Assembly: GCA_902558105.1 (NCBI GenBank)
Contig: CACECR010000002.1
Location: 1-54,021 of the forward strand
From: an uncultured Candidatus Marinamargulisbacteria bacterium
GTDB taxonomy: Bacteria; Margulisbacteria; Marinamargulisbacteria; UBA817; CACECR01
Length of the DNA: 54,021 bases
Direction of reading: 5' to 3'
The notes beneath the pieces were generated by a model that worked only from the letters and a program-made list of their open reading frames with translations, searched no databases and was not told where the DNA came from. Positions 1 to 54,021 of the stretch are shown here, piece after piece. The first letter of the stretch is position 1, and each line of letters opens with the position of its first letter. The position numbers and the translations under genes are program-made.

Positions 1-1308
1 CCTGAATTCATGTTAGAATTCAGACTAAAAGCTTTTAGGCATTGGCAAACAATGACCGAACCTAATTGGTCTTACGTAAATTATCCAAAAATAGATTATC
101 AAGACTTTCATTATTATGCGGCTCCTAAAGAAAAAGAGAAATTGAAAAGTATGGATGAAGTTGATCCAGAACTTAAGCGCACATTTGAAAAATTAGGAAT
201 ACCACTTCACGAACAAAAAAAATTAGCCAATGTTGCTGTTGATGCTATTTTTGATTCAGTATCTGTAGCTACAACTTACAAAGACAAATTACTTAAACAT
301 GGGGTAGTATTTTGTCCAATTTCTGAAGCTCTTGAAAAATATCCAGAATTAGTTAAAAAATATTTGGGATCAGTTGTTCCTCACACAGATAATTATTTTG
401 CCGCATTAAATGCAGCCGTATTTTCAGATGGTTCGTTTGTTTACGTACCGAAAGACACCGTTTGTCCGATGGAACTATCAACCTACTTTAGAATTAATGC
501 TGAAGAAACGGGTCAGTTTGAGAGAACTCTAATTATTTGTGAAGATAACAGTTATGTGAGTTATTTAGAAGGATGTACAGCACCAATGTTTGATACAAAT
601 CAATTACATGCAGCTGTAGTTGAATTAGTAGCTCTTGAAAATGCTGAAATTAAATATGCTACAGTTCAAAACTGGTATCCTGGTGATCCTAAAACTGGTA
701 AAGGTGGAATTTATAACTTTGTAACAAAACGAGGTTTATGTAAGGGAAATCATTCTAAAATTTCTTGGACACAAATCGAAACAGGATCCGCTATTACTTG
801 GAAATACCCAAGCTGTATACTTTCTGGTGATCATTCGGTTGGAGAGTTCTATTCAGTCGCTGTAACTAATAATTTTCAACAAGCTGACACCGGTACAAAA
901 ATGATCCATTTAGGTAAAAACACAAAAAGTACTATTATTTCGAAAGGTATTTCAGCTGGTAAGTCTGAAAATACTTATCGAGGACAAGTCAGAGTAAATA
1001 AAACCGGTATAAATGCTAGAAATTATACACAATGTGATTCAATGTTAATTGGTAGTGTCTCTGCAGCTCACACAGTACCTTACATTGAAGTAGAGCACCC
1101 ATCAGCACAAGTTGAACATGAAGCCTCAACATCTAAAGTGGGTGAAGATCAACTATTTTATCTAATGTCTAGAGGCATCAGCTTAGATGATGCACTTGGA
1201 ACAATAGTTTCTGGCTTCTGCCAAGATGTATTTAAACATTTACCAAATGAATTTGCTGCAGAAGCCAATCAATTGCTTACATTACAATTAGAGCATTCTG
1301 TCGGATAA
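1..1308 (+). CDS. sufB: Fe-S cluster assembly protein SufB (5' end cut off by window edge)
   Basis: The reading frame is open back to base 1 (codons PEF precede the listed Met), and a full SufB is longer than 432 aa. SufB/D-family C-terminal block (..[19 protein letters not shown]..). Followed directly by sufC-sufD-sufS. Confidence 0.9.
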
Positions 1309-1322
1309 TTAAGGAGATAATA

Positions 1323-2078
1323 ATGATAGAAATTAAAGATTTACACGTAAAAATTGAAGAAGAAGATGTAGAAATTATTAAAGGATTATCTCTAACAATT
1401 AATAAAGGTGAAACTCATGCAATCATGGGGCCTAATGGATCAGGTAAAAGTACTTTATCTAAAGTGTTAGCTGGTGACGAACAATATGAAATCACTTCTG
1501 GAGATATTTTAGTTAATGGTGAAAGCATCTTAGAATTAGATGCAACCGAGAGAGCATTGATGGGGATCTTTTTAGCTTTTCAATATCCAGTTGAAATTCC
1601 CGGCGTAAACAATGCTAGTTTTCTAAGAATGGCCTACAATGCTAAGCAACAACATGAAGACAAAGAAGAAATTGATCCAATTGATTTTGAAGAATATTTA
1701 GATTCAAAATTAGAACTAGTAGGAATGTCAAAAGATTTTAAGGAGCGTCCTGTAAATTTCGGATTTTCAGGTGGTGAGAAAAAACGAAATGAAATATTAC
1801 AAATGGCTGTACTTAATCCAATTTTTAACATCCTTGATGAAACGGATTCAGGATTAGATATTGATGCATTAAAAGGTGTTGCAGATGCTGTTAACAAATT
1901 AAGAGCAAATGAAAACTGCTTTTTACTAATTACACATTATCAACGACTTCTTGATTACATCGTACCAGATATTGTTCACGTTATGGTTGATGGAAAAATC
2001 ATTGAAACAGGGGATAAGTCATTAGCATTAGAACTTGACAAAAAAGGTTATGATTTCATTCTTGAAAAACAGGATTAG
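1323..2078 (+). CDS. sufC: Fe-S cluster assembly ATPase SufC
   Basis: Walker [13 protein letters not shown] signature FSGGEKKR, Walker [11 protein letters not shown]. About 250 aa with no transmembrane partner. AGGAG Shine-Dalgarno site upstream. Sits between sufB and sufD. Confidence 0.93.
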
Positions 2079-2081
2079 GAA

Positions 2082-3287
2082 ATGACAATGACAGAAACAA
2101 TTAAAAAAGACTCAACTCTAATAGAATGTCTTAATTATTTAGACGATTCAATCGAGTTGTATAAAGATAGAGTATCTAAATTAGAAAAACTCAACAAACC
2201 TAATAGAAAGCAAGAAGCTTGGAAATATTTTCCTCTAAAAAAACTAAACAATTTACCAAAAAATAAGGGAAAAAAAGTTACAACAACCATTCAAACAGGT
2301 GATCAACTAGATTTTATTAATGGTTTTTTAACTCAAAGTATTGATATTGACGGTGTTGAAATAAATTTATCTGATACCTTTAACAACAGATTAAATGTAG
2401 TTCATGAAGAAAATCCATTTACCTCATTAAACACATTAACAAATAATGAAACTGTTTTTATAAATGTAACAAAAAAGGTATTAACACCATTAAAGATAAG
2501 ATTTCATAATGATGAAACAGACACTATTTATACAGATCCTAAACTAATTATTACTTGTAAAGAAAATAGTTCCATAGATATATTAGTTACACATGAAGGT
2601 AATGATACAGATAGTCTTGAAAACTCTTCATTTAAATTTAATGTAGAAGAAAATGCTGAATTAAACTACTTAAGTATAAAAACAGCCACTCGATCTATTC
2701 AAGAAAGCATCGAAATAAACTGCGCGGCAAACACTTATGTTAATGCAAGCTATATTGTACCATCTACCACAGTATCCAGACATGACGCTGAAGTAAACCT
2801 TAATGGATCAAATAGTAAATGCTACTTAAACGGTCTTGGCATTTTAAAATCTGAAGAATCTTTTACATTTAAAACAAGAGTACATCATAGAGTTGAAGAG
2901 TGTGAAAGTTATCAACATTTCAAAAATATTTTATCTGGTAAAAGCATGGCAGAATATAATGGATTAGTTGAAGTATATAAAGATGCACAATTAACAGACT
3001 CTTATCAGCTTAATCGCAACTTGATATTAAGTGATACCGCTAAAGCATTTTCTCGACCTCAGTTAAGAATTTTTGCAGATGATGTAAAATGTTCACACGG
3101 ATCCACAACAGGTCAAATTGAAGAATCTGAAATTCTATATTTAATGAGTAGAGGACTTACAAGAACACAAGCTCATGCAATTCTAGTTTTTGGATTTGCT
3201 GATGAAGTTTTAGAAAGCTCGAAATGTAAATTTGCTCATGATGAAGTTCGCATATTGTTAAAAGAAAGTTTAAAATCCTTAAGTTAG
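2082..3287 (+). CDS. sufD: Fe-S cluster assembly protein SufD
   Basis: SufB/D-family C-terminal beta-helix block (..FADDVKCSHGSTTGQIEESEILYLMSRGL..). Position between sufC and sufS. Confidence 0.85.
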   Translation: MTMTETIKKDSTLIECLNYLDDSIELYKDRVSKLEKLNKPNRKQEAWKYFPLKKLNNLPKNKGKKVTTTIQTGDQLDFINGFLTQSIDIDGVEINLSDTFNNRLNVVHEENPFTSLNTLTNNETVFINVTKKVLTPLKIRFHNDETDTIYTDPKLIITCKENSSIDILVTHEGNDTDSLENSSFKFNVEENAELNYLSIKTATRSIQESIEINCAANTYVNASYIVPSTTVSRHDAEVNLNGSNSKCYLNGLGILKSEESFTFKTRVHHRVEECESYQHFKNILSGKSMAEYNGLVEVYKDAQLTDSYQLNRNLILSDTAKAFSRPQLRIFADDVKCSHGSTTGQIEESEILYLMSRGLTRTQAHAILVFGFADEVLESSKCKFAHDEVRILLKESLKSLS

Positions 3288-3288
3288 T

Positions 3289-4488
3289 ATGAATAATGAA
3301 TCAATAGTTAAACAATTTCCAGTAATAGAAAAAGAAGGTTTGCATTACCTTGATTCAGCTGCTACTTGTCAAAAGCCTAATTGTGTTATTGATGCAATGA
3401 CTAATTTTTATAAGGAAGAGTACGCAACAGTTCACAGAGGAATTTACGATTTATCTCAAAAAAGTACTATTAAATACAATAATGTTAGAAGACAAATTAA
3501 AGACTTTATTGGAGCTAAATCAGAAAAAGAAGTCATTTTTACTAGAGGAGCTACCGAAGCCATTAACTTAGTTGCTAACGGTTTTGCAGCTTTTATTTCT
3601 GAAGGTGATGAAATTGTTGTTACAGAAACAGAGCATCATGCAAACTTATTACCATGGCAAAAAATTGCTAAACAAAAAAAAGCTAAACTTATAGTCATTC
3701 CTATACTAGATAGTGGTGATTTAATATTAGATAACATAGATAAAATAATTAACCAAAATACTAAAATCATTGCCATACAACATGTCTCTAATGTTTTAGG
3801 AACGATTCATCCAATCGAAACAATAATCAAAAAAGCTCATTCTATTGGCGCTAAAGTTCTTATAGACGCTTGTCAATCAGTCTCACACATACCCATTAAC
3901 GTTATGAGTTTAGATTGTGATTTTTTATGCTTCTCAGGTCACAAATGTTACGGACCTACAGGGATTGGAGTCCTATACGGAAAAGAAGAGTTATTAAACA
4001 AAATGGAGCCGTATCAATTGGGGGGTGATATGATTAGAACTGTTACATTTGAAGAAAGTACATTTGCAGAACTACCTATGAAATTTGAAGCTGGAACACC
4101 TCCGATAGTTGAAGTTATTGGACTAGGTGAGGCTATAAACTTTATTAAAAAAATCGGATTAGAAAAAATAAGTTCTATTGAAAAAGAATTATTAGAGTAC
4201 GCACTTAAAGAATTTAAAAAAATTAAAACATTAAAAGTAATTGGAGACACCAAAAACAAAACAGGTGTTATATCATTTACCTTAGAAAATGCACACCCAC
4301 ATGATATTGGCACATTATGTGACAGCTTTGGTGTAGCTATCAGAGCCGGTCATCATTGTTCTCAAACAACTATGCAACACTATAACGTGGCAGCAACAGC
4401 TAGGGCGTCATTTGCATGTTATAATACAAAAAAAGATATCGATAAGCTAGTTGAAGCGCTGCTTTACATTGAGGAAATGTTCGAATGA
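3289..4488 (+). CDS. sufS: Cysteine desulfurase SufS (class V aminotransferase, group II)
   Basis: PLP-lysine context FSGHKCYGPTGIG. Catalytic Cys loop RAGHHCSQ. Operon context. Confidence 0.9.
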   Translation: MNNESIVKQFPVIEKEGLHYLDSAATCQKPNCVIDAMTNFYKEEYATVHRGIYDLSQKSTIKYNNVRRQIKDFIGAKSEKEVIFTRGATEAINLVANGFAAFISEGDEIVVTETEHHANLLPWQKIAKQKKAKLIVIPILDSGDLILDNIDKIINQNTKIIAIQHVSNVLGTIHPIETIIKKAHSIGAKVLIDACQSVSHIPINVMSLDCDFLCFSGHKCYGPTGIGVLYGKEELLNKMEPYQLGGDMIRTVTFEESTFAELPMKFEAGTPPIVEVIGLGEAINFIKKIGLEKISSIEKELLEYALKEFKKIKTLKVIGDTKNKTGVISFTLENAHPHDIGTLCDSFGVAIRAGHHCSQTTMQHYNVAATARASFACYNTKKDIDKLVEALLYIEEMFE

Positions 4489-4946
4489 CAGGAAGAGATT
4501 TATACCAAGACATGATCATGTCTCACAATAAGAAACCAAGAAACTTTAAAAAATTAGAAGATGCAACTCATATTGCACATGGAGTGAATCCATTATGCGG
4601 AGATGATTTTTACATCTATTTAAAAGTAAATGAAGATAATATAATTGAAGATATTGGATTTGATGGTAGTGGATGTGCGATATCTAAGTCATCCGGATCT
4701 TTATTAACAAGCAGCATTATTGGTAAACATATAAGTGATGCCAGCGAACTGAAAGATTGTTTTATAGAATTAATAACTAGCGATAATAGTACTGAAGAGT
4801 CCAAACAAAAGTTAGGAAAACTTACTATTTTCGAAGGGGTTAAAGACTACCCAATTCGAGTAAAATGTGCCACTCTTGTATGGAGAGCTTTAGAATCAGC
4901 ACTTGAATCAAAAGTAGGCGAAACAACAGAAATCTCAACAGAATAA
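4485..4946 (+). CDS. sufU: SufU/IscU-like Fe-S scaffold or sulfur acceptor
   Basis: Conserved Cys motifs NPLCGDD, GSGCAISKSS and VKCATLVW. ATGA overlap with the sufS stop codon. Confidence 0.8.
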   Translation: MTGRDLYQDMIMSHNKKPRNFKKLEDATHIAHGVNPLCGDDFYIYLKVNEDNIIEDIGFDGSGCAISKSSGSLLTSSIIGKHISDASELKDCFIELITSDNSTEESKQKLGKLTIFEGVKDYPIRVKCATLVWRALESALESKVGETTEISTE

Positions 4947-4959
4947 TAAGGAGAAAAAA

Positions 4960-5535
4960 ATGAGTAAAACAATCGAATTATCGGCAATGCCAACACCTAA
5001 CCCAAACACTATAAAGTTTTTACCAAACCTAACGTTCTTTGAAAGAGGAACCATAGACTTTCCCGAAAAAACAAAAGGGGAGTCATCACCATTAGTAAGT
5101 GCATTATTTAAAATTAATGGAATTCAAAGTGTAATGGTTGGGTTTAATTTTATTTCGGTAACTAAACAAGATCCTGAAACGTGGGAACACTTAGTTGAAC
5201 CCGTAAGAGATACCATTTTAGAGTTGCTTGAAAAAGAAAAGAATCCAATTGATCTTAGCTTATTAGCTGAAGCTGAAGCACAATCAGAAGAAATGAGTGA
5301 AATTGCAGAAAAAATTAAAGCAGTTATCGATAACGAAATTAGACCGGCTGTTGCAATGGATGGTGGAGATATTATCTTTAAATCCTTTGAAGAAGGTATC
5401 GTTACTTTACAACTACAAGGAGCGTGTTCAAACTGCCCTTCATCAACAATGACATTAAAAATGGGAATTGAAGGTCGCTTAAAAGAAGAATTTCCTGAAG
5501 TTGAAGAAGTTGTTCAAGAAGGTGGTTTAGTCTAA
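4960..5535 (+). CDS. Nfu-type Fe-S carrier (Nfu N-terminal domain plus NifU C-terminal CxxC domain)
   Basis: C-terminal block IRPAVAMDGGDI..LQGACSNCPSSTMTLK is the NifU-C CxxC motif. N-terminal PTPNPNTIKF resembles the Nfu_N domain. AGGAG Shine-Dalgarno site upstream. Confidence 0.8.
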   Translation: MSKTIELSAMPTPNPNTIKFLPNLTFFERGTIDFPEKTKGESSPLVSALFKINGIQSVMVGFNFISVTKQDPETWEHLVEPVRDTILELLEKEKNPIDLSLLAEAEAQSEEMSEIAEKIKAVIDNEIRPAVAMDGGDIIFKSFEEGIVTLQLQGACSNCPSSTMTLKMGIEGRLKEEFPEVEEVVQEGGLV

Positions 5536-5626
5536 CTTCTAAAACAAATAATTTCAATTCAGATTTGTTAAATAAAAAACAAACTAACTAAAGTAATAAG
5601 ATCAAATAATCGAAATCATAATTACT

Positions 5627-6565
5627 ATGATTAGAAGAAATATTGGGATAATTTTATTACTTATTTTTGTTTCATGTTTATTTGTATTTACACTAAATAC
5701 TTTAAACAATTGGTATGAAGCTAAATATGATTCAAAACGTACTATCATTGAAAAAAGAATTCAAGATAAAATTAACACATTAATAAAAACCACACTTCGA
5801 ACATCTAAATACGAAGTATTAATCACTATTGATTCTGAAACTACAATTGATAATCGAGAATCTATCAAACAAAAACCAGACACAATTAATACCATTGAAA
5901 GGACATTTGTTGAAACACAAAAAGAAATTAGTGGAAAAAAACCATCAATTCAAAAAGTTAGTAATCAGTTAAAATCAAGTCCAGGTTTTGAAAATGTGAT
6001 ACGTGATACACGCTTATCCAAAATAAAAGAAGAGGCTAGATTAATTACAAACGATAAAGAGTTAGAATCCGTAAGTACTGAAAAAAAGAGAGAGACAATA
6101 TATTTAAATCAAGATAAATCATTACGAACTACTGAACGGTTATCTATACAAAATATTATCATTTTCATAATGATAGATCGGTCGACATTAGGTCGATCAA
6201 ATGAGTCAATTGAGAGTCTTAAAGAACTTATAACTCAAAGCTTAGGTAAAAATTATAGTATTGATATTACAATCAAAGAAACCGAGTTTTTTGATAGTTC
6301 ACCGTATCATTTACCAATTCTTATACTAGTTAGTAGTTTACTAGCGTTATATGTTCTATACATATTAATCAAATGGTTTATTAATAGACCCAAAAAAGTA
6401 ATAGAAGAAATCAATGAGGTATTGGAAGAAAGAGACAACCAAGTTGATATTAAAAATGATATCTTAGCACTTGCACAGAGTGACATAAACAAATTTAATA
6501 CAGTCGTTCGGTCTATATTACATAGAAGTGAGTCCGTATTTGAGAAGGAAGATGAAAATGATTAA
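5627..6565 (+). CDS. Bitopic membrane protein, FliF/SctJ-like (miniature MS-ring candidate)
   Basis: N-terminal TM (IGIILLLIFVSCLFVF), about 210 aa of extracytoplasmic region, a second TM (LPILILVSSLLALYVLYILI), and a ~70-aa acidic cytoplasmic tail. The tail ends in ..LALAQSDINKFNTVVRSILHRSE, which resembles the FliG-binding C-terminal helix of FliF (pattern ..P..VA.V.R.WL as I recall it). Segments KYEVLITID and IIIFIMIDRS..ESIESLKELITQSLG..SIDITI resemble ring-building-motif strands. Its stop codon overlaps the fliG-like start. Confidence 0.45.
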   Translation: MIRRNIGIILLLIFVSCLFVFTLNTLNNWYEAKYDSKRTIIEKRIQDKINTLIKTTLRTSKYEVLITIDSETTIDNRESIKQKPDTINTIERTFVETQKEISGKKPSIQKVSNQLKSSPGFENVIRDTRLSKIKEEARLITNDKELESVSTEKKRETIYLNQDKSLRTTERLSIQNIIIFIMIDRSTLGRSNESIESLKELITQSLGKNYSIDITIKETEFFDSSPYHLPILILVSSLLALYVLYILIKWFINRPKKVIEEINEVLEERDNQVDIKNDILALAQSDINKFNTVVRSILHRSESVFEKEDEND

Positions 6566-7469
6566 TAGTAAAGAATTAATCGCTATAATCATTGCTGTTA
6601 TCGCAGAAAAGAATGCAGAATTAGCAAAAAAAATTATCAAGTCATTACCTCAAGAAGAATCAAATGACGTGGTAAATATACTCCAAGAAAATAACTTATT
6701 CAATGAAGAACAAGTGAATAGTGCATTACAGCAGTTTCATAAGTTAGCAATAGAAAAAAGTTCTATCATTATTTCGGATGAATTAAATGATTCACTAGAA
6801 AGCTTAATGGTGATAACCAATGAAAAAAGTAAAGAAATCAAACAAACATTACATAACATTAAAGATGAAAAATATATAAATTTTATGGAGAAAGAAGGGG
6901 AGTATAGTGCAGTAATGCTTTGTCATTTACTTGGTAGTGAGAAAGTCGCCACCTTACTATCAAAAAAAGAAGATAATGAAATTAATCAAATAATTAAAAC
7001 ATATCTAAATTCAACTCCTTATTCAGAATATATTAAAAATAGTATGACTCAATTTTTACTTAATGAATTAAGCGATCAGAAAGATAACAAAAAAATAGAC
7101 ACAAGTAAAATCTGTGAGGTGGTTGAATCCTTATCTGAAAGCACCATTGATTTTATACAAGCACAAAATGATCCTGATCTGAAACCAGTATTAGAGTCGA
7201 TGGTGAAAATTGAAGATATTGAAGAATATGATGATATGAAACTATCAAATTTTTTAAATTACTTTTCCGATCCAAAAGAACTTGTTGTTTTACAATCGTA
7301 CATACCTGAAAACATACAATTTCTTTTATGGAATAAATTAACAGATCGTTTAAAGGCGATTGTTGAAGAAGAGTCTCAACATTATGAAATAAATGAAGAT
7401 GATCAAATAAAATCAAAACAAAAAGCTCTAAAAATTATAAGAAAAATCAAAAAAGAAGGAGTTATATAA
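6558..7469 (+). CDS. fliG: FliG-family rotor protein homolog (three-domain)
   Basis: By-eye colinear match to FliG along the whole length. N domain: ELIAIIIAVIAEKNAELAKKIIKSLPQEE. Middle domain: YSAVMLCHLLGSEKVATLLSKKEDNEINQII. C domain: MVKIEDIEEYDDMKLSNFL..LVVLQSY..IQFLLWNKLTDRLKAIVEEE..DQIKSKQKALKIIRKIKKEGVI, compared with FliG MFVFEDI..LDDRSIQ..LALALKG..I..NMS.RAA..L..D.....V..AQ..I..I.RRLEE.GEI.I. Start trimmed from the track GTG (6528) to the ATG at 6558, which lies 9-13 nt after AAGGA. 6552 is an alternative start. Confidence 0.65.
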   Translation: MINSKELIAIIIAVIAEKNAELAKKIIKSLPQEESNDVVNILQENNLFNEEQVNSALQQFHKLAIEKSSIIISDELNDSLESLMVITNEKSKEIKQTLHNIKDEKYINFMEKEGEYSAVMLCHLLGSEKVATLLSKKEDNEINQIIKTYLNSTPYSEYIKNSMTQFLLNELSDQKDNKKIDTSKICEVVESLSESTIDFIQAQNDPDLKPVLESMVKIEDIEEYDDMKLSNFLNYFSDPKELVVLQSYIPENIQFLLWNKLTDRLKAIVEEESQHYEINEDDQIKSKQKALKIIRKIKKEGVI

Positions 7470-8234
7470 ATGGACATTTCGATATTAATTGGAGTCATAA
7501 TCGCTTCAACGATTGTTGCTAAAGCTATTGGGTTTGAAGAGTTTTTAAATGTTTTTCTTCATATAGAATCTATTTTAATTGTTTTAGGTGGTGTGACAGC
7601 GGCTGCTTTTGTCCATTTTCCTTTTTCACAAATAAAAAAGATTTTCTCTAGACTAAAAGTTATGTTTAGTATGAAACGTTACAATTATATTAATGATATT
7701 AATTTCATGGAAAATCTATCTAAAAAAATTAGGGCTGAAGGAAAACTTAGCATTAAAGATGAATTAAATCAGTCTAAAGATCATTTCTTGAATATGGGAA
7801 TGCAATTGTATTTAGATAACTTACCAATTGATAACCTTAGAGATATTCTTAATGAAAGTATTGGTTATATGAGTAGTCGTCATGAACAAGGAATTCGTTT
7901 TTTTGAACAACTCTCTAAATATTCACCATCATTTGGATTATTAGGTACCGTTATTGGTCTTATCAAACTTTTATCCAAACTTGAAAATCCTGAAGCCGTA
8001 GGGCCTGGAATGTCACTAGCATTAATTACCACATTTTACGGAATTTTCTTTTCTAGTCTATTATTTTTACCAATGGCAGGCCGTTTAAGATTATATAGTT
8101 TAGAAGAACTTCAACAAAAAGAAATGATGATGGTGGGTATATTATCAATTGCAAATAATGAACCAAGTATCATTGTAAGAGAAAAAATGATGTTATTTTT
8201 ATCAGAAAAAGAACGTAAAGCATATAAAGAGTAA
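7470..8234 (+). CDS. motA: Flagellar-type stator proton-channel protein MotA/PomA family
   Basis: 254 aa with a 2+2 TM topology and a ~100-aa cytoplasmic loop. Conserved Pro in SPSFGLLGTVIGLI and in LLFLPMAGRL (equivalents of MotA P173/P222). Loop motif IRAEGKLSI..DHFL..GMQLYLD. Start abuts the fliG-like stop (TAAATG). Confidence 0.85.
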   Translation: MDISILIGVIIASTIVAKAIGFEEFLNVFLHIESILIVLGGVTAAAFVHFPFSQIKKIFSRLKVMFSMKRYNYINDINFMENLSKKIRAEGKLSIKDELNQSKDHFLNMGMQLYLDNLPIDNLRDILNESIGYMSSRHEQGIRFFEQLSKYSPSFGLLGTVIGLIKLLSKLENPEAVGPGMSLALITTFYGIFFSSLLFLPMAGRLRLYSLEELQQKEMMMVGILSIANNEPSIIVREKMMLFLSEKERKAYKE

Positions 8235-8238
8235 GTGT

Positions 8239-8925
8239 ATGAGACGACCAAAACGAGAAATTATTGAAGATACAGATTCAAATGCTTTCATAACAGGATG
8301 GGCTGATACAGTAACATTATTACTAGTATTTTTTGTATATATAATTTCAATTTCTAGTATCGACATTGCAAAATTATTTAAGGCAACCGAATCCTTTAAA
8401 AGAGAAGTAAGCTCCACAGTTTCTTATGAAAGAGAGTTGGTTATTCCAGAATTAACTAAAAAATTACAAAGCTATGTTAAAGAAGAGCAACTTGAAAATG
8501 AGATAAAAATAAGTGGAAGTATTAATGACATCTTAATTAATTTTGGTGACCGATTATTATTTGATTCCGCATCAGCTAAACTCACACCCAGAGGAGAAGA
8601 AATCTTAAAAGAAATAGCCGCACAATTAAATGTATCAGGTATCCTAATAAGAATTGAAGGACATACCGATAATCGACCAATATCAAACGATCAATTTCCT
8701 TCAAATTGGCATTTATCAGCTTACAGGTCTGCTGAGGTTGTAGGCTATTTAGTTAGTAATGGCGTAGATCCAAAAATTTGTGAAATCATTGGATTCTCTG
8801 ATACCAAACCAATCGATAAAAAGAATACAAATGAAGCACGAGCAAAAAATAGACGTGTATTATTACTAATTAAAGAGTCCTACAGCAATCAAACCAATGA
8901 AATAAAGATAGGAGGTGCAGTTTAA
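8239..8925 (+). CDS. motB: Stator protein MotB (OmpA-like peptidoglycan-binding domain)
   Basis: Single TM with the channel Asp (ITGWADTVTLLLVFFVYI). C-terminal OmpA/MotB block IEGHTDNRPI..FPSNWHLSAYRSAEVVGYL...NRRVLLLI. Confidence 0.88.
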   Translation: MRRPKREIIEDTDSNAFITGWADTVTLLLVFFVYIISISSIDIAKLFKATESFKREVSSTVSYERELVIPELTKKLQSYVKEEQLENEIKISGSINDILINFGDRLLFDSASAKLTPRGEEILKEIAAQLNVSGILIRIEGHTDNRPISNDQFPSNWHLSAYRSAEVVGYLVSNGVDPKICEIIGFSDTKPIDKKNTNEARAKNRRVLLLIKESYSNQTNEIKIGGAV

Positions 8926-9446
8926 TGTTCAATCAGAATATGTTCCTAAACTTAATTGAACCTCAATTTTCCAAACTTTTTTCATATCATATGAAAAAAG
9001 ATATTTTATTTAAGATTACCAAAACAGAAAATGAATTGTATGAAAAGATAAAAAAAGAATATATAAAAACAGATCACTCCTATTTTAAATTAAGTAGTTT
9101 TCAATACAATATTTTACTGATAATTAATACTAATATAACCAAACAATTAAGCGAACAAATATGTAGTTCAAATACATTTCAAAATGGGTCAGGAGATACA
9201 TTTATTGAACGATATGTAACAAATCAAATTAATCAACTTATTATTTCGTTATTTAAAAAAGAAAATCTAAATTTCGAAGTAGAAAATAATAAAAACAATA
9301 TTGATGAATTAAATACATATATTAGCCAAGATATAATTTGGCACACTGAAATTAGTACCTACATAAAAGGACTAGAAATTGGTAAAGTAGGGCTTCTATG
9401 TCCTCAAAATATTGTAAGTAGTGAGGGTCAATATGAGTCGATATAG
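8925..9446 (+). CDS. Hypothetical cytoplasmic protein coupled to motB
   Basis: TAATG overlap with the motB stop. No TM or signal peptide seen, so it is not FliL-like. No motif I recognise. Confidence 0.5.
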   Translation: MFNQNMFLNLIEPQFSKLFSYHMKKDILFKITKTENELYEKIKKEYIKTDHSYFKLSSFQYNILLIINTNITKQLSEQICSSNTFQNGSGDTFIERYVTNQINQLIISLFKKENLNFEVENNKNNIDELNTYISQDIIWHTEISTYIKGLEIGKVGLLCPQNIVSSEGQYESI

Positions 9447-10482
9447 TATCATTTTCTTACTATTTATGAGTAACATAATTTACAGTTTTTATAATTTACC
9501 ATATATACCGTACAAAGAGGGACAATTTATTTTAAAAACTAACTACTCAGAGGGTGAACCGAGGGCAAGTGAACTATCTGTTTTACAAAGTGAAAGTGAT
9601 CAGAGCAAAAAAAGGTTACACTACACAGATTTAACGTTTGCATTTAAACAATTTGCAGTTGGATTAAGAGCTGTTCCAGTTAGATTTAGTGTTTTAGATA
9701 AAAAATTTGATATTACAGCACTTGGGTTTAATTTTTATTGGAGGCCAGACTTTTTAAAATTCAATAAACTTTTAAACTCACATATAGTGTTAGGAACTGA
9801 AAATATTGGAATAACAAATGATTTAAATAGCTCCGTATTTCGATATGATATTAAAACATCTTTTGCTACATTAAAATCAACACCTTTCAAACATTTTAAA
9901 CATTTTAACATTTATGTTTCTAGCTTAACTAATTTGGCAGAAGTTGATAAATATATTACAAGTTACGGAATCAGTTGGGAATATCCAAGAAGTAAGTTTT
10001 TCATAGAAAAATATTATGAACGATTATTAATTTCAGCAGAAGTAAATACGAGTAGCTATAGTAAGATTGGAATTATGATAAATCCAAGAGTATTTAGTCA
10101 ACGAAATTCAATACCAAATGATGTATTTCTACCTACATTCGGAATTAACCTTACATTTAATGGTTTTTTTATGAAACCTATAAAAATTATAAAACCTATT
10201 AAAATAAACAACTTATATATTGAATACATGGAAAAAGGCTTTATTGCATTTTATGAAGAAGACTATGATAAAGCATTATCGTATTATCAAAAAATAATAG
10301 TTAAATATCCACACTTTCCGTTAGCACATTCAAGATTAGGAGACATATACTATAAATTAAACATGCCAAACCTTGCAATGAAACATTGGAAAAAAACATT
10401 AATATATGAACCTAAAAACTATAAAGTGCTTAGAGCAACGAAACAGCTAGAAGAAGATTTAGCCAAAACTCAACGTAATTAA
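9433..10482 (+). CDS. Secreted protein with C-terminal TPR repeats
   Basis: Start trimmed to the ATG at 9433 (GAGGG Shine-Dalgarno site 5 nt upstream), overlapping the previous stop by 14 nt. Signal-like N-terminus MSRYSIIFLLFMSNIIYS. Beta-rich middle region. TPR-like C-terminus (EEDYDKALSYYQKIIVKYPHFPLAHSRLGDIYYKLNMPNLAMKHWKKTLIYEP). Confidence 0.55.
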   Translation: MSRYSIIFLLFMSNIIYSFYNLPYIPYKEGQFILKTNYSEGEPRASELSVLQSESDQSKKRLHYTDLTFAFKQFAVGLRAVPVRFSVLDKKFDITALGFNFYWRPDFLKFNKLLNSHIVLGTENIGITNDLNSSVFRYDIKTSFATLKSTPFKHFKHFNIYVSSLTNLAEVDKYITSYGISWEYPRSKFFIEKYYERLLISAEVNTSSYSKIGIMINPRVFSQRNSIPNDVFLPTFGINLTFNGFFMKPIKIIKPIKINNLYIEYMEKGFIAFYEEDYDKALSYYQKIIVKYPHFPLAHSRLGDIYYKLNMPNLAMKHWKKTLIYEPKNYKVLRATKQLEEDLAKTQRN

Positions 10483-11054
10483 AAATGATATTTAAATAAT
10501 AAATGATAGTTTGAATTAAGATTAGAGCCAATTTCAATTAAAACATCATTATATTTATACTGAAATATAGGTTGAGTTTCATAGGTAGTTTTACCTTTAC
10601 TTCGTTTGAATTCTATTTCATAAAATAATTTTAAAATTTTTGAATAATACAATGGAATTGAACTTCTTAATTTTAATTTATGAACAATAGATGAAATCTG
10701 ATAATAGTTATACAAACCCGATAAATCTAATTCATTAAATGTATAGTATAGACTGGAGTAAAAATTAAGAAACGTCTTGTTTTTTTTATTTAATGAAGGA
10801 CCATAATGAAAAGAAGATTTTAAAGATAAATGATTAGATTTATATACTGGAAAAGTAAAACCAGCTGAAGCAGCTTCAAAGTCTGATTGATGAAAATCTA
10901 ATAATCGTAAATGAAGATTTAATTTTTTATTAAGAAAATATGAAGAAGACAGTTCATACTTGGAATCTGTAAAAGAAGATTTAACACCAACTGTGTTTGC
11001 CTGACATAAACATACTAAGGATATTATTAGAATTAATATATATCGATACATCAT
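10479..11054 (-). CDS. Small outer-membrane beta-barrel protein (putative)
   Basis: Start trimmed to MMYRYILILIISLVCLCQA (signal peptide). Alternating beta pattern. C-terminal ..LLFKYHF ends in an aromatic residue, as in OMP barrels. Confidence 0.5.
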   Translation of the reverse strand: MMYRYILILIISLVCLCQANTVGVKSSFTDSKYELSSSYFLNKKLNLHLRLLDFHQSDFEAASAGFTFPVYKSNHLSLKSSFHYGPSLNKKNKTFLNFYSSLYYTFNELDLSGLYNYYQISSIVHKLKLRSSIPLYYSKILKLFYEIEFKRSKGKTTYETQPIFQYKYNDVLIEIGSNLNSNYHLLFKYHF

Positions 11055-11096
11055 GTTATTATAGCATAAAAGCTTAAATTTATATATTATTAAACA

Positions 11097-11357
11097 ATGA
11101 CACAATTAAGTGAAGATGATATTGATCGGATAATTGAAATGGCCTGGGAAGATAGAACTCCTCTAGATATCATTTTTAATCAATTTAATATTAATGAAAA
11201 TGAACTTATTTCGATCATGAGAAATAATATGAAATCAAGCTCATTTAAGATGTGGAGAAAACGAGTCAAATCTAGACCTACAAAACATTCAAAAAACAAA
11301 CTAAACGATTATAGTCGGTTTCAATGTCCAACACAAAACAAACCTCGACAAAAATAA
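11097..11357 (+). CDS. DUF2805 / TIGR03643-family small protein (photolyase-associated)
   Basis: The motif LSEDDIDRIIEMAWEDRTPLDIIFNQF...FKMWRKRV matches my memory of this family, which is typically found next to photolyase genes, as it is here. Confidence 0.65.
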   Translation: MTQLSEDDIDRIIEMAWEDRTPLDIIFNQFNINENELISIMRNNMKSSSFKMWRKRVKSRPTKHSKNKLNDYSRFQCPTQNKPRQK

Positions 11358-11365
11358 ATTTCCTG

Positions 11366-11395
11366 TTGATTCGCAAATTAATATTTTGATATATT
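11366..11395 (+). promoter_or_regulatory. Sigma70-like promoter candidate (TTGATT-N18-TATATT) in front of phrB
   Basis: Read directly. The -10 hexamer ends 7 nt before the ATG at 11403, and no Shine-Dalgarno site is present, which suggests a leaderless transcript or read-through from the DUF2805 gene. Confidence 0.3.
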
Positions 11396-11402
11396 AAACT
11401 TT

Positions 11403-12800
11403 ATGTCACAGAAAAATATAGTTTTTTTATTTAATAATCTACGTGTTTCCGACAACCCAGCACTTTATCATTCGATTAAAGATGGAGACACATCAGTAAT
11501 ATATAATTATGGTAACCAAAATATTGGAGCCGCTTCAAAGGTTTGGCTACACCATAGCCTTATTGAGTTTAAGAAACAGCTCAATCATGCCTTAAACATT
11601 CAAAACGACTGTAGTGAAGAATTGCTAAATAACTTAATCAAAAAAGACAAAATAAAAAGTATTTATTTAAATAGAAGTATTACTCCAGATCAAGCTTATG
11701 AAATGAAGAAAATAATTGAATTTGGAAAGAATAATGAAATACCCGTTTACTGCTATGAATCAGAATCATTGTGGCATCCGGATGAAATCCACAAAAATGA
11801 TGGAACTCCATATAAAGTATTCACACCGTTTTATAGAAAAGGGTGCTTACCACACAGTGTTCCAAGGAAACCATATCCGACACCAAATCTTAACATCTCC
11901 ACTTTAAATATAAGAAGTCTTAACATTGAGGACCTTAACTTATTACCTAGTATTAGGTGGGATAAACAATTAGTAGATTTATGGGATATTTCAGAAGAAG
12001 GTGCCCACAAGCAACTTAACGAATTTATAGAAGTAGGATTAACAAATTACAAAGAAGGCAGAAATTTTCCAGCTAAACCTTATATTTCAAAACTCTCACC
12101 ATACTTACATTTTGGACAATTATCAATTAATGAACTTTGGCATATCATTTTAAATCAAGAGGATTCCAAATCAAAAGATCATTTCTTAAGTGAGTTAGGT
12201 TGGAGAGAATTTTCTATATACTTACTACACCATTTTAAAAATTTACAAACAGAGAACTTTCAGAAAAAATTTGATAAATTCCCATGGAAGTATGATGAAA
12301 AAACACTTCAGAATTGGCAAAAAGGTCAAACAGGTATTCCAATAGTAGATGCTGGTATGAGAGAACTTTACACTACAGGATTTATGCATAATCGAAGCAG
12401 AATGATTGTAGGCTCTTTTCTAGTCAAAAATTTACTAATTGATTGGCGACATGGCGAACGATGGTTTTGGGATTGTTTATTTGATGCCGATCATGCAAGT
12501 AATAGTGCAAGTTGGCAATGGGTAGCTGGTTCTGGGGCAGATGCGGCACCATACTTTAGAATTTTTAATCCTGTGACACAAGCGGCAAAATTTGATCCTG
12601 ATGGTGAGTACATAAAAAAATATGTACCTGAACTTAAAAAATGTCCTTTAAAATATTTATTTGCACCATGGGAAGCACCTGATCATGAATTAAGAGCATT
12701 TGGAATAATTTTAGGAGAAACATATCCAAAACCAATTGTTGATTTAAAAAAATCTAGAGAGTCTGCTCTTGAGGCTTTTCAACTATTAAAGCAAACATGA
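11403..12800 (+). CDS. phrB: Deoxyribodipyrimidine (CPD) photolyase, class I type
   Basis: FAD-binding C-terminal block GFMHNRSRMIVGSFLVKNL..WRHGERWFWDCLFDADHASNSASWQWVAGSGADAAPYFRIFNP. N-terminal LRVSDNPAL. Confidence 0.85.
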   Translation: MSQKNIVFLFNNLRVSDNPALYHSIKDGDTSVIYNYGNQNIGAASKVWLHHSLIEFKKQLNHALNIQNDCSEELLNNLIKKDKIKSIYLNRSITPDQAYEMKKIIEFGKNNEIPVYCYESESLWHPDEIHKNDGTPYKVFTPFYRKGCLPHSVPRKPYPTPNLNISTLNIRSLNIEDLNLLPSIRWDKQLVDLWDISEEGAHKQLNEFIEVGLTNYKEGRNFPAKPYISKLSPYLHFGQLSINELWHIILNQEDSKSKDHFLSELGWREFSIYLLHHFKNLQTENFQKKFDKFPWKYDEKTLQNWQKGQTGIPIVDAGMRELYTTGFMHNRSRMIVGSFLVKNLLIDWRHGERWFWDCLFDADHASNSASWQWVAGSGADAAPYFRIFNPVTQAAKFDPDGEYIKKYVPELKKCPLKYLFAPWEAPDHELRAFGIILGETYPKPIVDLKKSRESALEAFQLLKQT

Positions 12801-14311
12801 GCAATTTAAGATTAGTCTTTGGAGATCAACTCAATAAAGAAATAAGCGCATTAAAAGGTCTTAGCAAGTCTGACTTTATTTTTATGTGTGAGGTAAAAGA
12901 AGAAGCCACACATATAAAGCACCACAAAAAAAAGATTGTTTTGTTATTTTCAGCCATGAGACATTTTGCCGAGGAGTTAAAAAAAGACGGTTATAACGTC
13001 ATTTATTCCAAATTAGAGGATGGTAATAATACGCAGTCTTTCGATAAGGAAATTGATAGAGTAATTAACACCAATAAGGTTAGCAAGCTTATCCTAACAG
13101 AACCTAGTGAATATAGAGTGTTAGAGAAATGTTTATTATGGAAATCTAAGCTAAATATTCCTGTTGAAATTAGAGAGGATACACGGTTTTTAGCAAGCCA
13201 TACAGACTTTGAAGTGTGGTCAAAAGATAAAAAACAACTAAGAATGGAGTTTTTCTATCGAAAAATGAGAGTAAAGCATAATATCTTAATGAATAATGAG
13301 CAACCAGAAGGTGGAAAATGGAACTATGATGCTGAAAATAGAAAGCCGCCCATTAAAGGACTCAATATTCCAGCACCTACAACATTCAAAGCAGATAATA
13401 TAACAAAAGAAGTCATCAATTTAGTGAAGAATGAGTTTAATACACATTACGGTAGTATCGAATCATTTAATTTAGCTGTCACAAGATCTGACGCACTTAA
13501 GGTTCTCGAAAAATTTATTAAAATTAGATTAGAGAAATTTGGGGACTATCAAGATGCTATGATCGAAAATGAACCATGGATGTATCATTCACATATAAGT
13601 TTTTATTTAAATTGTGGCCTACTTCTACCTTTAGAATGTATTTTAGAAGCTGAAAAAGCCTATAAAAAAGGAGCACCACTTAATGCAGTTGAAGGCTTTA
13701 TCCGCCAAATATTAGGTTGGCGAGAATATATAAGAGGAATTTATTGGCTACAGATGCCTCAATACGAAGAAATGAATGCGTTAAATGCAAGTAAAAAGCT
13801 ACCTGATTTTTTTTGGAACAATAATACAAACCTAAACTGTTTAAACCAATGTTTTTCTGAAACATATGAAAATGCATATGCACACCATATTCAAAGACTG
13901 ATGGTAATTGGAAACTTTTCTTTATTATGTGGATTAAATCCAAAAGAAGTAAATGAATGGTACCATATAGTATATGCAGATGCGTATCAATGGGTAGAAC
14001 TTCCAAATGTAAGCGGAATGGTATTATTTGCGGATGATGGAGTTGTCGCTAGTAAGCCCTATGCAGCCGGTGGTTCTTATATTAATAAAATGTCAAATTA
14101 TTGTAAAAACTGCAAATATTCAGTTAAAGAAAAAACAGGTGACTCAGCATGCCCATTTAATTATCTTTATTGGAACTTTCTTATTCAACATCAAGAAAAA
14201 TTTAAATCTAATCCAAGAATGGCCATGATATATCGAACTCTTCAAAAAATGGATGAAGATAAAGTTGAAGAAATCAAAAACTCGTCCATTAAATTTTTAA
14301 ATTCAATTTAA
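12797..14311 (+). CDS. FeS-BCP / PhrB-type cryptochrome-photolyase family protein (probable (6-4) photolyase with a [4Fe-4S] cluster)
   Basis: COG3046-like sequence (LVFGDQL.., ..ILGWREYIRGIYW.., ..HHIQRLMVIGNF..). Four Cys arranged C-x87-C-x2-C-x12-C (NC..YCKNCKY..SACPFNYLYW). This is the ligand spacing I recall for Agrobacterium PhrB and Rhodobacter CryB. ATGA overlap with phrB. Confidence 0.78.
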   Translation: MSNLRLVFGDQLNKEISALKGLSKSDFIFMCEVKEEATHIKHHKKKIVLLFSAMRHFAEELKKDGYNVIYSKLEDGNNTQSFDKEIDRVINTNKVSKLILTEPSEYRVLEKCLLWKSKLNIPVEIREDTRFLASHTDFEVWSKDKKQLRMEFFYRKMRVKHNILMNNEQPEGGKWNYDAENRKPPIKGLNIPAPTTFKADNITKEVINLVKNEFNTHYGSIESFNLAVTRSDALKVLEKFIKIRLEKFGDYQDAMIENEPWMYHSHISFYLNCGLLLPLECILEAEKAYKKGAPLNAVEGFIRQILGWREYIRGIYWLQMPQYEEMNALNASKKLPDFFWNNNTNLNCLNQCFSETYENAYAHHIQRLMVIGNFSLLCGLNPKEVNEWYHIVYADAYQWVELPNVSGMVLFADDGVVASKPYAAGGSYINKMSNYCKNCKYSVKEKTGDSACPFNYLYWNFLIQHQEKFKSNPRMAMIYRTLQKMDEDKVEEIKNSSIKFLNSI

Positions 14312-14315
14312 TAGT

Positions 14316-15761
14316 TTAGCGTTTTCGACTAGCATGCTTTTTTAGAATAGGCGATAAAATTTTTTGATGTGCCGTTGTTTTACGAAGAGCAAAAATCTGG
14401 TCTAACGCATATTTACGTGATTTTTTTTCATCGATGATTGGATCTGGGTATGAAGTAGGGTAGAGAGGCATGGTCCAAGGTTCATGAATAGATGAATCTG
14501 GTAAAGACTGTAACTCTGGAATCCAATGCCTAATAAACTGACCAGTGGGATCTTGATCATAACCTTGCTTAATTGGGTTATATACACGAAGAGTATTCAT
14601 TCCAGTCGTACCAGATTGCATTTGACATTGCGGGTAATGAATTCCAGGTTCAAAATCAACGAAGAGACTTGCTAAAAAGGGTGCGGTTAATTTCCAATCT
14701 AACCATAATTGATAAGAGGCAAAGCTCATTAACATCGCCCTCATCCGGAAATTAATCCAACCATGAGCATGTAAAGATCTCATACAAGCATCAATCATTG
14801 GAAACCCGGTTAAACCATTGGCCCATGATTTAAAAAGGTGAGTAGAGACCCTAGTACGAGCTAAAGTGTCATACAATGAATGCATATTTGTATCTTCCAA
14901 ATCAGGTTCATCTTCAAGCTTTTGAATAAAATGGCAATGCCAATATAAACGACTGATAAACGATTGAATTGATTTAATCCAATACCTCGAATCATTAGAT
15001 ACTTCTTGTTTTAATTGATTAAGTCGGTGGATAGAGTTTTGATAAATTTCCCTTATTGATAAACACCCAAAGGTAATGTAAGGAGATAATCTTGAACAAG
15101 AATCAAAAGCTGTTAATGGGGATGACATTTCATATCTATACAACTTTGAACGATGATATAAAAAGTCGTTTAATATTTTTAAGGCATTAGTACGCCCGCC
15201 TTTTAATCTATGTGGGCAAAGAATTTGTTGAGTAGAGTTAAGTGATGTAAACAAAGGAATATTATCAGAGGATTCCTTACAAGTTTGAATGGAATCCGGT
15301 TGAGTAATAATATTTTGGGTCATAATGTCATCCCAGTAACTAGCCCATTGATCGCGATCATCTAAAGCTCTAACCACACCATTCTGTTGACATTCAAGCC
15401 ATGACACATCATGTTGTTTACACCATGAAAGAATTTTTTTATCTCGTTCATATGTAAATAACGTACCTGTTTCTTGATGAGAAACCATGGTCGTAATTGA
15501 ATAAGTTTTAATTAAACGAGAAATGATATCAACTGAATCACCAACTTTCACAATTAAATGCGATCCCAGTTTAGAAAATTGCGAAGATAAATCATTTATA
15601 CACTCTATATAAAACTCATATTGTCGAAGACTGGAGTAATCTTTTTTCCAGTAATCAGGTTCAATTATTACAATCGGTAAAATCATACCTTGCTTTACCG
15701 CCTCGTCTAATGGAGCATGATCAACTATACGTAAATCTTTCTTAAACCAAACTAAAATCAT
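14316..15761 (-). CDS. Third cryptochrome/photolyase-family flavoprotein (Cry-DASH-like or photolyase-related)
   Basis: Start trimmed to MILVWFKKDLRIVDHAPL. GGRTNALKILNDFL.. and C-terminal ..GWINFRMRAMLMSFASYQLWLDW...FVDFEPGIHYPQCQMQSGT...RVYNP are CPF motifs. It is clearly distinct from the other two copies. Confidence 0.75.
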   Translation of the reverse strand: MILVWFKKDLRIVDHAPLDEAVKQGMILPIVIIEPDYWKKDYSSLRQYEFYIECINDLSSQFSKLGSHLIVKVGDSVDIISRLIKTYSITTMVSHQETGTLFTYERDKKILSWCKQHDVSWLECQQNGVVRALDDRDQWASYWDDIMTQNIITQPDSIQTCKESSDNIPLFTSLNSTQQILCPHRLKGGRTNALKILNDFLYHRSKLYRYEMSSPLTAFDSCSRLSPYITFGCLSIREIYQNSIHRLNQLKQEVSNDSRYWIKSIQSFISRLYWHCHFIQKLEDEPDLEDTNMHSLYDTLARTRVSTHLFKSWANGLTGFPMIDACMRSLHAHGWINFRMRAMLMSFASYQLWLDWKLTAPFLASLFVDFEPGIHYPQCQMQSGTTGMNTLRVYNPIKQGYDQDPTGQFIRHWIPELQSLPDSSIHEPWTMPLYPTSYPDPIIDEKKSRKYALDQIFALRKTTAHQKILSPILKKHASRKR

Positions 15762-15810
15762 ACGATTAGTATATAAAAAATTAAAAAATGAAATCAATAG
15801 AAATCAAGAG

Positions 15811-16485
15811 TTAGTAATAAATATCATTATGAAAGGATCGTGCAGACTCATTCAAAATTGATTTCACAGTAATTAACATTGAAATGGAATCAAGACAATC
15901 ATCGATTGAAACATGTGAATGATTTTTAACAAATAATTCAACTAATTTATCCACCATTGGAAATGTTTTTTTGAGTAACGAAATACGTTCAAAAATTCCT
16001 TCATTAGACTTTTTAGGGTGATGAATAGGGTGATGATTAAAGAAGCATTCGGGATGGCCTTCATAAACTCTAAATTGTGGATTAATTTCTAAAAAAGATT
16101 GAATCTCTTTTATTTTTTTAAATAAATTATAACTTTGTTTTGATAACTTTGGCTTATTATGATTGGAGCAGGTATGATTAATCTCAAGGTAATCCATATC
16201 AAGCCATTTAGCTAATGGGGCATAAAAAATACTACTATGTTTTTTTCCCAAATATTTTTTAGCTAACTTATCAGAAAATCGAGGATAAGAGTCTATTGAT
16301 TTAGGGAGATGTACCGGCATATCAATTACAATAAAACCTGATCTATATGTATCAAAGAAATGATTTAAATTATCTGTAAAAGACAATTCTAACTTACCAG
16401 AACTATTAATAGAAGACACGACCCAACCAAGCCGAGATCCATCAATTCCAAAAATTTTATTATTAAACTTGAATTCAGTTTTCAT
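15811..16485 (-). CDS. DUF429-like protein (predicted RNase H-fold)
   Basis: Start trimmed to MKTEFKFNNKIFGIDGSRLGWVV, which resembles the DUF429 N-terminal GxDg...GW motif. Lies upstream of, and on the same strand as, the Cry-like gene with a 49-nt gap. Confidence 0.45.
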   Translation of the reverse strand: MKTEFKFNNKIFGIDGSRLGWVVSSINSSGKLELSFTDNLNHFFDTYRSGFIVIDMPVHLPKSIDSYPRFSDKLAKKYLGKKHSSIFYAPLAKWLDMDYLEINHTCSNHNKPKLSKQSYNLFKKIKEIQSFLEINPQFRVYEGHPECFFNHHPIHHPKKSNEGIFERISLLKKTFPMVDKLVELFVKNHSHVSIDDCLDSISMLITVKSILNESARSFHNDIYY

Positions 16486-16504
16486 AGTTTCGTATACTGT
16501 AATA

Positions 16505-16771
16505 ATGACTACTAAACAATTAATATCAGCCAACTTCAATTTTGAGTGTAATACAAGAAATTACCGAGTGATTGTTGTTAATCATAACGTTACCATTTAT
16601 TGTTTTGGTATTAAAGACTTATTTAATATTTCTACAATTAAAAATGAAGTCTTTATTTACTTAAATAAAAATTTTCCATGCTCAAAAGAATTTTTAACTA
16701 AAACGTTTAAAGTAAAATACAAAAATAATAATAGCTTGTATGAAGTACCTTTCAGACTAATAGGATTTTAA
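16505..16771 (+). CDS. Small hypothetical protein, paralog of the next ORF
   Basis: Trimmed to MTTKQL.. to avoid overlapping the divergent gene. Shares ..GIKD.. and a C-terminal ..(L/F)IGF motif with 16773-17135. Confidence 0.35.
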   Translation: MTTKQLISANFNFECNTRNYRVIVVNHNVTIYCFGIKDLFNISTIKNEVFIYLNKNFPCSKEFLTKTFKVKYKNNNSLYEVPFRLIGF

Positions 16772-16772
16772 A

Positions 16773-17135
16773 ATGACTCTCGATCTCATTCGATATCGAA
16801 ATGCAAACATCATCATTGGCTACAGAAAAAAAGAAAAGCAAGGCTACTACTCATACTCTAAAGATTTATTTTGGTGGTCACAAAATGAACTGAATGGTGA
16901 AATATATGATGAATATTCAGGCATAAAAGACAAAAATAATAGAGAGTTATTTACAAATGATATTATTGAACTATCACGGTCAAAAGATGAAAAAGAAGAA
17001 TTTATAATCAAGGTAGATGAAACAAACCTATACTATATAGAGTCTATCGAATCTAATAAATCGTATCAATTATTTGCTGGGGATCTCTGCTTATTTAATA
17101 AGACAGATATTCAATTTATAGGATTTAATTATTAA
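16773..17135 (+). CDS. Small hypothetical protein, YopX-like (weak)
   Basis: YSGIKDKNNRELFTNDIIEL and terminal DIQFIGFNY resemble the phage YopX pattern (tGlkDknGkeIyeGDiv ... vIGNiye). By-eye match only. Confidence 0.35.
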   Translation: MTLDLIRYRNANIIIGYRKKEKQGYYSYSKDLFWWSQNELNGEIYDEYSGIKDKNNRELFTNDIIELSRSKDEKEEFIIKVDETNLYYIESIESNKSYQLFAGDLCLFNKTDIQFIGFNY

Positions 17136-17802
17136 TCAATAACCAATCAATACTTGTAGCCGCAATTTTAATTGCATAAGCAAGTTCAGAAAAGTGGTTA
17201 AGAACATCATTAATAATCATAAATGATCCTATAGGAATAGACGCTTTATTCCCTAATAAATATAATTCTTGAATGGTTCTAGTGATTAATACTTGAAATT
17301 TAGATTCAAGCTCTTCTACTTGATGAATAAATGAAATGACATCTTTTTTATTTTCAATATAAAACTTCATAGCCGTCATATACTGTTTGTGAAGCTGTAG
17401 TATTGCAGGACCCATATCTTTAAAATAAGAGTGCAGAGATTCAGGCAATTGTGCATCAATGGCATTAACAACGGTTAACCGAGTTGCATTTAACAAAATT
17501 AGAGAAGATATATTTTCAATTCGTTGATGAATACGAAGAAGATCATATTGTTTTTGGTGATCAAAGTTTGCTTGAATGATTTGATCAGATATCGTTTCAA
17601 ACAACTGGTTTGATTCCATATTAATAGTTTGAATCTTTTCAGAATACTTTACCATCTGCTCAGGTGTATTTTGAACAAAGGCATCTAATATCTGGATTAA
17701 TAGTAATAATTCTTCTTCATCAATACGGGTATGATCAATTAAAGATTCCATAACAGAAAACTCATCATAGACTTTTAAAAAACCAAAATATTTATCTAAC
17801 AT
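17125..17802 (-). CDS. Helical cytoplasmic protein, PhoU/DUF47-like (tentative)
   Basis: All-helical 225-aa ORF. AGGAG Shine-Dalgarno site upstream. Lies immediately downstream of the antiporter gene. The family assignment is weak. Confidence 0.35.
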   Translation of the reverse strand: MLDKYFGFLKVYDEFSVMESLIDHTRIDEEELLLLIQILDAFVQNTPEQMVKYSEKIQTINMESNQLFETISDQIIQANFDHQKQYDLLRIHQRIENISSLILLNATRLTVVNAIDAQLPESLHSYFKDMGPAILQLHKQYMTAMKFYIENKKDVISFIHQVEELESKFQVLITRTIQELYLLGNKASIPIGSFMIINDVLNHFSELAYAIKIAATSIDWLLINN

Positions 17803-17811
17803 ACTTTCTCC

Positions 17812-19020
17812 TTAGTATAATTCTCGTGCTTCATTGGATTTAACTAATGCATAACGGGTAAAAATAGGGCCAATCGTTTGGAAAACAAAAGTACTTGCCG
17901 TAATTAAATTAAGTACAAGAAACCCCATTTGTCCAGCTTCTACAGAAATTCGAGATAGTTCAATCTGAGTTGCGATGGCAAGACCTATCGCCACACCAGC
18001 TTGAGAAAATAAACAAAACCCTAAATATTTCTTAACATTTTGATTAGACGAAGAAATCGAGGCGCCGATATAAACTCCAAAATATTTACCAATCATTCGA
18101 AGTATAATATATGCAGACCCTAACAAGCCAAGTGTTGGTAATAAACTAATATCTAATTGAGCACCAATTAAAATGAAAAAAAGAACAAAAGTTGGAACCG
18201 AAAATTGTTGAAGTAAGTCAAAATAAGTCTTACTCCTATGAGGACGAATATTTCCAATGATCACACCCATACTCATGTTTGATAAAATTAAAGACAAGCC
18301 TAACCAATCTGATAACCCTGTACATCCAAATAATGCACTTAAAATAACTAACAATTTAATATCTTTATGTTTTACCTGAAGCATGATTAAACTAATAATA
18401 AAACCTAAAATAAAACCAATAACAATCGACATTAAAATATCGTAAGAGATAATATGTAATATTAGTTTGAGATCAATAGATGTAGACGCAGATAAAAATG
18501 CTTTAGCAATATTTAAAGAAAAGGCATAGATAATAATAGCAAACGCGTCATCCGCACCGACGACACCTAATAAATGAGAGGTTAGTGGTCCACGAGCACG
18601 GTACTCTTGTAAAATAGTTGTTGTTCCACCTGGAGCTGTAGCCGCTGCTAAAGAGCCCAATATTAATGCTATAGGAATATTAGACGTAATAAAATAAACG
18701 AAAGATCCGACCAAAATTGTAGCGGTTAAGGATTCAAAAATTGTAATGATAAAAATACTTTTACCAAAACGCTTTAAACGAGCCCAACGTAATTCACCAC
18801 CAATAGTAAACCCAACTAAACCAAGAGTTAAAGTTGTAATGACTGAAAAATTAGGAAGGTTCGCAGTGTTGAGAAGCTGTAGACCAGAAACCCCTAAAAA
18901 TACACCAATTAAAATATGCCCCACAACCTGTGGAACCTTAATAAGTTTAAATAGTTTACTAGCAATTGTACCAAATGTTAAAAGAAGACCAATAATTAAT
19001 ATAGAGTTTAATTCACCCAT
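17812..19020 (-). CDS. Cation:proton antiporter (CPA2 / Kef-type membrane domain)
   Basis: About 12 TM, 402 aa. Typical Na_H_exchanger N-terminus (ILIIGLLLTFGTIASKLFKLIKVPQVVGHILIGVFLG). Confidence 0.75.
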   Translation of the reverse strand: MGELNSILIIGLLLTFGTIASKLFKLIKVPQVVGHILIGVFLGVSGLQLLNTANLPNFSVITTLTLGLVGFTIGGELRWARLKRFGKSIFIITIFESLTATILVGSFVYFITSNIPIALILGSLAAATAPGGTTTILQEYRARGPLTSHLLGVVGADDAFAIIIYAFSLNIAKAFLSASTSIDLKLILHIISYDILMSIVIGFILGFIISLIMLQVKHKDIKLLVILSALFGCTGLSDWLGLSLILSNMSMGVIIGNIRPHRSKTYFDLLQQFSVPTFVLFFILIGAQLDISLLPTLGLLGSAYIILRMIGKYFGVYIGASISSSNQNVKKYLGFCLFSQAGVAIGLAIATQIELSRISVEAGQMGFLVLNLITASTFVFQTIGPIFTRYALVKSNEARELY

Positions 19021-19727
19021 AATGACTCAAGGCTAACATGGCCACCCAAAATTGCTTTACCCACAATACAACCCATTATATTATCTTGGTCTCGAAGCTC
19101 TAAAATATCATCGTGGTGTCTAACACCGCCAGAAGCTATAATAGGCTTTGAGGACGCCTTTGCCATTTGTGTTAACTCTAACAGATTAGGCCCCGCCATC
19201 ATTCCATCCTTTGCAATATCTGTATATATAATACTTTCAATAGGATACTCAGAAATATATGAGGCTAACTCAGTGGCTGGAAGCTCACTAGATTCTAACC
19301 ACCCTTCCGTAGCAACTTGTCCATTTTTAGCATCAATTCCAGCAATAATTTTATTAGGAAATGTTGAAATTATTTCTAAGGCTAATGGCTTATTTTTAAT
19401 TAATAAAGAACCCAAAATAATATAGTCTATTCCTAAATCCAAGGCATACCGAGCGGTATCAACAGATCGAATCCCGCCTCCAAATTCAATTTTTCCAGAA
19501 TAAATAGATCGTATATCTGATAGTATTGATGAGTTGACTAGTTTTCCATCCTTAGCACCATCAAGATCAACAATATGAATTCTTGGAACACCAAAAGATT
19601 CAAAATCTTTTGCCATATCTTGAGGGGTCTTTGCATATGACTCTACCTGGTCATATTGACCTTGAGTTAAGCGGACTAACTGACCATTTAAAATATCAAT
19701 AGCTGGAATTATAGAAAAACCTGTCAT
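19008..19727 (-). CDS. hisA: ProFAR isomerase HisA
   Basis: IIPAIDILNGQLVRLTQGQY N-terminus, ..HIVDLDGA.., ..IIASGGVRHHDDI.. (beta/alpha barrel phosphate sites). ATGA overlap with the hisS stop codon. Confidence 0.85.
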   Translation of the reverse strand: MTGFSIIPAIDILNGQLVRLTQGQYDQVESYAKTPQDMAKDFESFGVPRIHIVDLDGAKDGKLVNSSILSDIRSIYSGKIEFGGGIRSVDTARYALDLGIDYIILGSLLIKNKPLALEIISTFPNKIIAGIDAKNGQVATEGWLESSELPATELASYISEYPIESIIYTDIAKDGMMAGPNLLELTQMAKASSKPIIASGGVRHHDDILELRDQDNIMGCIVGKAILGGHVSLESLWVN

Positions 19728-20965
19728 GTTGAAACCTTCCCTAATAAATTACTTAATGATACAGATTCTTGAGTTCTGTTCTTCATATCTTTAATTAAAA
19801 TTAAATTATTAATAGCTTCTTCCTCACCAAAAATCGCTGCAAATTTAGAATCTAATTTACTAGCTGTTTTCAGCTCATATTTTAACGAATCTGATAATCC
19901 AACCTCACATTTCAGACCAGCTCGACGCAACTCATTAACTAATTTAAAACATACTTGACGCTGGTTGTGACCTAATGGCACAAAATAAACATCTAATGGG
20001 TCATTGTATAAAAATGTTGAAAGATCTAACAAACTGAGTAACCTTTCAACACCAAAAGCACACCCAATAGCAGGTGTAGGTGGACCAGACAAAGATTCCA
20101 CTAAGTGATTATATCTACCACCACCACAGAGTGCATTTTGAGCACCCAATGACGCACTTGTTACTTCAAAAACTGTTTCAGTGTAATAATCTAAACCTCG
20201 AACTAATTTAGAATCTATAGTGTATGAAATTGATAATTCATCTAAATAATTTAAAACTTGATGAAAATGATCTTTAGAGTCCTGACTTAGGACATCCGAC
20301 ATGTCTGGTAAACCAGCCAAAAACGTTTGAGTTGTTTTATTTTTACTATCTAATAATCGAAGTGGATTAGTCTCATACTTACGCTGATCATCTTCAGACA
20401 ACTGTGATAAATGGGGAAGCACTAATTGGCGAATTTTTTCAGAATAAAGTTGACGTGAAACCGAACATCCAATGGTATTAATGTTAATAGTAATATCATT
20501 CAATCCAAGTTCAGAAAATAAGTCGACACATAAAGCAATAAGCTCGGCATCATTATAAGGATCGGCAGACCCAAAGGACTCTAAGCCAATTTGATGAAAT
20601 TGTCTAAAACGTCCAGCCTGAGGTCTCTCATATCGAAACATAGGTCCCATATAATATAACTTTTGAGGTAAATTCGCATATCGTTTATGTTGTAAAAAAG
20701 AACGAACAACGGAGGCTGTACCTTCAGGTCTTAACGTTAATGAACGTTCGGATTTATCTGAAAAAGTATACATTTCTTTTTGTACAATATCGGTAGAATC
20801 ACCTATACCACGATCAAATAAATCAGTAGATTCAAAAATGGGAGTTCGAATTTCCGAAAAATGATACCGTTTAAAAAGAGACCGACAAATAGTCTCTAAA
20901 TACTGCCAAGAAGAAATTTCTTCAGGTAATATATCTTTTGTTCCTCTAGGAGCCGTAATAGTCAT
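19724..20965 (-). CDS. hisS: Histidine--tRNA ligase
   Basis: Class II motifs: PRGTKDILPEE, MYTF.D..ER.LTLRPEGT, YYMGPMFRYERPQAGRFRQFHQ, GGGRY. Confidence 0.93.
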   Translation of the reverse strand: MTITAPRGTKDILPEEISSWQYLETICRSLFKRYHFSEIRTPIFESTDLFDRGIGDSTDIVQKEMYTFSDKSERSLTLRPEGTASVVRSFLQHKRYANLPQKLYYMGPMFRYERPQAGRFRQFHQIGLESFGSADPYNDAELIALCVDLFSELGLNDITININTIGCSVSRQLYSEKIRQLVLPHLSQLSEDDQRKYETNPLRLLDSKNKTTQTFLAGLPDMSDVLSQDSKDHFHQVLNYLDELSISYTIDSKLVRGLDYYTETVFEVTSASLGAQNALCGGGRYNHLVESLSGPPTPAIGCAFGVERLLSLLDLSTFLYNDPLDVYFVPLGHNQRQVCFKLVNELRRAGLKCEVGLSDSLKYELKTASKLDSKFAAIFGEEEAINNLILIKDMKNRTQESVSLSNLLGKVST

Positions 20966-20974
20966 CTTAGAAAA

Positions 20975-21781
20975 TTAATCAACTAAATGTGTTAATTCAG
21001 AATCTTCTTTACATAGTGCAATGGAATGAAACCCACAATCCACATGGTGAATTTCTCCAGAGATAGCCGTGGATAAATCTGATGCAAAATAAAGTGTTGA
21101 ATTACCCACTTCATCTAGAGTAATATTTCGCTTCATTGGTGATCGAACTTGATTTACCTTTAATAAAATATCAAAACCACCAATTCCTTTAGCCGCTAAT
21201 GTTTTGACAGGCCCAGCCGAAATAGCATTCACACGAATACCTAATGGGCCAAACTCAGAGGCTAAGTATCGAACAGACGCTTCAAGAGCAGCCTTTGCTA
21301 CACCCATTACATTATAGTTTGGTACAGCTTTTTCACCACCAATATAACTTAAAGTAATTAAACTCGAACCTTCTTTTAATAAAGGACGGGCATGACGCGC
21401 TACAGCAACAAAAGAGTAGGCGCTTACACCTAATGCTAAATCCCAACCTTCACGAGTAATTTCTGAAAAATTACCAGTAATATCTTCACGATTTGCGAAG
21501 GCAACAGCATGGATAACAAAATCAAGTTGACCATACTCTTGTTTTACCTTATCAAAAACTCTGGTTAAATGATCTTCGTTTGTCACATCACATTCTTCAA
21601 TAATGGTTGCGCCCATTTCTTCGGCAATTGGAGTAACACGAGAGGCCATTGACTCATTGGCGTAAGTAAAAGCTATTTGAGCACCATGTTGGTGTAATGT
21701 TTGAGCAATACCGTACGCAATACCACGTTTATTACTAACACCAAATATAATTCCTTTTTTACCTTCCATGAGTTTAGACAT
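20975..21781 (-). CDS. fabI: Enoyl-ACP reductase FabI (NADH)
   Basis: LMEGKKGIIFGV.N..IAYGIA N-terminus. YNVMGVAKAALEASVRYLA (Y-x6-K). RVNAISAGP. Confidence 0.9.
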   Translation of the reverse strand: MSKLMEGKKGIIFGVSNKRGIAYGIAQTLHQHGAQIAFTYANESMASRVTPIAEEMGATIIEECDVTNEDHLTRVFDKVKQEYGQLDFVIHAVAFANREDITGNFSEITREGWDLALGVSAYSFVAVARHARPLLKEGSSLITLSYIGGEKAVPNYNVMGVAKAALEASVRYLASEFGPLGIRVNAISAGPVKTLAAKGIGGFDILLKVNQVRSPMKRNITLDEVGNSTLYFASDLSTAISGEIHHVDCGFHSIALCKEDSELTHLVD

Positions 21782-21801
21782 ATGACTCTCCTATAATTTA
21801 A

Positions 21802-23301
21802 TTAAATAGTATTTTCTTTTTGCTTATCCGTCAAAATATTTTTGTTCATCAATTGTAAATCGTTCCAAAAGACATCGTCAAATTGATAAAGTTTTTTTGA
21901 CTCACACTGAGTAACAATTGACTCCACATAATCTGTATGGCGCATACCCACAAGAACAGAATCAACACCTACCGTTTGCCTAACTAATGAAAAGGCCATT
22001 GAACTTAATGTCTCATGAGGACTTAACTCAACTTTTGAAAAAATATTAGTTTTTAATTGATCAATTATTGGCTCTTTTTTAGTTTTATAATAAGAGGAAA
22101 GTATTTCAAAACATTTGTTAACCATTTGATAAAATGACACAAGTAATTCTTTGTGAGAGTCTGACTCTTCTACATAGGGAAGTAATAAATCAAGACCAAT
22201 TTCAACTTTGGGAATTGCATACAATAATAGTGCATTTCGAAATGTGTCATAATTTTGCTTAGAATCCATTAACCCATGAATAACACCTGTCATAGAAAAC
22301 TGATTAAAAAGCTGTTCAACTTGAGCTTTTTCAAGATTTTGAGATTGAATAATTTTGTTAAAAATCATATTTTCTAAATTGGAGACATCTTCAAAACACG
22401 TTTCAATTTCTCCTAAAGAATAAATTTCTCTTTCTACCAATACATTTTTAAGATGTATAAAAGTATCTTGGTAATACGCATTAAATACACGATTAGTTAA
22501 AACACCTATTGATGCGTCTTGAGCATGAGCTAATAAAGACCGTTGATTAACTTTAGCTGTAGCTGCTTCAGACTCTAAAACATTAAATGGAAATTGGATT
22601 ACTCCAAAATGATGAGAGTCTGATAATGAATTAGCAATAGATACACAACGTAGAAAATCAACTTTTTCATCATGAAAGTCTGGATAAGGAAAGTGATTTG
22701 AACTTACACCGTAATATTGAATTGTTCCTTTCTTAACTTCTTCTTCTAAACATTCAAATAAAGACTGTATAACTGAGTAAAAAAGATCATGTGCGTTTTC
22801 TTTTGAATCTCTTAAAAGAGTTTTTAAATAATATTCTGGATTGTGAATCAAATAAACATCTATACAGGTTAAGTCTAAACGAGCTAAGCTTTGCTGAATT
22901 TGAGATCTAATAAATTTAGGATCCAAACAATGGGACATTACATCATCTAGATGAGAGATAAACTGATAAGAGGTATCAGATGATAGATCTTTTTTTAATA
23001 CATAGCCTCCTTTGGAAACAATAACAACTTTCTCTCTCGAAACACCGGTTTCACGAAGAGCTTGTCCAACCAATATTTCGGCATCCCCATCCATATAATT
23101 GGCACTAGTATCAATTAGATTAATTCCAGCTAAAAGCGATTTTTTAGCGGCATTAAGATGATCACTGTTTTGATATGACATTCTATACGTCCCTAATCCA
23201 GCATTAGAAACATATAAGTTTGTTCGACCAAGAGGTGAATACTCTAAGTTTGGAAAATCTTGATGACAGGATTGTGTGTCTAATGGAGTTGCAAATGACA
23301 T
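21802..23301 (-). CDS. Aldo/keto reductase family oxidoreductase with a long internal insertion
   Basis: The AKR N-terminal block (LGRTNLYVSNAGLGTYRM..INLIDTSANYMDGDAEILVGQAL..) and C-terminal block (..VDSVLVGMRHTDYVESI) are separated by much more sequence than in the usual ~300-aa AKR. Confidence 0.7.
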   Translation of the reverse strand: MSFATPLDTQSCHQDFPNLEYSPLGRTNLYVSNAGLGTYRMSYQNSDHLNAAKKSLLAGINLIDTSANYMDGDAEILVGQALRETGVSREKVVIVSKGGYVLKKDLSSDTSYQFISHLDDVMSHCLDPKFIRSQIQQSLARLDLTCIDVYLIHNPEYYLKTLLRDSKENAHDLFYSVIQSLFECLEEEVKKGTIQYYGVSSNHFPYPDFHDEKVDFLRCVSIANSLSDSHHFGVIQFPFNVLESEAATAKVNQRSLLAHAQDASIGVLTNRVFNAYYQDTFIHLKNVLVEREIYSLGEIETCFEDVSNLENMIFNKIIQSQNLEKAQVEQLFNQFSMTGVIHGLMDSKQNYDTFRNALLLYAIPKVEIGLDLLLPYVEESDSHKELLVSFYQMVNKCFEILSSYYKTKKEPIIDQLKTNIFSKVELSPHETLSSMAFSLVRQTVGVDSVLVGMRHTDYVESIVTQCESKKLYQFDDVFWNDLQLMNKNILTDKQKENTI

Positions 23302-23307
23302 ATAAAC

Positions 23308-24576
23308 TTACCTTTCTAATTTAATGCTTGTCTCATTATACTGCGTTATCTTCCTTAAGTGGAGAAGAAAAAAGATTGCAATTAAAAATAGTAAAGAAAT
23401 TGAGGAAATCCCAAAGCGAGTTATAAGTAATGCGTCATTAATAAAACTAGACATGACAATCTGAGTTAATGCCACGAATAATGGCCCTAAAATAGCCGAA
23501 AACTTACCTACAAAATTGTAAACAGAAAATGAAATGTAAGCAGATGACTCAGGAATTAAATTGGCAAAATATGATCGACTGATTCCCTGAACAGCCCCTT
23601 GAATGCACCCGATCATAATCGCAAGTAGATAAAAATCGAAATTAGACGTCATAAAAATAGCATAAAAAGATATTAGAAAATACAAAAACACTAATAAAAT
23701 CAATAGTGAAAGCGGAGACTTCTGTTTAACGAATAAAGAAAAAAAGTATGTGCTTGGAAACCCAATCAATTGAGTAATTAACAATGCTGTAAGTAATGTA
23801 GAATCAGAAAAACCTAACGACAAACCATAATCAACCGCTAATTTAATTATAGTCCAAACACCATCCATGTAAAAGAAGTAAGCAAGTAAAAATATAGTAC
23901 ATTTGCGATTCATAAAAACAGATTTAAAGTGATTAAATGAAACATAAGATACCGTTGTCGATACACGTTGAATCGTCGAAAATAAAGGTAGTGAAAAACC
24001 AAGCCACCAAATTGTCACAGATAAACACACAATAGTAATCAAAACACTAAATGATTTTAGATGAAATAAAGAAGGAAAACTTGCTAATAATGCGTGACAA
24101 GCAAATAGTAAGCCCCCACCAGCATATCCTAATGAATAAGCAAGAAGTGATGCATAATATCGCTCAGACTTTTCAACAATAAACAACAAAAACGCATCAT
24201 AAAGCATATTAGCTAAACTAAAAAACAAACAAGAAACACCAAATAATAATAAGGCCCAACGCCAATCACCATTATCTAAAAAAACTAAACATGCTGTACT
24301 TAGGGTGGCCGTTATAACAAAGAATTTAAAAGAACGATGAGCCACAGAAAACTTAGAAACAACATACCCAACAAAAATGGAAAAAAAAGCCACTAATAAA
24401 GAAGTAAACGATTGAGAAAGAGCTAAATATTGCGTACTTTCATTGATGGTAAGACCTTCTGCCCAATATCTTTTAAAAAAAATGGGAAAAAAAGCGGCCA
24501 TTATTGACGTAGCAAAAACGGAATTAGCCCAATCATATAGTGCCCATTTTTGTAATGGAGTAAATTTAAATAACAT
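23308..24576 (-). CDS. MFS transporter (UMF1/Atg22-like)
   Basis: About 12 TM. N-terminal WALYDWANSVFATSIMAAFFPIFF is typical of the UMF1 family. Confidence 0.7.
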   Translation of the reverse strand: MLFKFTPLQKWALYDWANSVFATSIMAAFFPIFFKRYWAEGLTINESTQYLALSQSFTSLLVAFFSIFVGYVVSKFSVAHRSFKFFVITATLSTACLVFLDNGDWRWALLLFGVSCLFFSLANMLYDAFLLFIVEKSERYYASLLAYSLGYAGGGLLFACHALLASFPSLFHLKSFSVLITIVCLSVTIWWLGFSLPLFSTIQRVSTTVSYVSFNHFKSVFMNRKCTIFLLAYFFYMDGVWTIIKLAVDYGLSLGFSDSTLLTALLITQLIGFPSTYFFSLFVKQKSPLSLLILLVFLYFLISFYAIFMTSNFDFYLLAIMIGCIQGAVQGISRSYFANLIPESSAYISFSVYNFVGKFSAILGPLFVALTQIVMSSFINDALLITRFGISSISLLFLIAIFFLLHLRKITQYNETSIKLER

Positions 24577-24577
24577 A

Positions 24578-25969
24578 CTACATAGTATAAGACTTCAAAA
24601 ATAAAATCGCATCTTCTTTTGTTGAAACTCGTCCAGAAAGCTGTTCGTCATAAAGTACTTTTAATAATTCGCCCATCTCTTTACCGGGCGCATACCCAAA
24701 AGAAATCAAGTCCTTACCTGAGATAAAAGGCACAGGGGCGGAATCTTTAACATCCAAGGCATTGGAACGTTCAATCAACCAATCACCGGCTGGAAACTCC
24801 CGAGCAATTGCATCTGGGGTCTTTCGACCAAAATGATCCGCTTTTGCTAGTAAAAACAAATCTAATATTGACACTTTTGTAGATAAACGGCGAATAGCCG
24901 CATCAGAAACCCCATCAGTGGTATCTGCCTTATACAGTAATGCCGGCTTTAAATGATGCTCAACTAGGGGAATTATAGATTTAATTAATGATTTATTATC
25001 TGTGAGACGTTTTAAAAATAATCGAGTAGGGGAGACACCCGCTTTTTCATGACCTGGAGACCGCCAATGACCATCTTTAAATATAGTGGTACTAGGCTTA
25101 CCAAAATCATGACATAAAGCCGCAAACATAAACATTAAGCGTTTATTATCAGGAATATTAGGTAATAAACTCGCCATCTCATCTACAACCAACATCGTAT
25201 GATCCCAAACATCACCTTCCGGGTGCCACTCAGGGTCTTGAACGCAGCCTACTAACGCTTTTAATTCTGGGAAATAAGATAAAATCCCTAAGGGTTTCAT
25301 ATAGTTTAAGCCAATAGAGGGCTTTAAAGATTGCAAAAAACATTTTTTAAACTCTTCAAAGAGTCGTTCTTTTGGAAGATCTGACAAGTCCATTTTAGAA
25401 CATAAATCAACCGTTCTTGAATCAATCTTAAACTCAAAACGTGACGCAAACTGCATCGCACGATAAACCCTTAAAGAATCTTCAGAAAACTGGTCTGATA
25501 CATGTCTTAATAATTTAGATTCTAAATCAATCAATCCATTGTTTGGATCCACAAGTTGATGTTGAATGGGATCATAAGCCATACTGTTTATCGTAAAATC
25601 ACGACGTAAGGATGCTTTTTGAATATCTAATTCTGAAAAATGATCAACTTTAAACCCTGTATGTCCCTTAGAAATCTTAGTTTCAGTTCTTGGAAGAGCT
25701 AAATCAATTAGCCAATCATCAATACGAACCTGACAAATACCAAAAGATTCCCCAATTTCATTTACAATATATCTTGATTTCAAACATTGTTTTAAATCAT
25801 GTATGGATCCACAATGAAAAACTTCAATATCTAGATCTTTAGATGATCGATTTAAAAAAGCATCACGAACATAACCTCCGACGATATACGGCTTAAAACC
25901 AACTTCAAATAAAAACTGGCACATTTTTTCTACACAAGGTGGAATCGATAAGCGAACTGACATATCCAT
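24578..25969 (-). CDS. cca: CCA-adding tRNA nucleotidyltransferase with HD domain
   Basis: YIVGGYVRD..DLDIEV nucleotidyltransferase motif, RRDFTINSMA, and an HD motif (ALCHDFGKP). Confidence 0.8.
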   Translation of the reverse strand: MDMSVRLSIPPCVEKMCQFLFEVGFKPYIVGGYVRDAFLNRSSKDLDIEVFHCGSIHDLKQCLKSRYIVNEIGESFGICQVRIDDWLIDLALPRTETKISKGHTGFKVDHFSELDIQKASLRRDFTINSMAYDPIQHQLVDPNNGLIDLESKLLRHVSDQFSEDSLRVYRAMQFASRFEFKIDSRTVDLCSKMDLSDLPKERLFEEFKKCFLQSLKPSIGLNYMKPLGILSYFPELKALVGCVQDPEWHPEGDVWDHTMLVVDEMASLLPNIPDNKRLMFMFAALCHDFGKPSTTIFKDGHWRSPGHEKAGVSPTRLFLKRLTDNKSLIKSIIPLVEHHLKPALLYKADTTDGVSDAAIRRLSTKVSILDLFLLAKADHFGRKTPDAIAREFPAGDWLIERSNALDVKDSAPVPFISGKDLISFGYAPGKEMGELLKVLYDEQLSGRVSTKEDAILFLKSYTM

Positions 25970-25994
25970 ATTATCGATTGTATCACGTAAAGCT

Positions 25995-26023
25995 AAAAAG
26001 AGGTGATAAACACACCTCTTTTT
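25995..26023 (-). terminator. Rho-independent terminator after hsp20
   Basis: Perfect 11-bp stem AAAAAGAGGTG / CACCTCTTTTT with a 7-nt loop, located 19 nt after the hsp20 stop. A/T flanks make it potentially bidirectional. Confidence 0.7.
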
Positions 26024-26041
26024 AGACTTTTTAAACTATAG

Positions 26042-26398
26042 TTATTTTAATGAAATGACTTGCTTAGTTGTCGATTCAGATTTTTTAAACTCTATAGTTA
26101 ATACGCCGTTTGTCAAATCAGCCTCAATACTCTCATAATCTAAGTCACCAAGATTGTACGTATTCGAATATGAACGATCATCATTTTTAGCGTCAATATG
26201 TAAACTCTGCTTTTCAGTTGAAAGTTCTATCTCATTTTTATCAAAACCTGGTAAATCAAGTGATAAAACATAGTGACTATCTGTTTCAGAAAAATTAGAA
26301 CTCTTAGTTTGATACTGAGTAGCACTAAAAACCTCAGGAAATACGGAATTAATAATTGAATTAAGTTGAGGTTTTGAATAATACGTTAAATAAGACAT
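26042..26398 (-). CDS. Small heat-shock protein (Hsp20/alpha-crystallin family)
   Basis: Start trimmed to MSYLTYY.., which is preceded by AAGGAGAAG. Alpha-crystallin pattern ..DSHYVLSLDLPGFDKNEIEL......ADLTNGVLTIEF.K. Confidence 0.8.
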   Translation of the reverse strand: MSYLTYYSKPQLNSIINSVFPEVFSATQYQTKSSNFSETDSHYVLSLDLPGFDKNEIELSTEKQSLHIDAKNDDRSYSNTYNLGDLDYESIEADLTNGVLTIEFKKSESTTKQVISLK

Positions 26399-26530
26399 GG
26401 TCTTCTCCTTAATTAATACATTGTAAAAACACAACTGCAAGTAAAATGCCAAAGAAACCTAGTAATTAATAAGCAAGTAGTGTTAATAATTCATACAAAA
26501 TATAAAATAAAAAATGGACATGACTGATTT

Positions 26531-26559
26531 TTGGACAGAAAGTGTGAATATGATAAAAT
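26531..26559 (+). promoter_or_regulatory. Sigma70-like promoter candidate TTGGAC-N17-TAAAAT
   Basis: Read directly. The -10 hexamer ends 6 nt before the ATG at 26566 and there is no Shine-Dalgarno site, consistent with a leaderless mRNA for the small ORF and ctaA. Confidence 0.4.
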
Positions 26560-26565
26560 ATAAGC

Positions 26566-26730
26566 ATGTTTAAAAATGCTGAAGATTGGTTAAATGCTGA
26601 ATGGGAATGCTACTGTTCACATCAACTAATTAAAAGGTTATCAAAGAATGAGTCAGACCAATTAGTTTATTTGGCTTGGTGTAATAATTGTGCAAAAAGA
26701 TACAAAATAACGTTAGAAGAAAATGATTAA
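26566..26730 (+). CDS. Small (54 aa) CxC...CxxC zinc-ribbon-like protein, not in the ORF track
   Basis: My own translation: MFKNAEDWLNAEWECYCSHQLIKRLSKNESDQLVYLAWCNNCAKRYKITLEEND. The stop overlaps the ctaA start by 8 nt (AATGATTAA). A good promoter lies directly upstream. Confidence 0.45.
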   Translation: MFKNAEDWLNAEWECYCSHQLIKRLSKNESDQLVYLAWCNNCAKRYKITLEEND

Positions 26731-27745
26731 AATTAATAGTTATAGTAAATGGCTAATGTCCTTAATCGTACTAATTACAATTATGGTATTAGTAGGAGGA
26801 CTTACAAGATTAACAGGTTCTGGATTATCAATGGTAGATTGGAGACCCGTTTATGGAATATTACCTCCTTTATCATTATCAGACTGGCAAGATGTGTTTA
26901 ATCAGTACAAACAATTTCCAGAATATCAGCTTAAAAACTTTAATATGACATTAGATGAGTTTAAAGTAATTTTTTATTGGGAATATATTCATAGAATACT
27001 AGGTAGAATTATTGGGTTAACTGGATTAATCCCACTTATATATTTTATCATTAAAAATAAACTTAGTAATAGTGAATTTAAACAAAGCATAATCATTAAT
27101 GTATGGATTATCATTCAAGGCATTGTAGGTTGGTATATGGTAAAAAGTGGCTTAGTTGAGAACCCAAATGTCAGTCATTTTAGATTAGCCTTTCATTTAT
27201 CACTAGCATTTAGTTTATATGCCTATCTTTGGTACTGTCTAAGTAAATTCATTAAAAGCGAACCAACAAAATATGTAAGCTCATTAATTAAAAAAGTTAT
27301 TTATACGTTCATAGGATTAGTAACAATACAATTAATTTATGGAGCATTTGTTGCTGGTTTAAAAGCCGGCTATTTATATCCAAATTTTCCCAAAATGGGT
27401 GCATATTGGATCAGCCCAGAAGCACTTAATAATGAGTCGATTATTGCAGGGTTAATAAAAAATTCATTTATGATTCAATTTATTCACAGGTCAATTGCAT
27501 GGGTCATATTAATAAGTTCACTAATAGTGGCATGGATAATAAGAAAACAACAGAATCTAAATCATTTATTAAAAATATGGAAAATAATAACCGGAGTCAT
27601 TTTACTACAGTTTATACTAGGAGTGGCTACGCTTCTTAGTAAAATGAATATACTAATTGCCAGTTGGCATCAAATGAATGCATTAATCTTAATAGCACTA
27701 CTAAGTTATGTTGTCTTTAACATAAATCAAAACCAAACAAATTAA
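26723..27745 (+). CDS. ctaA: Heme A synthase (COX15/CtaA)
   Basis: VGGLTRLTGSGLSMVDWRP, EYIHR and FIHRS His motifs. 8 TM. Confidence 0.85.
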   Translation: MIKINSYSKWLMSLIVLITIMVLVGGLTRLTGSGLSMVDWRPVYGILPPLSLSDWQDVFNQYKQFPEYQLKNFNMTLDEFKVIFYWEYIHRILGRIIGLTGLIPLIYFIIKNKLSNSEFKQSIIINVWIIIQGIVGWYMVKSGLVENPNVSHFRLAFHLSLAFSLYAYLWYCLSKFIKSEPTKYVSSLIKKVIYTFIGLVTIQLIYGAFVAGLKAGYLYPNFPKMGAYWISPEALNNESIIAGLIKNSFMIQFIHRSIAWVILISSLIVAWIIRKQQNLNHLLKIWKIITGVILLQFILGVATLLSKMNILIASWHQMNALILIALLSYVVFNINQNQTN

Positions 27746-27830
27746 AATAGCTTTTCTCAAAATCAAAAGTTTGAAAAAACTAAGATAAAATGATAAAGTT
27801 ATCGAAATATTAAATAAACTTGGTATAAAA

Positions 27831-29549
27831 ATGAGTAAAAAATCACTAACTGGTGCAGAAGTGCTAATTAAATGTTTAGAAAACAAAGGGGTAGAGTACA
27901 TATTTGGATACCCAGGTGGTGCAGCAATACCTATTTTTGATGCATTATATGATTCAAAAATTAAATTAATCCTGACACGTCATGAGCAAGGTGCAACCCA
28001 TATGGCGGATGGTTACGCAAGAACCACCGGCAAACCTGGAGTTGTTCTTGTTACAAGTGGACCTGGAGCAACAAATACCGTAACTGGAATTTTAACTTCT
28101 AGAATGGACTCCGTACCGATGATCGTACTAACAGGACAAACAACAACGCCAAATTTAGGAAAAGATGCCTTTCAAGAGGCAGATGTTTTCGGAATAACAG
28201 CACCCATTGTTAAACATAGTTATTTAGTTAAAGATCAAAACGAGATTGCTACAATAGTTGAAGAATCATTTGAAATTTGTAATACAGGAAGACCAGGACC
28301 TGTGGTTATTGATTTACCGAAAGATATTACCAGTGCGGATACGGTAATGCCTGAAAAAATTACGATTGATCTTCCAGGATTCAAAAAAACACCCAAGGCA
28401 AATCATTCAGATATTGAACATTTAGCTAAAACATTAAAAGGAGCCAAAAAACCATTGATTGTTGTGGGTCAGGGCGTTGTGATCTCAAGAGCGGCAACAG
28501 CCATTCAAAAGCTGGCTGAAAAACTTAATGCTCCAGTTACATCAACTCTTTTAGGTAAAGGAGGATTTCCTGAAACACATGATTTATCAGTTGGAATGCT
28601 TGGGATGCATGGAACAGCTTATGCAAATAGATGCGTAGAACACTGTGATTTAATTTTCTCAATTGGATCTAGATGGGATGACCGAATTAGACCCGGCAAT
28701 GCTGAAGAATTTTGTCCTAATGCCAAAAAATGTCATATTGATATTGATCCAGCTGAAGTAAATAGAATTATTAAAGTAGACGCCAGTGTTGTTGGTGATG
28801 CAAAAGAGATAGTTGAAAGACTTGTCCCATTAGTAGAGCCATTAGAAACAAAAGAATGGTTAGAAACAGTAAATAAATGGAAGAAAAAATTTCCATTATC
28901 ATATAAAATTCAAGGTGGTTTAAAAGCTCAGCATGTAATTGAAAAAATATATGAACTATCAAAAGGTAATGCAATTGTTACAGCGGATGTTGGACAACAT
29001 CAAATGTGGGCGGCTCAATTTTACAGAACAGCTAAACCCAATCGTTGGCTAAATTCTGGTGGGGCTGGAACAATGGGCTTTGGATTTCCAGCTGCAATTG
29101 GAGCACAACTAGCCGAACCAAAAGAATGTGTTATCGCTATTGTTGGTGATGGAGGTTTTCAAATGACACTTTGTGAGCTTTCAACAGCGATGCTTCATAA
29201 GTTACCAATTAAAATATTAATTATAGATAATAAATATCTCGGAATGGTTAGACAATGGCAATCCTTATTTTATGAAGAAAGGCTATCGGGAGTAGATTTA
29301 GAAGGAAATCCAGATTTTGTTAAATTAGGAGAGTCGTATGGAATTAAAGGCTTTCGAATTAAACGTGCCGCCGATATCGAAAAAGTTTTATCAAAAGCAC
29401 TAGCCTATAATGAAGGTCCATGTATTATACATGCGGAAGTAGTTAAAGAAGACAACGTTTTTCCTATGATTCCAGCTGGTAAATCAGCTGCAGATATGAT
29501 TATTAACCCTCCAAAAAAAGCATTAGAAAAACCAGAAGGAAGTACATAA
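27831..29549 (+). CDS. ilvB: Acetolactate synthase large subunit
   Basis: TPP enzyme motifs: GYPGGA..PIFDAL, HEQGA.HMADGYAR.TGKPGV, GGAGTMGFGFPAAIGA, GDGGFQM. Confidence 0.93.
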   Translation: MSKKSLTGAEVLIKCLENKGVEYIFGYPGGAAIPIFDALYDSKIKLILTRHEQGATHMADGYARTTGKPGVVLVTSGPGATNTVTGILTSRMDSVPMIVLTGQTTTPNLGKDAFQEADVFGITAPIVKHSYLVKDQNEIATIVEESFEICNTGRPGPVVIDLPKDITSADTVMPEKITIDLPGFKKTPKANHSDIEHLAKTLKGAKKPLIVVGQGVVISRAATAIQKLAEKLNAPVTSTLLGKGGFPETHDLSVGMLGMHGTAYANRCVEHCDLIFSIGSRWDDRIRPGNAEEFCPNAKKCHIDIDPAEVNRIIKVDASVVGDAKEIVERLVPLVEPLETKEWLETVNKWKKKFPLSYKIQGGLKAQHVIEKIYELSKGNAIVTADVGQHQMWAAQFYRTAKPNRWLNSGGAGTMGFGFPAAIGAQLAEPKECVIAIVGDGGFQMTLCELSTAMLHKLPIKILIIDNKYLGMVRQWQSLFYEERLSGVDLEGNPDFVKLGESYGIKGFRIKRAADIEKVLSKALAYNEGPCIIHAEVVKEDNVFPMIPAGKSAADMIINPPKKALEKPEGST

Positions 29550-30037
29550 TGGATCAACACACAATTAGTTTATTTGTTAATAATAAGCCAGGCGTATTGT
29601 TAAGAGTTGCACTTATCTTTTCTAGAAGAGCATTCAATATTGAATCGTTAGTAGTATCATCTGCCATGGATGGCAAATACTCTAGAATGACAATCACAGC
29701 TTCTGGTGACAGCAAAACATTAGAAGAAATAATTAAACAAGCCAATAACCTAGTAGATGTAATTCATGCTGGAGAACATATAGAGTCGGAATCTATTGAG
29801 AAAGAGCTAGCATTTATAAAAATGAAAATAAATGCCACAAATCGAACAGAGATTTTACAGATTGTAGATAATTTCAAATCTGAAACAGTTGATCTCACTC
29901 ATGAATCATTAATTATTCAAGTTACTGGTAAAACAGACAAATTAGATGCCATGATCGAACTATTAAGTCATTATGAAGTCATTGAAATAGTTCGAACTGG
30001 AAAAGTAGTTATGGCAAGAGGCGATTTAAACACTTAA
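29549..30037 (+). CDS. ilvN: Acetolactate synthase small (regulatory) subunit
   Basis: ACT-domain N-terminus HTISLFVNNKPGVLLRVALIFSRRAFNIESL. TAATG overlap with ilvB. Confidence 0.9.
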   Translation: MDQHTISLFVNNKPGVLLRVALIFSRRAFNIESLVVSSAMDGKYSRMTITASGDSKTLEEIIKQANNLVDVIHAGEHIESESIEKELAFIKMKINATNRTEILQIVDNFKSETVDLTHESLIIQVTGKTDKLDAMIELLSHYEVIEIVRTGKVVMARGDLNT

Positions 30038-30038
30038 A

Positions 30039-30821
30039 TTAGTTATTTGTAACTAGCTCGTGTAATCCATATCCAATTGTATAATCCATTAACTTTGGAA
30101 AAAATGCTGGTGCAAAATAATATATTTTGTCTTGTGTTCTTGATGAAGACCAGTTAATAGGTTTACTTCCCATACCGAATGTAAAATGAATAGCTACATT
30201 AGACATACTCGCATACGACTCTTGATTAGCTTCTACAGGCATTTGAATAGCCGATAAAGAAAGCTTAGATTCCAACGTAAAGAAATAACGCTCAGTTTCA
30301 TAAACCCATTTCTCAAATGCTACTTGTAAAGCCGGACCTGCCAAAAAATATCCAGCATTACCTAGACCAGAGTTTCTATGAAACACGTCTGAATCCGTAA
30401 ACTTAACATGAGGATGAGCTAAAACTCCACCTATACCCATTCGAAAAAACTCTCGATCTTTCAATCTCCAAACTTTATTAAATAACACAAGATTATAACC
30501 ATCGGAAATATGAAAAGTCTCTAAAGATTCAGAAGGGTTACTTAGATAAACTTTATGGTGAATTAATTCAATACCATACGCAATATCATCAGTCCATTTT
30601 TCAACTCTAAATGCCCAATATGGGGAATCTGTAAATGAGCGTGACTTATAATTTCCATCAATAGTATAACTTTCCGAAGGGCGAACTATTTTTAATTTAC
30701 TATCGAAATTATAAGATCCACCTGACAAACCAGTAAAATACACACCATTTTTTAATGACTCAGCATTTAAATTGAAACAGCAAAAAAAGGTTAAAAACAG
30801 TATTAAAAATAAACGATACAT
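30039..30821 (-). CDS. Putative outer-membrane/secreted beta-rich protein
   Basis: Start trimmed to MYRLFLILFLTFFCCFNLNA (signal peptide), preceded by AAGGAGGG. Family not recognised. Confidence 0.45.
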   Translation of the reverse strand: MYRLFLILFLTFFCCFNLNAESLKNGVYFTGLSGGSYNFDSKLKIVRPSESYTIDGNYKSRSFTDSPYWAFRVEKWTDDIAYGIELIHHKVYLSNPSESLETFHISDGYNLVLFNKVWRLKDREFFRMGIGGVLAHPHVKFTDSDVFHRNSGLGNAGYFLAGPALQVAFEKWVYETERYFFTLESKLSLSAIQMPVEANQESYASMSNVAIHFTFGMGSKPINWSSSRTQDKIYYFAPAFFPKLMDYTIGYGLHELVTNN

Positions 30822-30905
30822 TTGACACTCCCTCCTTACTTGGCACTTGCCTAAATCACTCAACTTAGTTAGAGTTTAATTAAGTATAAATGATACGGAG
30901 ATATT

Positions 30906-31970
30906 ATGCCAGGTAATTCCTTTGGAACATTATTTAAATTTATGACATTTGGCGAAAGTCATGGACCTGGAATTGGCGTTATTATAGATGGAGTTCCTCC
31001 AAATATACCACTTACAGAAGAAGATATTCAGTTTGATTTAGATAGAAGAAAACCTGGACAAAGTGATATTACAACTCCAAGAAAAGAAGAAGATAAAGTA
31101 GAAATTTTATCTGGAGTGTTCGATGGTAAAACTACAGGAGTCCCTATCGCACTTCTTATTAGAAACAAAGATCAACATTCTAAAGATTACTCAGCTATAG
31201 AAAATACGTTTAGACCAGGACATGCAGATTATACATACCAAATGAAATATGGAATAAGAGATCATAGAGGAGGGGGGCGATCATCTGGACGAGAAACAGC
31301 TTGCCGTGTTGCTGCAGGTGCAATAGCTAAAAAAATTCTTAAAAAGCATAATATTGAAGTAGTTGCCTTTACAAAACAAGTTGGCAGCATTAAAGGTAAT
31401 ACTTTTGATTACTCGGAAATTGAAAAAAACAATGTTAGAGCCGCTGATCCGGTTGCCGCTCAAAAAATGATTGAATGTATTCACGAGTATAAAGAACGTG
31501 GCGACTCAATTGGAGGTATAGTTGAATGTCATATCAATGGGTGCTTTCCTGGTCTGGGAGAACCACTTTATGACAAATTAGATGCGGTACTATCACATGC
31601 ATTAATGTCAATTGGAACAATCAAAGGAATTGCATTTGGTGCAGGTTTCGATGTGGCCACCATGTCTGGATATGAAAATAATGACAAATATATAATGACA
31701 GATGGAAAAGTAAGCTCTGAAACAAATTATAGTGGTGGAATAACTGGAGGATTATCAAACGGTGAAAATATTACACTTCAATTAGCTGTAAAACCACCAT
31801 CCTCAATAACAAAAGAACAAAAGTCAGTAACGAAAGATGGTTCAAATACGACTATTCAAGTTCATGGCCGTCATGATCCATGCATTTGTCCTAGAGTCAT
31901 TCCTGTTGCAGAAGCCATGTGTGCCGTTACAATGGCAGACATGCTATTACTGCACAAAGCTTACCATTAA
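30906..31970 (+). CDS. aroC: Chorismate synthase
   Basis: FGESHGPGIGVIIDG.P, RPGHADYTY, GGGRSSGRET, GRHDPC motifs. Confidence 0.93.
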   Translation: MPGNSFGTLFKFMTFGESHGPGIGVIIDGVPPNIPLTEEDIQFDLDRRKPGQSDITTPRKEEDKVEILSGVFDGKTTGVPIALLIRNKDQHSKDYSAIENTFRPGHADYTYQMKYGIRDHRGGGRSSGRETACRVAAGAIAKKILKKHNIEVVAFTKQVGSIKGNTFDYSEIEKNNVRAADPVAAQKMIECIHEYKERGDSIGGIVECHINGCFPGLGEPLYDKLDAVLSHALMSIGTIKGIAFGAGFDVATMSGYENNDKYIMTDGKVSSETNYSGGITGGLSNGENITLQLAVKPPSSITKEQKSVTKDGSNTTIQVHGRHDPCICPRVIPVAEAMCAVTMADMLLLHKAYH

Positions 31971-32915
31971 CTATCTACAAATAAATTCAACAAAATATTC
32001 TTTTACTTGAAATCCAAAAGATTCGTATAAGCGCACAGCCGTTTTATTAGAAATAGTGACACCTAAACCAAGCTGCGAAAAACCAGACAGTTGAGTTTGT
32101 TCAACTATATAATTCAAAAAATATTTTGCGTATCCAAAACCTTGATACTTTGGAAGTAAACTGAAGTCCATAATCCAAATAATTTTTTCGGAGTTCCAAC
32201 CATCCATTATTACGGCACTACACACACCAATATAGTCTTTATGACATTTCATTAAAAATGAAGACTTATGAGCGTAAGGATTAAATAGTTCATCAAGTAA
32301 ACATTTTTCCATTTTAATGCGGTCATCTGAATTGAAAAAATCATGATATCCTTCAACTGCATGTCTAATACGATGAGCCGCAGTACTAATTGATGCCAAG
32401 TGATTCAAGTTATTTATTGATATGGGCTCAAATTTGAGATGAGAAGGATATTGAACAGGCGTTAAATCATCATTTATCGAGTACAACATACGTTGACGTG
32501 GTTTTTCAAGCAATCCAAAATTAATAAAAATATCATTGACTAAATGATCTTTACGAAAATGAATTAATTCAAAAACAAAATTGGATAATTGATGAGTTGT
32601 TAAAAATTGAGAAATCAAATTAACATAGTCATTATCAGATTCTGAATAAGTATATACTGTTCCATAATGAGGTTGTAAAGTTTCTAATACGATAAAGGAT
32701 TTCACCACACCATTATCAACAAATCCATAACTTGTTGAATTTGATGAATGAATTTTATCTGTAATAAAATTTTTAACAGTAGTTTTTGGATCATATTCAC
32801 TACATATTGTATGAAGTGAACTTAAAATAGACTGATAATCTAAATTGTTTAAATCTTTTAAATTAGATAAGTGAATCATAATAATCAGTTTATCGTTAAA
32901 TAGTAAAAAAAACAC
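31971..32915 (-). CDS. GNAT-family N-acetyltransferase (C-terminal domain) with unknown N-terminal domain
   Basis: C-terminal ..YQGFGYAKYFLNYIVEQ....LGLGVTISNKTAVRLYESFGFQV is acetyl-CoA-binding motif A. The true start may be the internal MIHLSNL (32879). Confidence 0.65.
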   Translation of the reverse strand: MFFLLFNDKLIIMIHLSNLKDLNNLDYQSILSSLHTICSEYDPKTTVKNFITDKIHSSNSTSYGFVDNGVVKSFIVLETLQPHYGTVYTYSESDNDYVNLISQFLTTHQLSNFVFELIHFRKDHLVNDIFINFGLLEKPRQRMLYSINDDLTPVQYPSHLKFEPISINNLNHLASISTAAHRIRHAVEGYHDFFNSDDRIKMEKCLLDELFNPYAHKSSFLMKCHKDYIGVCSAVIMDGWNSEKIIWIMDFSLLPKYQGFGYAKYFLNYIVEQTQLSGFSQLGLGVTISNKTAVRLYESFGFQVKEYFVEFICR

Positions 32916-33040
32916 TATTATAATTTTTTTAAGATATAGGGGGATAGGGTATATAAAGTATCAAAAAATTATATCGATTTTATATGATTTAATACACTGA
33001 AATGAGGCTAAAAAAAACAATAAAGAAAGTAAGAAATAAA

Positions 33041-33058
33041 TTGATTTTTAAAAATCAA
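33041..33058. promoter_or_regulatory. Perfect 18-bp palindrome TTGATTTTTAAAAATCAA upstream of the RNR gene
   Basis: Read directly. It could be an operator or simply an AT-rich coincidence. Confidence 0.2.
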
Positions 33059-33076
33059 ATATGCCATAATTTAAAA

Positions 33077-33092
33077 TACAGTTAAAACTGTA
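33077..33092. promoter_or_regulatory. Perfect 7-2-7 palindrome TACAGTTAAAACTGTA upstream of the RNR gene
   Basis: Read directly, about 80 nt before the ATG at 33172. Loosely NrdR-box-like in size (16 bp, ACA..TGT arms). Confidence 0.25.
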
Positions 33093-33171
33093 ATTCACAA
33101 AAAAATCACTCTCAGAATTTTTTTTAATGTATTATTAACACCTATTCCAAGGTTCTTTAAAAGGAGATCTA

Positions 33172-35937
33172 ATGTCCCCCATTTCTCAACTGGTAAAACG
33201 AAACGGAAAAACAGTCAACTACGACAAAAAAAGAATATTAGTTGCAATTGAAAAAGCATTTTTATCATGCAATATTAACGATATAACTGCTGTAGCATCA
33301 TTAGCCGATGAAGTTGATACAAAGTTATCACAATTTAATAAAGAAATAGTTGATGTTGAGTTAGTACAAGATACAGTTGAATCAACTTTAATGATGAACC
33401 ATCACTTCAACGTTGCTAAAAACTTTATATTATACAGAGAAAGACAAAAGTTAATAAGACAAGAAAATGTATTAGAACAAGTTGTTAACCACTCACTTGA
33501 AGTATCAAAAGAAACTGGCGAATCTGACATATTCAAAAAAGAAGTGATTCAAGATCGATTAAAAAGTCTTGCTCAAAATCTTAAAAATATAAATATTAAC
33601 TCAATCGTTGAAGGTATCACAAAACAAGTTTATCAAGGTATTACAACAGAAGAGATTGATAAAATCACACTTTCAGCAATTAGAGATAGAATTGAAAAAC
33701 ATTATGATTACTCATACCTTTGTAGCAGATTAGTTTTACAAAACCTATATAAAACTATATTAGACACTGGCCTAAGAAGTCCAAATCTAAATAACATATA
33801 TAAATCTAATTTTAAAAATTACTTAACTCAAGGTATAAAGTTAGATATGTTAAATCCTGAATTAACAAATTTTGACTTAGAAAAAATTGCTAATGAACTT
33901 ATTCCTGAACGAGATTTGTTATTTAAGTATCTTGGAATGCAAATCATTTCGGATAGATATTTATTAAGAGATCGTAGTAAAGAGTTCAAAATTTATGAAC
34001 TTCCTCAATATTTCTGGATGAGAGTTGCTATGGGACTTGCCTTAAATAAACCTAATGCAACTGAAGAAGCCATTTCTTTCTACCATGTATTATCAAAAAT
34101 GGATTTAGTATCATCAACTCCAACTCTATTTAATAGTGGAACTACACACAGTCAAATGAGTTCATGCTACATTAATATTTCTGAGGATTCCTTAGATGGT
34201 ATTTTCAAGCTTTACTCTGACAATGCTCAATTAAGTAAATGGGCGGGTGGCATTGGAACAGATTGGACGCAAGTACGTGCAACCGGGTCCAAAATTAAAG
34301 GCACTAACGGAGCTTCTCAAGGAGTTATCCCATTCATTAAAATTTTTAATGATGTAGCTTTGGCTGTTAATCAAGGTGGAAAACGTAAAGGTGCTATGTG
34401 TGCTTACATGGAAATATGGCATGCAGACTTTGAGCAGTATATTGAACTTAAGAAAAACACAGGAGATGAAAGACGACGAGCCCATGATATCAACACGGCG
34501 GCTTGGATTCCAGACCTTTTCTTAAAAAGGGTAAAAGAAGATGGAAATTGGACTTATTTCTGTCCAAGTGAGGCACCTGAACTGCATGATTTATATGGAA
34601 AAGCTTTTGAAGAAAAGTACGTAGAATATGAATCGAAGAACTTATCTACAGCACGCACTGTAAAAGCGTTAGATCTATGGAGAAAAATGTTAACCATGTT
34701 GTTCGAAACAGGTCATCCATGGATTACATTTAAAGATGCAATGAACGTCAGAAACCCACAAGATCATGCGGGTGTTATTCATTCTTCTAATCTATGTACA
34801 GAAATTGCATTAAACACTTCAAAAGACGAAACCGCCGTTTGTAATTTAGCTAGCATCAACTTATCTAATATGATTAGTGGAGGTAAACTAAACGAAGAAA
34901 AAATCAAAGAAACAGTAACTATTGGTATGAGAATGTTAGATAATGTTATAGATAACAATTTCTATCCAACAATAGAAGCCAAAAATTCAAATTTAAAACA
35001 CCGTCCTGTTGGGCTAGGTCTAATGGGATATCAAGATGCTCTATACAAACTAGACTTATGTTTTGATACAGATGAAGCCGTGGAATTTGCTGATCAATCG
35101 ATGGAAATGATTTCATTTTATGCAATTAATGCTAGTTCTGAACTGGCTAAAGAAAGAGGCTCATATGAAAGTTTTGAAGGTAGTAAATGGTCAAGAGGAA
35201 TATTCCCATTTGATACATTAGAGCTTTTGGAAAAAGAGCGTGGTATTGAACTAAAAGTCAACAAAACAACACGTATGAATTGGGATGAACTTAAAAATAA
35301 AGTAAAATCTCAAGGTATGAGAAATTCAAACACCATGGCAATTGCACCAACCGCAACTATTGCAAATATTGCAGGTGTTTATCCATGTACTGAACCAGCC
35401 TATAAAAATATTTATATGAAGGAAAATTTATCTGGAAACTTCATTGTCATTAATGATCACTTAATCGACTCTTTAAATGAGATTGAATTATGGAATGACA
35501 ACATATTAAATCAAATTAAAATCGACAATGGATCTTTAGCTAAGATTTTAGAAATTCCTGAAAATATTAGAAATAAGTATAAAGAAGTCTTTGAGATTGA
35601 GTCTGAATGGATTATTAAATCAGCTTCAAGACGATCAAAATGGATTGATCAATCAGCTTCAACAAATATTTTTCTTAGCACAACATCAGGTAAATTATTA
35701 AATGATACCTATACAATGGCATGGGAATACGGACTTAAGACAACATATTATTTAAGAAGCTTAGGAGCTACACAAATACAGAAAATGACCGTTCAGACTA
35801 AATCTGATGAAAGCAATCCAGAAAATAAACAAACACTTAATGCTACTAATGTGTCTAGTAAACCTATAAGTCAAGAAAACATTCCAGAAGTACCAGTTTG
35901 TAAACTTAACGACCCTAGCTGCGAAGCTTGTCAATAA
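33172..35937 (+). CDS. nrdA: Ribonucleoside-diphosphate reductase alpha subunit (class I-like) with N-terminal ATP-cone
   Basis: ATP-cone VKRNGKTVNYDKKRI. STPTLFNSGT. SSCYI. Active site SSNLCTEIAL. C-terminal redox pair CEAC. AAGGAG Shine-Dalgarno site upstream. Confidence 0.85.
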   Translation: MSPISQLVKRNGKTVNYDKKRILVAIEKAFLSCNINDITAVASLADEVDTKLSQFNKEIVDVELVQDTVESTLMMNHHFNVAKNFILYRERQKLIRQENVLEQVVNHSLEVSKETGESDIFKKEVIQDRLKSLAQNLKNININSIVEGITKQVYQGITTEEIDKITLSAIRDRIEKHYDYSYLCSRLVLQNLYKTILDTGLRSPNLNNIYKSNFKNYLTQGIKLDMLNPELTNFDLEKIANELIPERDLLFKYLGMQIISDRYLLRDRSKEFKIYELPQYFWMRVAMGLALNKPNATEEAISFYHVLSKMDLVSSTPTLFNSGTTHSQMSSCYINISEDSLDGIFKLYSDNAQLSKWAGGIGTDWTQVRATGSKIKGTNGASQGVIPFIKIFNDVALAVNQGGKRKGAMCAYMEIWHADFEQYIELKKNTGDERRRAHDINTAAWIPDLFLKRVKEDGNWTYFCPSEAPELHDLYGKAFEEKYVEYESKNLSTARTVKALDLWRKMLTMLFETGHPWITFKDAMNVRNPQDHAGVIHSSNLCTEIALNTSKDETAVCNLASINLSNMISGGKLNEEKIKETVTIGMRMLDNVIDNNFYPTIEAKNSNLKHRPVGLGLMGYQDALYKLDLCFDTDEAVEFADQSMEMISFYAINASSELAKERGSYESFEGSKWSRGIFPFDTLELLEKERGIELKVNKTTRMNWDELKNKVKSQGMRNSNTMAIAPTATIANIAGVYPCTEPAYKNIYMKENLSGNFIVINDHLIDSLNEIELWNDNILNQIKIDNGSLAKILEIPENIRNKYKEVFEIESEWIIKSASRRSKWIDQSASTNIFLSTTSGKLLNDTYTMAWEYGLKTTYYLRSLGATQIQKMTVQTKSDESNPENKQTLNATNVSSKPISQENIPEVPVCKLNDPSCEACQ

Positions 35938-35942
35938 TTAAG

Positions 35943-36680
35943 ATGCCTTCTGTGACAAAACGATTTACAAATAAAACCGTTTTAATCACAGGAGGCAGCA
36001 GGGGACTTGGAAAGGCTATTGCAAATGACTTTGCAAGTGAGGGTGCAAATTTAATATTAATTGCAAGAAATAAAGTACAATTAAATGATGTAAAAAAAAA
36101 TCTTATCACAAAATACAATTCCGAGATATTGACGATTGATACAGACTTAGGAAATACACATAATATTAACTCTGCATTTAAATTAATAAAAGATCAAAAT
36201 ATAAAACTTGATTATGTAATAAATAATGCAGGATATTTAAAACCACAGTCAATATTTGAATTAGAAATTGAAACTTGGACTAACACTTTTAATGTAAATG
36301 TTACGGCACCATTACTCATTAGTCAAAAATCAATATCATTATTTAACCAAGACCCAAAATCGGATAAAGCGATTATAAATATTTCATCATTATCAGGGAT
36401 TCCACAAATAGAAAAATTTCCGAACATGACAAGTTATATTGCTGCAAAACATGCTGTAAATGGATTAACAGAGGGATTATCAGTAGAATTAAAAGATAAA
36501 GGTATAAGAGTAAATGCCATAGCACCAGGGGCTATCAACACGGATATGTTAAGAAGCTTATTTCCAAATTATCACTCGCAAACTGAAAGCTCAGAAATAT
36601 CTCCAATTGTGATACAATTATGTGATCCAAAAGTATCAAAATATTTGACGGGTACAATTATTCCAATTCAATGTAATTAA
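35943..36680 (+). CDS. Short-chain dehydrogenase/reductase, candidate sepiapterin-reductase-type enzyme
   Basis: Start trimmed from the track TTG (35928) to the ATG at 35943. TGGSRGLG cofactor motif, NNAG, S...YIAAKHAV (YxxxK). The functional call comes from its adjacency to PTPS and folE. Confidence 0.6.
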   Translation: MPSVTKRFTNKTVLITGGSRGLGKAIANDFASEGANLILIARNKVQLNDVKKNLITKYNSEILTIDTDLGNTHNINSAFKLIKDQNIKLDYVINNAGYLKPQSIFELEIETWTNTFNVNVTAPLLISQKSISLFNQDPKSDKAIINISSLSGIPQIEKFPNMTSYIAAKHAVNGLTEGLSVELKDKGIRVNAIAPGAINTDMLRSLFPNYHSQTESSEISPIVIQLCDPKVSKYLTGTIIPIQCN

Positions 36681-36692
36681 AGGAAAGTAAAT

Positions 36693-37115
36693 ATGAAACA
36701 AATAATAGAACTTACCAGAAGAGAACGATTTGCAGCATCACACAGACTTCATTCAAAACAATTATCAGATGAGGAAAATAAAAAAATTTATGGTATATGC
36801 AATAATTCTCACGGACATGGTCATAATTATGAATTATTTGTAACAATTAAATCTGAAATCGATCCAATTACTGGAATGATTATTAATTTAAAAGATCTTA
36901 AAAAAATTATTAAAGAACATGTAATCAAAAAGTTTGATCATAAACACCTTGATCTTGATTGTGACTTATTTAATGATATTCCATCTACAGTTGAAAATAT
37001 TACAATTGTTATATGGGATATACTAGACCCGTTATTAAATGGCATGCTTCATAAAGTTAAGGTTTACGAAACTGAAAATAACTATGCTAGTTATTATGGG
37101 CCTGAATCCAATTAA
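36693..37115 (+). CDS. 6-pyruvoyl-tetrahydropterin synthase (PTPS, eukaryote/cyanobacteria-like motif)
   Basis: FAASHRLHS, ICNNSHGHGHNYELFVTI (animal PTPS reads CNNPNGHGHNY as I recall it), FDHKHLD. The Cys, Asp-His and three His zinc ligands are all present. Confidence 0.8.
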   Translation: MKQIIELTRRERFAASHRLHSKQLSDEENKKIYGICNNSHGHGHNYELFVTIKSEIDPITGMIINLKDLKKIIKEHVIKKFDHKHLDLDCDLFNDIPSTVENITIVIWDILDPLLNGMLHKVKVYETENNYASYYGPESN

Positions 37116-38124
37116 ATAATCTACGAATAAAAATATCTAAAGAAAAATTAGCTTTTGCATGCTTATAACAACTATGCCGTGAAATGTTATCTACGCTTGT
37201 AATAGCAGACTTCCAAGAAAGGTCACTTTCATCAACTAAAAATCCTGTTACATTATGCTCAATAATTTCCGATGGACCTCCATAGTTATGTGCGATAACA
37301 GGAGTTCCAGACAGCAAACTTTCTAAAACAACTTTTCCAAATGCTTCAATCCAAGTAGCTGTATGTAAAAAAACATAAGCTTTAGATAAAACGTTTTTAT
37401 ATTCGTCACCTTTTAAATAACCTAAATATGATATTAAAGACATATCATATGAATTAGATAATCGATTATAGTAACTTTCATCTTCCATAAAACCACATAA
37501 GTAAAGAGGACGTTGCAACTGATTTGATAAATGAACAGCTAAGTTTAATTTTTTTTCAGAACTAATACGCCCAGACCATAACATATAATTGTGTGGATCG
37601 TTTGAAAAATCATACATACAACTTGATAATCCACCAAAGATAACTTGAGGTGAACTAAAATCTAAATTAAATGTATTAAATTGAGAAAAAGATAAAAATG
37701 CATACTTAAAAGGGTGCTGATTAAAATAATGTTTAAACTCATTATTAAACTGTTTAGAGGGGGAACTCATACTCACATAATGATATAGATTTTGATAAAA
37801 TAGAGAAAATAGAGGTAAATCAAATGAAAAGTTTATCACTTTATCATAATTTGAAACATGATTACTTAAATAATTAATATAATGATGCACTAACGAATCA
37901 TCAGAATAATTAATTTCAGAATAATTTTGTGCAGGAGGTGATAAACTCCCTTTGCATTCAATGACAGTTGCGGGTACATTTACAATACTACCTTGAGGAA
38001 CAAGAATAGTAATAGAGTGATCCGTCGATAACTCAGATGTTAAATTTCTAATAGTGTCATTGACACCTCCAGATTTTCCAGAATGAAAATGAGCAACACT
38101 TGTTGCAATAAATAATAGTTTCAT
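37087..38124 (-). CDS. GT-B (GT4-like) glycosyltransferase, candidate pteridine glycosyltransferase
   Basis: C-terminal EAFGKVVLESLLSGTPVIAHNYGGPSEIIEHNVTGFLVDE is the GT4 nucleotide-sugar motif. 2-nt gap after folE. Its 3' end overlaps the PTPS 3' end by 29 nt. Confidence 0.7.
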   Translation of the reverse strand: MKLLFIATSVAHFHSGKSGGVNDTIRNLTSELSTDHSITILVPQGSIVNVPATVIECKGSLSPPAQNYSEINYSDDSLVHHYINYLSNHVSNYDKVINFSFDLPLFSLFYQNLYHYVSMSSPSKQFNNEFKHYFNQHPFKYAFLSFSQFNTFNLDFSSPQVIFGGLSSCMYDFSNDPHNYMLWSGRISSEKKLNLAVHLSNQLQRPLYLCGFMEDESYYNRLSNSYDMSLISYLGYLKGDEYKNVLSKAYVFLHTATWIEAFGKVVLESLLSGTPVIAHNYGGPSEIIEHNVTGFLVDESDLSWKSAITSVDNISRHSCYKHAKANFSLDIFIRRLFNWIQAHNN

Positions 38125-38126
38125 TA

Positions 38127-38666
38127 CTATTTTATTAAGTTTATAAAGTCATTACGATATATGGCATCGTCTTTAAAACAGCCTAACATACTCTTAGTTA
38201 ACATTGACGCACTTTGTGTTTTAACACCCCTCATCATCATACATAAATGCTGAGCCTCTATGATCACAGCAACACCTTGAGCATTAAGTGACTTAAATAG
38301 AGTATCTGCAATTTGATATGTTAATTTTTCTTGAACTTGTAATCGTCTAGAATAAGTATCAACGATACGAGAAATTTTCGATAAACCTATAATTGAAGAA
38401 TTGGGAACATAAGCCACATGACATTTTCCAAAGAATGGCAATAAATGATGTTCACATAATGAATAAACTTCAATATCTTTAACAATTACAATATCCTGAT
38501 TTTCTGCTGGAAAAATGGATCCTTCAATCATTGACTTTATATCGATAGAATACCCACCAGTGAGATATAAAAATGTTTCAGCAGCACGATCAGGTGTTTT
38601 TAGTAATCCTTCACGAGAAATATCATCACCCGTTGATTCAATAATCTGTTTAAACGCGTCATGCAT
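38127..38666 (-). CDS. folE: GTP cyclohydrolase I (FolE type IA)
   Basis: [38 protein letters not shown] motifs. Confidence 0.92.
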
Positions 38667-38667
38667 T

Positions 38668-39120
38668 CTATAATGAATCCAAAACAGCTTCTACATGGCC
38701 TGGAACTCTTACATTCGTCCATTTCTTCTTTATTAAACCATGTTCTGAAATTAAAAAAGTAGACCTCACAATTCCCATGTAAGTCTTACCGTAATTTTTC
38801 TTTTCTTGCCAAACACCATAGTCGTCTGTAACAAAAGGCTCGGTGTCACTTAACAACGTAACAGTTAATTTATGTTTATCACAAAAAGATTTATGTTTTT
38901 TAACAGTATCTCTTGAAAGTCCAAAAACAACCGTATTTTTTGAAGAAAAATCAGTAAGCTTATTTGAAAACTCTATAGCTTCACGTGTACAACCTGGAGT
39001 ATCATCTTTTGGATAGAAATAAAGAACAACAGATTGACCTGCATAATCTGATAATTGATGTTCAATACCATCTTGATCTACTAATTTAAAATTAGGGGCT
39101 TTATCGCCTTCTACTAACAT
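38668..39120 (-). CDS. bcp: Thiol peroxidase Bcp (peroxiredoxin)
   Basis: [18 protein letters not shown] active-site motif. 150 aa. Confidence 0.9.
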
Positions 39121-39129
39121 ATATTTCTC

Positions 39130-40044
39130 CTATACATAAGTAAGCCAATCTTTGTATGACTCTTTCTTTCCTTTTACAATATTAAAATAAAGATCCTGAA
39201 TTCGTTTAGTTGTCAAACCTGGCGTTCCATCATTAATTGCTTGATCATCAAGCTCAACAATCGGTGTAATTTCGGCAGCCGTACCAGTAAAAAAAACTTC
39301 ATCTGCAGTTAAAACATCTTCTAATGTTAATGTAGTATAACTAACAACAAATCCAAGGTCTCTAGCTATTTGAGCCACTGACTGAGCCGTTATGCCATTT
39401 AATAATGATTGATCAGGGGACGGTGTTTTAAATACACCATCCTTAATAATAAATATATTTTCACCAGGACCTTCAGAGACATTACCATCTTTATTTAAAA
39501 GTAAAGCCTCATGATACCCTTTTGAAAGAACTTCTTGTTTAGCTAGTATAGAGTTTGCATAATTTGCTGAACATTTTGATTGAGAGGGAAGCATAGAATT
39601 ATCAATTTTTGTTATAGAACTGGTTTTTACTCTGATCCCATTCTCAATAGCTTCTGAACCTAAATAAGAGCCCCATTCCCAAGCAGCAATGATAGTTTCA
39701 ACTGGATTCTTATAGGGGATAATTCCCATTTCATTATATCCAAAAAAAACAAGGGGTCTGATGTAACAAGATTTTAATTTATTTTCTGAAATAAGTTTTT
39801 TCGTAGATGATATTAATTTTGTTGTAGAATAGGGGACTTCAAAATGATACAGTTTAGCGGATTCATGAAGTCTATCAAAATGTTCTTTGGCTCGAAAAAT
39901 GGCTGGCCCTCTAGAAGTTTCATAAGCACGAATACCTTCAAAAACACTTGAACCATAATGTAATGAATGTGTTAATACATGAGTATTAACTGTATCCCAT
40001 TCTAATAATTCACCATTTTTCCAAATATATTTAGCTTTTAACAT
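39130..40044 (-). CDS. ilvE: Branched-chain amino acid aminotransferase
   Basis: Class IV aminotransferase, ~304 aa. HYGSSVFEGIRAY, EGPGENIF, TGTAAEI motifs. Confidence 0.9.
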   Translation of the reverse strand: MLKAKYIWKNGELLEWDTVNTHVLTHSLHYGSSVFEGIRAYETSRGPAIFRAKEHFDRLHESAKLYHFEVPYSTTKLISSTKKLISENKLKSCYIRPLVFFGYNEMGIIPYKNPVETIIAAWEWGSYLGSEAIENGIRVKTSSITKIDNSMLPSQSKCSANYANSILAKQEVLSKGYHEALLLNKDGNVSEGPGENIFIIKDGVFKTPSPDQSLLNGITAQSVAQIARDLGFVVSYTTLTLEDVLTADEVFFTGTAAEITPIVELDDQAINDGTPGLTTKRIQDLYFNIVKGKKESYKDWLTYV

Positions 40045-40062
40045 AAGAAAACGTCTAGACTC

Positions 40063-40395
40063 CTAAGTTGTTAATAATGTACGTAATTCACCGGATTCAA
40101 ATAATTCAGTAATAATATCACAACCACCTACAAACTCACCTCGAACATATAGCTGTGGAATAGTAGGCCAATCTGAAAATTCTTTAATTCCTTGTCGTAA
40201 TGACATATCTTCAAGCACATCTTTAGTTTCAAATTCAACACCAATTTCAGACAAAATATGAACAACCTGAGCTGAAAACCCACATTGTGGCATAAACTTT
40301 TTCCCCTTCATATAAAGCATAATCGAGTGAGTATCAATGTCCTTTTGTATTTGCTTTTTAGCTTCATTGATAGATTCTTGTGTTACGTCTTCCAT
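40063..40395 (-). CDS. grxD: Monothiol glutaredoxin (Grx4 family)
   Basis: CGFS active site (PQCGFSAQV). WPTIPQLYV.GEFVGGCDI. Confidence 0.92.
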   Translation of the reverse strand: MEDVTQESINEAKKQIQKDIDTHSIMLYMKGKKFMPQCGFSAQVVHILSEIGVEFETKDVLEDMSLRQGIKEFSDWPTIPQLYVRGEFVGGCDIITELFESGELRTLLTT

Positions 40396-40407
40396 AGGAA
40401 CTCCTTT

Positions 40408-40671
40408 CTAATTTGCTAATGGAAATAAATGTTTTGACTCTTGCCATTTTTCAGGCGAAAAAGTTTTCAATGCAAGTGCATGAACTTGTTCTTTAAACTC
40501 ATTTTTTAAAGCATTCATTACACATTGGTGTTGTTTTACAAGACTAAGATTTGTAAATGATGCATCTATAACAATAGCTTGAAAATGCTCACCATCTTGA
40601 TGAGGATCCATTACATAAACTTGAGCATCGGGAAGAACTTCTAAAATTTTTTGCTTTATTAAACTTATCAT
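40408..40671 (-). CDS. BolA-family protein
   Basis: GEHFQAIVIDASF..LSLVKQHQCVMNAL..VHALALKTF pattern. Adjacent to grxD, its known partner. Confidence 0.8.
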   Translation of the reverse strand: MISLIKQKILEVLPDAQVYVMDPHQDGEHFQAIVIDASFTNLSLVKQHQCVMNALKNEFKEQVHALALKTFSPEKWQESKHLFPLAN

Positions 40672-40702
40672 GCCGTTATTATGTCACCTTTAAATAGTTA
40701 AA

Positions 40703-41650
40703 TCAATTTAAGATCATCGATTCTAAAGATTCAATTACATTTTTTGCCAAATCTTTATTCTCCAAATTCGAAATCTCTTGAAGACATGTTGGAGATGTTA
40801 CATTAACTTCTATTAATTTACCTCCAATAATATCAATGCCCACAAAAAAAAGTCCAAGGTCTATTAATCTAGGAGAAAGATGATCTACTATTTTTAGATC
40901 ATTTTCTGTAATAGTAGTTGATAATGGAACTCCACCTGCAAAAAAATTATGTCTAGGATCTGATCCTTGCTGCTTTCTTAACACAGCACCTAAAGGGTTT
41001 CCATTACAAAGTAATATTCGCTTATCACCTTCAGTAGAGGCCTCTATAAATTCCTGACAAATAATAGGATGCCGACCATTTAACGTTACGGTTTCTAATG
41101 TTGCATTAATATTTAGATCATCGATAGATAAAATAAAAATAGACTGACCACCAAATCCATTAATTGGTTTTACAACAATTTTTTTATGTTGTTCTAAGAA
41201 ACGTTTAATTTGACTAATTGAAGAGGTCACAAAAGTATCTGGAGTAAGATGATTAAATTGTGTAGCCCATATTTTTTCATTTACCATACGAACACTGGAA
41301 GGATTATTAAATACAATTGTTCGGGTACATCTATCTAGTAACCAAGTATTGGCTAAATAAAGATCATCAAAAGGAGGATCAGTACGAATTAAAACACACT
41401 CAACATCATCTTCAGTTAAAACATGATAATCTGATAAATACTCAAAAAAATTAGTAGTAGTATAATTAAAAGTAATTTTACGAACTTCAAACAAAACACT
41501 AGATTGAGGGGACTGTTGATAAGAAAGTCCATTACTAGGTAAAAAATAAATTGAATGTCCCAATTCCTCAGCTTTTTTTAACAAAGCATAACTAGTGTCT
41601 TTTAAAGGATTAATTGATTCAATAGGATCCATTAGGCATACTAAATTCAT
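40703..41650 (-). CDS. gshB: Glutathione synthetase (ATP-grasp)
   Basis: MDPI.SINP.KDTS N-terminus. VVKPINGFGGQSIF. GD.R.L..NG. VGIDIIGGKLIEVNVTSP. Confidence 0.88.
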   Translation of the reverse strand: MNLVCLMDPIESINPLKDTSYALLKKAEELGHSIYFLPSNGLSYQQSPQSSVLFEVRKITFNYTTTNFFEYLSDYHVLTEDDVECVLIRTDPPFDDLYLANTWLLDRCTRTIVFNNPSSVRMVNEKIWATQFNHLTPDTFVTSSISQIKRFLEQHKKIVVKPINGFGGQSIFILSIDDLNINATLETVTLNGRHPIICQEFIEASTEGDKRILLCNGNPLGAVLRKQQGSDPRHNFFAGGVPLSTTITENDLKIVDHLSPRLIDLGLFFVGIDIIGGKLIEVNVTSPTCLQEISNLENKDLAKNVIESLESMILN

Positions 41651-42927
41651 TTCAAATCCCTTTTCTCAAATGTAGCTGCTAATCCAGCGATCCTTGAAAT
41701 TAAACCATAGAGAAGCAACTGGTCACTAGATAATGAAGGGCCACAATCATAAGGAGTATTATTATCGATGGGCACTAGATCACTAGGTTCAAGGCAAACA
41801 GGTTCAAAGTACATCCCAGTAGAATTTAAATTATCTAGATCTGATTTTTTAGAATTAATTCGATAGAAACTACCTACTGGTTGGTTATGAATACTGTAAA
41901 CAACCATTTCTGCCGATTGGTTTGATACGGTTAAATTTGAATATACACCTTCTTGTAAAATGTAACTTGTAATAGGAACAGCACTTTTCCCTTTAAATAG
42001 TTTATTACGAGCTTTTCTATTTAAATCTAAAATATCTTCCGGAGAATGTATGGCCACAACACCCATACCATAAGTTCCAGAATTAGCTTTTAAAAACAAA
42101 TAAGGTTTTTTTGAAATAGAATATTTATAATAGTAACGTTGAATGTCAGAAAATAATTTATCTGCAACTTTATAAAGTTTTTGGCGATCGTCAGATAGAT
42201 TAATATCTATTTCATCAACTTCTTCATAAAGAGTGGACAAAATCCATGGGTCAAATGTATCTAAACACCCTAAGTGATCAAATAAATCAGTGGTAATCTG
42301 ATTAAAAAAATGAAAATGATTAGTTTTTTTTCTACGGTGCCAACCTAACAAGGGAGATGGATAAATTGGCAAGTCAGATTCTATTAATTCATCTGGAATG
42401 CCAGCGGTTAAATCATTATTTAAAATAATTAAATCAATATCGGATTGTCCTAATTTAATGGCATCAATAATTGGACGTAATCGACGAATAGAAACCTGGT
42501 GATCTAAGGCTGTTGTTAGTGAAAGAAAGTCTGAAGTCATTTTTTCAATCATAGTTTCAGACATAAAAGTGGCAATTGTAGTTTTAAAGCCCGCATCATT
42601 AGCAATTTTATCTAATGTATAAATATTTTCTAAGTACCATTTATTTCGTGTATGCTCTTCACAAATAATTAAGATATGCTTACAATCTGTAGCTTTACTA
42701 AAAATAGCTGTCTTAAACTTTTCAACTGCATTTCGAATACTAACATGACATAAGTTATTAAATCCTGCAGGAAATAAATTAGTGTCTATCGAAGTGGCTT
42801 TAAAACCAGAGTCTCTAATATCAACACTTGTGTAGACAGGTAAATCTAATGTCGAACAAAAAGAATCAAACCAAGCATTAGCTTTTTGTTCATTTTCCTT
42901 ATAAAACGATAAAAAAGAATTAATCAT
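41647..42927 (-). CDS. gshA: Glutamate--cysteine ligase, rare ~430-aa type (T. ferrooxidans family as I recall TIGR02049)
   Basis: PVYTSVDIRDSGFKATSIDTNLFPAGFNNLC matches my memory of that family. 4-nt overlap with gshB. Confidence 0.6.
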   Translation of the reverse strand: MINSFLSFYKENEQKANAWFDSFCSTLDLPVYTSVDIRDSGFKATSIDTNLFPAGFNNLCHVSIRNAVEKFKTAIFSKATDCKHILIICEEHTRNKWYLENIYTLDKIANDAGFKTTIATFMSETMIEKMTSDFLSLTTALDHQVSIRRLRPIIDAIKLGQSDIDLIILNNDLTAGIPDELIESDLPIYPSPLLGWHRRKKTNHFHFFNQITTDLFDHLGCLDTFDPWILSTLYEEVDEIDINLSDDRQKLYKVADKLFSDIQRYYYKYSISKKPYLFLKANSGTYGMGVVAIHSPEDILDLNRKARNKLFKGKSAVPITSYILQEGVYSNLTVSNQSAEMVVYSIHNQPVGSFYRINSKKSDLDNLNSTGMYFEPVCLEPSDLVPIDNNTPYDCGPSLSSDQLLLYGLISRIAGLAATFEKRDLK

Positions 42928-43945
42928 GAGAAATTAATGTATTTAATTTATTGGATAAATAATGAACCCATGGGTCCTGAGAATTTAAACAGGGTATATA
43001 AGTGAAAGATTCACCACCATTTTCCATAAACTCTTCCTTACCCTCCATAGCAATTTCTTCTAATGTTTCTAAACAATCTGTCACAAAAGCTGGACACATT
43101 ACTAATAACTTCTTAACTCCATTTTTAGCTAAATGCTCGAGAGTGTCATCAGTTGCTGGCTCAATCCAAGGATCTTTTCCAAGGCGTGATTGATAAGCAA
43201 TAGACCACTTATCATCAGGAATACCGGACTTCTTTACTAATAGTTCAGTTGTCTTAACCGTTTGAGCTTTATAACAAGTAGTATGAGCCTCAGGACCACC
43301 TTTATGACAACAGTCATCTATTTTGTAACAGGTATAACAAGTAGGGTCTGTTTTTTTTAGATGTCTGACAGGAACACCATGGTAACTAAATAAAATATGA
43401 TCATAATCGTTCAGATAAGAATGCATTGATTTATGAAGTGCGTCAATATATTGCGGATCATTATAGTAAGAATACAAGATCTTTAGTTTAATAGTTGGAT
43501 GATATTTTTTGAGATATTTTTGAGTATATACAACTATACTTTCAGTAGTAGACATTGCATAATGGGGGAACATTGGCGCTAAAACTATAGTATCTAAGTC
43601 TGGTTTTTTTGCGATTAAATTTGACACAGCAAGCTTTATGGATGGATTTTGATATCTCATTCCCAGCTCAATAGGAGCATCAACTTTGTCTTCTAATTTA
43701 TTAGCTAAGTCCTGAGTATATACAACTAAAGGAGACCCATTATCTAACCACACACTTTTATAAGCTTCAGCCGATTTACGTGGACGTAATGGTAATACAA
43801 AACAATATACAATAAGTGCCCTTAACAGAAATGGAAGGTCAATAACCCTAGGATCCATTAAAAACTGAGCTAAATACCTTCTTACATCTGAAACTTTTGT
43901 AGAATCAGGAGAACCAATATTCGATAAAATAATTCCTGTACTCAT
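42920..43945 (-). CDS. hemH: Ferrochelatase
   Basis: GIILSNIGSPDS N-terminus. FSYHGVP. LLVMCPAFVTDCLETLEEI. Confidence 0.9.
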   Translation of the reverse strand: MSTGIILSNIGSPDSTKVSDVRRYLAQFLMDPRVIDLPFLLRALIVYCFVLPLRPRKSAEAYKSVWLDNGSPLVVYTQDLANKLEDKVDAPIELGMRYQNPSIKLAVSNLIAKKPDLDTIVLAPMFPHYAMSTTESIVVYTQKYLKKYHPTIKLKILYSYYNDPQYIDALHKSMHSYLNDYDHILFSYHGVPVRHLKKTDPTCYTCYKIDDCCHKGGPEAHTTCYKAQTVKTTELLVKKSGIPDDKWSIAYQSRLGKDPWIEPATDDTLEHLAKNGVKKLLVMCPAFVTDCLETLEEIAMEGKEEFMENGGESFTYIPCLNSQDPWVHYLSNKLNTLISHD

Positions 43946-45033
43946 TAGCTATGCTTCTTTGAAAACGTATCCATAAATTCTACAAGAGCCGTCACATTTT
44001 CGTGAGATTGGGCATTGTAGATAGATGCTCTTAAGCCCCCAACAGAACGATGACCTTTTAATTCAGTTAGCCCTGCCTCTTTAGCTTCTTTCATAAATGT
44101 ATCTTCTAATTCAACATGATTACCTTGAACACGAAAGACAACATTCATATTAGATCGATCAGCGTGAGCAACTGGACAGTAAAACATCTCATTAGAATCA
44201 ATGGCATCATATAGAATTTTTGCTTTCAATTCATTTTTATGTTCAATAACTTCAAGTCCACCTTGTTCATCAATCCAATCAAACATTAAACCAGCCATGT
44301 AAATTCCAAATGTTGGAGGTGTATTATACATACTAGTATTATCTGAATGAATCTTATATTGCAACATAGAAGGATTCTCACTATTTGATCTTTCCATCAA
44401 ATCTTTTCTAATGATAACAATTGTTAAACCTGAAGGGCCAATATTTTTTTGAGCGCCCGCAAAAATAACACCGAAATCTGAGATATTTAATCGTCTAGAT
44501 AAAATATCTGATGACATATCCACAACTAACGGTGCAACTGTTTTCGGAAATGATTTAAATTGTGTACCAAAAATAGTATTGTTACTACACATATATGTAT
44601 AGGCCGCATTTTCAGAAAACTGAATTGAATCAATCTCAGGAAGTGATAAGAAATTGGCGTCTTCAGTGGATGCAACAACATTTACTTTAGATACTTTAGA
44701 TATTTCTTTTAAAGCTTTCTTAGTCCATGATCCTGTATTAATTAAGTCAACCGGTGCACCATTTAAGGAAAGATTTAAAGGAACCATTGAGAATTGAAGA
44801 GAGGCACCTCCCTGTAAAAATAAAACGTCATAATCTTCAGGAATATTAGCAATTTTACGTAATTGTTGTTCAGCATGCTCATAAATTGAAACAAATTCTT
44901 TAGACCGGTGACTCATCTCCATAACTGATAAGCCCTTGCCTTTCCAATTTACCAAATCTTGTTGAGCTTGTTCCAAAATTGATAAGGGTAGAGTAGACGG
45001 ACCTGCACTAAAGTTTACAACTCTTTTATTCAT
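43945..45033 (-). CDS. serC: Phosphoserine aminotransferase
   Basis: Start trimmed to MNKRVVNFSAGPSTLP, preceded by GGAGAA. GAQKNIGPSGLT (PLP Lys). GGLRASIYNA. Confidence 0.9.
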   Translation of the reverse strand: MNKRVVNFSAGPSTLPLSILEQAQQDLVNWKGKGLSVMEMSHRSKEFVSIYEHAEQQLRKIANIPEDYDVLFLQGGASLQFSMVPLNLSLNGAPVDLINTGSWTKKALKEISKVSKVNVVASTEDANFLSLPEIDSIQFSENAAYTYMCSNNTIFGTQFKSFPKTVAPLVVDMSSDILSRRLNISDFGVIFAGAQKNIGPSGLTIVIIRKDLMERSNSENPSMLQYKIHSDNTSMYNTPPTFGIYMAGLMFDWIDEQGGLEVIEHKNELKAKILYDAIDSNEMFYCPVAHADRSNMNVVFRVQGNHVELEDTFMKEAKEAGLTELKGHRSVGGLRASIYNAQSHENVTALVEFMDTFSKKHS

Positions 45034-45181
45034 TATTAATTCTCCAGATGATGAAAGATTAGTATATATTAATATAAGTTTATCGAAATAGAAAAATCTG
45101 AGCAATAGTAAATCTAAAAAAATTAGTTTAATATTAATATATGATTGATGGGGATTTCAAACAAATAATACAGGAGAATTC

Positions 45182-46687
45182 ATGGCTATTTATTCTAAAA
45201 TATTACTTATAACAGTTTTAAGTGTACTTGTGTCATGCTCATCTGAACAAACTATAGATTCTAATGTAAATGAACGAATAAAGAATTTTCATAAAAAGAA
45301 ATCTGATATTTTTATTGAACCGAGAAATCTAAATGAATTTGCAGTAACTCAACGTCAATTTGACATTAATTGGTTGTATGATGACGTTGGAAAAGAATAT
45401 AGCAAATACACGTCAAAATTAAGAGAAAATCAATTTACAAAAGACGAACTATATAAATTATTAAAAAGAGCCTATATTCCTCATGATGAAGAATTTAGAT
45501 ATACACATAAACGTGCCGCAATTTATGCATTGAGTGCTTCGTTGTATCGAGAAGCAAACACAAATCCTTACAATGAAAATATTATCGAATTTAGAAACAT
45601 TATGTATAACCCTGAATTTGTGTCTATTCTTAGTAAAGAAAATTTAAAAGTTATTGAAACGTTACCTATCAATCTTTCAAATTATTATTCTTTAGTTTAC
45701 AGAGCAATAAAGCAAGATCCAAGGGCATTTAACTTATTAACTATGCAAATAAAAACAGATCCAAAGGTATTGAATTATTTGTTTTATAAAATTAACAAAA
45801 ACTATACTCACAAATACCAAAAAATGGCGATTCAGTACGCTACATACGATCAAGCCAAAGACTATCTTTCCCGAAATGGTTTACTTCTTGAGTTTGTAAA
45901 TAAAGACTTCCAGGATAATTCAATTCTAGTTTACACAGCGATTCTTCAAAATGAAAAGGCAATCACGTTTGCTTCTCCAAGATTACGTCGCATTGTTGAA
46001 ACAAGTGGTGCAGAAAAACTAATTGGATTATCCGCAAAATTATACATAATAAAAGATGAGTTCTCTCAAAAAACATCAGATATTTGGTACTTTAGTAAAA
46101 ACAAAAGTGTTGAGATAGTTGATAATATTTCAGCCAGTACAAGTAAAATGTACCAAAAAGCTAGATATTATATATTTGATGAAGAAATAGAAGATAGTTT
46201 TATTGATGAAGAACTTCAACTTGAAGAGCTTGTGTCGAGTAGTAAAATGATACCATTTACAAATGATAAAAGCATTGTAACAAATGTAAAAACTCTTATT
46301 GAAGTTGAATCATTGAAAAAAAGACCTTTACGTAATTTATGGAGGATTGCCAAAATAAATCGTCAACAAGAAATTTACATTGCATATTACCAACCTCAAG
46401 GAAAACGATACTTAAGTAGCATAATATATAGAAATGGTGATAAGTACATAGTGAGTGATTACAAAGCTACAATTAAAGACAATGGAAGTACAATATGGAG
46501 GTATCTCGATTACGGAAAATTTAATCCTGAAATGATTAAAATTGTAGATATTGAGGAAACAAAAGCTAAAACCATCCGAGTTAAATTTAAATGGGTTGGA
46601 AATGACCAATCAAGTTTGTATTTACTGTCAGAGAAAAATGAAAAATTCGTTAAAGAATTCATTAACTATATCGACAACATAAAATGA
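45182..46687 (+). CDS. Lipoprotein with DUF4116-like repeats
   Basis: Lipobox LSVLVSC. Repeats such as RNGLLLEFVNKDFQDNSILVYTAILQNEKAITFASPRLR resemble the DUF4116 pattern (nGlaL.ya...l.nDkeivlaAv.qn..aL.yAs..Lr). Confidence 0.5.
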   Translation: MAIYSKILLITVLSVLVSCSSEQTIDSNVNERIKNFHKKKSDIFIEPRNLNEFAVTQRQFDINWLYDDVGKEYSKYTSKLRENQFTKDELYKLLKRAYIPHDEEFRYTHKRAAIYALSASLYREANTNPYNENIIEFRNIMYNPEFVSILSKENLKVIETLPINLSNYYSLVYRAIKQDPRAFNLLTMQIKTDPKVLNYLFYKINKNYTHKYQKMAIQYATYDQAKDYLSRNGLLLEFVNKDFQDNSILVYTAILQNEKAITFASPRLRRIVETSGAEKLIGLSAKLYIIKDEFSQKTSDIWYFSKNKSVEIVDNISASTSKMYQKARYYIFDEEIEDSFIDEELQLEELVSSSKMIPFTNDKSIVTNVKTLIEVESLKKRPLRNLWRIAKINRQQEIYIAYYQPQGKRYLSSIIYRNGDKYIVSDYKATIKDNGSTIWRYLDYGKFNPEMIKIVDIEETKAKTIRVKFKWVGNDQSSLYLLSEKNEKFVKEFINYIDNIK

Positions 46688-47046
46688 GCAAAGAAAAAAA
46701 TGTACTGGGTACAATACTTCAGCTATGTAGTATTTCACCAAAGACTGGATTTAGAAGAGATGGATACTGCACGTGTAATGAAATTGATTACGGCCAACAT
46801 ACAATCTGTGTACTATTATCCAAGGATTTTTTAGACTTCTCAGTTAAATGTGGAAATGATTTAGTCACACCAAACCCTGAATATCTTTTTCCCGGACTAA
46901 AACCAGGAGATCAATGGTGTATTTGTTTAAATAGATGGATCGAGGCTTATGAAGCTGGGGTTGCTCCAAAAGTCATTTTAGAATCAACGAACGAATCTGT
47001 TTTAGAAAAAGTATCACTATCATTACTTGAAACTCATCAAGCATAA
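46684..47046 (+). CDS. DUF2237-family protein
   Basis: TGFRRDGYC...DYGQHTICV......GNDL......FPGLKPGDQWCICLNRW motif set. ATGA overlap with the upstream gene. Confidence 0.75.
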   Translation: MSKEKNVLGTILQLCSISPKTGFRRDGYCTCNEIDYGQHTICVLLSKDFLDFSVKCGNDLVTPNPEYLFPGLKPGDQWCICLNRWIEAYEAGVAPKVILESTNESVLEKVSLSLLETHQA

Positions 47047-48674
47047 TGAAGTTTATTATCACTACTCTAATATGTAGCTGTCTAATCACAACCCATTGTA
47101 TTGCCTCATTTAATACCCAACAAAAAAACACACTATCCAACATAATTAAAGACTACTTTGACGACAATGATATTCAAGGGTTAAGTGTTTCAGTTGTAAA
47201 TAAAAATGGAACATTATTTCAGAAAAATCTTGGATATTTGGATACGGAACAAACAAAACCAGTTACTAAATATAGTTTATTTAAAGTCACAAATATCACA
47301 CAAATACTCACCGCACTTATGGTTCTTGATCTAGAACAAAATAAGAAACTTAAACTTAACGATTCCATTCAACAATATATCCCTGAGTTAAGTGCATCTC
47401 ACTTTAAAAACATTACTATACAGGATCTTATTCAGCATTACAGCGGTATTTCTAGAGATTACTGGGGCTGCTCATTTTATGTAATTAATTGTGATCAAAA
47501 AAAATTCTTAAACTTTATTAATACTGAAGAACCCATCTACTCAATTGAAGAACAAATTTACAATTACTCAAATAACGGATATATCTTACTTGGAATTTTA
47601 ATAGAAAGAATAACTGGTCAACTATACGAATCTTATGCTCAAAAATATTTAACTAATACACTTAAGCTCACAAATAGCCACTATAAAAAAGAACAACCAC
47701 TAGTTTATAAAAAATATAAAGAATCAAATGACATCAAGACAGACGGAATATTTTTGCCCTCTATAGGGCTACTAAGTTCCATTATAGATTTAGATAAACT
47801 TATCTTGCTTTATTTAAACAAAGATGAAAGAGTCCGCAAATCAATATCACCAGAATTATCTAAAGTGGGAATCTATGAAAATGATAGCCGACTACCTTGG
47901 AGAAAAGAAAAAGATTGGTTTACTTACTATGCAGGAAGCTTAAACTCACAGTCAATCATCATGTTTAATTTAAAACAGAATATTGGAATTACAATAGTTC
48001 ACAACTCTTTTTCTGAAGATTATGTTAATAGTCTTAGCACAGATATTATTGAGGCTATAGAACTTAAAAATGAAAATAATACATCAAAAATAAATAATAC
48101 AATATTAGATAATTATAGCGGAGCTTACAGCAGCTTTTTCGGTACATTTTTTTTATACAAAGATGAAAGTAATTATCTTAGTAACTACAATAGTCACAAA
48201 ATCAAATTATCTCCAAACAAATCGTACCAATTTGACTTAACATTTATTCTATTTAGCATACTCCCAATTAGAACGCAAACTATTAAAGATGCCACTATTT
48301 ACACGTCGAGAAAACAAAATAGAGACCGTTTAATATTAGAATACAAAGGAAATGATCAATTTGTATTTGGAGAAAAAATACCTAATTTAACGTATAAATA
48401 CGTTGAGACTATTAAAGGAGAGTATGAGTCCATAGATAAAAAAAATCCAATTAATAGTATTCGCATTATTACAGAAAATAACTTATTAATTGCTCATATA
48501 CAATCTAGTTTTTTTGAACAATTTATTGATACAGACAAATTAAAAATTCCTCTTAAACAAGTTGGTGAGAAAACATTTATCACTTATGGACTTGGAATCG
48601 AGTGGGATGGCACCTTCATTTTTAATAATAACCAATTAACATTTTCCGGATTAACATTCATAAAAAAGTATTAA
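47046..48674 (+). CDS. Secreted beta-lactamase/PBP-fold protein lacking the catalytic SxxK (pseudoenzyme candidate) plus C-terminal domain
   Basis: Signal peptide. The block SLFKVTNITQILTALMVLDLEQNKKLKLNDSIQQYIPEL aligns by eye with tlFriaSvSKpfTa..vlqLve.Gkl.Ldd.v.kylPe, which gives N-I-T-Q in place of S-x-x-K. The YSNNGY (YxN) motif is retained. Confidence 0.65.
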   Translation: MKFIITTLICSCLITTHCIASFNTQQKNTLSNIIKDYFDDNDIQGLSVSVVNKNGTLFQKNLGYLDTEQTKPVTKYSLFKVTNITQILTALMVLDLEQNKKLKLNDSIQQYIPELSASHFKNITIQDLIQHYSGISRDYWGCSFYVINCDQKKFLNFINTEEPIYSIEEQIYNYSNNGYILLGILIERITGQLYESYAQKYLTNTLKLTNSHYKKEQPLVYKKYKESNDIKTDGIFLPSIGLLSSIIDLDKLILLYLNKDERVRKSISPELSKVGIYENDSRLPWRKEKDWFTYYAGSLNSQSIIMFNLKQNIGITIVHNSFSEDYVNSLSTDIIEAIELKNENNTSKINNTILDNYSGAYSSFFGTFFLYKDESNYLSNYNSHKIKLSPNKSYQFDLTFILFSILPIRTQTIKDATIYTSRKQNRDRLILEYKGNDQFVFGEKIPNLTYKYVETIKGEYESIDKKNPINSIRIITENNLLIAHIQSSFFEQFIDTDKLKIPLKQVGEKTFITYGLGIEWDGTFIFNNNQLTFSGLTFIKKY

Positions 48675-48714
48675 TAAGCAAAGATATTATCCAATTTAAA
48701 CGATAATATTAGAT

Positions 48715-49821
48715 ATGAATAGACGATTTGATATAGATTATTTAAAAGTAATTAGTTTTATTTTATTAATTCCCTTCCATATAATACTTAATTATACAAA
48801 TGAGAGCTACATTATATATGGATTTAAATTAACCGAAACCAACAGCACGCTAATAGAATTTATGATACGTTCATTTGATGGATGGAGACTTCCATTACTT
48901 TTTATGATCTCAGGAATAGGCGCTCATTTTTCATTCAAAAAAAGATCTAATGATGAATTTTGTATTGAAAGAGTTCGTCGACTAGGTATTCCACTAATAT
49001 TTGGAATCTTTTTTCTAAACTTACTCCCAATAATTATTAATTCATTAGCTTTCGAATCCCTGTCTATTAAAGATGTTATTTACACTAGTTGGATAAACGG
49101 TTTAGATCGATCAAATATTCAACATTTATGGTTTATATTGAATTTATTAATTTATTCTATCATTTGCCTACCATTTATGATTATTAACAGAAATGACACA
49201 AAAAAACGATTCAAACTCATCTTTAAACGAATGATTAAGAGCTATGTTGGACTAATATGGTTAGTACCAATTGGATTAACAATAATTAAATTAAATACAT
49301 TGGTAATTGACCAACTATATTACGGACAAGGTGTGGAATTTATAATCTATTGTTTATTTTATATCATAGGGTTTTATTCATCTGACAATGTTAAAGAGTT
49401 TTCACAAAGTCTTAAAACGTATAAATACCACATAATAGGATATGCAATTATAAGTAGTGTGATTTTATTAGGAATTATCAGTATAGACCTACATGATCTA
49501 ATAATGATTGGTATAGAAAGTTTATTCTCCTGGACTTGGTGCCTATTAGCGTTTATCTGGGCAAATACCTTTCATAAAAAATCAAATATAATAATTAATT
49601 ACTTAAACAAAACAGTGTATTGTATGTACTTAACCCATATACCCATTATTTTAATAGGTACTCAATTACTTAGCAAAACTAATTTAACTGGTTTAGAATC
49701 TATTATAGGGCTTTCCATAATAACGTTCGTTATCAGTATCCTTATTTATGAATGTTTCAAATATATTTACCCAGTAAATATTCTTTTAGGTATAAACCCT
49801 GAAACACAGAAAATACAGTAA
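48715..49821 (+). CDS. Acyltransferase family 3 membrane protein
   Basis: RRFDIDYLKVISFILLIPFHI N-terminus. About 10 TM. 368 aa. Confidence 0.7.
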   Translation: MNRRFDIDYLKVISFILLIPFHIILNYTNESYIIYGFKLTETNSTLIEFMIRSFDGWRLPLLFMISGIGAHFSFKKRSNDEFCIERVRRLGIPLIFGIFFLNLLPIIINSLAFESLSIKDVIYTSWINGLDRSNIQHLWFILNLLIYSIICLPFMIINRNDTKKRFKLIFKRMIKSYVGLIWLVPIGLTIIKLNTLVIDQLYYGQGVEFIIYCLFYIIGFYSSDNVKEFSQSLKTYKYHIIGYAIISSVILLGIISIDLHDLIMIGIESLFSWTWCLLAFIWANTFHKKSNIIINYLNKTVYCMYLTHIPIILIGTQLLSKTNLTGLESIIGLSIITFVISILIYECFKYIYPVNILLGINPETQKIQ

Positions 49822-49875
49822 AAGAAGCCTATTTACTTTCCAAAATATGAAAAATATGGTATTTTAAAAGCACAA

Positions 49876-49892
49876 AATGTAAAATTTACATT
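49876..49892. promoter_or_regulatory. Perfect 8-1-8 palindrome AATGTAAAATTTACATT upstream of glnN
   Basis: Read directly, 32 nt before the ATG at 49924. Candidate operator for a nitrogen regulator. Confidence 0.3.
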
Positions 49893-49923
49893 AAATTGGT
49901 CTATTTTAAATAAAGGAAATTAA

Positions 49924-52029
49924 ATGGGAAGAGTATCTGAAACTTATGCCGAGTTAGTATTTAACGAGCAAAAGCTTAAAAGCCGTGTGAATGAAAGAGT
50001 TTATGAAAATTTCATAAAAGCTATTAAAGATGGTGATGCATTAGATGAGCAAATTGCTGATGATGTAGCTCATGCAATGAAAGAGTGGGCAATAGAAAAT
50101 GGAGCCACTCACTTCACACATTGGTTTCAACCTCAACGAAATGGAACGGCTGAAAAACATGATGCTTTTTTAGATTACGATGGAGAAGGTGGCATTATAG
50201 AAACATTCTCTGGAAAACAGCTTATTCAATCGGAACCAGATGCATCTTCATTTCCATCAGGTGGAATTAGAACAACATTTGAAGCAAGAGGTTATACGGC
50301 TTGGGACCCAAGTTCACCGGCATTTTTAAGGGACGAAATAAATGGTCGATCATTAGTGATTCCATCACTCTACCTATCATGGACAGGTGAAGCACTCGAT
50401 ATGAAAACCCCATTATTACGATCTTTAGAATCATTAAACAAAGAAGCAATTGAGTTACAAAAAATATTAGGAAATCGATCCGCTAAACGAATTAAAGTAT
50501 ATTCAGGCTTAGAGCAAGAATACTTTTTAATATCTAAACCAACAGCATTATTACGTGACGATATTATGATTGCCGGACGAACAGTTTTTGGTGCGGATCC
50601 GTCCAAAGGACAAAGAATGGAAGACCATTATTTTGGATCTATTAAACCTAGAGTTATGGCTTTTATGAACGATTTAGATTCAGAATGTCACCGATATGGA
50701 ATACCTGTAAAAACAAAACATAATGAAGTTGCGCCTAATCAATTTGAAATTGCACCATTATATGAAGAATTAAACTTAGCCATCGATCATAACCTTTTAT
50801 TAATGGACATTATGAGACGAGTCGCTGATGATCACGACTTCGTATGCCTGCACCATGAAAAACCATTCGCTGGGTTAAATGGGTCAGGAAAACATATGAA
50901 CTGGTCAATAGGAGACAACACAGGTGCAAACTATTTAGAACCATCAAAATCACCTTCTAAAAACATAAGCTTCTTACTAACATTAGGTGCATTATTAATT
51001 GGAATGCACAAACATTCTGGCTTATTAAGAGCCTCTATAGCTGATGCGGGAAATGAACACCGTTTAGGATCTCACGAAGCACCACCATCTATTCTTTCAG
51101 TTTATTTAGGTGATTATTTAGCCGAACTACTAGATCATATTGAATCAGCCAAATCATTTAATGATAAAGAAATTAATTATATTTCTCATGGTATTCAAAA
51201 TATGCCACGTATTGTAAAAGATTACTCAGATAGAAACCGAACATCGCCAGTAGCATTTACGGGTAATAAATTTGAATTAAGAGCCTTAGGTTCAAATGCT
51301 AATGGAAGTGATGCAGGTGTCGCATTAAATTTAATATGTGCCTATGGTTACCGTGAAATCATCAAACGCATTAATGGTGAAAAAGGAAAAGATGTTAAAG
51401 AAACAGCGTTAAAAGTATTACAAACAGTACTTAGTGAAACAAAAAACGTTCGATTTGAAGGAAATAACTACTCCGATGATTGGAAAAAAGAAGCAGCAAA
51501 ACGAAAATTATACATTGAAGACATAACACCTAAAGCTATTTCTTATTATCAAACTAAAGACTGTATTGATTTATTTACATCGTTTAATGTATTAACTGAA
51601 CGTGAATGTAATTCAAGAACAGAAATTAAATATGAAGCATACGCCACAACTAAAATGGTTGAACTAAAAATTGCTGTTGATATGCTTAGAACACAAATAT
51701 TACCAAATCTAAAAGACCATATTATTCAAGCGGGAGCTGCGTTCGATACAGTCGCTAATATTAATGGAAGTTCTGATGTCTTTAAAGAAGAAATCGAATG
51801 TTTTACAGAACTTTACATCAAATTAAAGAAAGATAAACGAGAACTAATTACGTTTATTGATAAAGTAGACAACGTCGACTCCGCATTTGACCGCGCACTC
51901 GATATTGCAACGAATGGATTAGACTTACTTTCTAAGGTAAGAGAAAACGTTGATCAAGTGGAAGGTTTAATTGCTGATGATCTTTGGGGCCTCCCTAGAT
52001 ATGATGAATTATTAACTATAAACGACTAA
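49924..52029 (+). CDS. glnN: Glutamine synthetase type III
   Basis: About 700 aa. The N-terminal block ..LVFNEQKLKSRV.ERVYENF..AIKDGDALDEQIADDVAHAMKEWAIENGATHFTHWFQP and the later KHNEVAPNQFEIAP are GlnN hallmarks. AAGGAA Shine-Dalgarno site upstream. Confidence 0.88.
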   Translation: MGRVSETYAELVFNEQKLKSRVNERVYENFIKAIKDGDALDEQIADDVAHAMKEWAIENGATHFTHWFQPQRNGTAEKHDAFLDYDGEGGIIETFSGKQLIQSEPDASSFPSGGIRTTFEARGYTAWDPSSPAFLRDEINGRSLVIPSLYLSWTGEALDMKTPLLRSLESLNKEAIELQKILGNRSAKRIKVYSGLEQEYFLISKPTALLRDDIMIAGRTVFGADPSKGQRMEDHYFGSIKPRVMAFMNDLDSECHRYGIPVKTKHNEVAPNQFEIAPLYEELNLAIDHNLLLMDIMRRVADDHDFVCLHHEKPFAGLNGSGKHMNWSIGDNTGANYLEPSKSPSKNISFLLTLGALLIGMHKHSGLLRASIADAGNEHRLGSHEAPPSILSVYLGDYLAELLDHIESAKSFNDKEINYISHGIQNMPRIVKDYSDRNRTSPVAFTGNKFELRALGSNANGSDAGVALNLICAYGYREIIKRINGEKGKDVKETALKVLQTVLSETKNVRFEGNNYSDDWKKEAAKRKLYIEDITPKAISYYQTKDCIDLFTSFNVLTERECNSRTEIKYEAYATTKMVELKIAVDMLRTQILPNLKDHIIQAGAAFDTVANINGSSDVFKEEIECFTELYIKLKKDKRELITFIDKVDNVDSAFDRALDIATNGLDLLSKVRENVDQVEGLIADDLWGLPRYDELLTIND

Positions 52030-52051
52030 CTAACTTTAATTAATAATTCTT

Positions 52052-52079
52052 AAAAAGGCCGATTTTTCGGCCTTTTTTT
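52052..52079 (+). terminator. Rho-independent terminator after glnN (bidirectional shape)
   Basis: Stem AAAAAGGCCGA / TCGGCCTTTTT with a 4-nt loop, followed by a T-run. Confidence 0.85.
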
Positions 52080-52154
52080 ATTTAATATTCACAAAATTAA
52101 AAAAACCGGTTAAACTAATATCATATTCATTAAAATTTAAAATAGGTTGGGCAA

Positions 52155-52673
52155 ATGGTATTAAAAAAAACAGTAGGATTTAAATTAGTCGATTTAACAA
52201 ATATGTTAAACACAAAACAAATTCCAACAGTTAAAAAACAAATAGGAGAAAGTTTCGATAAAGAGAATGACAATCCAATTCCTCCAATAAGACATAAAAA
52301 AAGAGCAAATTATTCAATTAAAGGATACACAATCACTCCAAGCTTAATTAAAATAGTTTTAAAATTTATAAAAGGTAGAAAACCGGAAATTTTAGACGAT
52401 AAATTTTATATATTAATGGATGAGGGCGCTTATAAGATTGATAAAAAATCAGAAAAAGTGGAGTACAAAGCAAAAATAAAATTAGAAAAAGGCGTTCAAA
52501 TATTAGAATTTAAAGAGAGCGAAGGTAGTGAAAAGGAACTAGTATTATTCATCCAAAGTAAAAGCTTTCAAAGAATTAAATTAACACAAACAAAAACAGG
52601 AACAGAATACAATATAGAGTTCATAGAATCAAAAACCATCCAGCAACTAAGACTACTACAAATAGGAATTTAA
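52155..52673 (+). CDS. Hypothetical protein (Lys-rich, no recognised domain)
   Basis: ORF only. It follows the terminator and lies inside the F-box/ankyrin islet. Confidence 0.4.
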   Translation: MVLKKTVGFKLVDLTNMLNTKQIPTVKKQIGESFDKENDNPIPPIRHKKRANYSIKGYTITPSLIKIVLKFIKGRKPEILDDKFYILMDEGAYKIDKKSEKVEYKAKIKLEKGVQILEFKESEGSEKELVLFIQSKSFQRIKLTQTKTGTEYNIEFIESKTIQQLRLLQIGI

Positions 52674-52684
52674 TTCAAAAAAAA

Positions 52685-53209
52685 TCACGTTAAATCATAA
52701 TGATCTTCCACAGATAAAGTAAAGTCATCTTTAAAACAAATAGAAGGGCTTAAGTTCTTATTTGTATGAAATATAAATAAATCAGTGAGTTCAGATAATG
52801 TAATAGGGCACTTAAGTTGATACCCAATAAAAAGAGCAGGGGAATGTGAAACACAAAAAACCCAATGTCCTTGCCATTCACCAAGTGGATGAAACTTTAA
52901 ATAGTCTTTATATCCTCGCAAATAGTAAAGGTGACCTGAATGAAAAGACTCAAACTCATCTTCAATTTTACAATTTAAATAATTAAGAACTTGAAAAGAA
53001 CTAATATCAAATATTAGGTGTTTAAATATAGATTTACAAATAAGTTTGTTAAACGTTTCACTACCTAAAGAATCAATCATTAATTTATAGATAGATAAGT
53101 TCATTGCTAGTTTACAATCAATACCAAAAAAAAGGATTAAAGGTGTTAAAAAGATCTTTAATAGCAAGTGCAATATCTCTAAAGTAATAAAATTGATTTT
53201 TAGTATCAT
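52685..53209 (-). CDS. Hypothetical protein with a degenerate F-box-like N-terminal segment
   Basis: IYKLMIDSLGSETFNKLICKSIFKHLI parallels the F-box pattern E.l..Il..L....l..l..VcK.w..lv. The true start may be the internal Met at 53104 (MNLSIYKL..). Weak, by-eye only. Confidence 0.35.
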   Translation of the reverse strand: MILKINFITLEILHLLLKIFLTPLILFFGIDCKLAMNLSIYKLMIDSLGSETFNKLICKSIFKHLIFDISSFQVLNYLNCKIEDEFESFHSGHLYYLRGYKDYLKFHPLGEWQGHWVFCVSHSPALFIGYQLKCPITLSELTDLFIFHTNKNLSPSICFKDDFTLSVEDHYDLT

Positions 53210-53232
53210 TTAACTGAGAAATAGTTCAGTAT

Positions 53233-53479
53233 ATGCATAGTCGTCTTAATGAAGTTGTTGAATGGGCAGAGAACTATTCTGAGATTGTAAAAACAATGTT
53301 TTTGATTCAACATCGTTTTAATGAACTAGAAGCAAGTTCATCAAATGATGAGTCTATAAATCGTATTCCTCATTTACCTAAAGAGATGTATTTGAAAATA
53401 TTAGGGAATATATTTTAATCTTACTAGTCTAAGAATGTTTAAGTTGTAAATAGAGTCTTTTGTAACTAACGATTTAATA
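53233..53479 (+). pseudogene. Decayed F-box gene (frameshift plus in-frame stop)
   Basis: The 61-aa ORF ends ..IPHLPKEMYLKILGNIF*, which is the first half of an F-box. The second half continues in the +1 frame as NLTSLRMFKL*IESFVTNDLI (compare dLl.Lr.VsK.w..lv). Confidence 0.5.
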
Positions 53480-53610
53480 TAAACTGTTACTATTTTAGAT
53501 GTGTTTTTCGATCTTTAAGCCTTTATATAAATGAATATAGTTTTTATTTACTTGAAATTTATTGATATTTTTTTCATTATATTAACATAATCATTAAAAT
53601 TGGATTGTCA

Positions 53611-54021
53611 ATGAGTTTATATAAAGTTATTTCTTTTTCAGAATTATTTCATGAAGATGATGTGCCTAATCAAGTAATAGTAGATGGAGACCCTCCATTA
53701 TATGTGGCCTCAGAAAATGGTCATATTAAAGTTGTGGCGTTATTATTGGCAGCTTCTGGTATTGATGTAAATCAATCGACAGACGAAGTGTGCACGCCAT
53801 TATATATCGCTTCATACAAGGGTCATGTTGGAGTTGTGACATTATTATTGGCAGCTTCTGGTATTGATGTAAATCAAGCGAGAACAGGTGGTGCTACTCC
53901 TTTATTTATCGCTGCACAAAATGGTCATGCAGATGTTGTGGAGTTATTATTGGCAGCTTCTGGTATTAATGTAAACCAAGCGAAAACAGGTGGCTATACT
54001 CCATTATATATCGCTTCATAC
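53611..54021 (+). CDS. Ankyrin-repeat protein (3' end beyond the window)
   Basis: My own translation from the ATG at 53611 is open to the window end: ..DGDPPLYVASENGHIKVVALLLAASGIDVNQSTDEVCTPLYIASYKGHVGVVTLLLAASGIDVNQARTGGATPLFIAAQNGHADVVELLLAASGINVNQAKTGGYTPLYIASY. It shows the classic TPL..A...GH..vV..LL ANK consensus. It is absent from the ORF track because it has no stop codon in the window. Confidence 0.85.
   Translation, partial: MSLYKVISFSELFHEDDVPNQVIVDGDPPLYVASENGHIKVVALLLAASGIDVNQSTDEVCTPLYIASYKGHVGVVTLLLAASGIDVNQARTGGATPLFIAAQNGHADVVELLLAASGINVNQAKTGGYTPLYIASY
53683..54021 (+). repeat. Tandem 102-bp (34-codon) near-identical repeats encoding ANK units
   Basis: TTATTATTGGCAGCTTCTGGTATT(G/A)ATGTAAA(T/C)CAA recurs at 53740, 53842 and 53944. 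CCATTATATATCGCTTCATAC recurs at 53797 and 54001. Confidence 0.85.

Follow-up and report, generated by a model that had tools for sequence, protein, structure and literature searches.

A six-gene cassette of flagellar rotor and stator homologs in marine bacteria may form a rotary machine working without a flagellum

The core of the flagellar motor consists of the FliF MS ring, the FliG/FliM/FliN C ring and the MotAB or PomAB stators. The RBM1 and RBM2 domains of FliF house the export gate, the N-terminal peptide of FliM binds CheY, and the C-terminal domain of FliM docks FliN and FliH. Periplasmic stator scaffolds such as MotX/MotY of Vibrio, PflA/PflB of Campylobacter and the collar protein FlcA of spirochaetes decorate complete flagella of the elaborate type. 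Outside the flagellum, ion-driven motors of the MotAB family occur in the Agl-Glt system of Myxococcus and the GldLM/T9SS system of Bacteroidota, in which they are coupled to periplasmic TPR and outer-membrane components. To our knowledge, these systems use TolQR/ExbBD-like or GldLM stators and contain no FliG, FliF or FliM. The Zorya ZorAB complex is also a MotAB-family stator of the 5:2 type outside the flagellum. Partial flagellar sets without a filament in non-motile bacteria, represented by FliF, FlhA and FliI of Chlamydiae and the basal bodies of Buchnera, have kept the export apparatus and lost the torque generator.

The six-gene cassette at positions 5627-10482 of the window (the whole stretch of 54,021 nucleotides analysed here) is the opposite of these partial sets, with rotor and stator kept in a locus free of export genes. 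Five of the six genes belong to the families of the flagellar motor core, and they share with it the FliG torque charges, the MotB Asp, the MotA prolines, the RBM3, TM2 and FliG-binding tail of FliF, and the FliM middle domain. However, the cassette FliF is without RBM1 and RBM2, the cassette FliM is without the CheY-binding peptide and the FliN-like domain, and the cassette loci have no FliN, FliH/I/J, FlhA/B, FliPQR, rod, hook, filament or che genes. In further contrast to the flagellar motor, a dedicated β-rich/TPR protein (g6) is always attached to the cassette. Similar to the stator scaffolds, g6 is a secreted TPR protein encoded with stator genes, but it has no significant family membership. 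The cassette differs from Agl-Glt and GldLM/T9SS in that a flagellar-type stator would work with flagellar rotor proteins, and from Zorya in that the ZorA tail and the ZorC, ZorD and ZorE effectors are absent and the partners are rotor proteins. As the original prediction had supposed, no published description of such a cassette was found in the literature searched.

The cassette is composed of six ORFs on the + strand (g1 to g6), each overlapping or abutting the next, and every predicted junction of this coupled unit was read off the sequence as claimed. The ATG of g2 (6558) precedes the g1 stop (TAA, 6563-6565), TAAATG at 7467-7472 joins g2 and g3, a 4-nt gap (GTGT, 8235-8238) separates g3 and g4, TAATG at 8923-8927 joins g4 and g5, and the ATG of g6 (9433) precedes the g5 stop (TAG, 9444-9446). 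Shine-Dalgarno-like motifs (AAGGA, AAGGAG, AGGAGG and GAGG) are located upstream of g2, g3, g5 and g6. The only gap longer than 4 nt in the unit is the 91-bp AT-rich intergenic region 5' of g1 (5536-5626, + strand), presumed to be the promoter region, where a consensus scan found promoter-like sites to be no commoner than in shuffled sequence. The flanks are also as originally described, with sufBCDS, sufU and nfu upstream and a convergent OMP-like ORF, a DUF2805 gene and three photolyase-family genes downstream. A Pfam scan of the remaining ORFs of at least 120 aa in the whole 54-kb window showed no flagellar family match, in line with the predicted absence of other flagellar genes.

The stator is encoded by g3 and g4. 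The g3 product (7470-8234, + strand, 254 aa) is a flagellar-type MotA with four TM helices that matches Pfam MotA_ExbB (E = 1.2e-27). The NCBIfam MotA, MotP and PomA models span the full g3 (E = 1e-55 to 1e-44, under the equivalog cutoffs), and the g3 family profile matches solved flagellar stators over their full length (6.5e-62 for C. sporogenes MotA and 2.5e-52 for PomA). P153 and P201, equivalent to E. coli P173 and P222, are invariant, as are T160 and T188, and R88 corresponds to E. coli R90. The equivalent of the canonical MotA Glu98 is not conserved in the cassette MotAs. Among 86 MotAs the cassette MotAs form their own clade, the sole outsider inside being that of a lone motAB (L023). 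The g4 product (8239-8925, + strand, 228 aa) is a MotB, in which an N-terminal TM helix carrying the channel Asp22 (GWADTV) is followed by a plug region and, at the C-terminus, by an OmpA-like domain for peptidoglycan binding. It matches Pfam MotB_plug (7.2e-9) and OmpA (2.4e-20) and the NCBIfam MotD, MotS and MotB models (E = 1e-43 to 1e-35), and the channel Asp is kept in all eight orthologs. The predicted pair of a 4-TM MotA and a MotB with channel Asp and OmpA-like domain is thus borne out by Pfam, NCBIfam and the family profile.

The g2 product (6558-7469, + strand, 303 aa from the ATG) is a FliG homolog with N, M and C domains, as had been proposed. Pfam FliG_C scores 25.2 bits (cutoff 23.3), and hhalign comparison of the cassette FliG family with canonical FliG gave a probability of 99.7% (E = 1.5e-25, 309 columns). 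A Foldseek search of the PDB with the AF2 model (pLDDT 80) returned FliG for all of the top 15 matches, with per-domain TM-scores of 0.86 for C, 0.77 for M and 0.61 for N. In the torque helix (LTDR264LKAIVE-E271-E272), R264 is invariant, and R264, E271 and E272 are spaced like R281, D288 and D289 of E. coli. The EHPQR motif is degenerate in the marine clade, including the window. Among 1.84 billion representative proteins, the cassette FliG family has no more than 18 detectable relatives, and FliG identity across the cassette loci falls to ~20%, with lineages at ~20-27%. The dN/dS of g2 against one Tara relative is ~0.06; thus, this FliG is under strong purifying selection.

The g1 product (5627-6565, + strand, 312 aa) has a TM1 (~residues 5-24), a periplasmic domain that resembles RBM3 and bears a short collar, a TM2 (~227-250) and a 62-aa cytoplasmic tail. 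The collar contains the invariant P84 and P119-G120 ('LPGF' motif in relatives). The leave-window-out family HMM matches the g1 ORF alone (E = 5.8e-27), and five of the nine family members match Pfam PF08345 (YscJ_FliF_C, best 3.9e-11). The g1 family profile matches Salmonella FliF (6scn, E = 1.5e-8), and so does a marine-only profile (E = 1.1e-6), with positions 39-323 aligned to FliF 239-537. Similarly, hhalign against four canonical FliF proteins aligned g1 37-301 to FliF 232-504 of 506 (probability 94.7%). Profile alignments showed that RBM1 and RBM2 are missing from the g1 family and that RBM3, TM2 and the C-tail are kept. Searched singly, the window protein has no significant Pfam or PDB match, and the Pro and Trp of the family motif DPxxxxxxLxxWL are gone from its tail. 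From family profiles and synteny, g1 is assigned as a mini-FliF reduced to RBM3, TM2 and C-tail, which upholds the predicted two-TM protein with a FliF-like tail and sharpens it to a FliF minus RBM1 and RBM2.

The FliF-like, FliG, MotA and MotB homologies of the original prediction thus hold in profile and structure searches, and the TPR protein stands as well; the 173-aa unknown between them (g5, 8925-9446, + strand) is revised to a highly divergent FliM middle-domain homolog, without the CheY-binding N-peptide and the FliN-like C-domain. The leave-window-out g5 HMM matches the g5 ORF alone (E = 2.5e-14), three of the eight family members match Pfam FliM (best 5.2e-11), and the family profile matches the H. 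pylori FliM_M structures 5x0z, 4fq0 and 4gc8 (E ~5e-6) with the whole protein covered. The marine clade is linked to the deep clade (probability 95.5%, E = 1.4e-8), and the deep clade to canonical FliM 55-223 (probability 94.1%). The marine-only g5 profile has no direct PDB match and the window g5 alone no significant direct match, so that the assignment is a transitive one through family profiles and synteny. The GGXG motif is degenerate in the marine clade, including the window. With g5 as a FliM homolog, the cassette encodes more of the rotor than first recognised.

The last gene of every cassette is g6 (9433-10482, + strand, 349 aa), whose product has a signal peptide, a β-rich N-terminal domain of ~240 aa and a C-terminal TPR part (~residues 260-348). 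Pfam TPR_1 and TPR_2 (E ~1e-10) confirm the predicted secreted TPR protein; the N-terminal domain, an addition to that prediction, has no Pfam family match. The leave-window-out g6 HMM gives E = 5.6e-49. In the AF2 model (pLDDT 42) the TPR part alone is confident, with pLDDT <50 for the N-domain. NCBIfam TPR matches to GltE, YbgF and FlcA are weak (E = 0.004-0.015; FlcA C-terminal model, E = 0.0037).

Divergent genomes share exactly this order of the six genes, in at least 11 loci besides the window and ~12 contexts in all (window, L100, L010, L011, L012/13, L014/15, L021, L017/20, L018, L019, L022 and L103; the L019 contig ends in g5 and L022 is partial). Among the sources are MAGs, Tara contigs, two single-cell genomes of Ca. 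Marinamargulisbacteria and a contig that shares synteny with the window. The flanks are unrelated except among near relatives, and no extra gene is conserved beside the cassette. The arrangement is not due to chance, since it is found again at 11 or more other loci whose flanks are unrelated. The six ORFs are intact, with order and translational coupling conserved across loci, and streamlined low-GC genomes have kept the cassette. Among the annotated flanking genes at the ~12 loci, searched for flagellar Pfam families, no export-apparatus, rod, hook, filament or chemotaxis genes were found beside the cassette. A related locus, L016, encodes a natural 674-aa mini-FliF-FliG fusion followed by FliM_M and two β/TPR paralogs, which supports direct contact between g1 and g2. 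The fusion mirrors the 1:1 pairing of FliF with FliG and resembles the engineered Salmonella FliF-FliG fusions solved by cryo-EM (PDB 8z4d, chain listed as 'Flagellar M-ring protein, Flagellar motor switch protein FliG'), but belongs to a reduced, export-less version of the system.

Our confidence is slightly above even that the cassette is a self-contained, selectively maintained rotor-stator machine derived from the flagellar torque core, without export apparatus, rod, hook, filament or switch input. In favour of this reading, the torque and channel residues are kept (MotB Asp; MotA P153, P201, T160 and T188; FliG R264, E271 and E272), and the lost parts (RBM1/2, FliM N-peptide and FliM C-domain) are those expected. 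The domain losses and the gene context at the loci suggest a non-flagellar nature, and we further infer ring assembly, actual rotation, a role for g6 and the absence of a flagellum in the host. In such a machine, MotA/MotB stators in the inner membrane would be anchored to peptidoglycan via the OmpA-like domain of MotB, and H+ or Na+ flow past Asp22 would drive the MotA ring, whose cytoplasmic face would push the charged torque helix of FliG (R264, E271, E272). The shortened FliF, with an RBM3-type periplasmic ring and two TM helices, would form a ring in the membrane that carries FliG; the FliF C-terminal helix would bind the FliG N-domain, and the FliM middle domain would brace FliG from underneath. 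With no CheY-binding peptide, FliN or export gate, the rotor would be unswitched and export nothing. g6 may be a periplasmic or outer-membrane partner, either keeping the stators in position or taking up the mechanical output.

Points against this reading are the poor conservation of the MotA Glu98 equivalent, the degenerate EHPQR and GGXG motifs, the eroded g1 tail motif of the window, and the assignment of the window g1 and g5 through family profiles and synteny instead of direct matches. The hosts may also still encode full flagella. It is unlikely, though to be taken seriously, that the cassette is the motor core of a real, unusually organised flagellum, as a working or second specialised motor set with the other flagellar genes elsewhere. 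All five recognisable proteins are from flagellar families, and flagellar genes can be scattered; however, g1 is without the FliF part that surrounds the export gate, and g5 is without the FliN-binding C-domain and the CheY-binding peptide. In ~12 independent contexts the cassette never adjoins another flagellar gene and always ends with the same β/TPR protein, whereas fliF-fliG often lies a few kb upstream of motAB at the canonical loci found by the same scan. Flagellar gene clusters are present in some Margulisbacteria (FlgV survey, PMC11607428), which counts against the flagellum-free reading, but draft genomes of Marinamargulisbacteria are small, at 0.5-2.0 Mb (PMC6784892).

There is a rather small chance that the ring does not spin freely, the stators instead pulling on or remodelling the envelope through g6 in the style of Tol-Pal, ExbBD or Agl-Glt, or that the cassette is a mechanosensor or regulated ion leak. 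The envelope-spanning Agl-Glt and Tol systems include TPR and outer-membrane components, which the TPR and β-rich, possibly outer-membrane, domain of g6 recall, albeit with weak NCBIfam TPR matches. The rotor has no axle or propeller to turn, and of the two canonical charge pairs between stator and rotor one is degenerate; yet the charges of the FliG torque helix do not vary, MotA has the large cytoplasmic domain of the flagellar type rather than being of the ExbB/TolQ type, and the ring-forming RBM3 and the FliM_M that have been kept fit a rotating ring best. The relic suggested earlier as an alternative, a decaying leftover of a lost flagellum that now has no function, is highly improbable: the sequences are very divergent and the marine clade has degenerate versions of several canonical motifs, but the ORFs are intact and coupled in conserved order at every locus, key residues are invariant, the FliG dN/dS of ~0.06 reflects strong purifying selection, and the cassette persists in streamlined genomes of lineages with FliG only ~20-27% identical. 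Least credible of all, a Zorya-like anti-phage system on a MotAB-type motor is essentially refuted, as g4 matches the PADLOC ZorB models (E = 1e-18) as any MotB would, but the other five proteins match no ZorA, ZorC, ZorD or other PADLOC defence family, the MotA is a compact flagellar-type stator with FliF, FliG and FliM homologs as partners, and the surroundings are housekeeping genes in synteny rather than a defence island.

The cassette may thus be a rotary machine working without a flagellum. If this reading is true, a machine derived from the flagellum would operate without one in rare marine bacteria.

The cassette (window 5627–10482) comprises six plus-strand genes whose reading frames and five junctions, read off the window sequence, are exactly those of the original prediction. 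The gene of the mini-FliF protein g1 (5627–6565) is followed by that of the FliG homolog g2 (6558–7469), whose own ATG overlaps the g1 stop. The gene of the MotA homolog g3 (7470–8234) is joined to g2 by a TAAATG junction, that of the MotB homolog g4 (8239–8925) starts after a 4-nt gap, that of the FliM middle-domain (FliM_M) homolog g5 (8925–9446) is joined to g4 by TAATG, and the ATG of the gene for the β-rich/TPR protein g6 (9433–10482) lies 11 nt ahead of the g5 stop. Reading of the sequence showed Shine-Dalgarno-like motifs upstream of g2, g3, g5 and g6. The G+C content of the cassette (~28%) is in line with that of the window (27–36%), and Rfam, tRNA and promoter/terminator scans of the window returned nothing informative on the cassette. 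The remainder of the window carries housekeeping genes (suf, three photolyase-family genes, hisS, RNR, ilvBN, gshAB, hemH, GSIII and others). A family scan across the 54 kb showed no flagellar-family match among the ORFs of ≥120 aa outside the cassette, bearing out the expectation that the window holds no other flagellar genes. A 501-aa protein encoded at 45182–46687, with DUF4116 repeats as its sole match (E 5.9e-10), is unrelated to the cassette.

The single sequence of g2 matches Pfam FliG_C narrowly above the gathering cutoff and has no significant match in the PDB. Alignment of the cassette FliG family with canonical FliG by hhalign extends over 309 columns and all three domains (N, M and C) with a probability of 99.7% (E 1.5e-25). 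The AF2 model of g2 has a pLDDT of 80, and its top 15 Foldseek matches in the PDB are all FliG, with ~311–322 alignment columns in the full-length structures and domain TM-scores of 0.86, 0.77 and 0.61. In the torque helix of FliG_C, R264 is invariant in 15–16 family members and is followed at +7/+8 by E271 and E272, which are invariant among the close members; this spacing is that of R281/D288/D289 in the E. coli torque helix. The profile alignment, the fold comparison and the torque-helix residues settle that g2 is a three-domain FliG. The EHPQR motif, by which FliG_M contacts FliM, is degenerate, the canonical EHPQ being aligned with EGEY in the window and with E(S/T)DQ in the deeper-branching cassette relatives (the deep clade).

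Searches of Pfam and the PDB with the single sequence of g1 gave no significant match. An HMM of its positional orthologs, built with the window copy left out, matches g1 uniquely (E 5.8e-27), and five of the nine family members match Pfam YscJ_FliF_C (PF08345). The family profile matches Salmonella FliF at E 1.5e-8, as does that of the marine clade alone, the relatives that include the window, at E 1.1e-6. By hhalign, g1 residues 37–301 align with FliF residues 232–504 of 506, and the alignments of the family begin at about FliF residue 232–239. The Pfam family of RBM1/RBM2 (YscJ_FliF, PF01514) has no match among the g1 family members, whose lengths of 312–402 aa, compared with 486–580 aa for canonical FliF, leave no room for these domains. 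From the FliF alignments, g1 is thus predicted to consist of a first TM helix, a periplasmic RBM3 domain with a short collar, a second TM helix and a C-terminal FliG-binding helix, without RBM1/RBM2. The tail motif of the family (LAxxDPxxxxxxLxxWL) is degenerate in the window copy, the Pro and Trp of which are gone. Both identities proposed at the outset hold, that of FliG through profile alignment and fold search, and the FliF-like nature of g1 through family profiles rather than through the window sequence alone.

MotA and MotB are recognisable from single-sequence searches. The profile built from eight cassette MotAs has full-length matches to MotA of C. sporogenes, B. subtilis and Aquifex and to PomA of Vibrio (E 1e-62 to 1e-50). 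The protein has four TM helices and a large cytoplasmic domain, with invariant prolines in TM3 and TM4 (P153 and P201). The NCBIfam equivalog cutoffs for MotA are not reached by g3, marking the cassette MotAs as a divergent subfamily. MotB matches Pfam MotB_plug (7.2e-9) and OmpA (2.4e-20); the TM helix, the plug and the OmpA-like peptidoglycan-binding domain are all present, and the channel Asp (D22) is conserved in all orthologs. The matches to Pfam and to solved stators confirm the MotA/MotB homology and the channel Asp that had been read from the sequence, and on this profile evidence the stator is of the flagellar type and not a relative of the ExbB/TolQ type. The residue equivalent to E. 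coli MotA R90 is basic in six of the eight members (R88 in the window). The position equivalent to the canonical E98, five residues past a conserved Gly, is occupied by K, V, L, G or I, with an acidic residue two positions further on in five of the eight, and the partner Arg on FliG is the invariant R264. The stator–rotor interface may be re-registered at MotA residues 88–98.

The eight-member comparison also showed invariant Thr residues in cassette MotA, which we take to be the positions of PomA T158 and T186. In a related locus (L014, 15740–20999), an Na+-NQR operon follows the cassette at a distance of ~2 kb, the window has an Na+/H+ exchanger gene, and Marinamargulisbacteria rely on NQR (PMC6349859). 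Judged from these Thr residues, the neighbouring operon, the exchanger gene and the reliance on NQR, Na+ coupling of the motor is possible.

The last two products had been left as unknowns, a description that stands for the N-terminal domain of g6 and falls for g5, a homolog of the FliM middle domain. The single sequence of g5 gave nothing significant against the PDB and Pfam. Three of the eight family members match Pfam FliM (best 5.2e-11), and the family profile covers the H. pylori FliM_M structures in the PDB end to end (E 5e-6). By hhalign, the marine-clade g5 is linked to the deep-clade g5 with a probability of 95.5%, and the latter to canonical FliM residues 55–223 with 94.1%. The marine-only profile has no match in the PDB and a non-significant 32-residue hhalign match with canonical FliM; the assignment of the window copy is therefore transitive and positional. 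Together, these comparisons point to the family as a CheC-like FliM middle domain, the window copy being placed there by transitive links. The FliM GGXG motif is present in the deep clade only. The members are 164–254 aa long and spanned end to end by the middle domain, with neither the CheY-P-binding N-peptide (LSQxEIDxLL) nor the C-terminal FliN-like SpoA domain; the canonical FliM of three comparison loci (L039, L041 and L047) has both.

The g6 protein begins with a signal peptide and ends in TPR repeats (Pfam). The β-rich domain of ~240 aa ahead of the repeats matches no known family and is not confidently modelled (AF2 from four sequences, pLDDT 42). TPR proteins are stator scaffolds in elaborate flagellar motors. 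The constancy of g6 as a partner of the cassette suggests that it may serve as a stator scaffold or as a link to the outer membrane. In the deep clade, g6 is followed by an extra β-rich secreted protein (L018, 9671–10603) or a second β/TPR paralog (L016, 13673–14890); the N termini of these extras have a common short motif, xNxPxALMxxxGxxExG, with no match in Pfam.

When 1.84 billion representative proteins were searched exhaustively by phmmer with the window FliG, only 18 relatives were found at E ≤1e-3, the closest of which has 27% identity, and a word-indexed protein search returned one relative only. Those with a name belong to an unclassified MAG and to two single-cell genomes of Ca. Marinamargulisbacteria. 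The identical order of mini-FliF, FliG, MotA, MotB, FliM_M and β/TPR was observed in L010 (a 709-kb contig), L011, L012/13, L014/15, L017 and L018, and also in L020–L022 (metagenome scan), L100, L103 and L019, the last of which stops at a contig end. The gene order of the window recurs with mostly unrelated flanks. One locus, L100, shares synteny with the window (suf operon, cassette, Na+/H+ exchanger, which lies at 17812–19020 in the window, and hisS); the other loci have unrelated surroundings, without a conserved seventh gene. Comparison of the FliG gene of the window with that of a Tara relative (86% amino acid identity) gave a pN of 0.07, a pS of 0.60 and a dN/dS of ~0.06.

The block at 10479–16468 contains a convergent OMP-like 208-aa ORF, DUF2805/TIGR03643, three photolyase/cryptochrome-family genes on the minus strand (11403–12800, 12797–14311 and 14316–15797) and DUF429. 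It is missing from the otherwise syntenic L100, where a homolog of window 16469–16771 directly follows the cassette, and it looks like a light-damage-repair island inserted beside the cassette. In the Tara lineage only, a secreted Ser/Asp/Gly-rich low-complexity repeat protein is encoded directly upstream of the cassette (L014, 7975–9012; L021, 524–1066).

Two loci depart from the six-gene arrangement. L016 (10001–14890) encodes a natural 674-aa mini-FliF–FliG fusion (P0013), downstream of which come FliM_M and two β/TPR paralogs; the 22 kb covered contain no motAB, and the locus represents a split or rearranged form of the cassette system. L023 (6520–10581) carries a lone motAB, whose neighbours encode a DDE transposase, an SLT transglycosylase and a pyrophosphatase; the 8 kb to each side are free of rotor genes. 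The cassette MotAs group together in an NJ tree, and an exclusive bipartition was rejected because the L023 MotA nests among them as sister to L018. Among the metagenome MotA loci, 77 of 80 are motAB of the ordinary kind, and in several of these canonical fliF–fliG lies upstream. A cassette-type FliG (P0016) and its cluster mates (P0105 and P0106) occur in three Picozoa single-cell assemblies (eukprot SAG25, COSAG04 and SAG22); as these assemblies are separate, a cassette-bearing bacterium is repeatedly co-sequenced with these picoeukaryotes, whether as their prey, as a symbiont or as a contaminant. In Trichoplax, a different Marinamargulisbacterium lives as an intracellular symbiont (PMC6784892).

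The cassette would work like the core of the flagellar motor, of which its FliG, MotA and MotB are divergent members, whereas its FliF and FliM homologs are truncated and do not show the full architecture. In the flagellum, RBM1/2 surround the export gate, the FliM C-domain docks FliN, the CheY-binding peptide serves switching, and the rod, hook and filament serve propulsion. The parts kept in the cassette would be those of torque, namely the stator, the FliG torque helix, the FliF ring with the tail that carries FliG, and the FliM_M brace. The parts lost or missing at the locus would be those of export (RBM1/2 and the FliN-docking domain), switching (the CheY peptide) and propulsion (rod, hook and filament). 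The module is probably derived from the flagellar motor, since RBM3 and FliM_M are flagellum-specific elaborations. Its rotor and stator interfaces may have drifted, as the MotA E98-equivalent, the FliG EHPQR motif, the FliM GGXG motif and the Pro and Trp of the window FliF tail are degenerate.

Genes for the type III export apparatus, rod, hook, filament and FliN were found neither in the 54-kb window nor in the annotated cassette flanks, and the Pfam-annotated flanking genes of the cassette loci returned with annotation include no flagellar gene. The remaining genes of a dispersed flagellum may lie elsewhere in the host genome; some Margulisbacteria carry flagellar genes (PMC11607428). We give slightly less than an even chance to the reading that the hosts, Marinamargulisbacteria and relatives, have no flagella and that the cassette is an unrecognised envelope machine, a rotor–stator motor without type III secretion or filament. 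In such a machine, a ring of FliF(RBM3), FliG and FliM_M would be turned by MotAB and would exert work on a TPR protein of the outer membrane or periplasm. The conserved order, the translational coupling, the invariant key residues and the purifying selection argue against a relic of a lost flagellum and, together with the retention of the torque parts, argue for a working, self-contained rotor–stator module. Zorya was rejected because PADLOC gave only MotB-to-ZorB cross-matches and nothing for the other five proteins, the long cytoplasmic tail of ZorA, ZorC/ZorD and the ZorE/F/G effectors being unmatched by the cassette, and an Agl-Glt, Tol or Ton-type system is ruled out by the flagellar type of the stator.

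Neither a 2025 survey of MotAB relatives (PMC12505986) nor a 2026 survey on the distribution of flagellar genes describes the cassette. Searches of the open-access full-text literature gave no account of a system like it, and within that scope the earlier statement that no six-gene system of this kind had been described is borne out. To our knowledge, FliG and MotAB are the only rotor–stator pair of their kind and are known only inside complete flagella. A conserved and selected cassette that retains rotor ring, stator and FliM brace but none of the parts for export, switching and propulsion would be a natural case in which the flagellar motor functions as a sub-assembly, and this bears directly on the old question of how simpler working parts could have given rise to the flagellum. 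The cassette would join the few systems in which ion-driven 5:2-type motors serve outside flagella (Tol, Ton, Agl-Glt, GldLM and Zorya), and its minimal composition makes it an attractive model for structural work on torque generation. If the rotor–stator module is independent of a flagellum, the torque half of the flagellum would be able to exist and be selected alone, as either a product of reduction or an extant analogue of a pre-flagellar stage. The hosts are marine bacteria about which little is known, and some live in association with eukaryotes; the function of the cassette may therefore inform their lifestyle.
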